Origin: Podarcis vaucheri
Lineage: Eukaryota
Length of the DNA stretch: 64,000 nt
Strand: one strand, 5' to 3'
NCBI GenBank assembly: GCA_965113315.1
Contig: OZ220368.1
The position numbers and the translations under genes are program-made. The notes under the pieces are model-generated. The model was not told where the DNA came from. It ran no database searches and saw only the letters and a list, made by a program, of their open reading frames with translations. This document shows positions 1 through 64,000 of the stretch, piece after piece (position 1 is the first letter of the stretch; every line of letters starts with the position of its first letter).

Positions 1-194
1 AATCATGGGAACCTTGAACTGCTACACACCCTTGAGTGACAGGTAGATTGACTTCGAAAATTAAAGAATTATAAATCCTGATGACAATCACAATTAGGAT
101 GCTAACAAAACCAGCACAGCATCTGCAAAAGACAATAGACTCTGTCTTTATCTTCTGGTATTGTATCAGTCTGTAGGCCAAAGAGCAGATAGAG

Positions 195-440
195 GAGAAC
201 TAGCTAACATAATTTATATAGAGTTTTCAAAAAGCCTTTGACGAGAAGGCTACTAAAGAAATGAAGCTAATGTAGGGTGGGAGGCAAAGTATTGTCACGG
301 GTCAGAAAGTGCCTAAGAAAGAGAGGAGCTGGGAGTGGGAATGAACGGCCACTTTTGGTCCAGGCAGAAGATTAACTGTGGAGAGCCCCTGAGCACCATA
401 CTCTTTAATACACTTATTAATGACCTGGGAAAGGGGATGG
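195..440 (+). mobile_element. Degenerate CR1 LINE reverse transcriptase fragment
   Basis: Frameshifted remnants of the CR1 ORF2 motifs IIY.FQKAFD and G.NG.FS....NSG.P....LFN.LINDL (track ORF 335-580: GMNGHFWSRQKINCGEPLSTILFNTLINDL). Confidence 0.75.
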
Positions 441-892
441 ATGCTGAGAGGGCAGACTTTCAGCGGACAAGACTCGAACAAAGCGAAGGAAATGCAAGCC
501 AAAATGAGGTGCTGAGCTACACACACAGTTTTGCCTACAGGGATGAAGGATCCATTTGCTATTCTCAAAGCTGGATTTAAACCCTACAGAAGCTATTTTG
601 GGATAACCTAGGAATGAATGTCCACAACTTTTGCTATCTTTGGCTCAACAAAGTACAAGACACACAATGTCAGGGAACTTAAGAAGAATCACCAATCTCA
701 GATGCACTGAGAGAAGCATTTTATAAATGGGTATGTTTACACAACCACTAGCATGATTTAGCTAAGTCGTACAGAGACATCTGCACCACTGCGGCTAAAG
801 TGGCATCCAACTCTAGGACAGAGACATGCTGTTTTAGTCATCTTCCCTTGAAAGTAATCATAAAGCTGTTCACTAACAAAAAATTTAAACAC

Positions 893-1134
893 AGGTAAAG
901 GTAAAAAGGAAAAGGACCCCTGGATGGTTAAGTCCAGTCAAAGGTGATTATTGGGAAGCAGTGCTCATCTCACTTCAAGCTGAGGGCGCCCACAGTGTTT
1001 GCCCACAGACAGCTTTCCAGGTCATGTGGCCAGCTTGACTAAACCGTTTCTGGTGCAACAGAACACCGTGATGGAAACCAGAGCGCACAGAAATGTCATT
1101 TACCTTCCTGCCGCAGCGGTACCTATTTATCTAC
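893..1134 (-). mobile_element. Sauria SINE, 3' part (5'-truncated)
   Basis: The + strand shows an aggtaaaggtaaa tail (ACCTTT-type on the element strand), plus gtcatgtggccagc and gcggtacctatttatctac, all typical of Sauria SINE bodies. Confidence 0.85.
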
Positions 1135-4100
1135 CTTATTTATTTACCTTACCTAAACACAAGGACATGCCAGTCTAGGTCACCCTGGGCCACAATGGCA
1201 ACCCTCAAACATTACCATTGCCAGCCCAGCCAGAAACACATAAATTCCTTGTGTGAGACAGCTATACAGTCAGGAGAAAAGGAAGGAGGAAAATGAGTGT
1301 AGCAGCACCAATTGCTGCTGAAATTCCAGTATTGGGGTTGGGGTCAATCCCTGAGATGGTGGCAAAATGACCAGCAGTGCCCTCCAACTGGCACTGTAAC
1401 CCTACTGCTTATTCATGTGAGATGTGCAGCTTGCACAGTAGCTCATTAGCTGAAGTGTGAACACCGCCACTCAGGGGCAATTGATACTTAATCCTTAGCT
1501 ATTCACACCTCAATAATGGGGAGCAAATTAACCCTCACTATCCATCTCACCTAATTCTAATGGACTCCTGGGCCACACTCCCATTTGTACTATATCACTG
1601 AGGAGGCACTAGTAGCAGTCATTTGGTCTGCCTCAGTGTGTAACAGGTCTATAAATGGAAAACAGAAAATACTTATATACAACATGACTGTGTGTGAGTT
1701 TAGAAAAAAGGAAGCACAATTCCCTGTAACAATAAACAAGGACAAGTTTGTGACGGTTACAGCAACCCAAGTGTAAACAAGGTCTCGATAATGGGATGGC
1801 TCAAAAAGAGTAACCTTAAGGTTTGAGCCTATGTGAAAACAAAGAATAGGTACAGGCCTTATAGCCTCTGCAAAAGTGGAGGGGCTGAGTAATACTTCTG
1901 TATGAAACGGGGAATGGAGTTAATGGAGTACAACCATCTGACACTGCCTAGCAATTCATGGATTTACTCCCAGAGGACCTGCCCTAAAAGCAAACATCTT
2001 CCCACTCCTGCAACAGCTTTCAAAGGGTTAAAATAAAAACTTCCATAGAAAACCAGGAAGGGGGAAGGGAAGAGAAAAGGCACTGGAGAAAGAGGGACAG
2101 AAAGTTAATTGAAAATGCTGTTTAATTTTTCAGCTCCACTGGACTACACCCCAGCACAGATGGTTCATCAAGACAGTCTCTGTCTGTATCACTGTCCTTC
2201 CCAGCCTCTCTTTCCCGTCCTGTCCCCCTTCTGCCTAGTCGCCTTTAAAAAGGTGGGGGGGGGAGCACAGCAGGCAGTAGCTCAGAAAATGAAAAAAAGG
2301 CAAGTTAACACAAAAGCACATTCTGTGCCGCTCTTTTCAAGGCACTGGGACAATGCTCCCAACTTGATCCTTTCATAAAGGGAATGTTTCAGGGTCAGAA
2401 AACAGGACACATTAAGCCTGAAGAGGCTGAAGCACTAGCCATTTTGCTGCTGACTTCAGTGGCCGGTTACAGGCCCATAATGGAGTTGGGAAGCTTCTTG
2501 CCTTTATTTATTTATTTTAAAGCCACTGTTTCTTCAGGGCCACCCCAATCTCAGGACTGCCTATAGCAGACACTCTCTCCTGCCTTCCCCCACTATCCCT
2601 ACTGCTTTCTGTCCCTCAGTACCCACATTTGTTAGCCAAAGAGAGCATCCTCTTAAACGGATTACTCGAACGAGACACCAACTGTAAAAGATTTTGAAGC
2701 TATTCAATATCCAACAACAAATCCTTCCAGGCTGCTCACATTCATATTTTCATTTATGCCCTTTTCTTTATCAATTAGCAGCCCCCATTTTCTTCATGAA
2801 GCAGGCTTATCTGAATCTGATTTCAAACACTCATTCGCCCCTTGCCAAGACTGCAGCCTACAGACTCCAGCCAAGATAGATAGTTAGCATTCTCTGGCTG
2901 AAGCCCTCATAGTCGCAAGGAACGGGAGAAGCAATCCTACTTCCACCAGCTGAGTACTTTGCTAATTGAGTTCACATCTAGAGATACTGGGAAACTAAAA
3001 ACTCTGCCCTCTTCTCTGCAAAATGTTGCATCCCAATAAGTTGAAGAGCTGGCTCTTTCACACACAAAAATGAACTTCTCAGTCTACTCACCCTTGGCAT
3101 TGCACAAAGCTCTCACAAACCCAACATGATCCAAACCTCAAAGATTTCTTCCTATTAATCTGCCTAATTCCTATATTAGAGAACAAAGCTTGGGACTAAT
3201 GAACAGAACAGGAATGCCTGAAAACTCAGGAGACATTTAAAAAGACAATAAGAGCAGAAAGGTTGGCTGAAGCTCATGACTGCCTTTCTAAACATCCTAG
3301 CATTGCCATATCTGCCATATCGAGTAGACACCCTCAATGTCATACTGATATTATCTATTTGGAAACTCAAGGGGGCTTGGCCCAACTCTTCTAAGAAACA
3401 GAAAAGAGCCATAAGCAATTTTTGATGGGAAACATGAATATAGAACTTGTAAGCCCTACTTACATGGCCATTTGCAAATGGCCTATTTATATTAGCAAAC
3501 TCAGAAATGGTCTAATGTAATACCATTATTAAACAGACTCATTAGCTGCCATCAGATCCATTGTCAAGATTTAACAAGGGAGGCCTGACAGCTGTCAGAA
3601 ACTTGTTTTTTACACCACTATAATGCAAAGAATAAGTTGAAATATGGGAGAGATAAAGCAGTAGCAGTGAATCAGCGAAGTTCCTTATTGAGCCCATGAT
3701 CAAGAAATTTCAGCTTTAATGCCCAGCTGAATCGACACTGTCAATAATCCCCCTCCGCTGCAAAAACAGTATTCTTCATAATGAAAATGTTCCAAGTGCC
3801 ATAGTGTTGTCTATTCAAAGAGGGAAGAGGGAAACTGAATTTCACCTTCCCTGGGCTTCCCCTGTCTGGCCACATGATCTAAAAAAGAGTAATTATGTTA
3901 GAGCACCTCTTGCCACTGTGTCTCCAAACATAAATATGAAATTGCCACTTGGACCTGAGCTTGGAGACCCTTAACAGGCACTAGATTCTAAACTGTCAAG
4001 ACCTCCTAGCTAATCAGGAGCTCTGCATTTTGGCTACTGACTTGGGAAGGGATCAGATCTCTTCAGCAGTGAATGTTGCAGATGAAGCATTATAAGTGCA

Positions 4101-6444
4101 GCAGACGCTCTTGCAATGAGGAAGAAGTAATAAAGCAATTTTGGGAGGATACCTTGAAATAGTTTTGGGCACATAAAAACATTTTAAACATTTATTTTGC
4201 AGCGGTTTGCCAGCCTCCAGTGGTACAAGGTCAGTAAAAATCTAAATGGTGGTGACAAGATTTGGGAGATCCTGGGGGACGACAGAAAACGTCCGCTAAT
4301 TGTTCATCCTTTATTTTGTTTTTCCTTCAAACAGGCACTGCCCCTTACCTCCACCACCTGCATGAAACATTGGAGACATACCTTTGTTTCCCATTGCCCT
4401 TGAGGTAGAGCATGTGGGGGCACCAAACAGCTCATTAGCAGCTAACAGCCACATGGGTGAGTAGGTGGATTAGGGGTTCAACCTCATGCTCTAGTGGTCC
4501 CCAAACTTCTAGTTGCTAGAAATGAGGTTAACTTATAGACAGTGAATTATTAAAGAACAACTCTATGGCTTCTACTAAATTTTCCTTTGAGGCATCCAGG
4601 ATAGGTCATTCAAGGGGGCTGAATGCTGGGGCCAGATGAACCAATGGTATCTCTTAAGTTCAGATGGTGTGGAGAGGTTGGGGAGGTGTAATAATTGCAA
4701 AGAGGCTGAGAGCTAGAAGGGGAGGGGGACTGGGGTGGTCGGCAGAGGAACGAAGAAAGGGAAAAGAAAAACCCAGCAGTGCACCATGTTGCATTGTTCA
4801 CGCTCAGACCTTCAATTTGCTCTCGGCATTCTCCTGCAGCGGGGAGAATGTTACGCTGGCTTAAGAGACAAATCGGACACAAAATAAAGACCAAGCACTC
4901 AGCAGTAAAGCAATTATCACAACATTTTATGCCGGGGCTGCTCCTTTTGAAGGCAGCCTGGTGCTGCCCGCATGTACCTTAACCCGTTCCTAATAACCAT
5001 AAAGTCACCATTATTTACGGTACAAGACATTAAATAAATAATGAAAAAAGCTGTCGGCAACAGAGCAAGGCAAGCAGGGTGTGCAGGAGAATCCCTTAGC
5101 ACAGGCTTAACCTGTGCTGCAGGAGAAAAGTTAACTGAGCCTTGAGATAGAGGGGCAGCGATCCAGCAAGCAAGAATCAGGTGGGACCAAAACCACAGAA
5201 AAGAATTAAGGGAGACAACAGTGGGGAGGGAAACACAAGGTAAAGCAGGATGCAGTCTCAGGTTTAACTCAACCACCCATGAATTTCCAGCACTGCTGGG
5301 AATGAAATTTGTAAGGCCTCTGCCTAGCAAAGGAGGCATATCGCAGGCCAAATACGTACAAAACACAAGTCAAGCAAGAATACTAAGAATGGCTTTAAAG
5401 TTAGAGCTGCTATTCTTGCTTGGTGGATGCTAACATTAAAACTGCATTATAGTTTTACTTGAAGGAAGGAAGGTTCATACAGCTTCATTAGGTATTATAA
5501 AATATATCTAACTTGTGAAGACCACTAGCATAGCTTTGACTTAACTCTTGCCCATAACAGGTAGTTATCAACTTGAACCTTAATTAAAAACAGAAAGAAA
5601 ATAGATCCGAATTACTTGTGAGAATAAGCACCAATGTCAAAATTCCAGAGCAATTCATGTTAAAAATAAAAGTTATTTGCAGGAACAGAAGGGAAGTCAA
5701 CTCATCTTCAATGGAAAAAAACAATGCTAATTTTTTTAATGGCATCAGTTACTCCATCATTCAATCACTCAATCAAATATGAATCAAAGATTTAAAAAAT
5801 CACAAATTAGACCAGTCTGTTCAGTTCCCCCAGCTCCTGGGAGGAATTAATCTGGTTGGCATTAACAGAATATATTCCTCTTGATAATTATCAGTCGATC
5901 TTGATCTTGTTAAGAATCTTTAGATCTGCTTGGTAGACGGCAGATCAGGATTTACTGGCACCTGTTTACCATCTCACTTAGTGTTTGTCAGAGTATTACT
6001 TATTAGTAGCTACACAAATTACTCATCTCTTCCCCACTGAATATTTACTCTGCAATACCCACCCATTGGTCATTCACTTTTTATAGGACTTTTACATGAC
6101 ACTGTAATTAAACAGTGGTTCTTTCCTTAAGGTTCTTCCATCCCTTTTTTTTGACCACAGAAAATTTTAATTTTGGGGATGTACAGAATAGGAGCACAGT
6201 CTCCACAGGTGTGGATTGCCTCAGCACTATTCTTCCATCTTTTTAGAGAGGGGTGACTGTGTGCTACTCACCTCTTTCAGCACACTTTAATTTTCTTGCC
6301 AACATAATTGTATCACCTTCCTTTTTTAAAACTGCTCTAAAAGTACCTTTTCAGCTTCATTTTAAAATCATTGCAATATTTGTGAAACAGTGCTAAAATG
6401 AAATTAAGAATTTTAGTGAAATTTTTAACATTTACTTCACTGTA

Positions 6445-6499
6445 CCAGCCAGATGGGTGGGGTATAAATAATAAAATTGTTGTTGTTGTTGTTGTTGTT
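6445..6499 (+). mobile_element. Extreme 3' tip of L2-type LINE with (TTG)n tail
   Basis: ccagccagatgggtggggtataaataataa matches the reverse complement of the L2 3' ends at ~38085-38110 and ~58305-58330. Confidence 0.65.
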
Positions 6500-6719
6500 C
6501 TGTGCTGAGTTTCTCCCCCCAAGTTAGTGCTAAAACAACTTTAAAAAAAAGTTGTAGGCCATGTTACCGATACAGCTATGTCGCACACACTAATAGAGGC
6601 AGAACAAATTGGGGTGTACACACAAACAATTTTCATACCCCCTGAAACGTGGAAGGCCATTGGAATTTCACATGTAGCTTATAGCAGAAGGGCAGTGATT
6701 GATTAGAGCTAAGAGCCAT

Positions 6720-6840
6720 GAGTTGTTGTTGTTAATACTATTCCTAGTCAAAAGTAGATCCACGGAAATAAATGAACATGACTAACTTAGTGCCATTAAT
6801 TTCAATAAGTCTACTCTGAGTAAAAATAAGTTGGCTACAA
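6720..6840. mobile_element. Short degenerate palindromic repeat (MITE-like)
   Basis: Imperfect fold-back. It shares attaatttca...gtctactctgagtaaaa with the host element at 38008-38332. Confidence 0.55.
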
Positions 6841-7618
6841 CCCCATCAGTCTAAAAGCACCCAATTTCTGCACTTCCCACTGCTGCCACTTCATTATGGC
6901 AGGAAGTGAGAGCAGGAGCCATAGGATATGCTGAGCCCAGAAAACAGGAGCCATATGAAAGCTCCAACACAGGCACTTCTCTTGCCCACATGGAACATGC
7001 ATGCATCAGTGATTATGAAAGATTGCCATGGATATTGTAAATCTTTTTAGAGCCATGATGCAGTGTCAATCCCATAGGGACAGCTGTGTCTTAGTGGAAA
7101 GCAGGAGCTCAACTGATCTAGAGAAAAAGGCATCAATGGAAGCAAGTCCTTGGGGTTCAGGGCATATAACAGGTCCTATTGAAGACAAGAACAATGACAA
7201 AGAATCACAGTGCAAGGATGCCTTGGAACTTGCTTTCATATTAAATGACTCTGCCCAAAACAAAGGAAAGTAACTTCTCAGGCAGCTGAATGATAAAGTC
7301 AAGCACGGATACAATAAGATACCATGCCATCTAGACAGAGACTCTGAGAGGAGATTGAAAAAAAGTGACACAGGTTTGTATAGTACTGGGAGAATCACAT
7401 TCCTGTGCTGTGTGGCAATACTACACTAATGTGGCTGCTTAAAAGGGTTTAAAGTGACAGAAATGTAAATTTGAAAGAAATTAAAATAGAACAATGTTCA
7501 GAAGGTTCGTACAAAGAAAAATAGAGCAAAGCAGCTGATGTGAAAATGGGCTAAGAGAGCAACATATATAAGATGAGCAGATTGCAGATGGGAGGGGATG
7601 CAGATGAATCGATCACGA

Positions 7619-8003
7619 CAGGGATGTAAACTGTAGAGCCTGTGCCTGGGGACCAAATGTCCCCAGGCCTCTTTATCTGGCCCTCGGGATTTTCCCTAGG
7701 CCAATCTCCCTTCCAAAGCTGCAGCTCTCAATGACCCTGTTCTGCTTTTGCCTTGCGAGAATGTGTCATTCAAATGTGATAATGCCTCTTGCTTGCCTGG
7801 ATGAAGGGTGTGTGTGTGTGTGTGTGTGTGTGTAAACCTTTGATTTTTGCAAGGCTGGAATATAGCCTATTGGACCTACAGAGCCACATGCACTGCTCTG
7901 CCCGCATTTACCTCTGACCCCACCCACTACTGGCATGTGGCCTTTGGAAGGCTTCCCATGAAAGAAAGTGGCCCTTCAGGCTGAAAATGGTTTTCCAACT
8001 CTT
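7619..8003. mobile_element. Degenerate hAT-type non-autonomous element containing (GT)n
   Basis: CAGGG start and repeated (t)ggccc subterminal motifs at both ends. The TSD is not recognisable. A related fragment lies at ~29490-29810. Confidence 0.45.
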
Positions 8004-8545
8004 AGATTACAGAGTGCCATTTCAGAGATCTGTCGTACAGCCATCTATGAGCTGCACCACTCAGGAGCAGAGAGGTGAGGACTGAATGCAAATACTATGC
8101 TAGGAGCCGAAGATCCTGCTAGTGGCCCTGAAGACCAAAGTATCACTGGAGAAGTTAGTAGGAGTACACAAAACAGCTAGAAAGATAAGTGAGACTACTA
8201 GGCACTCCCTTGTCTATAGCTCCAGAATTATTCTAATGGCCAGCAGTCTAGAAATCTTTTTAAAACTCTTTCTTCCCATGCTGCAGTTCCAACAAACACC
8301 CACTGTCAGAAGCTGCTATATGTTAGGTAAGGGAATCTTCCCTCCTATGACAAATAGCAGATTTTGGGTTGGGGTTTTCACTGGAACCACAGTGTGGAAG
8401 GGAAAGTGTAAGCCCCCTTGCTACCAGCCCTACACTGCTATCTCAGGTGCTTCAGAAAGGTTTGCACAGTGTGTCATTCCACCCTTTGCCTCTCAAACAG
8501 TGGTGGCTGGTGCCCACTGGGACTAGTATGGCAGCAGCCAGGAAG

Positions 8546-8635
8546 CATAACTGTCAACTTTTCCCTTTTCATGTGAGGAATCCTATTTGGAATAAGGGAA
8601 TTTCCCTTTAAAAAAGGGAAAAGTTGACACCTATG
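8546..8635. mobile_element. 90-bp palindromic MITE, probably hAT
   Basis: TIRs cataactgtcaacttttcccttt / aaagggaaaagttgacacctatg. Flanks ccaggaag and acagggag match at 6/8, consistent with a decayed 8-bp TSD. Confidence 0.75.
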
Positions 8636-8779
8636 ACAGGGAGTGTAGATGTAGCCAGAGCCAATAAGAGAAGTAACCAACTAATTCTAGTTTTGTCTGA
8701 GTTCTATTAAGAGCAACAGACACTAAAAAGGAAGGGAGCTGATAGTTCTACCCCTACACTGCCTGTAAGAGGAGTCTCC

Positions 8780-9010
8780 TGTATCAGGCCATTAGCCCAT
8801 CCAGGCCAGCATCCAGTTTGCACAGTAACTACGCAGAAGCCTGTGGAAAACATTCACAAAGGACCTGAGCACAAGAGCGAGCGCGCGCACACACCGCATG
8901 GATTCCACTGGTATTCAGAAACATTACTGCCACTGACTTTGGAGGCAGGACACAGGCATCGTGGGTAGTAGCCATTGATAGCCTTATCCTCCACAAATTT
9001 GTCCAGTCCT
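8780..9010 (-). mobile_element. CR1 LINE 3' end fragment
   Basis: The minus strand encodes GLDKFVEDKAINGY (CR1 ORF2 C-terminus), followed by CR1-like 3'UTR. Confidence 0.75.
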
Positions 9011-12000
9011 AACACTCTACCTAACTGCATGCTGACAGGGTCAGGTATTTCCATAATAGTTTGCTTGGCATTTAGGCAGCTATCCCAAAGCAGGCTGCTA
9101 TGATCTATGCTGTGGCCAGCCTGAATTTTCAGTGAAGGAGAAAAGACAGTCTGAGCTGATTGAATTATTTTAGCCAACACTAGTCAAATCTGCCATCAGC
9201 AAGAGAAAGAAGTTAGGCTGGTGTTTCCCTGGACAGAGAAGAGGCCATTCAAAGATACCCACATTTCAGGCAGAAGTTCCCACACAGCCACAAGTGTCTG
9301 CCGCCACTGCTGAACAGTTACAAAGTAGCTGCCTACCACTCTTCCATCAAATAGCATAACCATCACCACCACCCATTTCCCCCAAATCTTGAAAAAAACA
9401 TACTCTAAACCTGAGGCTTCAATGGCCAAAAGGGGTGCTGCAAATGTTGATTGGGGGGGGGGGAGAACCCCTTCACAGACATGTTGGTCTAAGTTAGAAA
9501 GTAACCTCTCTTCAACAACCCCCTCTTTTCCCCTCCTTCTCAACAACCCCACCCCGCCTTGAATTCTTCAAAGCTCAACTTGATTAAAATTCAGGAGTTC
9601 CACTGCTCCCCCACCCCATCCCTACCTCCAAAAGAGAGTGCATAAAACCCAGCAAGACAAAGCCTCCTTGAGTTGCACAGGCTCCCCCCTTCCCTAGGAC
9701 AGAGGCGATGTAAGAGGGAAACCCAGCCCTGACAAAGCCTATTGTCCCCTCTCCACTGCTGCTACTGCTGGTGATCTAGGGGCTCCAGAGGACAGACAGA
9801 CACACACACACACACACACACACACGCCAAAAATAAAAGAGTTGGGAGACTTTTGTGTGCAATACAAAGGAGTTCCACAGTAACAAAGCTTGCCACAAGA
9901 TTTACTCACCTGCTTCTTGAGGCGATGAGAGCAAACACCATTTGGTGACTATGGCAGTTGACCTCCATCCGCTATGCTGAAGTCAGCACCACGAGAGGGA
10001 TTGGATTTTGTGCTCACTCACAGGCACTCAAGCCCACGGCATTCGTAACTAACATGGCCAATCTTCTTAATTCTACCTTTCAGAAGTTGAAAGGTAGTTG
10101 TGGTCAATGAGTGGAAGCAGTTGTGTAGCCAACCAGCCTGTCCTTCCATATATGGAATCTAGCCCCTTTAGCAGCATTTAGCAACCAACTGTGCCTTGAT
10201 TAAAGGACTTCAAAATCTATGAAACAAACACTTCTCCTGCAGCACTATTGATGTTCTGAAGATCTCAACATCAAAATCTTATTTTTTAAAGATTGACCAT
10301 CAAAATCCAAATTCCAGTTACTACTTCTTTAGTTGAAAACGTATCTAAACTATTAGCTCATAGTGTGCCTTGCAATGTTTAAGCCCTTGCAGAATAGACC
10401 CTAAGGATAACAGACTCCTTTCCTTGCAGGAAAACCCTAAACAAAAGGCAATGGTGTGTGTGGGGGGGGGGGGGGTTACAGAGAATGACCAACTAGTCTG
10501 TTTCAGCATCCTACAAGGTCACATTCTGCAAGCTGAGCATTCTCATTCATTCATTTAATTTGTATGCCGCTCTTCCACTAAAAAATCATGCTAAAAGCTG
10601 CTCACAACAAAGAAACAGGGGTGCATTTCAAACAAACACTATGAAAACAATTTCATAATAACATAGCAGAATGTAATAATGTAATAATGCACCATAGCAG
10701 AATGTAACAAATGTAATAATGTACCAAAAACCAGCATTCCAGAACTAGAAATATAACTAGATTTACTTAAACAACATGTAGTATCCACTATCAAAAATAA
10801 CAAGGGAGCATCATAGTTTCATCTTAGTCCTAGAAACACCCCTCCCAGTGTCCCTTTCCTGTAGCAGCTACTTATAAAGCCTCTAAGGGCAAAGGGTGGG
10901 GTAGCTAGAAACAGCCCTCTCATGATGCTGTTCATCAGGTACTGCTTAGAGGACACATCGTTCAGCCTAAGTCATATTCATACATTAGAATTGGTCTATT
11001 CTGATTAAACTTATTTGAACACAGCCTATACAATTAATTAACATTTATTAGACAGTGTTGATAGGGGTGTCTGGATCAACAGCGTAACTTGAAGGGATGT
11101 GGAATCCAAATAATACACAATAAAAGTATACGTTTTACAAAGTAGTAACCTGTAACGATGGTTACTGTTAAATTCTATAGCCGTTTGAACATTTCTAGAC
11201 TTTGTGACTGCATTTGTGTTTCAAAATGAATTTGCACATATGTGCTAGAATAGGAGAGGGAACATAGTAAACCACCAAGGCTTTTTTTTGTTGCAAATAT
11301 TTTCTGTACAGTGACTAACCCACCAATAAATGGATAAACTTTTCAGGGTGCAAGGCCTTGGCACAGCAAAGGTAGCCGAAGCGATTTAGAGTCTACTCCC
11401 ACTAGTGGACAGTGTGGTGGAGCAGAAATGCTTACCTGACCTCCTGGGGGGTGAGTTGCTGCTGCTTATTGGGAGGGGTAATGCAGCAGAGAGGTGAGCG
11501 CTGTACCTACACACTAGTGGAGTCAGTGTGGCATTCCTGCACCTTCACCACCTTGCCTCTCCCCTTCCTAAGTAAAGCAGCAGTGGCTCACCTGCCAGGA
11601 GCTTCTGTTTACCCTTGGGCTACAGAAATCAGCACAAAAAGAAATTATATAAAAGCAAACCCAAATCCATTGTTCTCCACATCTCACAACTTGTGCATTT
11701 CGAGAGTTCAGAAGGTCAGAATTGTATTCCCCCCACATCCCCCCCCCCAAAGTGGCTGGGGCAACCCAACCAGATAGGCAGGGTATAGATAAGAAAATTA
11801 TTATTATTTTCAATAAAGTTTAATAATCCCGCTGTCATTTAAGAAAGATAATGCTTCTACCTGTTATGGGATGATGCCATAACCTCTGTGCAAATTACAC
11901 TGATCACCTTAAACCAAACTGCAATTTACCTGGGGCTCACCAAGCCAGGGTATATTTTTTGTTTGGCTCCGTATGCTGACCATTCCTGAACTAAGGCATA

Positions 12001-13237
12001 GCAATCCTGCTTGGGACTAAGGGGCAGAACTAATCTAATGAGCCACATCAGCAGAAGCCCTGCGTAAGTGCTTCCACTTGTGCAATAGGCCTTTCGCATC
12101 TCCCCACCACATGCCCCTTGGGAATGGCTCTGGTGGGATCAGGAAAATGCCCAGGACAGCACACAGGGTGAGAAGGAGAGACATTCTTTCTGGCAAGCTG
12201 AAACGCTTGCCCAGACAGAATATTTGCAATAGTGCAACATTCAAGTCCACGCAAGAACTATGAAGAAAAGGCCAGAGAGCTAGGAAGAAGTTTGCATGCA
12301 GAGATTATGAGAGTTATAGAGGTCAAGTAACAAGTTGCCCTAGCTACTTTGGACTTTCCCATTTAATTTGAAACATAAAACCACAAAGATTTGTCTCAAT
12401 AATTACTTTAATCAAGTCCTTTCCCTTACAAATTTGCTAAAAATGCCCTAAGGAAAGTACTCGGGAAGTTCATTCAGGTTTGAATTGTGAAACCTCTACT
12501 TGGCCAGTAAAAGCAAACTCACACAGTTACGTTTAAAAATCCACTTGCTACAATGCCCAAAAGAAAAGAGGGGAAGGCTTTTGCATCTTGAACAGTTGTG
12601 TAGCTAAAGAGAGAATTTCAGCAGATTTAATGCCATGGAAGCTACATCTGCCACAATTCCCTCTTCTATGTAACTACTAAAGGTGCAGGAGCCCTGCCCT
12701 CTCTTTCATATGGCCACCCTACCGCCTGCTAATAAGCTATGGGGTGCTACTAAACTGCAACAGGAGCTCAAAACACATTGTAGTAATAGGAAGCAAATCT
12801 ACAGTTCAGCTAGGAACAGGTACAATAGAAGTCGCTGCCTAAGTCAAACCCTCAAGACACACCACAAATAATGAAGCATCTGGTCTAGAGCAATGATCAG
12901 CGGAACAAAATTCACATAACATGGACTCAGACTTGATACACACATCATTGTGGCAGATCTATGCCACAGCTTGGCTCGATGCCAGCCATCATCCTAGACC
13001 AACGGGCACATTTCAAATTTTGACAAAGTGCTGTGGTGCCAGTCACAAAATGGCTGCTGTGAGGGCATGGCATTACACAAAATGGCTGCTATAGGGGCAT
13101 GACATAGCACACAATTAGGGGGAGTACAGTCATTGCTGTTTCCTCAACAAACTCCCCCTACCCAAGGCAACCTCATATTTGCTGTAGGAAGTCACCTATG
13201 TCCTGCTGGTCCTGACTATGGAAATCACACAATATTG

Positions 13238-13241
<4 letters not shown>

Positions 13242-13280
<39 letters not shown>
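13242..13280. repeat. (CA)n microsatellite
   Basis: Read directly. Others: (GT)n ~7808-7833, (CA)n ~9800-9825, (GAGT)n ~19650-19675, (TTTA)n ~23477-23500, (CA)n ~62866-62884. Confidence 0.95.
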
Positions 13281-13283
<3 letters not shown>

Positions 13284-13881
13284 GCTGTCTAATAACAACA
13301 TGGAACATACCCCAGTGCCAGGAAAAATAATCGGGGTGGTCACACCACACTTACTCTCTCTTGTATATACAGCACCACAGGCACACATGCATCGTTCACA
13401 CACAAGCACTTTACATATACAATACTTATACATATATATCCACACAGGCAGCAACCATTTTAGTTGCATCCAGCTGACGCATGATTGGAGGCTCACGGGT
13501 CCTTTTGGACATGGAAGAGGGCAGAATGAGGGAGCGCTTATGCGCACTTCACTGAGACAAGCAGGGTCTGGGAACAGGAACCCTGCGTGTATTTTTTCCT
13601 TTCTCTCTCTCATGTCCATCTCACTCTCTCACTTCCATACCACACACACAAATACACACACATTCAGTAAAACTCCTCCACAGGTGAAGAAAGTGCTTGC
13701 CATTTCCAAAAAAAGTCCAAACAACCCCCCCGAAAAAATACATGAGCACCACCAACCTGGCACCTGTTGCCACCATGTCAGGTTGGGGTTCTCTGCACCA
13801 AATAAAGATACTGTTGCCATAGCAACTAGCTGTTCTGGGATCACGGGAAACACAGAAGTAGGAAGAAACTTTTATCACAGT

Positions 13882-14774
13882 TAGGCATGGGTGATATATC
13901 AATATATCGCCCAGGACCGGTATGTGGGGGCAGACCACAATGACAGCTTCACTCAGCGGTATATCACTGGTGAAAATGTCACCGCACTTGAGTCCCTCTG
14001 CCTCCAGCGCCCAGCGCACTGAGGGATGAACAAACTAGATGGGAGCTGGAGGCAGAGTGACTCAAATGGCGGCAGTTTTACCAGCGACATACCAGCGCCA
14101 TCGCATTCTGCCCCAGCAGAGGGAGAAGCAAGCTGAATCAGCGATGGTGGAAGGCAGCCAGGCAGTGTAGGGGCTCTTGGCTGCTGCTGGTGGGCCAGCG
14201 CTGGGCAGCAGCCTCCAACAGCCCCTCTCTGAAAGGCACCCCGTGCCTTACGAACTTCTCCCAGGAGGGTGGGCTGTGCCATTCCTCCAGGGGTGAATGA
14301 CCCCCCATGAGAGGAAAGAGACAGCGCACCTACACGTGTGAAAGTAAAGGCAGGCTCTGTGTACTTGGCTACTGTCGCTTAGTCCGTCTTCAGGGAGTGG
14401 GGGCAAGCTGGCAAGGTAACTCGCGCACCCCACCCCCCCATACAAGTGAAGGCAGAGGGAACTTGGCCAAGGAGCCCCAAGGTCCTTGCTGCTCCAGCAC
14501 GAGCGGCAGGGGCCTCAAGGCTCGCTCAGCTGGAGGCAGGAGCCTTTCTGCCCCCTGGCTGAGCAGCAGGCTGGGGCCAGCTGCATTGGCCACAGCCCAC
14601 CATGTGCTAGATGAAAGCATCTCAGCTTCCACGATGAAAGCTGCAGCAGTTTCACCTGGCATCTCACAAGCTGGGGCCATTGCAGGTTTTTTCAGCATCG
14701 TGGTATATCGCCAAACGCAGATGACTGGCTGGCAATACACCACGATGTTGAAAACCCAGTATCACCCAGCCCTA
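13882..14774. mobile_element. Non-autonomous hAT element (TAGGG-type TIR), 893 bp, GC-rich interior
   Basis: TIRs taggcatgggtgata / tatcacccagcccta. Perfect 8-bp TSD ATCACAGT at 13874-13881 and 14775-14782. No transposase ORF. Confidence 0.9.
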
Positions 14775-14789
14775 ATCACAGTTATGTGA

Positions 14790-14955
14790 GCCTGTGTGGT
14801 AAGGTGGTTAGAGACGGAGACCTAGGCTCAAATCCCCATTCAGCCATGAAATTCGCAGACAAACTTAAGGCTGTTGCTACCTCTCTGCCTAAATTCTCAC
14901 AGAGATAGTGTGAAGATAAAATGGAAGAGAGTGATGTATACTGTCTTAAGCTTCT
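14790..14955 (+). mobile_element. Degenerate tRNA-derived CORE/Squam3-like SINE
   Basis: A-box-like gtgtggtaaggtggttagag, B-box-like ggctcaaatcc, then cagccatgaa...ctcacag...gtgaagataaaatgg. Confidence 0.65.
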
Positions 14956-17261
14956 TTGCTATAAACTTAATAATCTTGGTATCTATTTGGGTAGGATTAC
15001 ACAAAAATCACTTGTGTATTACTATGTATCGTTAATTTTCCTGAGTTTTGCACAACTTTTTGCTCCTTCCCTTCTTTTTGTATTATGCTTTTCTAATATG
15101 TTATTTTCTGGAAAAAGCATTGAAAAAATAATAGTAACAACTACTACTACTACTCTGCTGCTGCCGTTACAGGAGGTACCATGTATCATAAACCAGTTTC
15201 TACAGATTATTCTTTTTAATTTCTGTCGCAATTAAGCTATGTCCTCTTTGCATTAAGGTAATAAATTTTGGGGGCAATTCATTGTGTAGTAAGGTTCCTA
15301 AGAACATTATAGATAATCTGGGGTTAATTAGCTGACTGACCAATTAAGTGCTTCCGCCCCCCTCCTTTACCAGAACATTTGTATAAACTGAAATACCTTC
15401 CAAGTGGTTCTGGCTAGATCAAATACTAAGTAAGCATGGGCCTCAGTTTTCCTCAATACAGACAGGTAACTTCATGCTCACTTTTTTGGTGCAGGTTACA
15501 GGGGACAAATAGCCTTCCAAATGTTGGACTCCCAACTCAGCTCCAACCAACATAGCAAAAGGCCAGGAATGATGGGGCACCACACTGACTATCCCTGTTC
15601 TAGGCGATGTTAGAAAAGGTTGAGAAGAATGAAGAGGATTTTCAGCCTTACAGATCTGATTTTTCCCATCAGTAAAAATCAAGCCTAAAAAGCACCCTTA
15701 GGCCAGAAAAGTGACAAAGAAATTAATAATTAATCCAAATCCTGGGCAGCCCAGCAGAGCACAATACTTTAAAAGAAATCCAAGCACATACAAACCAAAG
15801 CCATTCTTTGAACGCCAGCACCCAGGAACTGTGGCAGATGCAGGATTGATGCAGCTGCTCCAGCAAGCCAGTTCAGAGAGCCCTTTCCTCGACAGCTCAC
15901 CCTGATGCCATTCTCAGAAGTCACTCACTTTTTTCCACATTGCCTTTTTATTGTTTCAACTTTTTTGTTTTCTTTCAGAGTAACAAAGAACAGAGAGGAG
16001 GGAAACCCACAACACTTTAAACTTAAGGCTATTAAAAATGAAAAGCAAAAAAAGGAAGCTGGGAAGGTGGAGGGGGGCAGGGAAAGAGAATAGAGGGGAT
16101 ATTTTCTCTTGCCTTTAAGGAAGGGTCTTTTTCTTTTTCAACCTGCTTTTGAAAGAGTCAAGCCCCATAAAGATCTTTACCTTTCCAGATGCCTGTAGCT
16201 CTTGATAAAGGTGAAGAGGAACAACTTATGTTGGGCTGAGAAGAACAAATCCCTTCTTTTGTTCTTGGCAAAAGTCTTTGCTAATTGCTTCTAGGCGCTT
16301 TCTGTATTTGTCAGTTAACACTGGGAAAAAGCAGGGTAGCACAAGAGAGGGAACAAAATCAATGGGTGACAAAGTGGGGGGAAATAATATCTCTCTGGCG
16401 GCCTCAAAAGTACAGAAAGAGGGATAAAGTAAAGAGAATGGGAGAGGTCTCAAAAATAAAGAAATGACCCGATACTGCTTGGGTGAGCCCCATTTTTCCT
16501 ATCAGCTTTTACAGGGGGCAATACGTTTTATTCATTGCCAGGACTGACTTATCGCAGCCTTGTTTTTAATGAGGTATAATAAGGAGAACATTTTGTAACA
16601 ACACGGCTCCGCTATTTTATCCGACAAACAGCTGTGTCATGGCCGTCGCCGGGAGAATGAATCATATCTCTCTGCCTGCATATGCGAACTCCCATGTAAT
16701 TACCCTTGCATCTTAAATAAAGCAGGCCCTAAACCTGTCGCTCAGATTACAAGCAAGCGGAGCAACCCTCGTAACTGTGGCCTCTATCATTACAATTAAT
16801 TTATCACAGAAGCGCTGAGATTAGAGACTGGAATTAAAACACAGTAAGGAGGGTACCACTGTGATGACAACAAATGAATCTGAGGGGGGACAGGGGGGTG
16901 AGATAGTTTTATTGCAAAGGTTGAGAAGCCTAATTTCTTAAGTAGATAAACATGGAGGGAGTTCTATACTTTACGTAAAGCTGGAAACAGCAGGTACTCT
17001 CTCCCTCTCTCTCAGGAAACAGTGAAAAGAACTTGGGCCTTGAGTAGGCCCAAAATGTATGTAGGCATGTAGGTCATTCGGACAATAATAATATACCCAC
17101 AAGTGTTTACGCATTTTACATCTTATTTTAAACATGATGTACATTTTTTAAAGGACTTGTGTACATGCTCTCACAAAAAGTGGGAAATGCCATCTTGCAT
17201 CCATTTGTATTTTCGTTCTCCAGTGTGCATGCACAGAATGATCGCAGCACTTCCTTCATGT

Positions 17262-17468
17262 ATTATTTATTTAACAGAATTTATATACCACTTGCTTGTA
17301 GAAAAGCCTCTAAGTGGTTTGCAATAAATACTAACATTATCAATAAAAACAGTTTAAAACATTTAAAAACATCTAAAGGTAATTAGAATTAACAGTGAAA
17401 AACACCAAAACACACTAACATCTACATGACTGGATAGGCTTGCCTAAATAAAAATGTTTTAAGCAGGC
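17262..17468 (-). mobile_element. L2-type LINE 3'UTR remnant
   Basis: ttatttattt tail followed by atttatataccacttg...aagtggtttgc, an A-rich tract and gcttgcctaaataaaaatgttttaagcagg. This resembles the reverse complement of an L2 ORF2 end plus UTR. Confidence 0.5.
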
Positions 17469-20181
17469 ACATGTGCTGCTTTGTCATTGTGAAGTTCCTT
17501 ATTGGCCGAGGCCCTTTTTAATTAGTTTTTTTATTACTTTGTCATTATATTTTTAAAAAGCCCCAGATAGGAAAGAGATCTCCAGTGACACTGCACACAA
17601 GTAATTTATACATGTCTGTGCTAAAAGCTACTGAACAGTCCAAAATGTGACTTGCCCATTTTGAAGGTAGTCTTTTTCTTTCTTTCTTTCTTCAAAATGA
17701 TGCAGACAGAATACCTCAAGCTTTTTGACACCAACTTTATTGTCTCCTCCTATCTACTTCATAAACTGACCAGCTGCTAAGGAGGGGGAGGGTCAAATCC
17801 CAAACTTCTCCTTCAGACATTAAGCAAGGGGAGGTAAGGTGGGGAAGGGACTTAACCCCTCCCAAATGGTCTCTTACTTTAATGTGGAACGGAGGGTTTT
17901 TTATTTGATTTTGTAACATGAGAACAGCTTGGTGCAGTCCTGTATCAGTACTGTATACGGAAATGTTTACTGCACATAATTTCAGCATCATGTTATCCAT
18001 ACTGTGTCACCAACTGCAGGTTTTGAAGTAGACAAACGGGGCCTACACTGAATGTTGCAGGGTATCCTCTATTGTAGCATATCTTCTATTGGACTTTTCC
18101 TCACCTCCTAACAGCAGTACTCCTGTGCAGATTGCCAGTCAGCCATGCCATACTTCAGGATACTCCAGTCCATTCCCTCTCCCCCTCTCCTTTCCTTTTC
18201 CAACTGGCATTCAGCATTCCATGGCTACTGAGCATGCTCAGTGCTCATTAAGACCTTGCAGAAGGCGATGTTGAACTCTTAGGTCTGACTTTTAAAATAT
18301 TTTTGAAGTTATGGCAACCTTGTGGGTTCCCCAAGCATGCTATTAGCACCTGCACCATATATCCTTCTCCTGCTCCATGGCCCCCTTTTGGCTCCAGTCC
18401 TGTCAGCGTTCACCACCTGAGTTTGCCATTAGGACTGACGGACAAAAAAGAAGCATGTCTTCAATATCTTATTAACTCTTCTGGTGTGTATTTTAAACCA
18501 GTATCCACATTAACACATACAAATGACAAAGCTGGAGGAGCAGGTGGTATAATCCTAAAGATTCAAAGGGCCACAAGAAACAACAAGCAATGCAATGTAA
18601 TTGCAATAAAGGCACAAAAACAATGGGACCTTCCAGGAATTTGGCAAGAATGGGAATGTGCTAGATCAGCCACACACAAACCTCTTATAGTTAGGAACTC
18701 TATTCCTTTCTGAAGTGTATATATGCCTCCTTTGAACCACAAAAGTCAGCTTCCCTGCCAAGCACCCAAACTATTCTTGTGGCGATTTTAAAATACAATG
18801 GGCAGCAAGTAAATTGAAAATTGCCCAACAAAACTGCAGCCTTTCACAGGCCAGTCAGGGTCATGTAAATTCAGCAGATTATCCATCCCTAACTTCCCTC
18901 ATGTATCACCAGCCTCTGTTATCGATCTGCTCCTCCAAGGAAGCAGTACCATACCATCCCTTGCTGAGTCCTGCAAATCCAGTCAGACACTTTTGTGACT
19001 GTTGCAGAACACATTAGGAGAAGTTCAGTAGCGCCTGGTTTCTGCACACCATAATCTGATTTGGGCCATAACATGTGTACATAGGGACACTCAGCTGCAC
19101 TGTCACAAAAATCCAATAAAATGGTTGACAGCTGCACTGACAGACATAATGGCTGTGTTAGCATGAAATGGTAAACCATGGTTTAGTGTTACAAGGACAA
19201 GCCAGTGATCCTCCTACAGTGCAGATGTGGGAAGAGTTCAAAAGTTTTTGCTTTCCTGCAACTCGTAATGATGCCCGAGACCAGACAAACTGTGGTTAAC
19301 CTTAAGTATGGTTTGCTTAAACAAGTCAAAGTTAAGCTCCACTTTATGAATTTGTTTTGTTTCATCAAACCCTAGATAAGACTAACCACAATTTAGGATT
19401 TGGATGCAACACTAAATTATGGTCAATGTAAAATGGAAGTGGAAGTTTTTTACCTTCCCCCTGCAACTGTGCCAGAGAAAGAGAACTGGAAAGCACACAA
19501 ACCCAAGATGTGCTGTCGCTCATCCTCTTTGGAGACTGATCTCATTGCAGCACTGGGCTAGAAGAAATGGAACCTCTGTTCCCAGTTATGTAATGAGGGG
19601 AACCCCCTGCTTCTCTGCTGATCACTGGAAAACCACGGGGGGTGGGGGGGTGAGTGAGTGAGTGAGTGAGTGAGAGAGAATGTGGGTTGTATGTGCAATG
19701 AAAGTGTGTACATCTGTGCATTAGTGTGCACTGGCAGCTTTGGCTATACCCACCGCTGGCATGCGGCCCTCATAGAGTTGAGCCATCCTCACTGCACCCT
19801 AACAAGCCAAAAATAGCCTAGCAAGCCAATCCTAGCTTAGTGTGTGACATGTAAACAGTCAATAACTAATGGCAAACGAGCATCCTTAGACCTAAGCAAG
19901 TGGCAAATTCATACTTTTTTCTCTTTACTTCAAAGCCAATGAGAGTTATGTAATTTTAGTGCACCATCACTATGGTTGCTCTACAGTCATAGACTCTGTA
20001 GGGAGCAATTGCTCAGAAGCTATTCCCAGAGCACCCATCCCCATATTGTGTAAGGAAGGCTCTGTTCAGGCTCTACTAAAGAACTACTCTTCAGAATTCC
20101 AGGTTTAACTCATAGAAGCTTTGCGAACCCCTAGCCTTAAACAGAAACCATCGAACATGCAAACCAAGTACAGCTTCGTTT

Positions 20182-20422
20182 GCAGTCCTAGCCCCACTTA
20201 CCTGGGAATAAATTCCACAGAATTCAGTAACACTTACCCTATAACACGCACCCGACCATAACACGCACGTAGTTTTTAGAGGAGGAAAATCCGTAGGCAT
20301 GCCACCCGTAGGCATTCCCTCCATAACACGCACAGACATTTCCCCTTACTTTTTAGGAGGAAAAAAGTGAGTGTTATGGTGCAAAAAATACGGTACTTCT
20401 GAATAAGTTTGGCTAGGATTGC
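20182..20422. mobile_element. Short palindromic repeat (~85 bp when the insert is removed) interrupted by a Tc1/mariner MITE
   Basis: Ends gcagtcctagcc / ggctaggattgc are inverted (11/12). An uninterrupted relative lies at 40603-40680. Confidence 0.7.
20237..20393 (-). mobile_element. Tc1/mariner-superfamily MITE, copy 1 (one TIR carries a 12-bp deletion)
   Basis: Reverse complement of 28746-28914 with 3 substitutions. Flanked by TA at 20235-20236 and 20394-20395. Confidence 0.9.
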
Positions 20423-20544
20423 CCTGTAAGTCAGTGCTTCAACACAAGATAAACACAGACAAAGTAAGTACTGAAATTAAAAAAAATATTATTCATCTCT
20501 AACTACTTCATCTGTCACCTGTGTCTGATCGATGACAACAAGCT

Positions 20545-20712
20545 TGGCACACTGGATAGACAATTGTATTTGGTCCAGTCAGACCTGGGTTCAAATCCTC
20601 ATTCAGCTCCCTGCATAAGCTTGAGTGTTCAAGCCTCTGTCTAAACTACCTCAAACTGGGAAAACTCTTAATCTGCATCACAAGATTCTTGAAGGAAGAG
20701 CGAGATATAAAT
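20545..20712 (+). mobile_element. Degenerate CORE/Squam3-like SINE
   Basis: B-box gggttcaaatcc, followed by ctcattcagc...ctacctca and a gaaggaagagcgagatataaatg tail. Confidence 0.6.
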
Positions 20713-22366
20713 GATTAGGTGGCAATTTCACAGGCAATTTAATTTAACTACCAATTTCTGCTCTAGAAATATATTGGCTCTAGCATTTAGCCCACCACAC
20801 CCAACCTGTTCCTGTTTCCATTTGGAAATAACAGTTTTTGGCTGTTTTAGAACCTGTCTGTCCAGTATCCTAGGCACAGATTAAATTGCCTACCACTGCC
20901 TTGTCAGCAACTATTCATTGGTTTTGAAGGATATTTCTTCCCTGAAACCTAAATGTATTAATCTTCTATCCTGAAATTCAGTCATTAATATTTCAGATGA
21001 TGATGACCCAACTGAAATGTTCATACATATGGCTGATACCATTCCTATACCCTGTGCAGCAGTGTACCGCATAACTCTTTAGGGGCGCAGAAGCTACATT
21101 TCTAGTGGCAAAAGAGATCCTGCCCCAAAGAAAAGTCAAAATATCAAGACACCAAATACTTCATGGGGCAGGTCAGCACAATATGGCTTTTGGACAGAAA
21201 AGTGGCCCCATATCATATTTTTCACTCCAATGTGACTTTTCTCTCATTATGTGTAAGCAACCTGATGAATTTTCATGTGCACAAGCCAACAGATGCACCC
21301 TATTATTTTGTGCAATTATGGGGGGGAAATGCTGTGGTCCACCTCTGGGTCAGAATGCTACCTCCAAATAGGTCAATACATATCCAGAATTACCAAACTC
21401 ACAGCAGGGGGTTCAGAGTCACAACCTTCAGCTTGCACCCTTGCTTCCAACAATACCTGAGACACAACGAAGCCCATAAATGCACCTCCACACACTGCAT
21501 TTTATTGATATTAATAGTTATTGTGGGCCAAATGCTAGTCAAGGTGTGTTCAAAATATATCCTACACGAAATATTAATGGTACTACAGTAGTCTTTTAAA
21601 TCTACTTGCACTCTGAAGCTGGGAGATATGAAGAGATGCTACAAGAGATGGGAATTCTTCCTCCATCCTTCCCAGTAAGGGTCTACATTGGCTCAGGATG
21701 GCAATTCATAGTCCATCATGCCCCCCCCTTCCAATCAGTGCAATATAAGAAGGTGGACTGTAAATTCCTTCCACATTAATAGCAATGGTTGATGCTCAAT
21801 GGACCTATCCTGAGAACCCTCCATCCCAAGGGGCTTAAAATTTGGCAGAGACCTATGAGACACACTATGCACTTTCCTTTCATCTGCTTTTCCCACACCA
21901 GAAACAATATCCCAAAGGTAGAAAAAATATGAGACCAACCATGCTTCTTTGTCCCAGTGCATGTGGTGTGGGAGGGGTATGTACAAAATTACAGTTGATT
22001 TCTTGACTTTGAGAACCTATGCTCTGGAGTAGACACACAAAAGACAGTGGTGATTAAGACAATACCACAAAGACAAAAAAAAAGCTGTTTTTCTTTATGG
22101 AAAGAAATGAAATCTATTCTAATTGGTGGTGAAGTCAAAAACACATAAGAAAATCCCACCCTTAAAATCCCCAAACGCCTGTGTTTTGAAAATGTTTAAA
22201 TCGTGAAGATATAGTAACTTCTGTAGCGCGGCCTTTAGCACCTCTCAAAGAACTTGAGTTACCAGGGAAAAGGGGGAGGGTGGTGGAAAAGAAACCTGAC
22301 TTCAGTTACAGAGACGCCCCCCATTGCACCACCCCAACCGATTCACTAAACAGTGCTGAGACCAAA

Positions 22367-22522
22367 NNNNNNNNNNNNNNNNNNNNNNNNNNNNNNNNNN
22401 NNNNNNNNNNNNNNNNNNNNNNNNNNNNNNNNNNNNNNNNNNNNNNNNNNNNNNNNNNNNNNNNNNNNNNNNNNNNNNNNNNNNNNNNNNNNNNNNNNNN
22501 NNNNNNNNNNNNNNNNNNNNNN
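22367..22522. other. Assembly gap (156 N)
   Basis: Run of N. Confidence 1.
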
Positions 22523-25399
22523 TATCAGCAAAATCTGGCGCTTTCCAGCACTTTTTTTTGGGATAAAGTTTGTTCCTATTCCCTGCCCCAGTACCCTGCA
22601 GTTTCCCCCTAGCCACTGGTTGCAGGGGACGCTGCATGTTGGTATCACACTGCCAAGGAGGCACATCTGGAGACACTTTCTGTATGGAGGTCTCATCAGC
22701 ATCTAAATGTACATGGGCAGCTACACCCGCAGGATACAGTTATGGATCTGTTTATCGCCATGATTGCAAAAACACTAAAATGCTAATAGAACAATGAGTA
22801 ACATCAATAAACACAGTTAAGGGGCTGAGACAGGCTCAGTGGAACCAGCACCCTTTCATGCTTAGATATTCCCTCAGATGAAAAGGAACATTGAACATTT
22901 GCACATGGAAGAGGAAATGAGAGGAAATAAACCATTCATTAAAAACCTGTATGTTTTATCAGACCTGTCAAAGGTTTGGACATGCAAAGACACAGGGAAC
23001 GAGCATGGTCACAGAAGCTTCTAGACAAGCAAGGCTAGGAGAGCTACAGCATCCTTTCCCAATCCGGATACTTTCTAGAATGCCCAACATCCCTGCCTGT
23101 GCACATAAGCAAAATGCATGTAAGTGGGGAGCCTTGTCAAAGCAGATAACTAGGGTGATTTAAGAGGCATCAGAAATGCCCTTTTCTTTTATACTGTACC
23201 TTTGCCTCCAGAGTGCAAGAAAATGTAGGGAACCGTGTGACCGAGCCCGCTGCAACACAGCTTCCCTCCCAACAGCTGTTGAGTGGGATAGCGCAACATC
23301 AGCGGAGCTCCCATGCGCCATTTTGGAGCCCATAAATGCTTAAAAAAAAAAAAAGCCTTTAAAATCTTTATTTCTGCACTTTTGGCTCACTGACATCCTC
23401 CTCGGCCTCTGGGGAGGGTCTCATGATGAGCAACAAGAACTTTCCAGCTCTCTCCCATCATTCCCAGGTTTGAATCTATTTATTTATTTATTTATTTATT
23501 TCCTGGCACCACACACACAAGTCAATCGTGCATAAGTGGGGAAATGCCTGTACTAAGAAAGCCTAATGGATCTTCACCTTCTGAAGTGGTTTCTTTCCTT
23601 CCTAAGTTTTCTTAAAACCTTGCTAAACATCCTAAACTACTAAATCAGAGATGTGGGAGCCAGATGGATCTCCAATTTCAAAAGCATGCAGCACACATTA
23701 AAGCAGTGATCATGTATTTTTCATATTTTCATTTGCAACTTAGGCACTGTGTATGTTGTCAGGGCTCAGGGTATTTGTAAAATACATGTTTCATCCCTCC
23801 TAAGGGCTCCTTACTTCTTTAGAGGCTGGAGTGGTTTAAGAATAATGACATTTTGCTTTTGGTTTATTAATTTTTATTGTGCCCTATGGTCACATTTTCA
23901 GGTTTTTCTCCACCAAACTTAAGGAGCAGAAATTTGAGAAACAAAGCCTTTGTCCTCTTTGATTTCATGCTGATACAAACTTCTTTTAAAAACCCTGAGT
24001 CATGTGATTAAATTGTGAAGGGTGGTAATTTGATTTACTGTTATTTTCCAAGAAATATTTAAACAGAAGTTATCTGGGAACCCTATTAAAAAACAACAAC
24101 TTATTAGCCTCTGCAGGTGGAATGTGGAATGAGAGGAGAGGAACCCTTGTTTCATCTAAGGCTTGTGTAAAGGGCTCGCTTTGAGGTCGAAAAACAGTAA
24201 TAAATGATTCATTGTGTGAAATGTTCACTTCACATCAAGGGCTGAATCCTGAGATCCATAGAATGAATGGAAGATCAGAAAAAGGGGACTCCCTTGTCCC
24301 CCTTGCAGACAACTTCTCGACAAGACTTTCCTAGGGTGAGTGGGTTGTGGCATCTTCTTCAGTGGTATGGGATGCAGTATGAGGGTGTGGGGCTGCAATG
24401 GGAATCAGGAATTGCTCCAAATCAGACAGAAGCACATTGCAAGGAATCTCCTCTCCCTCACACTTTAATCTATATAGTAGCATGTCTAAGTCAACTCACA
24501 CAAGCCCATGAATATTTATTCGGTAAAACAACCAGTAACTAGAGCAAGAGAGCAGTTGGTAGCAGCGTTAGGAGAGATGAGTTCTCTTCACTTGAGCAAA
24601 AACAAGAATCCCCGTTTCTGGAAATGCTCTCTCTTTTTTAACCCTTCGAGACTTCCTGGGACAATTTGTCACCAGGGTTATTAGCATTTCTTCTGAGATA
24701 TTGACAGCTTGTCTTTCTTGCCTTCCAACCAGTGAGTGATTTCTTCACACAGTCGCCAAATACTGCCAAATCACCATGGTAAATGTATCGACAGAATCAT
24801 ATTAACAGCTGCTGTGCATTTACAGCACCGTAAGTTATACAGAGAGGCGGAAACACACAGGGAAATAAAGCAGCCCCAGTCAGCAGTAGTGACAAGCGTT
24901 TATTTAGCAGTTGCTGCCTGGAACTATTTTTTATGCTTTAATTGCTAATTGTAAGATCCCATAAAAGAGCTGCCTTGGACCAAATTATTTGTCATCCCTC
25001 AGAGCTGAGCATCCATATGTTAGTTACCTGGCTACACAAATGACTTACCTGGACACTGCCCAATAATATAATAAAGTGAGCTACCTATTAACACGATACA
25101 GAGGATGCCAACAGACTTAAGAGCTCGTGTAAGATAATCAAGGGAAGACCTGTCTTGTGACAGAGTGTGACCCAAATTTTGCCATCTTACTTTTGTTCCT
25201 TCTTGGCATTGCCACAATGCACTCAGGGTTGGTAAACAAACTGAGTCCCAGAGTTCCCTGAATATCTCATTGTAATGTCCAATGGGCAATCACTTATTTC
25301 ATTTTATGAATGTATATCCCATCCTCTAATGAAAACACATTTTCAGAGCAGCTTACACAAAGCAAGTTAAAAGTAACAACAGTGGTTCATTCCACTGCA

Positions 25400-25525
25400 A
25401 CAGCCTTTCACAATCAGAACCCTCTAGACGTTTAGGACTACAATTTCAGTCATCCCATACCATGCTGGCTGGGGTTGATGGGAGCTGTAGTTGAAAACAT
25501 CTGGAAGGCATCAAGTTGGGGAAGT
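25400..25525. mobile_element. Decayed URR1-like hAT-Charlie palindromic MITE
   Basis: ctctagacgtttaggactacaatttc...gatgggagctgtagttgaaaacatctggaag is similar to the intact copy at 58788-58923. Further remnants lie near 15500-15580 and 57125-57215. Confidence 0.65.
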
Positions 25526-27234
25526 TTCACAATAAGAAGTCCTCTCACCCTAGAGGGGCATTCTTTGTCCTGTCATTTCTTTGTACTGTCACTATCCTGG
25601 TTCTCCTTCGTTTTATGTGACACGGTTTATACTTTTCTTTTTGAGGTAATTTCTGTCACCACCCCACCCTACACAATGAGGACAGAAAGTTAATTTCACT
25701 GGCAATCAACCTGGCTGCAGAAATGAGCTAAGTGAACAAATAAGCTGCGAGAAGTGGTAGAAACTCCCCAGGAAATTTTTGAAGAAAACTGCCCACAATG
25801 CAGCATGTGCATTTAACATTCCCAAATCCTGGAAAAAGCCTGCCCGTCACAACCTCCTTACTAGTCCACTCGATATTCTTCCCAATAAGCTTAAGAAAAT
25901 AAACTCCTTAAAGCCAGGGCTGAAAAAGAGAGAGAAACCCCCACCTTTTCACTCTCCTCCAAATCTCCCTAGCTATTAAGCCTCTTAGAAGTTAGAATGT
26001 TGCTGAAGAAAGTGAGACCACGCCAAGCAGCTTAGGAAAGGCCTACGGCTCCATGTGGGAGGGGTGGGAATGGGTGTATGTGGAGAGGCAAGGAGTACAA
26101 GAGGTATGTGCAGCTGCAGCCGTAGCAGTACTTTGCTAGTCGGGCAAGAGAAAAAAATAAAAAATAAAATTTGTGTTGTCCTTTTTTCTTCTTCTTTTTC
26201 ATTTTCTGATTTTTGTCTGATTAGAAATTCAGCAAGTCAGACAAACTTTGAACAGATGCCTGAATAATGATTTATATATTTAACTTCCTGTTGTAGCAGA
26301 AACAGAAAAACACAACTTTCAAAGATAGCTCTGGGGAATTTGAAGGCCTCTGTTGCCCTTCAACAATGTTTTCAACATCAACATTGCCCACCCTAGCCTG
26401 TCCCTCCTACCCAACTAGAGCTTACAAAGCTAGAACATACCCTATACGTGAAACTGAGTTAATGGCTAATATATTGAGAATTAAAGGCAATTGATTATGT
26501 TTCTGCAAAATGCCAACTTGCTCTAACATATCATCATCTCTTTTCCCACTGTTAACTGTATCTGAAATTAACTGGGCTTTTAAAATATGCTGCTGCTGCT
26601 ACTCCTACTTATCCTCCCTTCACCTTAAGATCCCAGGATAAGTTACAACCTTTTAAAATGCAATATTAAGAACAGTTTAAAATTATTACAATCACAAAAA
26701 CAAGGTGGGTCCTAAGAGTGATGTTTCAACTGCACATAAGAGTTCTCTTCTGGATGCACCCTCAGATAATGGCAGTCATTCTGTCTCTATGGGAAATGCA
26801 AAATGCTACACTTGGGGACGACATGTGCCTATCACACCTGACAGTGAAGTGGCCCAATAACTAACCATTGGGAAAGTGGAACAACATTCTATTTCTCTCA
26901 CCTGAAGGCAGGTCCAGGAGCTGCAGGGAGAAGGTGCCAGCATGCTTCTGGTGATCAATGAATTTCCATACTTCCACCCCTGTCCACTGAAATTCACATG
27001 CAGAGCTCCTACGAGTACCAGGCTTCCCACTTCATATCTTCACATCTGAAGGAAACAGTGAAGCTAGCATCCTCATCCCCACTTGCTTGATCCTAATTAT
27101 TACACCAAAAGAGGAGAATCTCACTCTGGAATGTAACTCTAAGCAGAAATAGAATTCAGCACAGGACTGTGATGGTGGGCTAGGGCTATGGAAACAGTGC
27201 TTCAGTTTATAATGGCTTCCACTAAGTTTTATGG

Positions 27235-27310
27235 GACAAGACAAATAGGTTGTACTTTGGAAGAAACTCAAGGCAAGACAAGACAAATAGGTTGTACTTT
27301 GGAAGAAACT
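27235..27310. repeat. Perfect 34-bp direct duplication (period 42)
   Basis: gacaagacaaataggttgtactttggaagaaact at 27235-27268 and 27277-27310. Confidence 0.95.
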
Positions 27311-28745
27311 AAAGGGCACCTGACCTCTGACCCAGAAACCGGAGCATGAGGCTCAGGTATAGCACAGGACAAACCCCAAAGTGCACTTTTTTCCTTTCTC
27401 CCATATAAGTGAACAGCTTCCGTTCACTCCTGAAGGCAACGCTAAAGTGCTGCACTTGGGATAACGGCAGCTCTGCTGTGCCAGAAGCTTCAGGGATCAC
27501 CCTAAAGGGCTGCTATGCCATGGCTGCTACAAACCATGACCCAAGAAAACTATCAGAAAACACTACTTTGTAACATTATGGATGACATGCTGACATTCCA
27601 ATAATATAACAAAATGGAAGAATGAGAGGAACCAAGAAAGATTTTGTAGCTAGCATATTATCCATCTGCAAAGGGGGCTATGGGGCGGGGGTTGGCTGAA
27701 AAGCCGCATAAAATTTTTAAATAACAACAGTAATAATTGGATACTGTAAAAGCAACTGCTGTGTGAATAGCAGTTAATCTTCTCTGTGTAACAGAGCTCC
27801 CTCTAGGTTGAACATTCAGGTATTTCAGAAACCAAGGCACACCAAATTTCACCCCCCTTTAGTACTCATAAAATGCAGAAATTCCCTGCAAAACAAGTGC
27901 TCATTCTCTAGTTAGCAGAGACTTTTTGTGCGAGAACGTGTGCAACACGCCCAACTGGAACCCCAAGGAGTATCTTGATAGTAAGGTAACCTGGATCAAT
28001 GCTTCAAAACAAAACCAGACACTCGCACCCTACACTTCTTGTGAAAAAATAATGAAATCTCAGACTTATGCATTTAACCTAGGGTGCAATCTATGTAGTA
28101 GCCAGCCATTTACAATCCATCCATCAGCATGCATTGAGAAGTGGGGAGAAATCCGTTATTTTCTCACTCTTTAACTACCCTGGATTGTGCAAAGAGTAAT
28201 TAAAGTGTCTCAAAGTTTTTATGCTAGCTGATGTTGAGTATGTGCCCAATTTACACCTAGTTGAAGTTGATTTAAATGCATTGCTTGGAAAATCTGGGGG
28301 CTGTTTCATAATATTCTATACCAAAGTTAAAGCTAGTCTCTCATTACCAGGAGAAGAGGTATAAAATTACTGATAGCAAATTACCCTATTTCCCACCAGC
28401 TAGATCCGGCACACCCCTCAGATGCATCAGGAGACACTTCTGTCAGGAAAGGAATTCAATATTAGAATGACAGGATTGGCTCACCACCCTGTTTACCATG
28501 TGTAACTGTAATTATCATAGGATACTTACTTGTATGAAAAGTCATTACAAATCAGCTATTGTTCTTTATGAAATGAATGCTGTGCTTGTCAGAGGAAGCC
28601 AGCCACTGTGACCTCAACTGACCATATGAATTGGGCCTAAACACAGGACTGGCTAAACAGGGGAGCGTCATACAAATCAGAGATGTCCTATCTCTGGCGA
28701 CAGACTACTACTACAAAAGGTGTTTACACCCTTCTCCAAAATATA

Positions 28746-28914
28746 CCGTATTTTTTGCACCATAACACTCACTTTTTTCCTCCTAAAAAGTAAGGGGAAA
28801 TGTCGGTGCGTGTTATGGAGGGATTGCCAACGGGTGGCATGCCTACGGATTTTCCTCCTCTAAAAACTACGTGCGTGTTATGGTCGGGTGCGTGTTATAG
28901 AGCGAAAAATACGG
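28746..28914 (+). mobile_element. Tc1/mariner-superfamily MITE, copy 2 (intact, 169 bp)
   Basis: TIRs ccgtattttt / aaaaatacgg, TA TSD at 28744-28745 and 28915-28916, internal gtgcgtgttat repeats, CpGs intact. Confidence 0.92.
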
Positions 28915-29865
28915 TATATAGGAACATGGGAAGCTGTCTTAGGCTAAGCAGCTTAAAACAAAGCCAAGTTGTGGGTCCCGGTCCCCTACAGAGAGGATAC
29001 ACATAGATTGTGGCCGACACCAGGTGCACTTGGCTTCAAAGGCCAGTGGTGGGAGAACACTGGAGCCACAGTAAACAGTAATGAGTATGCAGCCTTCTAG
29101 AGATGGACCCTTGGTCCATCTAGCTCTGGGTGGTCCAATGCATGGCCCAAGGACCACACGCATCCCTCAGCAACGTGTGACCCCCCTCAGCCCTTGTGCC
29201 ACCTTCCCAAAGCAGGATAATGAAGGAGATGGGCTTTGGGACGGAGGCATGATTGATCTGACAGGGTTCTAGAGTCCTCCCACCTCCTTTCTAAAGCCCA
29301 GTTAGCACTTTCCTGGCTTTGGGAAGGCAATGCAAGGGTGTAAGCGTGTGTGTCAAATTTTGGCCTCACTTCTCCCACCCCAGCATGACAAGGCAGTGTG
29401 TAGCTCGTGGCTTCTGTGCCAAAGTACTTTTGCGGCACACTTGGTATGAAAATATGAGTCACCCTGACTAACTAAACTCTGCTTAACACTAGGGGTGGGG
29501 AACCTCAGGCCAGGGGCAGGCTTTGCTCTTTCAATCTTTCAGCAGAGCCCGGTACAAGGTCAAAATTCAGTGCCCCCCACCTCTCACCTTCCATTCTGCT
29601 TAATTCACTATGTCATAGTTGCAATGCCCTTCAGAACCCCCTAGGTTCAGTGTCCAGTGCGGAGGAACCAGTAGGGCTGCCATAAATCCTCCTCTGTTCA
29701 GGCCCAGGGGCCAAATGCCTCTCTATCTGGATCTTGAGTTCCTCCTCAGCCACGCCCTCTGTCCCAAGGCCACAACCCTCACCAGCCCTGCTCTGTGGCC
29801 TCCTTGAACAATTCTGGCTGAGCAGAATATCCTTGGACTACAATAATGCCTCATGTTTGTCTGAA

Positions 29866-29981
29866 AAGCAGCCCTCCAGGGTTTCAGACAGGGAACACTC
29901 CCAGACCTACATGGAGATGCTAGACATTGAACCTGGGTCCTTCTGGCCACAAAAGAGATGCTCTACCACAGAACTATGGCC
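29866..29981 (-). mobile_element. tRNA-derived SINE head (Squam2-like)
   Basis: Minus strand gggccatagttctgtggtagagcatct...ccaggttcaatg...ctgaaaccctggagggctgc contains A/B boxes. A matching 3' part of the same family lies at 33885-33991 (+). Confidence 0.7.
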
Positions 29982-31049
29982 CTACCTCATATACTTTCAT
30001 ATACCGCTCTATGAAAGTAGTTCTCTATTAGTAAAAATGTGCTTCTATCATTCTTCCTACCTAAATTTGTCTCCTGCTTTGTACAAGGGATTTCCAACCT
30101 CCTCACACAGGCCCCGTTTTCTAGTTGTTTCAAATTTATTAAGAAGGCAACCAAATAAGAGGGTTGTGGACAAAGTTTTCAGATGCATGCTTAGCATAAA
30201 AGGAGAGGCAAGCAGTGGGAAAGGGAGCTTGGCAGCCCATTACGGGCAGCGTGAACATCAGTGACAAGGCATCTGGCAAAAGCTCCTGTGAGCAAGCCAG
30301 GACCAGGGGACCAGCCTTTTCACATCTGGTTAAGTACCACTAAACCCTCAGACAAGCTGCCTAATTATGACAACACTTCTGCTGGAAAATTAGCATGCTT
30401 GACTGACCATGCTCAGAGGAAAGGGAGGGCGGGAGCAGCTGGCAGGAATGGGCAGTGCTACTGAAAATGCCTAGGAGTGGCTCCTGAAATGTAATCTAGA
30501 GCATGGTTGCCTTCAGAACCATGGCCCAATGGCATGCTTCCCCACTGTTCTAGACTTTCTCAAGCAGCTGTCACCAATAATGGCTATTTCCCACACCACA
30601 CCACAGCTTATGGTGTGGAGCAAGGTGAGTCTAGTTCACACGCGCAGATGGGGAAAAGAGGTTAAGACGGGACTAAGTTTATACAATACTGAAGCCACAT
30701 ATAAAGAAAGCAAAACTGAAAAGGATCAGATAAACGTTGAAATTATTACCTTTTGCAGGAAAAAATACCCAGAACTAATTCTATGTGAAACTTTTGTAGG
30801 CACTCCAATGCTCAGTTCTAAAGATATAGAACCACTGCTCACTAGCACCACATACAATGGGATTTTATTTGCAAGAAAGCATGTATTGCTGCCACATTGC
30901 TTCTTCCATCAAGAGCCACACCAAGAATTCTTGTCTGGTCACTTGGGCATCAATGACAAAGGCAAATTTTAAAATTAGTTATTGATGCCCAAGTGACAAG
31001 ACAAAATGCACTGATTCTGATGAGAATTCTACCACGGGAAACTCCTGAT

Positions 31050-31230
31050 AGAGGGTGTAGAGACCTAGGCTTTTCTTGATCAGTTATGAAGATCCCTGAG
31101 TGATCCTGAGACAGTCATTCTCTTACACTCTAACCAACCTCACAGCTTTGTTGTGGGACAGTAAGGGGGAGAGAATGGATCACTCCTTTACTACCCTGAA
31201 CACCTTAAAGGAAGAAAATGATATAAATGC
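31050..31230 (+). mobile_element. Degenerate CORE/Squam3-like SINE
   Basis: gagacctagg...gagtgatcctgagacagtca...ctaaccaacctcacagctttgttgtg...ggaagaaaatgatataaatgc. Confidence 0.6.
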
Positions 31231-31409
31231 AATTAGCAAGTCTTAAAAACTGAAATGTATTGAGGCCCAGTCTGGAGTTCTGTTTAATCTAACTTTATTA
31301 GTGGGTGCTCACAATGATAGCTTGCTGAGTCTTTTACCAGTGTCAGCGTAGCATACAGCCTACATCTCTCTCTGAAGAAAAAAATATCTAGATACAGTTA
31401 TCCATGGCC

Positions 31410-31520
31410 TAGTTATATCCAAGGTAGATTACTGTAATGAATTGCACATGGAGCTGACTTTGAAGACAGTACAGAAATTACACCAGGATCAAAATGTGAT
31501 GGCCAAATTGTTAACTGGCA
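31410..31520 (+). mobile_element. L2 LINE ORF2 remnant
   Basis: Translates SKVDYCNELHMELTLKTVQKLHQDQNVMAKLLTG, resembling the L2 motif SRLDYCN.L..GLP......LQ.VQNAAARLLTG. A further L2-like remnant lies at ~32425-32560. Confidence 0.75.
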
Positions 31521-31876
31521 ACATTCACTATGAACATGCAACTCCCTGGAGGCACGTATGACATATTTTGTTTGTGAGGCTCCATCATTGCCTTGAAACT
31601 TACCTTTGCATCTAGGCTGGGATGAACATGGAAGGATATTGAGTTGAGCTGTTTGATGATACTAGCTGAAACTGAAATGTTCGGTTTGCTGCAGAAATAT
31701 AGTCACTGGATTGTTGTTTTAACCATTTGGTTGCAGTCATTGGTTTATTTTTAAGATTAGGTTCATTGTCATTTAAAAATGAATTTTGTATACCAAACTG
31801 TGATCCTAACAGATGAAGGACACTACCTATGCTAAGTGAAGTGAAGTGAAGTAAAGTACTATGCTAGTGTCTACTA

Positions 31877-32395
31877 CAGTGTTTCCCAAACGTTTTTGGG
31901 CAACGGCACACCTGTTTACCGGGAAAAAATCTCACGGCACACCACCATTAAAGCCCCGCCCCGTGACGTCAGCGCGCAGCGTCACGCCGGGAGGGACGCA
32001 CAAAAGTGAACGTTTTTTCCCTTCCCCTTGCCGGGGTGGGAGGAGGCAGCAGAGCGAGGGACTGAGGGACGGCGGCAGCTGAGGCGGCGGCGGCTGTTGT
32101 GGTGGTGGCGGCGATAGCGGGCGGAGGAGGAGCCGTCGCCGGGATTTGCTGCTGCTGCTGTTGCTGCTGCTGCCCGGACATGCCGGCCTCCTCCTCCTCC
32201 GCTGTCTCGCGCTCCTCCCTTTTGCGCGCGCTGCCCCGCCGCTCGGCACCACCACCGCGGAGCCGCCCCCGGCTCGACGCGGATCCTCGCCGCCCCGCCT
32301 CTTGCCGCCCGACTCGCCCGCCTCCCTCCCACGGCACACCAGCCGGTGTCTCACGGCACACTAGTGTGCCGCGGAACACCGGTTGGGAAACACTG
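31877..32395. mobile_element. Young non-autonomous hAT (Charlie-like) element, 519 bp, with CpG-rich cargo
   Basis: TIRs cagtgtttcccaa / ttgggaaacactg. Perfect 8-bp TSD GTCTACTA at 31869-31876 and 32396-32403. Four direct copies and one inverted variant of the subterminal acggcacac motif. Confidence 0.95.
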
Positions 32396-33884
32396 GTCTA
32401 CTAGTCTGCTTCCAAGTACTATTCAACATGGTGGTTTGGGCATTTAAAGCCTTGATCAGCCTAGAATCTGAGTAGCTGAAGGACTATCTTCTCCTATATA
32501 AGCCTGTCTGTCCAAGTGCTTCTGCCACATGAAGTTCAGTCCACAGCTACCAGAAATGAGACAGGGTCTTTTCTGGGATGGGACTCAAACTTTCAACCTT
32601 GTTCTCATATTGTGTTCATCAACTGCTGGCATTATACTCTTTTAGGTGGCCAGCACAATCTCAAGTGTCCTTTTGATGGCATCTGTTTTTATTGTTATTT
32701 CTTCTGGTTGTTTTTAATATTTGTTTTTGTTTGCCAGATTGAGACCTCAGCAATAAGGCAAGATACAAACCTAGAAGAAAATAAAGAAAAATAGCTACAA
32801 ATGTGTGGTTCCTAGGCTACAGGCCAATACCAACAGGTGATTCCAAAACTCTACCGGCGGTGATGGGGAATTTAGATCAAGTAGATAAGATATTAGGAAA
32901 CATCTCCTGTAACAGATAAGAGATAAAAAAGTAACATAAGGAAATTATAGAGTCTCCTTTCTTTGATGGCTGCAAGAGTAAGCTGAATAAGGGTCAGAAA
33001 GCAGTGGTTTAGGTATAGCAAAGCCCACCTATGTGTTAGGGATAAGCCTATTAGGTGCTTGAGATTCTATCCCACCACCTCCCACAGTTGCCTTTTTATC
33101 ATTTTAAAATTTGCATTTCAGAACCAGGAAAATGTTTTACAATATTTAGTGACAAACTATATATAATTTGCACATAGAGATCAGGAAAAAAACAGACACA
33201 CAGACATTCACTTAGAAGAGAAAGAAAGTTACCCAATATTTTATTGAAAGTAGGTGCTAAGTACAATAATCTGTGCTCTGCTAAATCTTATCTATATACC
33301 CTCTTCAGACAGACATCCAGTGGTATCTGGAAACATGTTTTGTGCCTTTGAGATTATTTATCATGACAGAAGAGAAGTTTGAATCTTAGACAACTTGCTT
33401 GCAGATTTATCAAAGTCCCTGCTTCCATGGATTTTTTTTTAATCATACATCCTTCTGAATGCTCCACTCACCATTGGACATTGTAGACACATTTCACAGA
33501 CTCCAGGAAAATCACAAAGCAATAGTGTCCCTCCTGAAGAGAAAGAAACTGCTAAGCCTCTTGTGACTTACCTGTTGGAAAAATCATTGTCAAACTACAG
33601 GGTTGATCACAGTAAGAAAACTGTACAAGCCCAGAATGTTAGACACCCACACGCTGGCATGATGGAGAATGAAATATCTTGCAACATCAAACAGTTAAGT
33701 GAAAACATTTCCACTTCGCTCTGAACATCCTACACTGCCTCAAATTAGGATATTTGTACGTACCCAAAAATAAATATTTTGCCAGCTGCTGATTACTTAG
33801 AAGAGGCTTTAGACCCCCAGAGAGCTTTGGAGAATTCACAGCAGAAACAGTTTCAACAGCCACATCTATAAGATCAGGGAAACA

Positions 33885-33991
33885 GGGAATGTGAAAGACT
33901 CCTGCCTGAAAGATGCTGCCAGCCAGAAGAGACTACAGGGGTAGATGGACAATTTTATCTAGTACAGTATAAGGCTGCTTCCTTGTTCCTA
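33885..33991 (+). mobile_element. SINE 3' half (Squam2-like, CR1-derived tail)
   Basis: gactcctgcctgaaa...gctgccagcc...tagatggac...gtataaggctgcttccttgttccta. Confidence 0.6.
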
Positions 33992-35194
33992 AATTCTTCA
34001 GCCCTGACTCTTGTTGTCATCATTCAAGTTCTCATGATACAGGTGAGGCATCACTGGACACCACTCAAAAAAATAAGGGAACTTTGTTACTGCTTGGGTA
34101 GCTAAAGTTAAAGGTAGTCAGTAATGATGAATACTAAAATGTAATTTTAGTTACATTTCAATCCACAAAAACAATAAATGTGCACCTGTATAGTGCTGTT
34201 TTGGGTCATGACCAGAAGGGTTTCCTGCTCCATCATGTGGTCCACAAAGGTAATTTTTAAGAATGAAAGAGTAATTCCCAACTCTGATCTATGAAATTAT
34301 GACCCGCACAATACAAAAAAAAGGAAGGAGGAAATAATTTCTTTTAACAGGAGGAGATACTTGCATAATTGACACTGTTGGGGGAAAGGCCTTGCCAATT
34401 ATTGTAAGATGCCCAAACTTGCATATTTCCCAAATTTCAAGAAGGATCAAAGTTTTATCATTTTTCACCAAGAAAAGATGAAGTATCACAGCTAGCAAAG
34501 CTAGCTTAGGGCCAGAATAGATGTGTCACAGGAGATCTCCCAAGATTTTTGTTTATTTTAATGTGTGTGTGTCAGTGTCCTGATATTTATTGGAGCTGTG
34601 ATAGCAGCAAAGTTTTTTTGTTTTTTTCCAAAAAAACCTTTTTTCTACATACCATTTCCCTAATTTACATAACCTATTATAAAGGTGCATATACTGTACC
34701 TATATTTTCCCCCTATACTGGTGGTAGTAAGGGACAAGTGGAGGGAGTTTAGATCAGAAAAACTGCATGGAGGGAAAAGGCTGAACATCTCCTCCTACCA
34801 AACACTACTACTGTGATCAACACTATGGCTGCTTTAAAATTAACTCACACCAAAAATCCCATGGCAATCCCATGGTGGATCTTCCACATCATGTCTGCTT
34901 TGGCCAGATAGAGAGAAAGGGTGATAGAATTGAAGTGAAGCACTGGATCAGGACTGGGGAACATTCCCCCCCCCCCACCATGGGCTGCATTTCCTTGAGG
35001 GTAAACTATTGGGAGAATGCCAATGGTGGGCAGGGCCAGAGTCAACTCTCACACACTCCCCTCTCTTTCACACACAAATACACACACCACTTCAATTCAT
35101 CTATCCAGTCACACATATTCACCACTCACCATCCCACCCAGCAAAATATATCTATCCACATATAAACAATTGTATGGAACCACAAAGCTGCAAC

Positions 35195-35313
35195 TTGAGA
35201 AACCCAAGATCAAAGGTTTGATTCCCCATTAAGGAACAGCTGCATATGCCTGCATTGCAAGGGGCTGGACTAGATGATCCTTAGGATCCTTTCCAACTCT
35301 ATGACTGTTTCTA
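35195..35313 (+). mobile_element. SINE or CR1 3' tail remnant
   Basis: cctgcattgcaaggggctggactagatgatccttaggatcctttccaactctatga is a CR1-type 3' terminus, preceded by a B-box-like ggtttgattcc. Confidence 0.7.
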
Positions 35314-38061
35314 TTAAATAGGTGTTTATGCTTGTGTGTTGAGAACAACTGCATTCATTCCATGTAGTAATTCTTGGTTTGAGGAGATATGTTGTTTGGC
35401 TGAAAGAGCTGGAAGAGAGAATTCTTATGTTGCTGCTGCAGAGAAAATTGAGCACCACGACAACAGGTTTCTATGCAAGGGGCTGTTGCTTTTTTATCAG
35501 GACCTAAAATGTATCATGTACAAAGAAGAGAAGGAGATAGTATTAAAATCCTTTGCTAGTTAAGAGTATTAAGAAGAAAAAGAAAAACTGAACCCAAACA
35601 AAGAGCACAAACCAAATCTATACAAGCCACTTCTTACTGACTCTCAGGTGCCGAGGGTCATAGCAGAAGTATAAACAGGAATTTCTTCCGAACAGAGGCA
35701 TGGGTTGTGCTACATGTTAGGGAATGAAGGGCTAAAGGCAAGCAAAGCAGAAAGTAACCCACTTAAATTAGACAGAAGGGTTAACTGCCTATTTCACCTT
35801 TTGATCAGGTTCAATTTGGCCTGTTAATCAGTCAGCCATGATTAAAGCAAGAATATACAGAAGCATCACATGGTTGGGTGTGTCAGGAAGGAAGCTAAGG
35901 CAGCCAGTCTTGTTGTTTCAAGGTTTTCTTTTAAAGGCGAAAAAGAGATTTTACGGTATAGGAAGGAAACTGAATTCTTCGCTTTGCCTCCAGGAATGCA
36001 GTGGATTCCTCACAGCTTCCAGCATTACCCCAGCAAAAATGTCTCTTGCGTCTGCTTCCTTTGTTTCAGGTTTTTTTCCCCTGCATTCAAAACTCCATAA
36101 CTACTACAGCCTTTGTGGATCATCTAACTTGTAAAACCATAGTAACGTCTTTCACTTCCAACCCCAAACTTGAAATGACCCTACCATTTGATAAATTAAT
36201 CTACTCTTTCCAAACAGGAATCAATTTTAGCTATAGCCTAATTGGCTAGTTTCTTAGAAAGCAAAGTGCTTTGAGTTTCCACATTCTGTACTGTACTTAA
36301 TCAGATAATTTCTGCAACGAGGCAAAACACAACTGCTTTCTTTCTTCCGTATAAATGGGAGCAGATCAGTGGACCATCTAGTACAGTGCTGTGTCCAGGG
36401 AACTTCATGTTAAGCCATGAAATCATCCAACAGCCATTAAATCTGCAGAAATAATGTAAAGTATAAAGAAATACCACAGTCTGCCTGTTTTTGCTGCTTC
36501 CTTTGAGTTGTGAGCAGGGCCGGACAAATCTCAGGAACCTGTTGCCTGGGTACCTAGAAAGTTTGATACCAGCACATTGAAATATTTTTAAAAATAGAAA
36601 ATAAAACCAGCCCCGTGCAGGGTGGAAGTTTTATAAAAGACTGATGTATGCAAAGTATTTCCAGTTCCAGTTATAACAAATGCAAGTAAACATTATTATC
36701 ACTGTCAGCGTCTGCTTTGTACAGTGACTGGTAAACAAAAAAGGGGCCTCCAGCTTTATCTTTCAAAACAGAAATGAAAACTTGAGAGGATACCCTACAC
36801 TATCCTGGAAAGCCTGGACAAAGCCAAACAGAGCATAAGCGGTCAAAACAATACTAGTCTTGATCCTTCTATGCAACTTAGAAGCGTAAATAAGAAGGAA
36901 ATGACCATTCCACAGAGCTGCATAGGGGCTCAGGTGAGGCAAGAGAAAATAGCATTTTCACAAATTTCAGACTGAAAATGGAATGTATTTAAATGAAGGG
37001 AAAAGGTGCTAACAAATGAAGATACTGAAGCAATAAAAAACAGAAATCATATTTATCATTCATAAATGTTTATCTTCTCTAACAGGCAATGACCAAATCT
37101 GTTGTAGATGAGATATAAGTTTTAACCAACCAGTTGTTACTTGTCATTTCCCCTTGCAAATGGAAGGGTTGTTACCTCATCTGGTCATCTGACATACTGG
37201 GTTGTGCACAACCTGACTTTGGCACCAATAAAATCTAGTACTTCTATATCTATATAGTCAAATGGAATGAGAATAAGGGAAAAGACAAACACGTATTAAA
37301 AATGTGTGGTTCTAGAATATCGAGTAGTATATGCTACAGTTCCTGGCTGGCTACTCTGCTCCTGCCATTTGCTGCATTGCCAATCATCTCTTACTGGAAA
37401 ATGAAGCACCTCAAAGCCTTGAGACAAGAAGAGGTTATGTAGCTTCCATCTCAAGCACACAGCTACAGGTTGTCTTCCTGCCCAGCAGTAACAGGAGGAA
37501 ACAGAAGTAAAAAGATAGGCAAATAGTTCACCTATACACAACATCACTACTGCCAATGCTTCCTCCTGCCCCATAGATGAGTACCTGAGATGGAAGTGTC
37601 CCATCTCAGTAACCAGTTGTGTGCTTCTGTGACAGAAGAAAGGAGAAGATGCAGCACAATACCAAATAAATTATCCAGTCTTCGCCATCCTCACAAACTA
37701 TCAATCATCAGGAACATGGCCTCTGCACCTCCTAACTTTGAGGAATTAAAGCTCATCGGAGGCCACAAGCACCCCTGCTTTATTTGGTTCTAGACTCTTA
37801 TCAGCTCCTATAAAAGGGAGCAGGAAAAGGCCACTGGCAGGTTAGTAAATGGGAGCAGCCTAAACTATAAAAGACCATTACATAATGTCCAGCAGAAAAC
37901 CTTTAACAACACATTCAAAATGGCATGGAGAACAGGCTTTTGTCTTGGCTTTTTTAAAACAGATTTGCAAATATAGTTAATATTATCTGTGCTGTTGAAA
38001 TCCACCAGGTATTATTCAACTAACTTTTATTCAGGAGACCTTTTGAAATTAATTGACCTAA

Positions 38062-38269
38062 TTTAATAAAATTAATAATAATGATTTATTTATACCCCGC
38101 CTATCTGGCTGGGTTTCCCCAGCCACTCTGGGTGGCTTCCAACAAAATATTAAAAATACATTAAAACATCAGTCATTAAAAACTTCCCTAAACAGGGCTG
38201 CTTTCAGAGGTCTTCTAAAAGTCAGATAGTTGTTTATTCCCTTGGCATCTGATGGGAGGGCATTCCACA
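38062..38269 (-). mobile_element. L2 LINE 3' fragment nested in a palindromic repeat (38008-38332)
   Basis: Highly similar to 58305-58480 (tataccccgcctatctggctgggtttccccagccactctggg...cttctaaaagtcaga). The flanks rejoin into an element like 6720-6840. Confidence 0.8.
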
Positions 38270-40602
38270 TTTAGCCACATTAATTTCAGTGGGTCTACTC
38301 TGAGTAAAACCTACTTGAATACCACCCATTTTTAATTCAAAAGATTGGGTGCCTAGAAATGTAACTATTTAATGCAAATTATCTGGTATGCATGCATTTC
38401 CCCTGCAAATTGTCATGCTTGTTAACACAGTGCATCAACAGCTGCCACTTGGCTTTTTTGCCATGAATAAACATCACATCAGAGGTCTTCTGAGGGTGGG
38501 ATCTTCTACTGCAGTAGAAAATGGTGAGAAGGGCATTTCTAAAAACATTAGCATTCTAAATATTTTAATGTGCCTCATATGGGTCAATCTGTACATCATT
38601 ATCATATATATGCACACCTCTTGCAGAAGCATACTTAGTCCTTGTCACATCATGTCCCAAATGCCCTGGGCCTTTCCCCAGCTTCAGGTTATAGGCACTG
38701 CTGCAGGTCCAATATAAAAGCAAATGTTACCTAAATCACTGTTTGCATTCCACACAAGCCATCAGCATTTGTCAAAATTCAAAATGTAGCCAGATCCTGC
38801 CACAGAAACATTTCAGTGACTGCAAGGCTTGAGGAGCAGAGGCTGCAAACTGTTTATTCATTTTAAAAGATCTGATAAAGATGCCAAATTAACATCATTA
38901 AACTCTTGTTGAGTAAAGTATTCAGCTCATGAAGCAGCAGCTATCAACACTAGCCCACAGCACTAGCACGGAAAATACTTCAGTATTCAGAAGGAGGAGG
39001 AGAACCGAACTTGCCGTTAACTTGAAATATGTAATTATAACAATCCACAAACTACTTACACCAGCATATTCTCAATGAAGTTCTATTGCAGTCTATAGGA
39101 ATACGCCAGAGTAAGATGTTCATCAACTGAAATCTCTGTGAATTACATGTGTTACAGTGATTAGTTAAACTTAACATCCAGGGCAGATCCATCTGACACA
39201 CACTTTTCTTTCACAGTAAGTACACAACTGTAATGATGCAATTTCACACTGTAGAAATGATGTCACCAGGGTTTTCAACAACAAAAAATCCAGTTGTAAA
39301 ACCTTCAAGTGACTTTTCTCTTCTGAATAATACGGCGAGGGCAAAGTTCATTAGCTATGATATGTACAAACATGGCAGTAGACAAAAGATTGCGAAATTT
39401 GAGGTAAAAAACACACGCCTGCTTTCCACAGGAACATTAATAGAAAAATAATAGATTTACACTTTTTGTCTCAAAAAACCTTACAACATGATCCTGTACA
39501 TATATACCAATGTAGCTCTTACTCCCAAGTAGGTGTGCACAGGATTGTGGCAATAGCAGTCTTCCTAAATAAAATGTTGCTTCATCTCTTTATTGTCTCA
39601 CACTTCCTTGCACTATGTGTACAGAGCAGGGATAGCCAGCCATCGGGAGACAACTATTTAACTTAAGTCTTCTGCAAACATCTGTTATTTATTTGTTATT
39701 CCTAATATTTATAAATTATACCCTGCCATGAGGCACCCAAGGCAATGTTCACATTTTACATTCCATTTTGTTAATAGAATATAGAAAGGGGTTGCTATAT
39801 TAAGAAACCGTACCATTATTGTTTTCTTATTACTGAATGGCAGCTATTACCAAAGAGTGTACTATCCATGGCTCACTATGAGCAGAAAGATGCTCGTGGT
39901 ACTAAAATTCACCAAACCCACCTGACAAGCCACTGCACACAAATAGTTCACTATGCAGAGCATTTCAAAGTGGTATCTATGCGGCAACCATAATATGCAA
40001 ACAACCCCTCATTTATGGATAGAATAGTGCTCTGCTAGCTATCTGAGTCTTTACAGATTTTTTATAATGTGAATCCATAATGATACAGCAGCTACATCTA
40101 ATCCACTACCAGTAACATTATATTTTGTGTTCACTTAAGAGATGATGCAAGTATAGTTCTGCTGTTCTTTGTTTATGTTTTCAAATGGGTCTGGAAACTG
40201 CGACACTCACCACTAAGAATGTCATCAGCTCTGTCCAATAAGTATCAAGCAATCCCGCAATCCCATTTCACATAAAATTCACCATTGCCGTAGATACACT
40301 ACATGAGGAGAACAGGACGCTTTCCCTGTGACAAAACTGCATTTAAATGCTGGCGGAATGTGATATCCCCGCAACAGAAATGCTTCCTTGAGGAAAGGTA
40401 CCTAGTCACCCTGCAACGATTAAGTAACAAGTATGCATTTACTGCATTGTTAACTGATCTTCTCAAAAGGATATCTGTTTTATTTATTCTAACTAACTTT
40501 TACACAGATTTTATAGTATTACATTTACCAATAGTCTTTAGGGATAAATGAATCGAGAGAAAACCTTGTAATTACCATGGATGTTTGCTTAAGGTGACAG
40601 AG

Positions 40603-40680
40603 GCTGCAATCCTATAGTGCCTTAATTTGGGAGTAAGGCCCACTGGAGCCAATGGGGCTTACTTCTGAATAGGACTGTGC
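40603..40680. mobile_element. Short palindromic repeat, same family as 20182-20422
   Basis: gctgcaatcctat...gggagtaaggcccactg...aatggggcttacttctgaataggactg fold-back. Confidence 0.6.
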
Positions 40681-42211
40681 TACAAAATGTACATGCTACT
40701 AAATAAAAAAATTAGTACATTACAAAGCAGGAAGAGGCTTCCATGCCATTCACTTGCTCGTTTTATTTTAATAGCAGTAGCTAAGTGTAGATTCAAACAT
40801 ATAGCTGAAAAGATACATTTGTTTATTGGTATAAATATAAATACCTGTTTGAATGCTCTTAAACTTCAGGGGCAAACGGCACAATCATAGCCTACAACAA
40901 AATCTGCAGTTTGAAATAATATTTTAAAAATAAATAAAACCATCCCATCACCCCAATACAATTTGCTACCTGAGGCAAAAAATCAAAATAGTTCCCTCTC
41001 CTCACCATCAATTGAGAAGTTTGCTGCACTGTACTCAAAAAACTGCTGTCTGAGGCAAGTCGCCCACTCTGCCTAACTGCAGGGCAGACTCGGCCGACCA
41101 GCGCTCGAGGTCATCAGTTCTTCTTTTATACTTAAAAGAAACTGTGGCATTAAAGATTACACAAAAAAGCACAAGCCTCAAAAATCAGCACAGGTTATCC
41201 CTTACTTCCAGTGCTCCGTAATCCCCCCCCAAAAAATATTTCTTTCTATATACTGTATATATATTTTAAAAATCTTCTTCTAACAGAAAACTCTGTCAAG
41301 TTCAGCATTTAATCAAATCTCTACAGGATTCAACCACCAGATTTGGGGGCATGTTTTTAGGATTGGTGAAAAGGGTTGGATTGGTTCATGAAACAAAATA
41401 GATTAAGAGTTCACCCTGCCCATAGATAATAAATCCATAAGCGTTCATGCAAATACAAACATGAACACACAGTAGAAAGAAGGACAATAAACATTTAGTG
41501 CCCATATGTGCCCCCTTCCCAGTTGTGGATAGATAAACACAACATTTATATCTTGCTCAGTGCTCCTTGGAGTCACAGTTACAAGCCCTCAGAGTTCCCC
41601 ATAAAACAGCAACAAGCAGGAGTCCAAAAGGAAGACGAAGGAAAAGCTAAATCACTAACATTTCCCAACAAATGAGAAATCTGGCCGGGTGGTAGAGACT
41701 GTGTGGGGAAACATTTGAGAGGCTCAAACAACCCCAGCCCTCCCCCACAAATGATCAATTAAAAGCCGTCCTTCTGCCAAGAGCCAGGCAAAGACGGGCA
41801 AGCGACTGCCGCAAAGAAAACGCTTGTCCCGATCGGTTCTGCATGACAATTGACGGGAAGGGGCAGGCAGCAAGGCCCATCCTCTCACCATGGTGATTAG
41901 GCATTCCAAGTGTGCAAGATAGCCCTAGCTAACATAAAGAGAAAGAGAAGCTGGAGACCAGCGGATGCAAGCCAGGGCCAGATGGTCCTGCAGCCGGCAG
42001 AACTGGAGCAGCTCACACACAGCTCTCTGCCACTTTAACGGCCCAAACATTTCTTTATTCCAACAATACAACTAAAAGAGACGGACATGACAAGGAGTCA
42101 CGGCAACAGTTTGCTGAGGGGGAGGAAGGGAAAGCTGAAGCCAAAATGCAGAAATAAAGGTGTAGGAAAGAGGTTGGCTGTGGGCTCCACTGAAGTCTGA
42201 GGTATGACAAA

Positions 42212-42275
42212 CCAGTACATATCTGGAACAATTCTACTGAAATCCAGTACAAATCGGGAACGATGCTACTGAAAT
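42212..42275. repeat. Diverged 32-bp tandem duplication
   Basis: ccagtacatatctggaacaattctactgaaat / ccagtacaaatcgggaacgatgctactgaaat. Similar two-copy duplications lie at 10662-10724 and 13044-13107. Confidence 0.85.
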
Positions 42276-45200
42276 CCATGAGTTTTAACTGGCATAACTG
42301 ACATCAAAAGCTGACCTGTCAGGACGGTCTTTTCTGTATTCACAATCCAGTTTTCACTCATTTAAAACTCACCTGTAGTATCCTCCCTCACACAAACATG
42401 CACACACAAAACTCTTTAGAAACATAGCTGTTTTCACTATGTTCGAAAGTAATCCTAATCCCAAATAGCTATTCACAACATGGTTTTCCTTCTAGCTCCT
42501 AATTTAATGTAGTTAAAATATTTCATAGGAAAAGCTTGAAGCAGTATATAGCAGTAAACAAATAAAAAAAACCCAATCAAACATCATGTCTACAAATTGC
42601 ACATGGTAGAATGCGTATCCCTCCCTTAGTATAGGCCCTAGTATGCAAACAGCTGGACAACACGTGCTCTGCTGAAGGAGCCACAGCTAAAGCGAAACTT
42701 GAGTTTGTTGCATAATATGCTAAAAGAAAAGAAAAACCAGGAATTGATATATTATTATTAATTCCTGTTTGGCATTTAAACAGAACAGTGCTTTGATTTG
42801 CTCTCAGATGTTTCCATTCATTAGTTTCAAAGCTACAAGTTACTGAAGTGATTTTCAAAAGCCGCCCAAACAAGAAGTTCACTCCCTACTGTGACGCAAA
42901 ATTGTGAGAAAATAATGAAGTATGAAGAAGTCGATGGTGCCTTATTCCCTGTCCTGCTCTCCTAGATTGGCCATTTGTTTACATGCTTCATTCCAGGGGC
43001 ACTTGGTACTAAATTGCTAGAAAGAACCAAAGAGCCAAGAAGAGGCTCTGGAAATATGATTCTTCAAACTAAAGAGAGAGAAAGAACTATGTTCCATATT
43101 ATGTGGAAAGCAAGGTCCAGAAATATTCTTCTGCAACAGGCTAAACTTTGAAATAGCTTTAATAAAGAATAAAAGTGACTCAAACAGAAATAAGCATCAT
43201 TTGTAGACTCAAACTTAAGGGCAGAGATTGCAAGTAACTCTAGGGATACAGGAGATAATGCATTCTGGAGTTCCCCAAAATGAACAGAGGGAAAGGAACT
43301 GCAACAACCAAGTGGTTTTGCTCAGCAGAAAAAAAAAATTGTTCTGCATGATCCAGGTGCTGCTGCGGACCTTTCTGCCAGTTCCCCCTGCTGAGAGGAA
43401 ACACTGCGGCAACTAGTCTGTGGGGAGCAGTCAGGACAATTTATTTTAGAAGCCAAAGAATAAAGAGGGTTTTTAAAAGGAGAGTTATAGATATCTGTCA
43501 CATAGGGATACGTTTATATCCACTCCAGCTGGAAACTTCCACGCTAATGAGGACACGTTTGTCTGAAGAACCCCATAGAATGTGTCTGTAGATGCCTGTG
43601 CTACACAAATGCAGTGTAAGCAGTGTTGCATAAATGTCATTAGCATGCTCAATGAACATCTAAACCTGGACAAAACATTTGCCTTAACAAACCCTCCTAG
43701 GATCATGGCCAACTCCTGGAGACTCCAACTTTCCTAGAACCATAGGGATCCAGAGGAGAGAAGTGTATTTGCTAAGGTACCGAGGACCTCTCTCCAGGAA
43801 GCGGATTGCAAAATAATAATTAGCAAAAATATGTTAAAGGCATATGATGCACTCGTTAACTTCTGCCATTGACTTGGGTACAATTGTGCACTCGTAAAGT
43901 GCTGAATCCAAACTGAAATCTGAAGTTCAACCCCATAAACTAGGCTATTTCGTGAAACCTCAGAACATATTCTGGAGCCAGAACCCAAAACTCTACTATA
44001 CCAAAGTAAATCCTAAACGACTTTCAAGAGGGTATGAGAATCAATCCAAATTTACAACACTAATTAACAGAGATAAGAATGTAGCCTCATGGGAATATAA
44101 ATACGCAAAGTATCACTTAGTATCTAATTAATACAATAAGATTCCCACATTTATATCTCTACAAAGCCATACATTTCCTTCATCAAGCCCTGTTATTTAT
44201 ATTGTAGAAGAACCTTGGACAGAATTGTCTTTAGGTGTTTTTTTTTAATCAAACAAACAAAAAAACCACACCCTACAAACCCACTGTGTAGCATTCACCT
44301 TCTTAAAATCAAATGAACCAGTTAGTGAGAAATCCAACTTTGAAATTACAAGACACAAACAAAAAATGGAATTTAGTCTGTTGGTGGCGGCACAAGGAAC
44401 GTTATGTGTTGCAATTAAAGTTATTCACCCGTCATGTGGTATGATTCCATTGCAGTATTTGGGAGAATACAAATAAACAGTACAGTCCGGCAATTCTGTA
44501 GGGTGTCTATTGGAGGCATAAAGGGTTTGCTGATCTGATGGCTTTTACTACCTCCATCAATACACTTTTGCCGACCAGCCTGTCTATACAACCATTTATC
44601 TGCAATGTATGTTAGGGTGGTGGTGAAAAGAATCCTTGTTTCACAGGAAAGGTTTGTATATACTGTTTGCGCAAGAAAACGGAGACAGCTTTTTAGGGGC
44701 CAATGACCAGGTATTTATAAAAGCCCATAAGGACACATTTACATACATGCAAATATCTCTAATTTTGTTTCGAGCTGTGGTGTCACTAGAAAGCTATTTC
44801 AGCCCTCAGACACATTCTATCAGCTATCAACAAAGAACCTTTCATACATGGAACATACACCCCACTCTTCTCCAAAATACTGAAATGTCCACAAATACAT
44901 ATCCTATGAAATAATATCTAAACATGCCAAGGGTATCTGAAGGTTGTAAGTAGCTGCAACAATGCTCTCTCGCTCACACGCATGCACGAAGTTTCAATAA
45001 AATGCCTCTAAACCCCTTGCCTGTTAAAATAAAGTTTTAACTAGATGAGAGGCAATATTCGGGACTAGAGCTAAACCTGGTCAGTCTCCATTAATATGCA
45101 CTTTACCTAGCCTATTGGGTAGAAAGTCGTTTTTTGTTTTGCTCCCATGAGAGCTTTATAAATTCAAAATAATTTATATGTTTTTTATGGCAACAAATGG

Positions 45201-47118
45201 ATAATCAAGGAAGAAAAACGTTCTGTATCTTGACACCTTTCAAACCATCTGCACAGATTTTATTCCAACTTTCAATGTGTGTTTCTAAAACTTCCTCCTT
45301 AAGCCCCCACCCCGCCCCCACCCCCGTTAGATGGCATATTTTAATGAGGTTCATCTATTTACTATCTGGGAATTCATCAGTACTCCTAACAACAAAGTCA
45401 GTGAAAGGAAGATACGTCCTTTCTGAACAGAGGAAGATAGACAATGTGTGTGAGTACATGTAAACACAGATGTGCCCACCGTCATATCCTCTCTCTAAAT
45501 ATTGTCAAATTATTAATATAAGGTATTTTATACTAGTTTTTGACAGGAGGTTAGCAACATGCAATCTTCAATATGCTCTAGACATATTTAAATGGCAAGC
45601 CAGCTTTTTACACTATTTTTATCTTCCAGTGTGCATGATCTGAGTGAGTTTTATATTCATATGGAGTTTATACATATAATTGTGAACATGATACATCTCT
45701 TCTTTCCTCCTTTTATTAATGTTTTCCCTACTTCACTCACTCACACACACACACTTAACTGTTGCACACAGGTATCAAAGACCAAAAAGCACATGCAAGT
45801 AGTTCTTCTCACACAGCTTAAGCCGCTCTAGGGCAAAAGAGAGCACACACGTCTGTAGTGCAACATGTAGCTTCTGTCTTCAAGAGGGAATCATTCCACA
45901 CTTACAAACGTTGACATAAAAGACACACTCATGGCATATTTCAAAACCAAAGAGCGATGGATTTACAAGGCAGGTTGATTTTATGGTGACTTTTATTGAC
46001 AAGGTACGCAGGCTTTCGGCAGATGCCTCGTAGCACTGGGAAGTTAACACAGTGCCTAATTCAAGGAGACAGCCCGAGGAAGCAGCACCGACAGGGGAGA
46101 GAGCGCAACAACGTCTCTATTACTCTCCTCGGCATCATAAAGGAGCAGAAGAAAAATGGTATCCAAGGGGTAACTGGGAAGCTACGTAGAAGTTTTTTTA
46201 AAAAATAAATAAATTGCTGATTCTTTCATGGAAAATAAGCGGGAGGAAAATAAGTGGGAGGGGGCAAGGTCCCACTAGAACGAAGAAAAGGGGGGGGGGG
46301 AATCTCAGCTCAACATCTAAGCTGTGCGTTTGAATTTGGAGCAGACCATCATAAGCCAAATACTGCCTTATCTTCCACTTCTTGGGTGGGGAGCTCATGG
46401 CACTTAATGACCAAGGGGGTGAGCTGTGGGAGAGGAATGCTGAAACAGGCATTGCTCCCCAAACAAATACTATGCAGGCGGGCTTCAGCTTGGCTCCCGG
46501 CCTGCAAAAAATAATACCACTTCTGAATTTGAAGAAGGAACTGCAGGAAACATCTCTGCCCATTTAAGAGTTATTGGGGCAGGGTGATCTCCTTGCCTAG
46601 AGCATCACCAGCTCTCTTTCTTTCTCTGCTTTGATGAAAGGGCTTAAGTTAGCTTACGCTAAACATCCAATAATAATGCCTTTACACTGATCAGGGGAGC
46701 AAATAATGGTGCACTGATTACAACCGGAGACAAATATGTGAGGGAAAGGGTTGAGGCGGGAGGGAGGGAGGGAAGGGAGTTCAACAAGACAGTAGGGCAA
46801 CAATCATGGAATAGGCAAGTGGTCTGAAACAAATGTTCCTCCGTAACTACAGGGAGACAACCTCCGATGCATTCACAACATAGAGATTCCCTCCCATTTC
46901 TGGAATATTGGTCATTTTTCTGTGACTCAGCATCCCAATCTAGTATGAGAATAACAGCTTCCTTGCGTAGATTCCCTTCAATCCCCCTCCCTCTGTAACC
47001 CATCATCATATGTTTAAAGAAAAAACCAGGAGCACAAGTATTATGACACCTCCTAGCATTGCAAAACACAGCTGTTGAACATTTTTCTGCCCCAGCTAAG
47101 CAAAGTTGAGGTACTTAC

Positions 47119-47743
47119 ATCTATCATTTCGGTCCTCGGGACTGGATGAGGTCTCCCGGTCCGAAATGAGGCCAGAGACAGCGAAGATCTTTTTCCCCGT
47201 GTCATCGACTTTGAGGGAGCCGGGGGAGCCAGATGGGAGCTGGGCTCCAAACTCATACTCCTTGCCATCAGCGTCTGAGAAGCGAAGGTGGGGAGAGTCA
47301 GTGTCATGGCAGTTCTTCAGACGCTTGGCAGGTGTAAAAGCTGACTGGTAACTCTCCCTGTCCTCAGTGGAGGCAAAGGGACGGAAGGCCCCAACGCCAC
47401 TGTGGTTCAGCATGCTGATTGGGGTGCAGTCCAGATTGGGGGGAGCAAACTGGGGGTGCAGATGCAGCAAGGAAGGTGGAAAATCACGGTTGGTGAATGC
47501 TCCTGGCACACCACCTTGTCGGTGATACATGGAGGCAAAAGTATAGGAGCCATTAGTGAACGGGATGTGCACATCCTTGTCCACCGATACTGGAACACCA
47601 AAGGGCCTTGGCTGCTGGCAAGGGATGGAAGCATCTCGGCTTGCTTCAGCGGTAGAAGCGAGAACCATCAGGGCTGGAGATGCCAGAGGATTGGGAAGGT
47701 AGGAGGAGTTTTCCATCTTGAAGGCTGCCCGGTGTAAGTCCAT
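47119..47743 (-). CDS. RNF220: RING finger protein 220 (E3 ubiquitin ligase), first coding exon (exon 2), 208 codons + 1 nt
   Basis: Translation MDLHRAAFKMENSSYLPNPLASPALMVLASTAEASRDASIPCQQPRPFGVPVSVDKDVHIPFTNGSYTFASMYHRQGG...SSSPEDRNDR matches the vertebrate RNF220 N-terminus as I recall it. ATG at 47743-47741. The exon ends at the canonical donor AGAT|GTAAGT (+ strand acttac 47113-47118), phase 1. Confidence 0.97.
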
Positions 47744-47860
47744 CGGAGTCTCTTTCCTTGACAGGGCCGCAAGGAAAATGGTCTTCCCTGGATGGAAAAC
47801 AAAGCAACGTCTGGGTGTAGAGCTGGGGGGTCTCACTGGGGCTTCATCACTGTTCCAAAG
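47744..47860 (-). other. RNF220: RNF220 exon 2 5'UTR portion (117 nt) with splice acceptor
   Basis: On the minus strand, a long pyrimidine tract ending ttctttttctccacag|C (AG at + 47861-47862) is preceded by branch-point-like attaac near 47895-47900. Confidence 0.9.
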
Positions 47861-50480
47861 CTGTGGAGAAAAAGAAGGGAAAAGGAGAGGAAATAGTTAA
47901 TTGCCATTCAGTCCTGGACAGTTACCTATCATGAATGCAACAAGAAAATTGTATGAGCAAAGAACCAAACCTCCATGTGTTCTCTTTCAGGAAAGTTCAC
48001 AAATAACTAGAAGGGTCTCTAACTCCCTCTAAGGGTGTGTCAGCACAAGTCTTTCTCCTGCTACCAGCTTTAGCACCAAACTTTGAAGTCAAGAGAAGAT
48101 CCCCACTAAAAGTAGATAAAATGGGGCACTTTTCCACACACCATCACTACTCTGTGGTTCATGCAGGTAGTGCAACTTGCTCTGACCTCACCTTCTGCTG
48201 TAAGAAGGGCAAGAAACTAGTGCATGTTCAGATTAAGGAATGAGTGGTTTGTGGGGACTGAATGCTCTGAATAAGCGCTATATGGGATGGAAACAATCTT
48301 TAATGAGCAAATGAAAGGCAAATGACCTGACTCCTTACAGACAGAAATATGGGGTGAAGTACTGGACTGTAGAAATCAGTGGTGGCAATTTTAGGTTATT
48401 ATGTTTAAAGAAAGTAATTACTATTTTTAATATTTGGTAAGTTATTCACAATTTACAAACAAGCATTTCTGCATATATCTTCACAGCCCATTAAGAAAAA
48501 ATAATGTAGAAACCGTATCCGTTTTCTGTTGTAGAGGCCCATATGAATATCTACCTGTGCAGATACACATACAAGTTATAGATTTCACTTTATATTCAAT
48601 GGTGCATGTGGGCATAAACATGCCTCTCTTATACATTTCTCTGAATTGTTCCATGTGGTGTTTGTGTGCTTTTACGAAAGCAGCAGCAACTTCATCAATA
48701 AAGTGCTTGGCGTCTCTGACAATATTTAAAATCATAATGGGAGCCAGTGCCATATGATCTCTTGCAAGCATCTGCCTTTTAGGTTGAGGACAGCACAAAA
48801 CGGATCAGTAATTTTACTTCCTAATGCGCTCATGCTTAAGTAGATTTGTAAACTGTCCTGGATATGCCATTAGCATTTAGAGAAAAATGTTAACAAAATG
48901 TCTAGGCTTGCTTTTCCTTGAAATTACTTACAAATTCAAAGTAACCTATTATCCCCACTCGCAAAGTATCAGTACAGATATTTACATTTACATGTATGTA
49001 TAAATAATAAAATTAACTTTCCCTCTAACCCTTTTTAGAGTTGAAATCAAAATCACGTTCTCTCCTCTTCAACCTAGAATCCACCCCCCCCTCCACTTTT
49101 TAAGCTTCCACTGCCAACCATTCAGAATGCCACAATGCACTTGAATGTAAGAGAACTGTTACTTTAAAACAATGTGCTAGCCTTGCGGCACTCAAAAGGC
49201 CACAAAAAATCATATAATAAAAAAGCTGTTACAAAATGTGCCTGTTAGATCCAGAAGGTCAGACATAGCAAATAAAACTTACTGAAAGAGTCTCTTTTCT
49301 AATGGAGTGGCTTTTGTATTCTGTGAATGAGCAAGGCTAGGTTAACAAATTCTGTGGAATCCTGACTGCGCCTTTCATGCTGTCCAGCAGTAACATTTCC
49401 TTTTCTCCCATTCTGTATCCAGACGCTCAGTGACTGTTATTAAGTGTGAAGATGAGAGGGCATCATCTTGCCTCTTCCTCATTTGGCTCCCTTCCTGATA
49501 CAGATCAGTGCTAAATCACCAGATTATAGATCTCACATTAACAAAGTTTTGGTCGCTTCCAAATTTTAAATAACTTTCCGTCAAGTACTAGCCATGGACA
49601 GAAAGATGCCACAGGGAATCTGGTCGGCCTTCTTTCGGAGTTACCTTCTGCACTGTTTTCTGCATAGCTGATTTGTCACAGAAAAGCAAGCAAACAAATT
49701 TAAAACAAAAAACTGCAATAATAGGTGAAGGTGAAGCAGGGGCTAGGAGACCTGAATGCTCATTTTCAATTATTTTTAAAGGGAGGGGAACACCCTACCC
49801 AGATAAATACATAAATACACTATTAATATCTGAATTGACCCATGGGACTGAGGGAAAACCATAGCCTTTCTAGGATTTAAATAAATGAGGGGGGTGAGAG
49901 CACACTACTAATGCCTCTGTGCCTGCTTTTCTATTTTTACTTCCACTGTCACCTCATTACGTTAAATGTATTTCATAAATTAGTAATCTGGAAGCCACAC
50001 TTGACACTCCTTGTAGAATACTGTGAATCACTCCAATCGCCCTATTCGTTCGCAAACTTCATTACATAGAGAATAAATCAACATATTACGATATTGCACC
50101 AAGCCAAGTTTATTTTTTTTTAAAAAAACCTCCTGCATCCTTTTCTCCCCTATTTTCTCCTTGTCTCTTACCTTCTTTTCCACCATCTCTTTGCCCCACA
50201 CGATTATCCCCTATCACCACCATCATTAGGAGCATGTACAGATGAGGCTGCGGCAAGGCCAGTCATTATGAAAATCTATAGATAATACACTCCCAATGTC
50301 AAAATGTCATTGGTTTTTAAATATGGAACCCAAAATAAGAAAACTAACTGACCTGCTTAATTAAAAAAATATGGATTGCAGGATAACCAGCCTGATGAAA
50401 CATTTGGGTGACTGGAAGGGAGCGGGCACAGCCAAAGTAAGTAACTGTTACTTTTCTGCCTCTATGCTGATTTTTTTAAT

Positions 50481-50620
50481 NNNNNNNNNNNNNNNNNNNN
50501 NNNNNNNNNNNNNNNNNNNNNNNNNNNNNNNNNNNNNNNNNNNNNNNNNNNNNNNNNNNNNNNNNNNNNNNNNNNNNNNNNNNNNNNNNNNNNNNNNNNN
50601 NNNNNNNNNNNNNNNNNNNN
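50481..50620. other. Assembly gap (140 N)
   Basis: Run of N. Confidence 1.
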
Positions 50621-53600
50621 AGAGAAAAGACGGTCTAGCGACAGAAATCGAAAAGCAACCAAATAAATCAGCAGATACTTTTCCATGGCATCAGACAAAC
50701 TCCAAACAGATTGCAAAAAGTCTTTGTTAAATTAACTAAACAAGGGGTGGGGGAGGCCAAGGGGGTGGAGATAAATCTATGAAGCTACATAAACTGTCCA
50801 CTGGGTATCCGAGTTAGATCAGCACACAAATAATAATAATAATATTACTAATAATTTTAAAAAATTGTTTACTTATATTTTCAAAATCACCACTTGGCTT
50901 TATGGATAAGCATGATTCCTTGCAAGAACACCCGTCATTTGCACCGATTACTTAAATGCAAAGTGAAGCGGCAAGACCAAGAGGATCCCAATTAAAAGCT
51001 TCAGCCTTTATTCATAACAAAAACAAACAAAGCCACAACTTAGAACAAAATATAACATGTTATGCATAGCTTAGGTTTTGGTTGCTCTGATTATTAATTA
51101 TTATAATGTTATTTTTAATTACCCCAGAGGAGAACTAAAATGAAGAGAGGCTAAGATAATGCAGAATTCACCATGCATCCTTCTAGCCATCATGCAAGTG
51201 GATAAACAGAGTTGGTCACAAGCTGCAGGTGGAAAACTCATCTGCTAATTAATATAAATTTTATATTAATATACAGAACCCAGAAAAGCAAGGCAGAGTT
51301 TCTGTGTAACAAATTACTTTCCCATTCTTAATTAAAACATATAAACCACACATCCTGTACTACTAAAACAGGTTGCATTTTTGTGATCCTCCTGCTATTT
51401 CCCAATTCCAATAAATAAAATAACAGAATAAAAAAAAAATCCCTGCAGTTTGCGGAGAGAAAGAAATAACTTTTTCTTTAAGAGTTCAAGCTGTTAGGAA
51501 AGAACAGAGTTAGAAACTACAGGTTTGAGCTCTTGTTACTTTGTAATCACATAATTTTAGAAGCAGGAATTTGGAGATTTATTCCTACTGAGAAAATCCT
51601 GATAATATAAAACAAAACTATCCCAGCTGTTGGGGGGAATTAAAGTGTGCAACTGGATTATCTATTCCAACTAAACTGGATTTCCTCCTAATAAAAGAAA
51701 ACAAGAGGACAAGAACAAACAGGAGATCCCAGTGTTGAATTAAGAAAATCTATAGGTCTGTATTCCTTGTCACTGAACTTCAGGATGGTTTTGGAATTGT
51801 GAGTGTCCAAACTAGATTATGAGACGGTGGCCGGGATAGGGGGCGAGGCGGAATAAGGGCAGTGCCTTTTCGGCGTCCAAAATGCCAGTTCGGAAAGTAT
51901 TCACATTTTATGAAACCGATGGTGAATCGGGCCCCTTGGCGCAACAACAAAAGGGGCCGCCTCGCCTCTCCCCAATTCGCTTTGCGCCCCCCCAGCGCTT
52001 TGCAACAAAAAACAACAACAAGGAAAATAAAATTCAAGTACGGGGACGGGCCAAGGTACTAAAACAGATAATAGATTTCCACCCTACCCCTGCAAAATGC
52101 ATCCTTCTTTTGTTAAGCAAAGTAATAACTTGCAGAAGTCGAAGCCGCCAAAAGGCGTTTCTTAGCCATCGGTAAACAACACAAAGTAAGGAGGTTCTGA
52201 TCTGCAAATTGTGGGGCCTTCATCTCATCCTCCAGCCCCGACCCAAAAAGGGGCACGAGATGGACGCACAACGCTTCCCCAGTTAAGCGGTCGGGGAGGG
52301 GGGGGGGAGGAAGTGTAAAATTAAACTATTCAAACTCTTAAGTTTTCTGGTAGAGAAATAATACTTGATCGATTTGGATCTTAAAGTTCTGTTCCAGAAA
52401 TCTCCAATTTCCAGCAAAAGCAGAATTAATTTCATAGGAGGAGCATTAACCCGCCCTTCTCCCACTTTCTGCAGTTGCAAATCAAAACAGGTGTTTGTCC
52501 TTTTTCCGGTGCCTAAACTGAACACGAAAAGAATTCGGTCGGCTTACTACAACTTCAAACCATGTTTTATATACACACTGTTCTCTCCACATCGGGGATA
52601 TAAAAGAAAAAAGTGGGTAGAGATTTCAGAAAGTGCATTGGAGAGATACAGGAATCGGAAACTAATTCCCCGCTAATACGCCCGCTCGGCCACGCCTGGT
52701 CACTTTTTTCACTGAACACCCCCGCCAAATGCTCTGCATCGACAAAAGGGGGGGGAAATAAAAATAATAACTGTGCAAAATCGGTTTCGTAACTTTGGAA
52801 AGGAATCAAATTTTTCATTCCTTCCAGGAAATATGTGCGGAGCGGGTGGAGTGGGAGCAGAGATCTATCTCCCTTCACCCCAATCTCTACAGTCTGTTCA
52901 AGACTCGTTTTCTTTTTAAAATACTAAACAAAGCTCATCAAATGTGCGGATGCCTCGTGCTGTTTGAATTTATTGCAACAATTCCTTCCCTGCACGTTTC
53001 CTGCCTGGAAGGCGAAAGCATTCAATGCAACTCCTGAACTGGACATTGCCTAATGATTTCATTGTGCCCAAGCAGATGTTTTTTATGTATTTCGATCTAC
53101 AAGGTGAGGAATTATTTCCCCTTCCTTGCAACCTCTGTACTGACTTCCCTACCCCGCTGCAAGCAGCGGCTGCTGTTGTTTCATTTCAAAAGCTGGCCGT
53201 TCCTCGGCTTCGGGCTGAAAATGTGAAGAAAGTTTTGCTAAGGAAGCCCAGCTAAACATGCATATTCCAATTTCCTTCCACTTCCTCTCGCCAACCGGGT
53301 TTCCAGCCGGGTTCTCTATTTGCTCGCTTGCACCGGTGTTGACCCTACAACACAACATCGCTTTTGCTATGCTATTCATTGCAGGAGAATAATTGCAAAC
53401 ATACAACTAACGACCAATTTTTAAAAAAATTGTTTTGCATCTCGGAGATAAAAATGCAGGCAGAGAGGGGCTTTCTTTGAAGGAAGGAGAGTTGTTTGTC
53501 CGAACTTCAACCTTTCCTCCAAACTGCAAGCATTTCACGTGCGCAACCATCGCGGCAGCGAAAAGGAACTTGGGACAATAGGAGGAGGGGAAAAAAGGCG

Positions 53601-53771
53601 GAAAGTACGCCTTAATTGCGGTTATGTAATTTCTAATACTCAAAGTTCACATGTGCGCCCGCTCCGTAGTAAAACTGAAAGCTGCTGGGGGGATGACGAT
53701 CCTGACTCTATGCGGTGCTTTCTACGCACAGGGCAAATGCTGGATTTTTAAACATTTTGAGTTTTGTGCAA

Positions 53772-53820
53772 AAAATAATATCTACCTAGGTTGTGTCAGA
53801 AAATAATATCTACCTAGGTT
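53772..53820. repeat. Perfect 21-bp direct duplication (period 28) inside the CpG island
   Basis: aaaataatatctacctaggtt at 53772-53792 and 53800-53820. Confidence 0.9.
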
Positions 53821-54632
53821 TGTTCCTTTCGACGAAGGTCCTCTCCACCCCACCCCCCACCCCGAGTCCTGGGTATTGTTTGGGGAAACTGCGTTATTTC
53901 AGCCAAAGACCGTGGGACACGCGAAGGAAAGCCGGGAAGTATCTCCCGGGGCTTGCACAGGGATCGCTTTTCTCTCTCTCTCTCTCTCTCCCCCCCCCCC
54001 CTCTTCTCTTTCTCCTTTTTAAAACTAAATGTTATTTGCGCTAATTGGAGCCGCGCGGTTTTCGGCTGCGTTTTGCAGGCTTCTTCCCCCGGCACCTGAT
54101 CCCACCCAGCCCCCTCCCCGTGTTGCCTGCTCCCCCCCCCCCAGTAAAATAAACAGCAGCAGCGGGAGGAGGAGAGTCCCGGGAACACATCTACCCTTAA
54201 AAGGGGAGGGGGCACCATATTGATTAGATTTTTGTTGTTGTTGTTTTTTTAAAAAACACACTCATTAATATTCCACCCCCCTCCCCCGCGCTTTTTCAGC
54301 ATCCCCACCCCTGGACCCCGATGAGCATCTTCTTCCGTGGGAATTTTGCGCCGAGGAGCTGGGCGTGGAGAAAAAAATGGAGAGGCAAACTTGGTTCAGA
54401 AAGTTTGACTTTTCGAAACATCGGCGCCCGCATTTGCGAGAGAAGTAAAAAAAGAATAAGAATAAGAAAGGGGGGAAAGTACGAGGGCAGAGAACTGAAT
54501 CGAAACCCCGGAGATCCCGTTGTAAAGTTAGCTCGACACATACGTTTAGGCACAAACACACGCGCGCACAAACAATGCACCATGCTACCCATGGCTTCCT
54601 CGCATGCACCCCTGGGATCTCCCGCTACTCAC

Positions 54633-54860
54633 CGTGAAAATTCCTCGAGAGGTGGCGTCCCCCTTTAATGTCAGGCTGCGGAGAGCGAGAGCCTGGGCTG
54701 CTGCTGCTGCGCGGGGAAGAGAGCCGGACGTGCTAAGCCCGGCGCGTGTGTGCAAGCGCCTTCGGCCAGCATGGGAGTGAGCAGGAGCCTGACACGGCTG
54801 CTGGGAGCCAAGGAGAGCGCAGCGCTGCCTCTCGAAGCTGCCTCTAATCAGTGAATGAGC
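54633..54860 (-). other. RNF220: Probable non-coding exon 1 of RNF220 (5' boundary approximate)
   Basis: Strong donor CACG|GTGAGT (+ strand actcac 54627-54632) lies inside the CpG island. An Inr-like CTCATT near 54856 sits just downstream of a (TG)/(AG) repeat. The implied intron 1 is 47861-54632. Confidence 0.7.
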
Positions 54861-54887
54861 CTCCACTCTCCCAGGGACTCCTAGCTG

Positions 54888-54976
54888 CTCTCTCTCTCTT
54901 CTCACTCACACACACTCACGCTCGCTCTCGCTCTCAAACACACACACACACACTCTCTCTCTCTCTCACACACACA
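54888..54976. repeat. Compound (CT)n/(CA)n microsatellite immediately upstream of the putative TSS
   Basis: Read directly from the sequence. Confidence 0.9.
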
Positions 54977-56137
54977 GAGGCACAGAGAGCCGGCCTGAGA
55001 ACGGAATACATTAGGGCAGGGAGGAAGCCTGGGAAATGGAGTCCACAGCTGGGACGCACAGCTGCTCAGGGATGAGCCCGTCCGTCACCCCCCCCCTCCT
55101 GCCCCACACCGAGCAAGGCATGAACTTTGGCTGGGAGCTGGCGAAGGGGGTCGGGGAGGTTAGGGTCGAGCTGTTTTCGCGTTTCAAACTCAGGGTGGTT
55201 GGGGGTGAGCGAGCACATCCCGTCTAGGATGGAGTTCTTTTCACCAGTAACGCTTAAATCTGCCTTTCCATTTCTGTGATTTCTTCGATTTAAAAGCAGC
55301 TCTTCTGCTTTCTCCCACATCAACAGCATTCAACATTCTCCTTTGCAAAGGCTTAAATTGGCCTGCAGTGCTAATGGTACCGCTTTTATCTGTCTGTTCA
55401 TAGACATGTAACACTAAAGGTGACGATCTCGTTTGTTTGTTTTAGTACCTTGATATTCCCCACCCCCTTTACATTTAAATCACCTCTTGCTTAAATTAGT
55501 CTGTAACTCTGAAGTCAAGCCTACATTGTCTGCTACAGGTCAGGACAACATTTGATTTCTCATCTGGTTGCAGCGCTGAATTGACAACACCTGCATACTG
55601 CACACATATCCCAAGTGAAGTTCATAGGTCCTTTCCAAACTCTATTGTGAAAATGTGTTACAGGCTAAAAGTTGTCCTCATAAGTAAGATACACTGAGGG
55701 TACTGCCAGTGTTTATGGTGGGATGCATGCAGAGTTTTCACAGCATCCATAGCTTCAAAACACCAGTGTGTATTTAACCCTTATTTAATCCAGATTTACC
55801 TGTTCAGGTGGGAGGGGAGAGTAAAGTTAAAAAAAACTGTTGCCAACAACCCATTTGCAATATCTAAAACTACCCTTTTACAATACGAAGCCCCATACCT
55901 GGAAGCACCCTGAGTACAATAGAACTTACTCTCTAGCATGAGTGCTTGGGACACAAGTGTCACTTGTGAACAACACCATGACAAGTCTGAGTTTTAATAG
56001 TAAGAGAGTCATATAGGCGGCAGCACTTGGTCTTGAGTACCATAAGATATTAGGTGCATTTGATATATGGCCTGACTATGGGACTCTTGGCCTGTCCACC
56101 TTAGGAGATAGTCGTTTACTTCCTGGTTACTCTAGTG

Positions 56138-56532
56138 CAGTGGTTTTCAACCAATGTGCCATGGCACACTGGGGTGCCTTGAATGATGGTCAGGGGTGCT
56201 GTGAGCAACGCTGGCATTTGTCCCTCTTTCTTTCCCCACTGATGCCCTTTCACGTCTCTGCCTCCCAAAGGCTTGCACAGCTGTTTACTGAAGCAGCCCT
56301 TGCTACAAGCTCCATAGGCACCTCTCTTTGGGGTGGGCAGCTCAGAAACCTGGGGAGGGGAGAGTAGAGGAGACTGATGGAACACCACAAGGGAGTGTTC
56401 GAAAAGGGGTGAGGGGCTGCCAGCTCTGAAGGCAAGGGGTGATATAAGTAGCTCCAGAGCCCCACCGGGATGCTGCAGAAAGAATGTAGTTGGCTAAGGA
56501 AGCCATGGAATCAAATAGGTTGAAAACCTCTG
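56138..56532. mobile_element. Non-autonomous hAT element, 395 bp
   Basis: TIRs cagtggttttcaacc / ggttgaaaacctctg. Perfect 8-bp TSD CTCTAGTG at 56130-56137 and 56533-56540. The subterminal gtgccatggcacact is related to the 31877 element. Confidence 0.92.
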
Positions 56533-58276
56533 CTCTAGTGGTTTGTTTGTTATTTAACCAGTTAGTTCCAGAGACCAACAGAGCTATATATGAGGCTTCT
56601 TTACATAGACTGGTTTTGTTACTTACTTTATGTGTATTGATTTTAACTGGCGCTTCTGGTTCTAGTACTGTTGTGTGTCATATTCCCTTTCCCCCTATAC
56701 ATTTTAGTCTCTCCCCATATGAAAGTAATTCCAGACCCTTAAAAATTGTTATTGTGTTTCACTGCATCATTACCAGCTCTCCTTCTTCCGGACTTTCTGA
56801 TTCACAGCATATCCAAATTCATCACCGTTTCCTTGTGCACAGAACCACCACCTAGCTACCATCAGCCTTACTTAGAACAACAAACTTTGTCAGGCACTGA
56901 TCTAATTGCCTCGGCGACATTCCATGGCGTTCCTTACCATCACTGGAAAGTAAGACGTATTGGAAAACAGATTTAGAAGCTGGCTAGGTTGGTGATGTCC
57001 TTTGTTGCATGTAGAAATCGGTGGCAGGTGCAAGACTTTAACACAGTGTTTTACTGTCATGTTCACATGAAGTATTGTGCTAAGATACAAAGGAATCCTT
57101 TCAACCCCATATCTATTTTCTGTACCAGGGATAGTGAACCTGTTGGATTGCACCTCCATTCATCCCTGGCCATTGGTCATGTTGGTTGGGGGTGGGAACC
57201 AGAGTCCCATAATGTCTGGACCATGGGCTCCTTACCTCCATCATCAACAGGATTTCTCTGACCTGTAACTTGCATCATGAGGCAAACTGCACCCTCCCTT
57301 CACTGCCTGTGTTCAGAATTTGTTGTAAAATGTATTAATTGTAGCAGAGCCCAATCTCTGCTCGAGGTTTTCCCACAGGCATCTGGTTGGTCACTGTGAA
57401 AACACCATGCTGGATCAGATGTCCTTACAATGTGGAAGGTGGGGCAGGCAGGACAGAGTGTTGTTACTGCTCCACTGGCCTCTGTTGCCAGAGAGGAGCA
57501 CTGTTGGTTCAGAGAGCTTTGCCCAGGGGTTGATGTGGGGCACCAGCAGCCACATGGGGTCCCAAAGAGCCCTAATTCTTCAACTATACCAGCCTGAAAC
57601 TAAAGTAAAATTTAAAAAACTCCAGAAAGAAATGCACACTCATCTATTGAGTCAGCAGACATGGGATGCAGCAGTCAGTCAACTGCTCTGCCTTGCTGCT
57701 CCCTGGACAGGATTTGGGTTTTCTGTTCATCTGAGCTGGGGTATCCAACAACAGGAAACCAGGCTTAGTGCTGTTTGATAAGCTGCTCACACACAGGTGA
57801 TTATGGTCCATGTCAGTGCTTCCAGGTCATTGACAGAATCTTCAGGATTCTTGAGAACTTCTCCAGGCAAATTTTAAGCCAGGGTTCCCACTTTTTAGAA
57901 ATTATCTTTTGGAAGCTGTTTTGTGTTGATCCTCTAAACTGCTGAAATCAGAAGTTTAAGGACCAGGGCAGGGCAGGAGAAACAGTTTCCATTAAATGGA
58001 AAGTACTTTCTCCTCTTTAAGCAAGGTGCAAAATTGCTTCCAAAGGGCTTCCAAAAAGTCCAGTGCTGCACTTTGAAGATGAGGACAAGATATTGTGGAT
58101 GATGCAACAAACATGCAAACCAGGGAAGCATTTGATCCACTTTAAACTTCTGGTATACACTGCCTACATCTGTTGCAAGTAACATGAGTGATGCGAGGGT
58201 AGAGAAACATAATGTGGGAACTCAGGGATGGATTACATCCTCTGCTTAATCCTGGTTGGAATTACTATTATTGCTA

Positions 58277-58612
58277 TTGTTGTTGTTGTTGTTGTTTTGT
58301 TGTTGTTATACCCTGCCCATCTGGCTGGGTTTCTCCAGCCACTCTGGGCAGCTCACAGCATATTTGAGAACATACTAAAACATCAAACATTAAAAACTTC
58401 CCGATCCAGGGCTGCCTTCAGATGTCTTCTAAAAGTCAGATTGTTGTTTATTTTCTTGACATCTGAAGGGAGGGTGTTCCACAGAGAGGGCACCACTACC
58501 GAGAAGGCCCTCTGCCTGATTCCCTGTAACCTCACTTCTCGTAGTGAAGGAACCAGTAGAAGACCTTCTGAGGAGGACCTCAGGGTCTGGGCTGAACAAT
58601 GGGGGAAGAGAC
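58277..58612 (-). mobile_element. L2 LINE 3' fragment with (AAC)n tail
   Basis: Encodes ...LRSSSEGLLLVP...RAFSVVVPSLWNTLP...FRRHLKAAL (L2 ORF2 C-terminus), then the 3' stem-loop tggctgg/ccagcca and a simple-repeat tail. Confidence 0.88.
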
Positions 58613-58787
58613 GCTTCTGCAAAACCTGAATATCAGGAAAGACAGCAATATTGTCCTACAATACAACTCAAAATATGGAAGGTTGTAATTATCTATCCAA
58701 AAGTGCCAGCAGGAATTAAATTCTGCAAGTATACTGGGTGTGGGGAAAACCTTAAAGTGAAAATTACCCTTGTGAAACACCTTAAGA

Positions 58788-58923
58788 CAGGCATTCCCAA
58801 CCTTCGGCCCTCCAGATGTTTTGGCCTACAATTCCCCTCATCCCTGACCACTGGTCCTGTTAGCTAGGGATCATGGGAGTTGTAGGCCAAAACATCTGAA
58901 GGGCCGCAGGTTGGGGATGCCTG
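58788..58923. mobile_element. URR1-like hAT-Charlie palindromic MITE, 136 bp
   Basis: Long fold-back caggcattcccaacc...ggttggggatgcctg. Perfect 8-bp TSD CCTTAAGA at 58780-58787 and 58924-58931. Confidence 0.93.
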
Positions 58924-59489
58924 CCTTAAGATCTATTAGCAGGCAAGACTTTATAAATGACTGGTTTGTGGGGGAAATCAGTGGGTAAGAAATCAAGCCT
59001 CACAGCAATGCTACTCTTAAACAAAACTTTTGCACGTAACAAATGTGAGAAAATATTTGGCCAATTCTCAAAAAAAGGAAGTAAAAACAAAAATATAATT
59101 TGTGCCTGAACCCCAACCCCAATGTGTTAGATGTGTGGACTGCAAGAAGGTGTTTGTTTTACAAAATAAATTCATTAAGCACCAGAACATCCATGCAAGA
59201 CACTGACAGATGCCACACAGTCTGACTAAATCAACATGTCCTCGTGGAGAGCAAAGAAGCAGAGCAGAGTTGTGATCATTCAGTGCTAATGATTGAGCAG
59301 TTGACAAAGATGGGGAGAACACTGACATATTTCTTTTTTTCTACCAAGCAGTCAGCTCTATGCAAGAAATTCAGAAGCAGCTTGGTGTCTGTCCACCTAG
59401 CAATGATCTTATCAGTGGAGGCTCTTACACTAGGGCTACTAGGGCCTAGCCCTCCCAAGGAAAACATCAAGCAATGGGACACCTTGACA

Positions 59490-59698
59490 GAAGCCGGAGT
59501 GCATGGAAATGCCATTTACCTCCCATTGCAGTGGTACCTATTTCTCTACTTGAACTAGTGTACATTAGAACTGTCATGTTGGCAGAAGCTGCGACAGAGC
59601 AACAGGAGTTCACCCTGTCACATGGATTTGAACCACCAACCTTCCTATCAGCAAACCCAAGAGGCTCAGTGGTTTAGACCACAGCGCCACCCGCTCCC
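59490..59698 (-). mobile_element. Sauria SINE, 5' part with tRNA-derived head
   Basis: Minus strand gggagcgggtggcgctgtggtctaaaccactgagcc...ggttcaaatcc (A and B boxes)...gtagagaaataggtaccact overlaps in sequence with the copy at 893-1134. Confidence 0.85.
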
Positions 59699-62600
59699 TC
59701 CATAGTATAACACTGTATAACACTAGGGAGAACTGGTGACCAACAAACCTCCCTAACTCAGGTGCTCAGTGTCCAAGTCCTGTAACTTCATGATGGGCAC
59801 CTATCTTTATTGCAAATCCATCTGAGAAAAAAACCCCATAACTTCCATTTTTGCTGTACAGATGACTTTAATTTTATGTATGTGACTTAACCCAGTAAAT
59901 CTTTTTTTTAATGGGATGTCATTGTGTTTTGCAATATATTTGCAATATATATAGTATAACATAGGTATGTCATTGTGTCACTAGATTATGTGTTTGAATT
60001 AGATTGGCTTGCTGTAAGATTTTTTTTTTCTGGAATTCCTTATTGCTGATTTTTGAGGGGAGGGATAGTTTTCTATCTGTTTTAAAATGATTGTTTTAAG
60101 TGCTGCTTTATCTAATTATATTTTTGTTGACTTTCTGATTTTAGATTGCTTTACCCAGCAATTTTGTTGCCCTTAATATTTGAATTCAATCAGCCATTAA
60201 TTAAATAGCAAAACAAGGCAATGCCTTCTCAACTATTGATAACTGTTTGCTGTTGCTATAGTTTTTAGTTACCTGCATAATCTTATAGATATTTTCTCAA
60301 ATCGTTTATTAGTCTGAATACTTTTTTGACTTAGTGAAAATGTATTTCTTTAAAAAATGTGAAATGTTCACAATTACAATTTATATTCTTATTTCAACAA
60401 TAAAGTTGTATTAGACCTTTTCAAAGTGCCTGTATTTAACAAAACTTACAAATTCTAAAGTCAAATGCAGTTAGTCCCCTGAACAGAAAAGTGCAACAAT
60501 TATAAGTTTGCGTCTCATTTCCCCCCAGTTAATCAGCCACTGGTGGTCTTCAGAGAACCATGAGCTGCTGCATGTCTTTGGCAAATTATAGGCCTCCACA
60601 GACCCAAGTAGTTTTACTGTATCTTTGCTTTGCTCCTACTGTGATTGGTTCTTTTCTGTCCTTTCCTGTTCCTATACTGTATTGCTTTTCCTTCCTGCTA
60701 GCTGAATTTGTCTGTTCATCAAAGCACCTCACATGTGCAACTCACAGATACTACATCATATTCCGCCCATCTGCTCATGCTCCATTTCCTGGTCCTGCAG
60801 CCCTTTACCTAATTAATTTAATTTAGAACTACCAACTTTCCTGCCTACTCATACTTACCTGATCTATTGAGACAACCCACCTTACTCAAACTCCTTGCAA
60901 AGACTCCAATTCTAAGCATGCTGCATAGGATCCCTCCAATAAACGACACTCACCATTAAAGTCATCCAAATACGTTGTCTTTGGACTAGCACATTCTTTC
61001 CGGAAACTGCTGAAATCCACAATAGTGACTGTGCGTTCCACAAGCCTGAAACCAAGCAGAATTTTTAGTGTGCTGTTGAAATTAAGCTGCGGTCAGCACA
61101 TTTTCCATTGTTTTTGCACATCTCCTGGGCTGCTACGAACCACACACTTTATGTCACCTCAGAGTCAGACCACTTAGCTTATCATCACCCTTCCCACTGC
61201 CACCCTGAATGCGATTAAACTTTGGGATGATGGGAATAAAATGAGCCAAGCAATAAGCTTTCCCCTTTTACACATACAATATTCCAAAATAAAAATGATG
61301 CAACATTCCAAGTCTCTGAAATCAGTGAGATGCTGTGGCTGGGGGGCGAAATCTCTAGGCACTTTACATCTTCCTTGTTAACAGCAGGAGCAGCTGCACT
61401 ATTCCAAATGGCCATATTATGGCAGTCCCAGCAACATTACTCAGGGAAGCATACCACTGAAAAATGTCAACAACGAGGCAAAGTATGATACGTGCATGCT
61501 AGAGGATAGGAAGTCAGATGCATTTAGTATTTTCAGCAGGAACCTTAAAAATGTAAATTGATAAGAATACATGTTGGTTTCTGTAATAATAATAATTATA
61601 ATTATAATAATAATGTCAACATTGGGTCCTGTAGATTATCTGGAAGACCTGATACAGAACTATTGATAAAGCAAAGCAGATATTGACCAATGGGAGACCA
61701 CTGGTAGTCCCACAAAATAATTAGATATAAATGTAATTTCATTACTTTTTCAACATTAAAATAATGGGGTCAACAACATTAGGTACATTAAAAAAAATTA
61801 AAATTACATGCCTTTTTTTTTACGGAATTCAGAATTGTGTTCAAATAATTTTGTTCAGCTTTTCAAATGTCAAACATGTAATAATAATTGCACATATTCA
61901 TTTTATTTTGTATACTCTTGAACTTTGAGGGTGGCTGGGCTGGGTGGAGGGGCACCTCTGCCCAATACACTCCCCCCAAGCACACCCAGTCCAGCTGAAA
62001 AAAGGGTTTGGATTCCATTGCCAAGTCCTCATATTGCATCTGTAACATATATGTGAATTTGCCAAGTTGAATCTGAAGTCTTTTGATGTTTCAGAAGCTG
62101 GATATGCAAACAACCCATCCACAGAAAACATTTTAATGAATAGGAAGACACATCAATCACTATTCCATGTCAGCAAAATGTAAGATATAGCTTTCAGCTT
62201 CAGAACCTTATTTAAAAATATTACAAAAGCAACATTTGCCGAGAATAGCAGCATATAAATATATTAAAATAAAAATTGGTTCCTATATGTTTTTGGTAGT
62301 GATCTTGTGTATTTCCAAATTCATAAGTATGCTGTCAGTAGTACTTCCAACTTTGGAAGGATATTTATTGGGGGGGGGGGAAATCCCATTTAAAATTACA
62401 TTCAATGATTTTTGAAGTGTGTATGTATGCACAAAAGTGCAGATTTTGTGTGTCTGTTAGAAAGAGTTGAGGAGGGAGGAACTGGATATATCAACTTCAC
62501 ATTAGTCAGGGACAATTATAAGTGCAGTCTTTCTTATGAACATGTTTTCCAAATCCAAAGGAGACTACAAGAGCTTCAAATCCTTCAAGTATTGAAAACA

Positions 62601-63113
62601 CATGTGTAACTTTATCCAAATTAATAATCCCTTTTGAGAAAAGTTGAACATATGTTTAAGTGCTCTTGAGATCAGGTACTTTAATACCCTACTACTGTGA
62701 TGACAAATCATAGGAAAGAATTAAATATTACAGTCCTGGATTCTCTTATTCCTAAGGAGGAAGCCTTGGTACTCAGAAATGTAATGACTGTAGTCATTCC
62801 TTCCCTTTTTATAACTCACTGCAAGGGTATGGGCTTAGCAGATACATTCTTTTGAACCACTAGAAACACACACACACACACACAACCCAACAGGTTTATT
62901 GCTATATCATGTTCTATAGGCATCTATCATGTTGCTTTTAGTGCATCCTTACGTTTAGGAGCTAGAACTTCCAAAAGCACCTGGATATGGGCACTGTTTA
63001 GGATTCTTTAGGAAGGTTCCTGCTAAGGAAAGGACTGCAAGCTAGATGGACCATTGGTCTGACCTAATTTGGCTTTTCTGATATGCTATTCCAAATAACC
63101 AAAACATTAAATA

Positions 63114-63488
63114 CTGTATTGGCCTGAATATAAGCCTCACTTTCCCCCCAAATTCCGATCATGAAAAGTTAAAGTGCGGCTTATATTCGCAACCTTACGG
63201 TATGCAGCCAGGAGCGCAGGGCAAACAGCGCCAGGAGCGTGGCAAAGCGGTGCCCGCCCCATGCTTGGTTTCCTGTCCTCTTCCCCAAGGCCAAGAAGGG
63301 AGAGAGCGAGGAAGGGTAAAAGCCGAAGGCAACACAGTGTGGCTCCCCCCTCCCCTGTTCAGTATGCAGCCAAGAGCAGAGAGGAATGGAGCGGCTTAAA
63401 TTCGGGTATTTTTTCTTTTCTCTCCCCCCCCCCCAATTTTAAAGGTGCAACTTATATTTGGGTGTGGCTTATATTTGGGTCAATATGG
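63114..63488. mobile_element. Tc1/mariner-superfamily non-autonomous element with GC-rich interior
   Basis: Ends ctgtattggcctgaatataagcc / ggcttatatttgggtcaatatgg (CpG-decayed inverted repeats), flanked by TA at 63112-63113 and 63489-63490. Confidence 0.82.
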
Positions 63489-64000
63489 TAAGAAACAATG
63501 GGTGATCAGCTAGAAGTAGGAGTGCCAGCTTGGCCCTATGACCATGGGTGCTCAGATCTGTGGGTGCCATGAAGCGTGCATGGTCCTGGAGCCGAAATTT
63601 GTGGGTGCCCAACCCTTTCATGGAGAATTTTGTAGGTGCTCGAGCACCCAGGGCCCCAGGGAGCCAGCACTTATGGCTGGAAGGATCAAAAGGTTTTGTA
63701 TATAGAGTGTATGTTCCACGCGTTTAAACACAGGTGTATTATTTTCAGGCATACAATTAAATTTGTGGATTTAGTTTGATCATTGAAGACCTCTCTTGGA
63801 ACTTGCTGGAGCTTGGGTTTCGCTTGCAGAGCAGAGCTATGTTTTTTGCCTCAATCACCCTTACCAGAATCAAAGTTGTTCAAAGTTGTTGCTTTTACAG
63901 GCAGGAGTTTTTCCTTTTTAATTAGGTATGCATCTTACAGTAAAATAGTACCATTACAGATGAAGGGAGCAATTCTCTGCTGTATGTGAGGGTAGCTGAG

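Follow-up and report, generated by a model that had tools for sequence, protein, structure and literature searches.

Introduction

The closest described likeness to the site considered here is to the skipped terminal or cryptic last exons, i.e. the cryptic last exons (CLEs) repressed by SFPQ (PMC7997972) and the skipped terminal exon (STE) class (PMC10227441). As in CLEs and STEs, an acceptor and a canonical AATAAA are found in the 5' part of a very long intron, in a gene with a neural role, and the predicted product is a short N-terminal peptide. Unlike the CLEs, the RNF220 exon, as read from motifs and contigs, starts with a full donor motif and contains a second donor, and it lies 13.5 kb from the upstream exon, whereas CLEs generally lie <10 kb away (PMC7997972).

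The second related system is the vertebrate recursive-splice (RS) exon (PMC6224609, PMC5126111, PMC6110456), with which the RNF220 site shares the long intron, the YAG/GTAAGT motif (here and below a slash marks the splice junction), a branch-like A at -19, a donor 100 nt on and an in-frame stop. It differs from the vertebrate RS-exons in that the contigs display no saw-tooth, the rebuilt donor is the weaker one by U1 pairing and a poly(A) signal follows. Efficient recursive splicing requires the rebuilt donor to outcompete the downstream donor (PMC6224609), and recursive exons and cryptic last exons have been treated as separate classes (PMC7997972).

In human RNF220 itself, 3'-end qRT-PCR has validated a poly(A) site within an intron, at which cleavage is raised in proliferating MCF10A cells (PMC3491381; repeated in PMC11208690); the gene and the intronic cleavage are the same as in the case described here, while the human site may be a different one. 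U1 telescripting (PMC7997972, PMC3491381, PMC10227441) offers a likeness by layout only, the AATAAA being preceded, at 230 and 330 nt, by two U1-matching sites. The full-length RNF220 isoform is found mainly in brain (PMC12296455). Here we report that the motif cluster in RNF220 intron 2 is real and that, rather than a recursive site, it probably marks a poly(A) exon within the intron.

Results

RNF220 Exon 2 and Intron 2

The stretch of DNA analysed (the window, 64,000 nt) corresponds to C25:55738001-55802000 of a 1.61-Gb genome and carries RNF220 on its minus strand, where exon 2 was located from the sequence and from protein matches:

47860-47119, minus strand: RNF220 exon 2, 742 nt, with the ATG at 47743, 208 codons plus one base, and the donor AGAT/GTAAGT

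The 208-codon frame is 97-100% identical to the RNF220 N-terminus among the best 120 of 1114 matches, and a Lacerta agilis model is matched by the frame 5' of the ATG as well, with 100% identity over residues 5-251; the source is, by this match, probably a lacertid lizard. Human RNF220 exon 2 likewise measures 742 bp, and it is the exon from which circRNF220 is formed (PMC8549339). Exon 3 and two later exons were placed via PF15926; with neighbouring genome stretches joined, intron 2 comprises 202,962 nt and ends at exon 3 (C25:55582156), the human intron 2 comprising 201,442 nt (PMC6110456, S1 table). Intron 2 is the longest gap among the RNF220 exons located and is very long, as are the introns of vertebrate recursive sites. 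The candidate site lies 13,547 nt into it, and the setting proposed in the preliminary description, 13.5 kb into RNF220 intron 2, is borne out by this distance, by the protein match of exon 2 and by the location of exon 3.

Other exons were noted in and around the intron. A 75-nt in-frame cassette exon (YRSDSQGG...FPL; C25:55662519-55662445, minus strand), 122.6 kb into intron 2, occurs in many squamate, turtle and bird RNF220 models and has to be accommodated by any recursive model; its donor, TCT/GTAAGT, has T at -1, as does that of exon 2. At window-relative -14078 to -14140 (minus strand), 21 residues match the N-terminus of a Lacerta agilis RNF220 model (95%) that is without exon 2 and joins the cassette exon, which implies another exon within intron 2. 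Window positions 54677-54633 (minus strand), within the CpG-rich segment 52001-56000, match the opening residues encoded by a Podarcis lilfordi gene model and are the probable exon 1 and promoter.

Splice-Site Motifs

The candidate site consists of the following elements, all read from the sequence:

33572-33593, minus strand: first 3' splice site, with a branch-like TTGAC (A at 33590, position -19), a short pyrimidine tract and a CAG ending at 33572

33566-33574, minus strand: CAG/GTAAGT, with GTAAGT starting at 33571; a consensus donor in unspliced RNA, becoming GAT/GTAAGT after joining to exon 2

33552-33554, minus strand: in-frame TAG that follows CKSQEA in a join of exon 2 to 33571

33534-33550, minus strand: second acceptor-like site, AG/G at 33534/33533, with 12 pyrimidines of 16 and no yTnAy within 45 nt

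33466-33474, minus strand: downstream donor-like ATG/GTGAGT, junction 33472/33471

The branch-like A, the two acceptors, the abutting GTAAGT and the downstream GTGAGT of the preliminary description were all recovered at their minus-strand positions, and both the AGAT end of exon 2 and the regenerated AGAT/GTAAGT match the sequence. The acceptor abuts the donor that joining to exon 2 would rebuild, and the donor 100 nt downstream would define an RS-exon, as in a recursive site. The frames are likewise as had been described, with the 100-nt exon adding CKSQEA and a stop and the 62-nt exon giving an immediate stop; inclusion of either would bring an in-frame stop, as is expected of a poison exon.

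The first acceptor is of middling strength: 9 of its 16 positions are pyrimidines, compared with 12 at the second acceptor, 16 at the exon 2 acceptor and 12 at the exon 3 acceptor, and its AG-free zone measures 21 nt. Donors were compared by the energy of their duplex with the U1 5' end, a crude proxy that is not a MaxEntScan score. Pairing is strongest for the unspliced CAG/GTAAGT (-12.1 kcal/mol), followed by the downstream donor (-10.3 kcal/mol), the native exon 2 donor (-6.8 kcal/mol) and the regenerated donor (-5.4 kcal/mol), i.e. by this proxy the rebuilt donor fails to beat the downstream donor.

Chance Expectation of the Motif Cluster

Across intron 2, the bare YAG/GTRAG core has no strand enrichment (16 sense versus 15 antisense), and YAG/GTAAGT occurs three times on the sense strand and once on the antisense strand, with about 0.95 expected by chance. 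A filter requiring at least 9 pyrimidines of 16 and an AG-free zone of at least 15 nt, set to the values of this site after it had been seen, retained 6 sense and 1 antisense YAG/GTRAG, 2.7 being expected from 40 order-4 Markov copies (P about 0.055). When a donor 30-250 nt downstream was also required, only the present site remained on either strand of the intron. The 40 Markov copies gave 0.35 expected composites per intron for the GTRAG core, 0.10 for GTRAGT and 0 for GTAAGT, or 0.125, 0.05 and 0, respectively, with a stricter donor. The composite is uncommon, yet within chance for a scan of many windows; because the rules were set post hoc and many windows were scanned, the layout alone is a modest signal.

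A Poly(A) Signal Downstream of the Site

Vertebrate 3' ends are formed by cleavage 10-30 nt after AATAAA, and on this basis the following elements, which had no place in the preliminary description, are read as a poly(A) site:

33240-33245, minus strand: AATAAA poly(A) signal, about 330 nt past 33571

33449 and 33265 (TGTA) and 33443 (ATTAAA), minus strand: upstream elements

33184-33228, minus strand: downstream element, U-rich then GU-rich, ending in a T run

The context of this signal was ranked with a downstream-element score of our own, settled on once the site was known: T plus TG/GT minus A, counted 15-60 nt downstream. The AATAAA at 33245 scores 32 and ranks second of the 164 sense AATAAA in intron 2, for which the median is 6, the best of the 182 antisense contexts scoring 33; it also has the highest T and TG/GT counts among the 23 listed for the first 20 kb. 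AATAAA as such occurs once per 1.2 kb. A canonical poly(A) signal followed by a U/GU element is thus found within the intron, as in the skipped terminal exons.

Coverage by Sequencing Contigs and Reads

Coverage over 29500-38500 was examined in four of the 24 listed runs (X1, X4, X14 and X16); five more presumed-RNA runs (X2, X3, X5, X6 and X7) and six near-identical runs of unstated kind were not used. X1 (organism A, study P1) and X4 (organism B, study P2) are Logan contigs that are RNA by guess only, and contigs cannot show the end, strand or level of an RNA. The related organisms A and B, about 97% alike in intron 2, are too close to inform on conservation. Selection of the runs for sequence from 33000-34200 biases the coverage found here, though not the edge that they share at 33252-33258. 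The contigs are:

33571-33252: X1, depth 9.2

34201-33551: X1, depth 10.6

34189-35167: X1, depth 5.5

35690-35927: X1, depth 4.0

35909-36288: X1, depth 5.2

33914-33258: X4, in one piece, depth 6.3

34895-35046: X4, short contig

In both of the two informative runs a contig ends just before the AATAAA, by 7 nt in X1 (33252) and by 13 nt in X4 (33258); positions with an AATAAA starting 5-45 nt downstream make up only 5.4% of the examined 9 kb. X1 depth falls with distance upstream (9.2, 10.6, 5.5, 4.0 and 5.2, then 0 in the five bins at 36423-37927), and beyond the AATAAA it is 1.08 in 32811-33111 and 0 in 32510-32810 and in the five bins at 30102-31606. X4 is also at zero in 36423-37927, 32510-32810 and 30102-31606. 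The X1 profile has the shape that would be expected upstream of a minus-strand 3' end. The segment 32801-36500 is single-copy within 264 kb, except for one 56-nt repeat match near 35250.

As a possible source of the shared edge, internal priming was rejected: no A-run of at least 7 lies at the contig end points, the nearest being an A9 at 33440. The remaining bins are repeat piles, with copies at 31900-32500, 35240-35310 and 38030-38310 that are deep in all four runs. X14 and X16, which are raw reads from organism H, gave almost only such piles, at <95% identity, and 0 reads in the five bins at 32811-34315; because organism H looks distant, these two runs are uninformative either way. In the organism A contigs, 3 differences fall in the 320 nt of the putative exon versus 57 in 2248 nt of flanks, a sign of constraint too weak to use (Poisson P 0.04, Fisher P 0.11).

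The second X1 record aligns from its sixth letter, at exactly 33571, through to its last letter, with five leading letters unaligned. Next to the junction, the last letter of exon 2 does not agree with the genomic one, so a join to exon 2 would clip exactly five; the letters could derive from exon 2, or from an allele, an error or an adapter. Given about 10 alignment ends, a clipped start would fall by chance on 33571 itself with a probability of about 1%, and on one or other of the predicted boundaries with a probability of 3-4%. The record hints at use of the 33572 acceptor. An unspliced X1 contig also crosses 33572 (depth 10.6) and breaks 21 nt past the site, and X4 crosses it unbroken; with unspliced depth over 33572 equal to that of the exon, only some of the molecules at best would be spliced to the site. 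Neither 33533 nor 33472 coincides with the end of any piece or joint listed for X1 and X4, whose contigs continue unbroken through 33472 to 33252-33258. No poly(A)-tailed read turned up, and the contigs come to an end ahead of the predicted cleavage position. The contig evidence for a poly(A) exon is suggestive only.

Discussion

The combination of acceptor, poly(A) signal and shared contig edge is best accounted for by a minor alternative last exon of RNF220, entered at the candidate site and predicted to end at the intronic poly(A) signal at 33245-33240, a reading that we adopt tentatively and rate somewhat short of an even chance:

33215-33571, minus strand: putative alternative last exon of about 350 nt, inferred, with an estimated 3' end

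In the proposed mechanism, polymerase would pass exon 2 and 13.9 kb of intron 2, and in a share of transcripts the 3'-end machinery would then cut 10-30 nt past this AATAAA. Together with the poly(A) signal, the 33572 acceptor would define the last exon of about 350 nt, which would be joined to exon 2 in some molecules, others being cut first and staying unspliced. The spliced product would comprise the 208 N-terminal residues and CKSQEA (214 residues), without the PF15926 domain and the RING, and would be predicted to escape junction-dependent NMD because its stop sits in the last exon. Cleavage would as a rule be kept in check through telescripting by the U1-matching sites at 33571 and 33471, such that most transcripts continue to exon 3; the downstream donor at 33471 is, from its motif, a possible U1 site guarding the poly(A) signal.

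The motif CKS[QH]E was found in 0 of the 305 proteins fetched, and the tails that follow exon 2 in short protein records were mostly intron read-through. The lizard exon may be the counterpart of the human RNF220 intronic poly(A) site, perhaps at a different position: in three supplements of PMC3491381 the position of the human site gave no match, and the intronic primer of that paper has no match with up to 4 mismatches in the 264 kb of lizard sequence. If an alternative last exon is indeed made, early exit would set the amount of full-length RNF220 without changing promoter use, a putative N-terminal fragment without the RING would be produced, and the human intronic cleavage would appear to have a lizard counterpart. 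An intronic early-stop exon is an already known kind of gene control; in the literature search, no paper on an RNF220 last or poison exon was among the matches listed.

The poly(A) site might instead be used on unspliced RNA, or on an intron under removal, with AG/GTAAGT a bystander or no more than a U1 binding site. Consistent with this, X4 reads through 33572 in one piece and X1 is unspliced for 3 kb upstream at depth 4-11; composite terminal exons and spliced polyadenylated introns are common in human data (PMC10227441), and the 0.95 copies of YAG/GTAAGT expected by chance amount to about one per intron. This view, which we consider unlikely though deserving of some weight, does not readily accommodate the X1 record that starts exactly at 33571 behind five unaligned letters, nor the break in the unspliced contig 21 nt past the site.

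Recursive splicing, as the preliminary description had it, would take exon 2 to 33571 and the regenerated donor to the cassette exon or exon 3, with polyadenylation as a side exit. The composite of a 203-kb intron, a branch-like A at -19, a 21-nt AG-free zone, a rebuilt GTAAGT and a donor 100 nt on is the only one of its kind in the intron; the strand bias of the filtered YAG/GTRAG motifs and the X1 contig break at 33571 are also compatible with a recursive site. However, coverage past the site is neither higher nor continuing in X1 or X4 (contigs, of unstated library type), and in place of the saw-tooth at 33571 that had been proposed as a test there is no upward step, the depth ending 320 nt later at the poly(A) signal. 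The weaker U1 pairing of the regenerated donor, by the crude proxy above, also counts against the reading, as does the poly(A) signal, which is absent from typical RS-exons (PMC7997972). In human, RNF220 intron 2 holds 18 of the 36,870 motif-only putative recursive sites genome-wide, but RNF220 is neither among the 342 junction-supported sites nor among the saw-tooth sites (PMC6110456, supplementary files 1-12), which shows how rarely such motifs are borne out. RNF220 gave no match in four supplements of PMC10156609 or in 11 supplements of PMC7997972 and is absent from the main texts, as available, of bioRxiv 10.64898/2026.09.10.750672 and of PMC6349408, and the literature search returned no paper linking RNF220 with recursive splicing. 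Poly(A) libraries, if X1 and X4 are such, could not show recursive intermediates, and the reading keeps a place among the alternatives for that reason. Of the preliminary description, use of the 33572 acceptor is hinted at by the contig starting at 33571, and stepwise removal of intron 2 finds no positive support: no saw-tooth is seen in the contigs and the rebuilt donor is the weaker one by U1 pairing. We regard a true recursive site as rather improbable.

It is also improbable, in our view, that the site has no functional feature at all, i.e. that chance motifs coincide with patchy pre-mRNA or DNA contigs that end nearby by accident. The near equality of the bare motif on the two strands (16 versus 15), the 0.05-0.35 composites expected, the presence of an AATAAA every 1.2 kb and the reliance on only two low-depth contig sets would all fit this explanation. 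It has more difficulty with a contig edge on which two organisms from two studies agree to within 6 nt, beside the poly(A) context ranked second in the intron, and with a contig start that falls on the acceptor.

A hybrid of these possibilities can be envisaged, in which a recursive-splice exon doubles as a last exon and the rebuilt donor competes with the poly(A) site 330 nt downstream. A single intermediate would then either re-splice to full-length RNF220 or be cut into a short mRNA encoding the N-terminal 214 residues. We consider this arrangement doubtful, with a small probability at best. A further intronic poly(A) exon would be ordinary, and only this choice between re-splicing and cleavage would surprise a specialist; the site is compact enough for a minigene test of it.

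The 100-nt or the 62-nt exon might act as a poison cassette between exon 2 and exon 3 and trigger NMD, and the in-frame stops that both introduce, together with the good matches of the second acceptor and the downstream donor, agree with such a role. No listed piece or joint stops at either 33533 or 33472, the latter being crossed by both contig sets, although this weighs little given that NMD targets are scarce at steady state. Tuning of RNF220 dose by NMD through these exons, as previously suggested, found no support; if the exon is terminal, its stop is not of the NMD type, and we consider a poison cassette very unlikely.

Hardly credible, finally, is that CAG/GTAAGT is the donor of an upstream alternative first exon of an N-terminally shortened RNF220: an ATG lies 16 nt before it in frame with exon 3, it is a consensus donor when unspliced (-12.1 kcal/mol), human RNF220 has a start in exon 2a (PMC12296455) and an annotated human intron begins 11.4 kb into intron 2 (PMC6110456), but no exon-3-bearing protein among the 416 fetched begins with this peptide, lacertid short isoforms map elsewhere and contig depth does not drop after 33572.

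Other Motifs in Intron 2

Eleven of the 16 sense YAG/GTRAG motifs lie in the first 47 kb of intron 2 (window 42372 to -93; binomial P 1.5e-4, post hoc), as do all three sense YAG/GTAAGT (33571, 25048 and 20201). Such clustering might be due to U1 sites in the early part of a long intron, or to exons that are not annotated. At window positions 20240-20195 (minus strand), just behind an apparent repeat copy, two donor-like motifs lie 36 nt apart, the second being a YAG/GTAAGT whose AG-free zone spans 29 nt and which is followed by no donor over the next 250 nt. The top-ranked and third-ranked AATAAA contexts of the intron are at window-relative -98764 and at window position 24904, respectively (minus strand); the latter AATAAA is 144 nt after the YAG/GTAAGT at 25048, a layout similar to that of the candidate site with a poorer acceptor.
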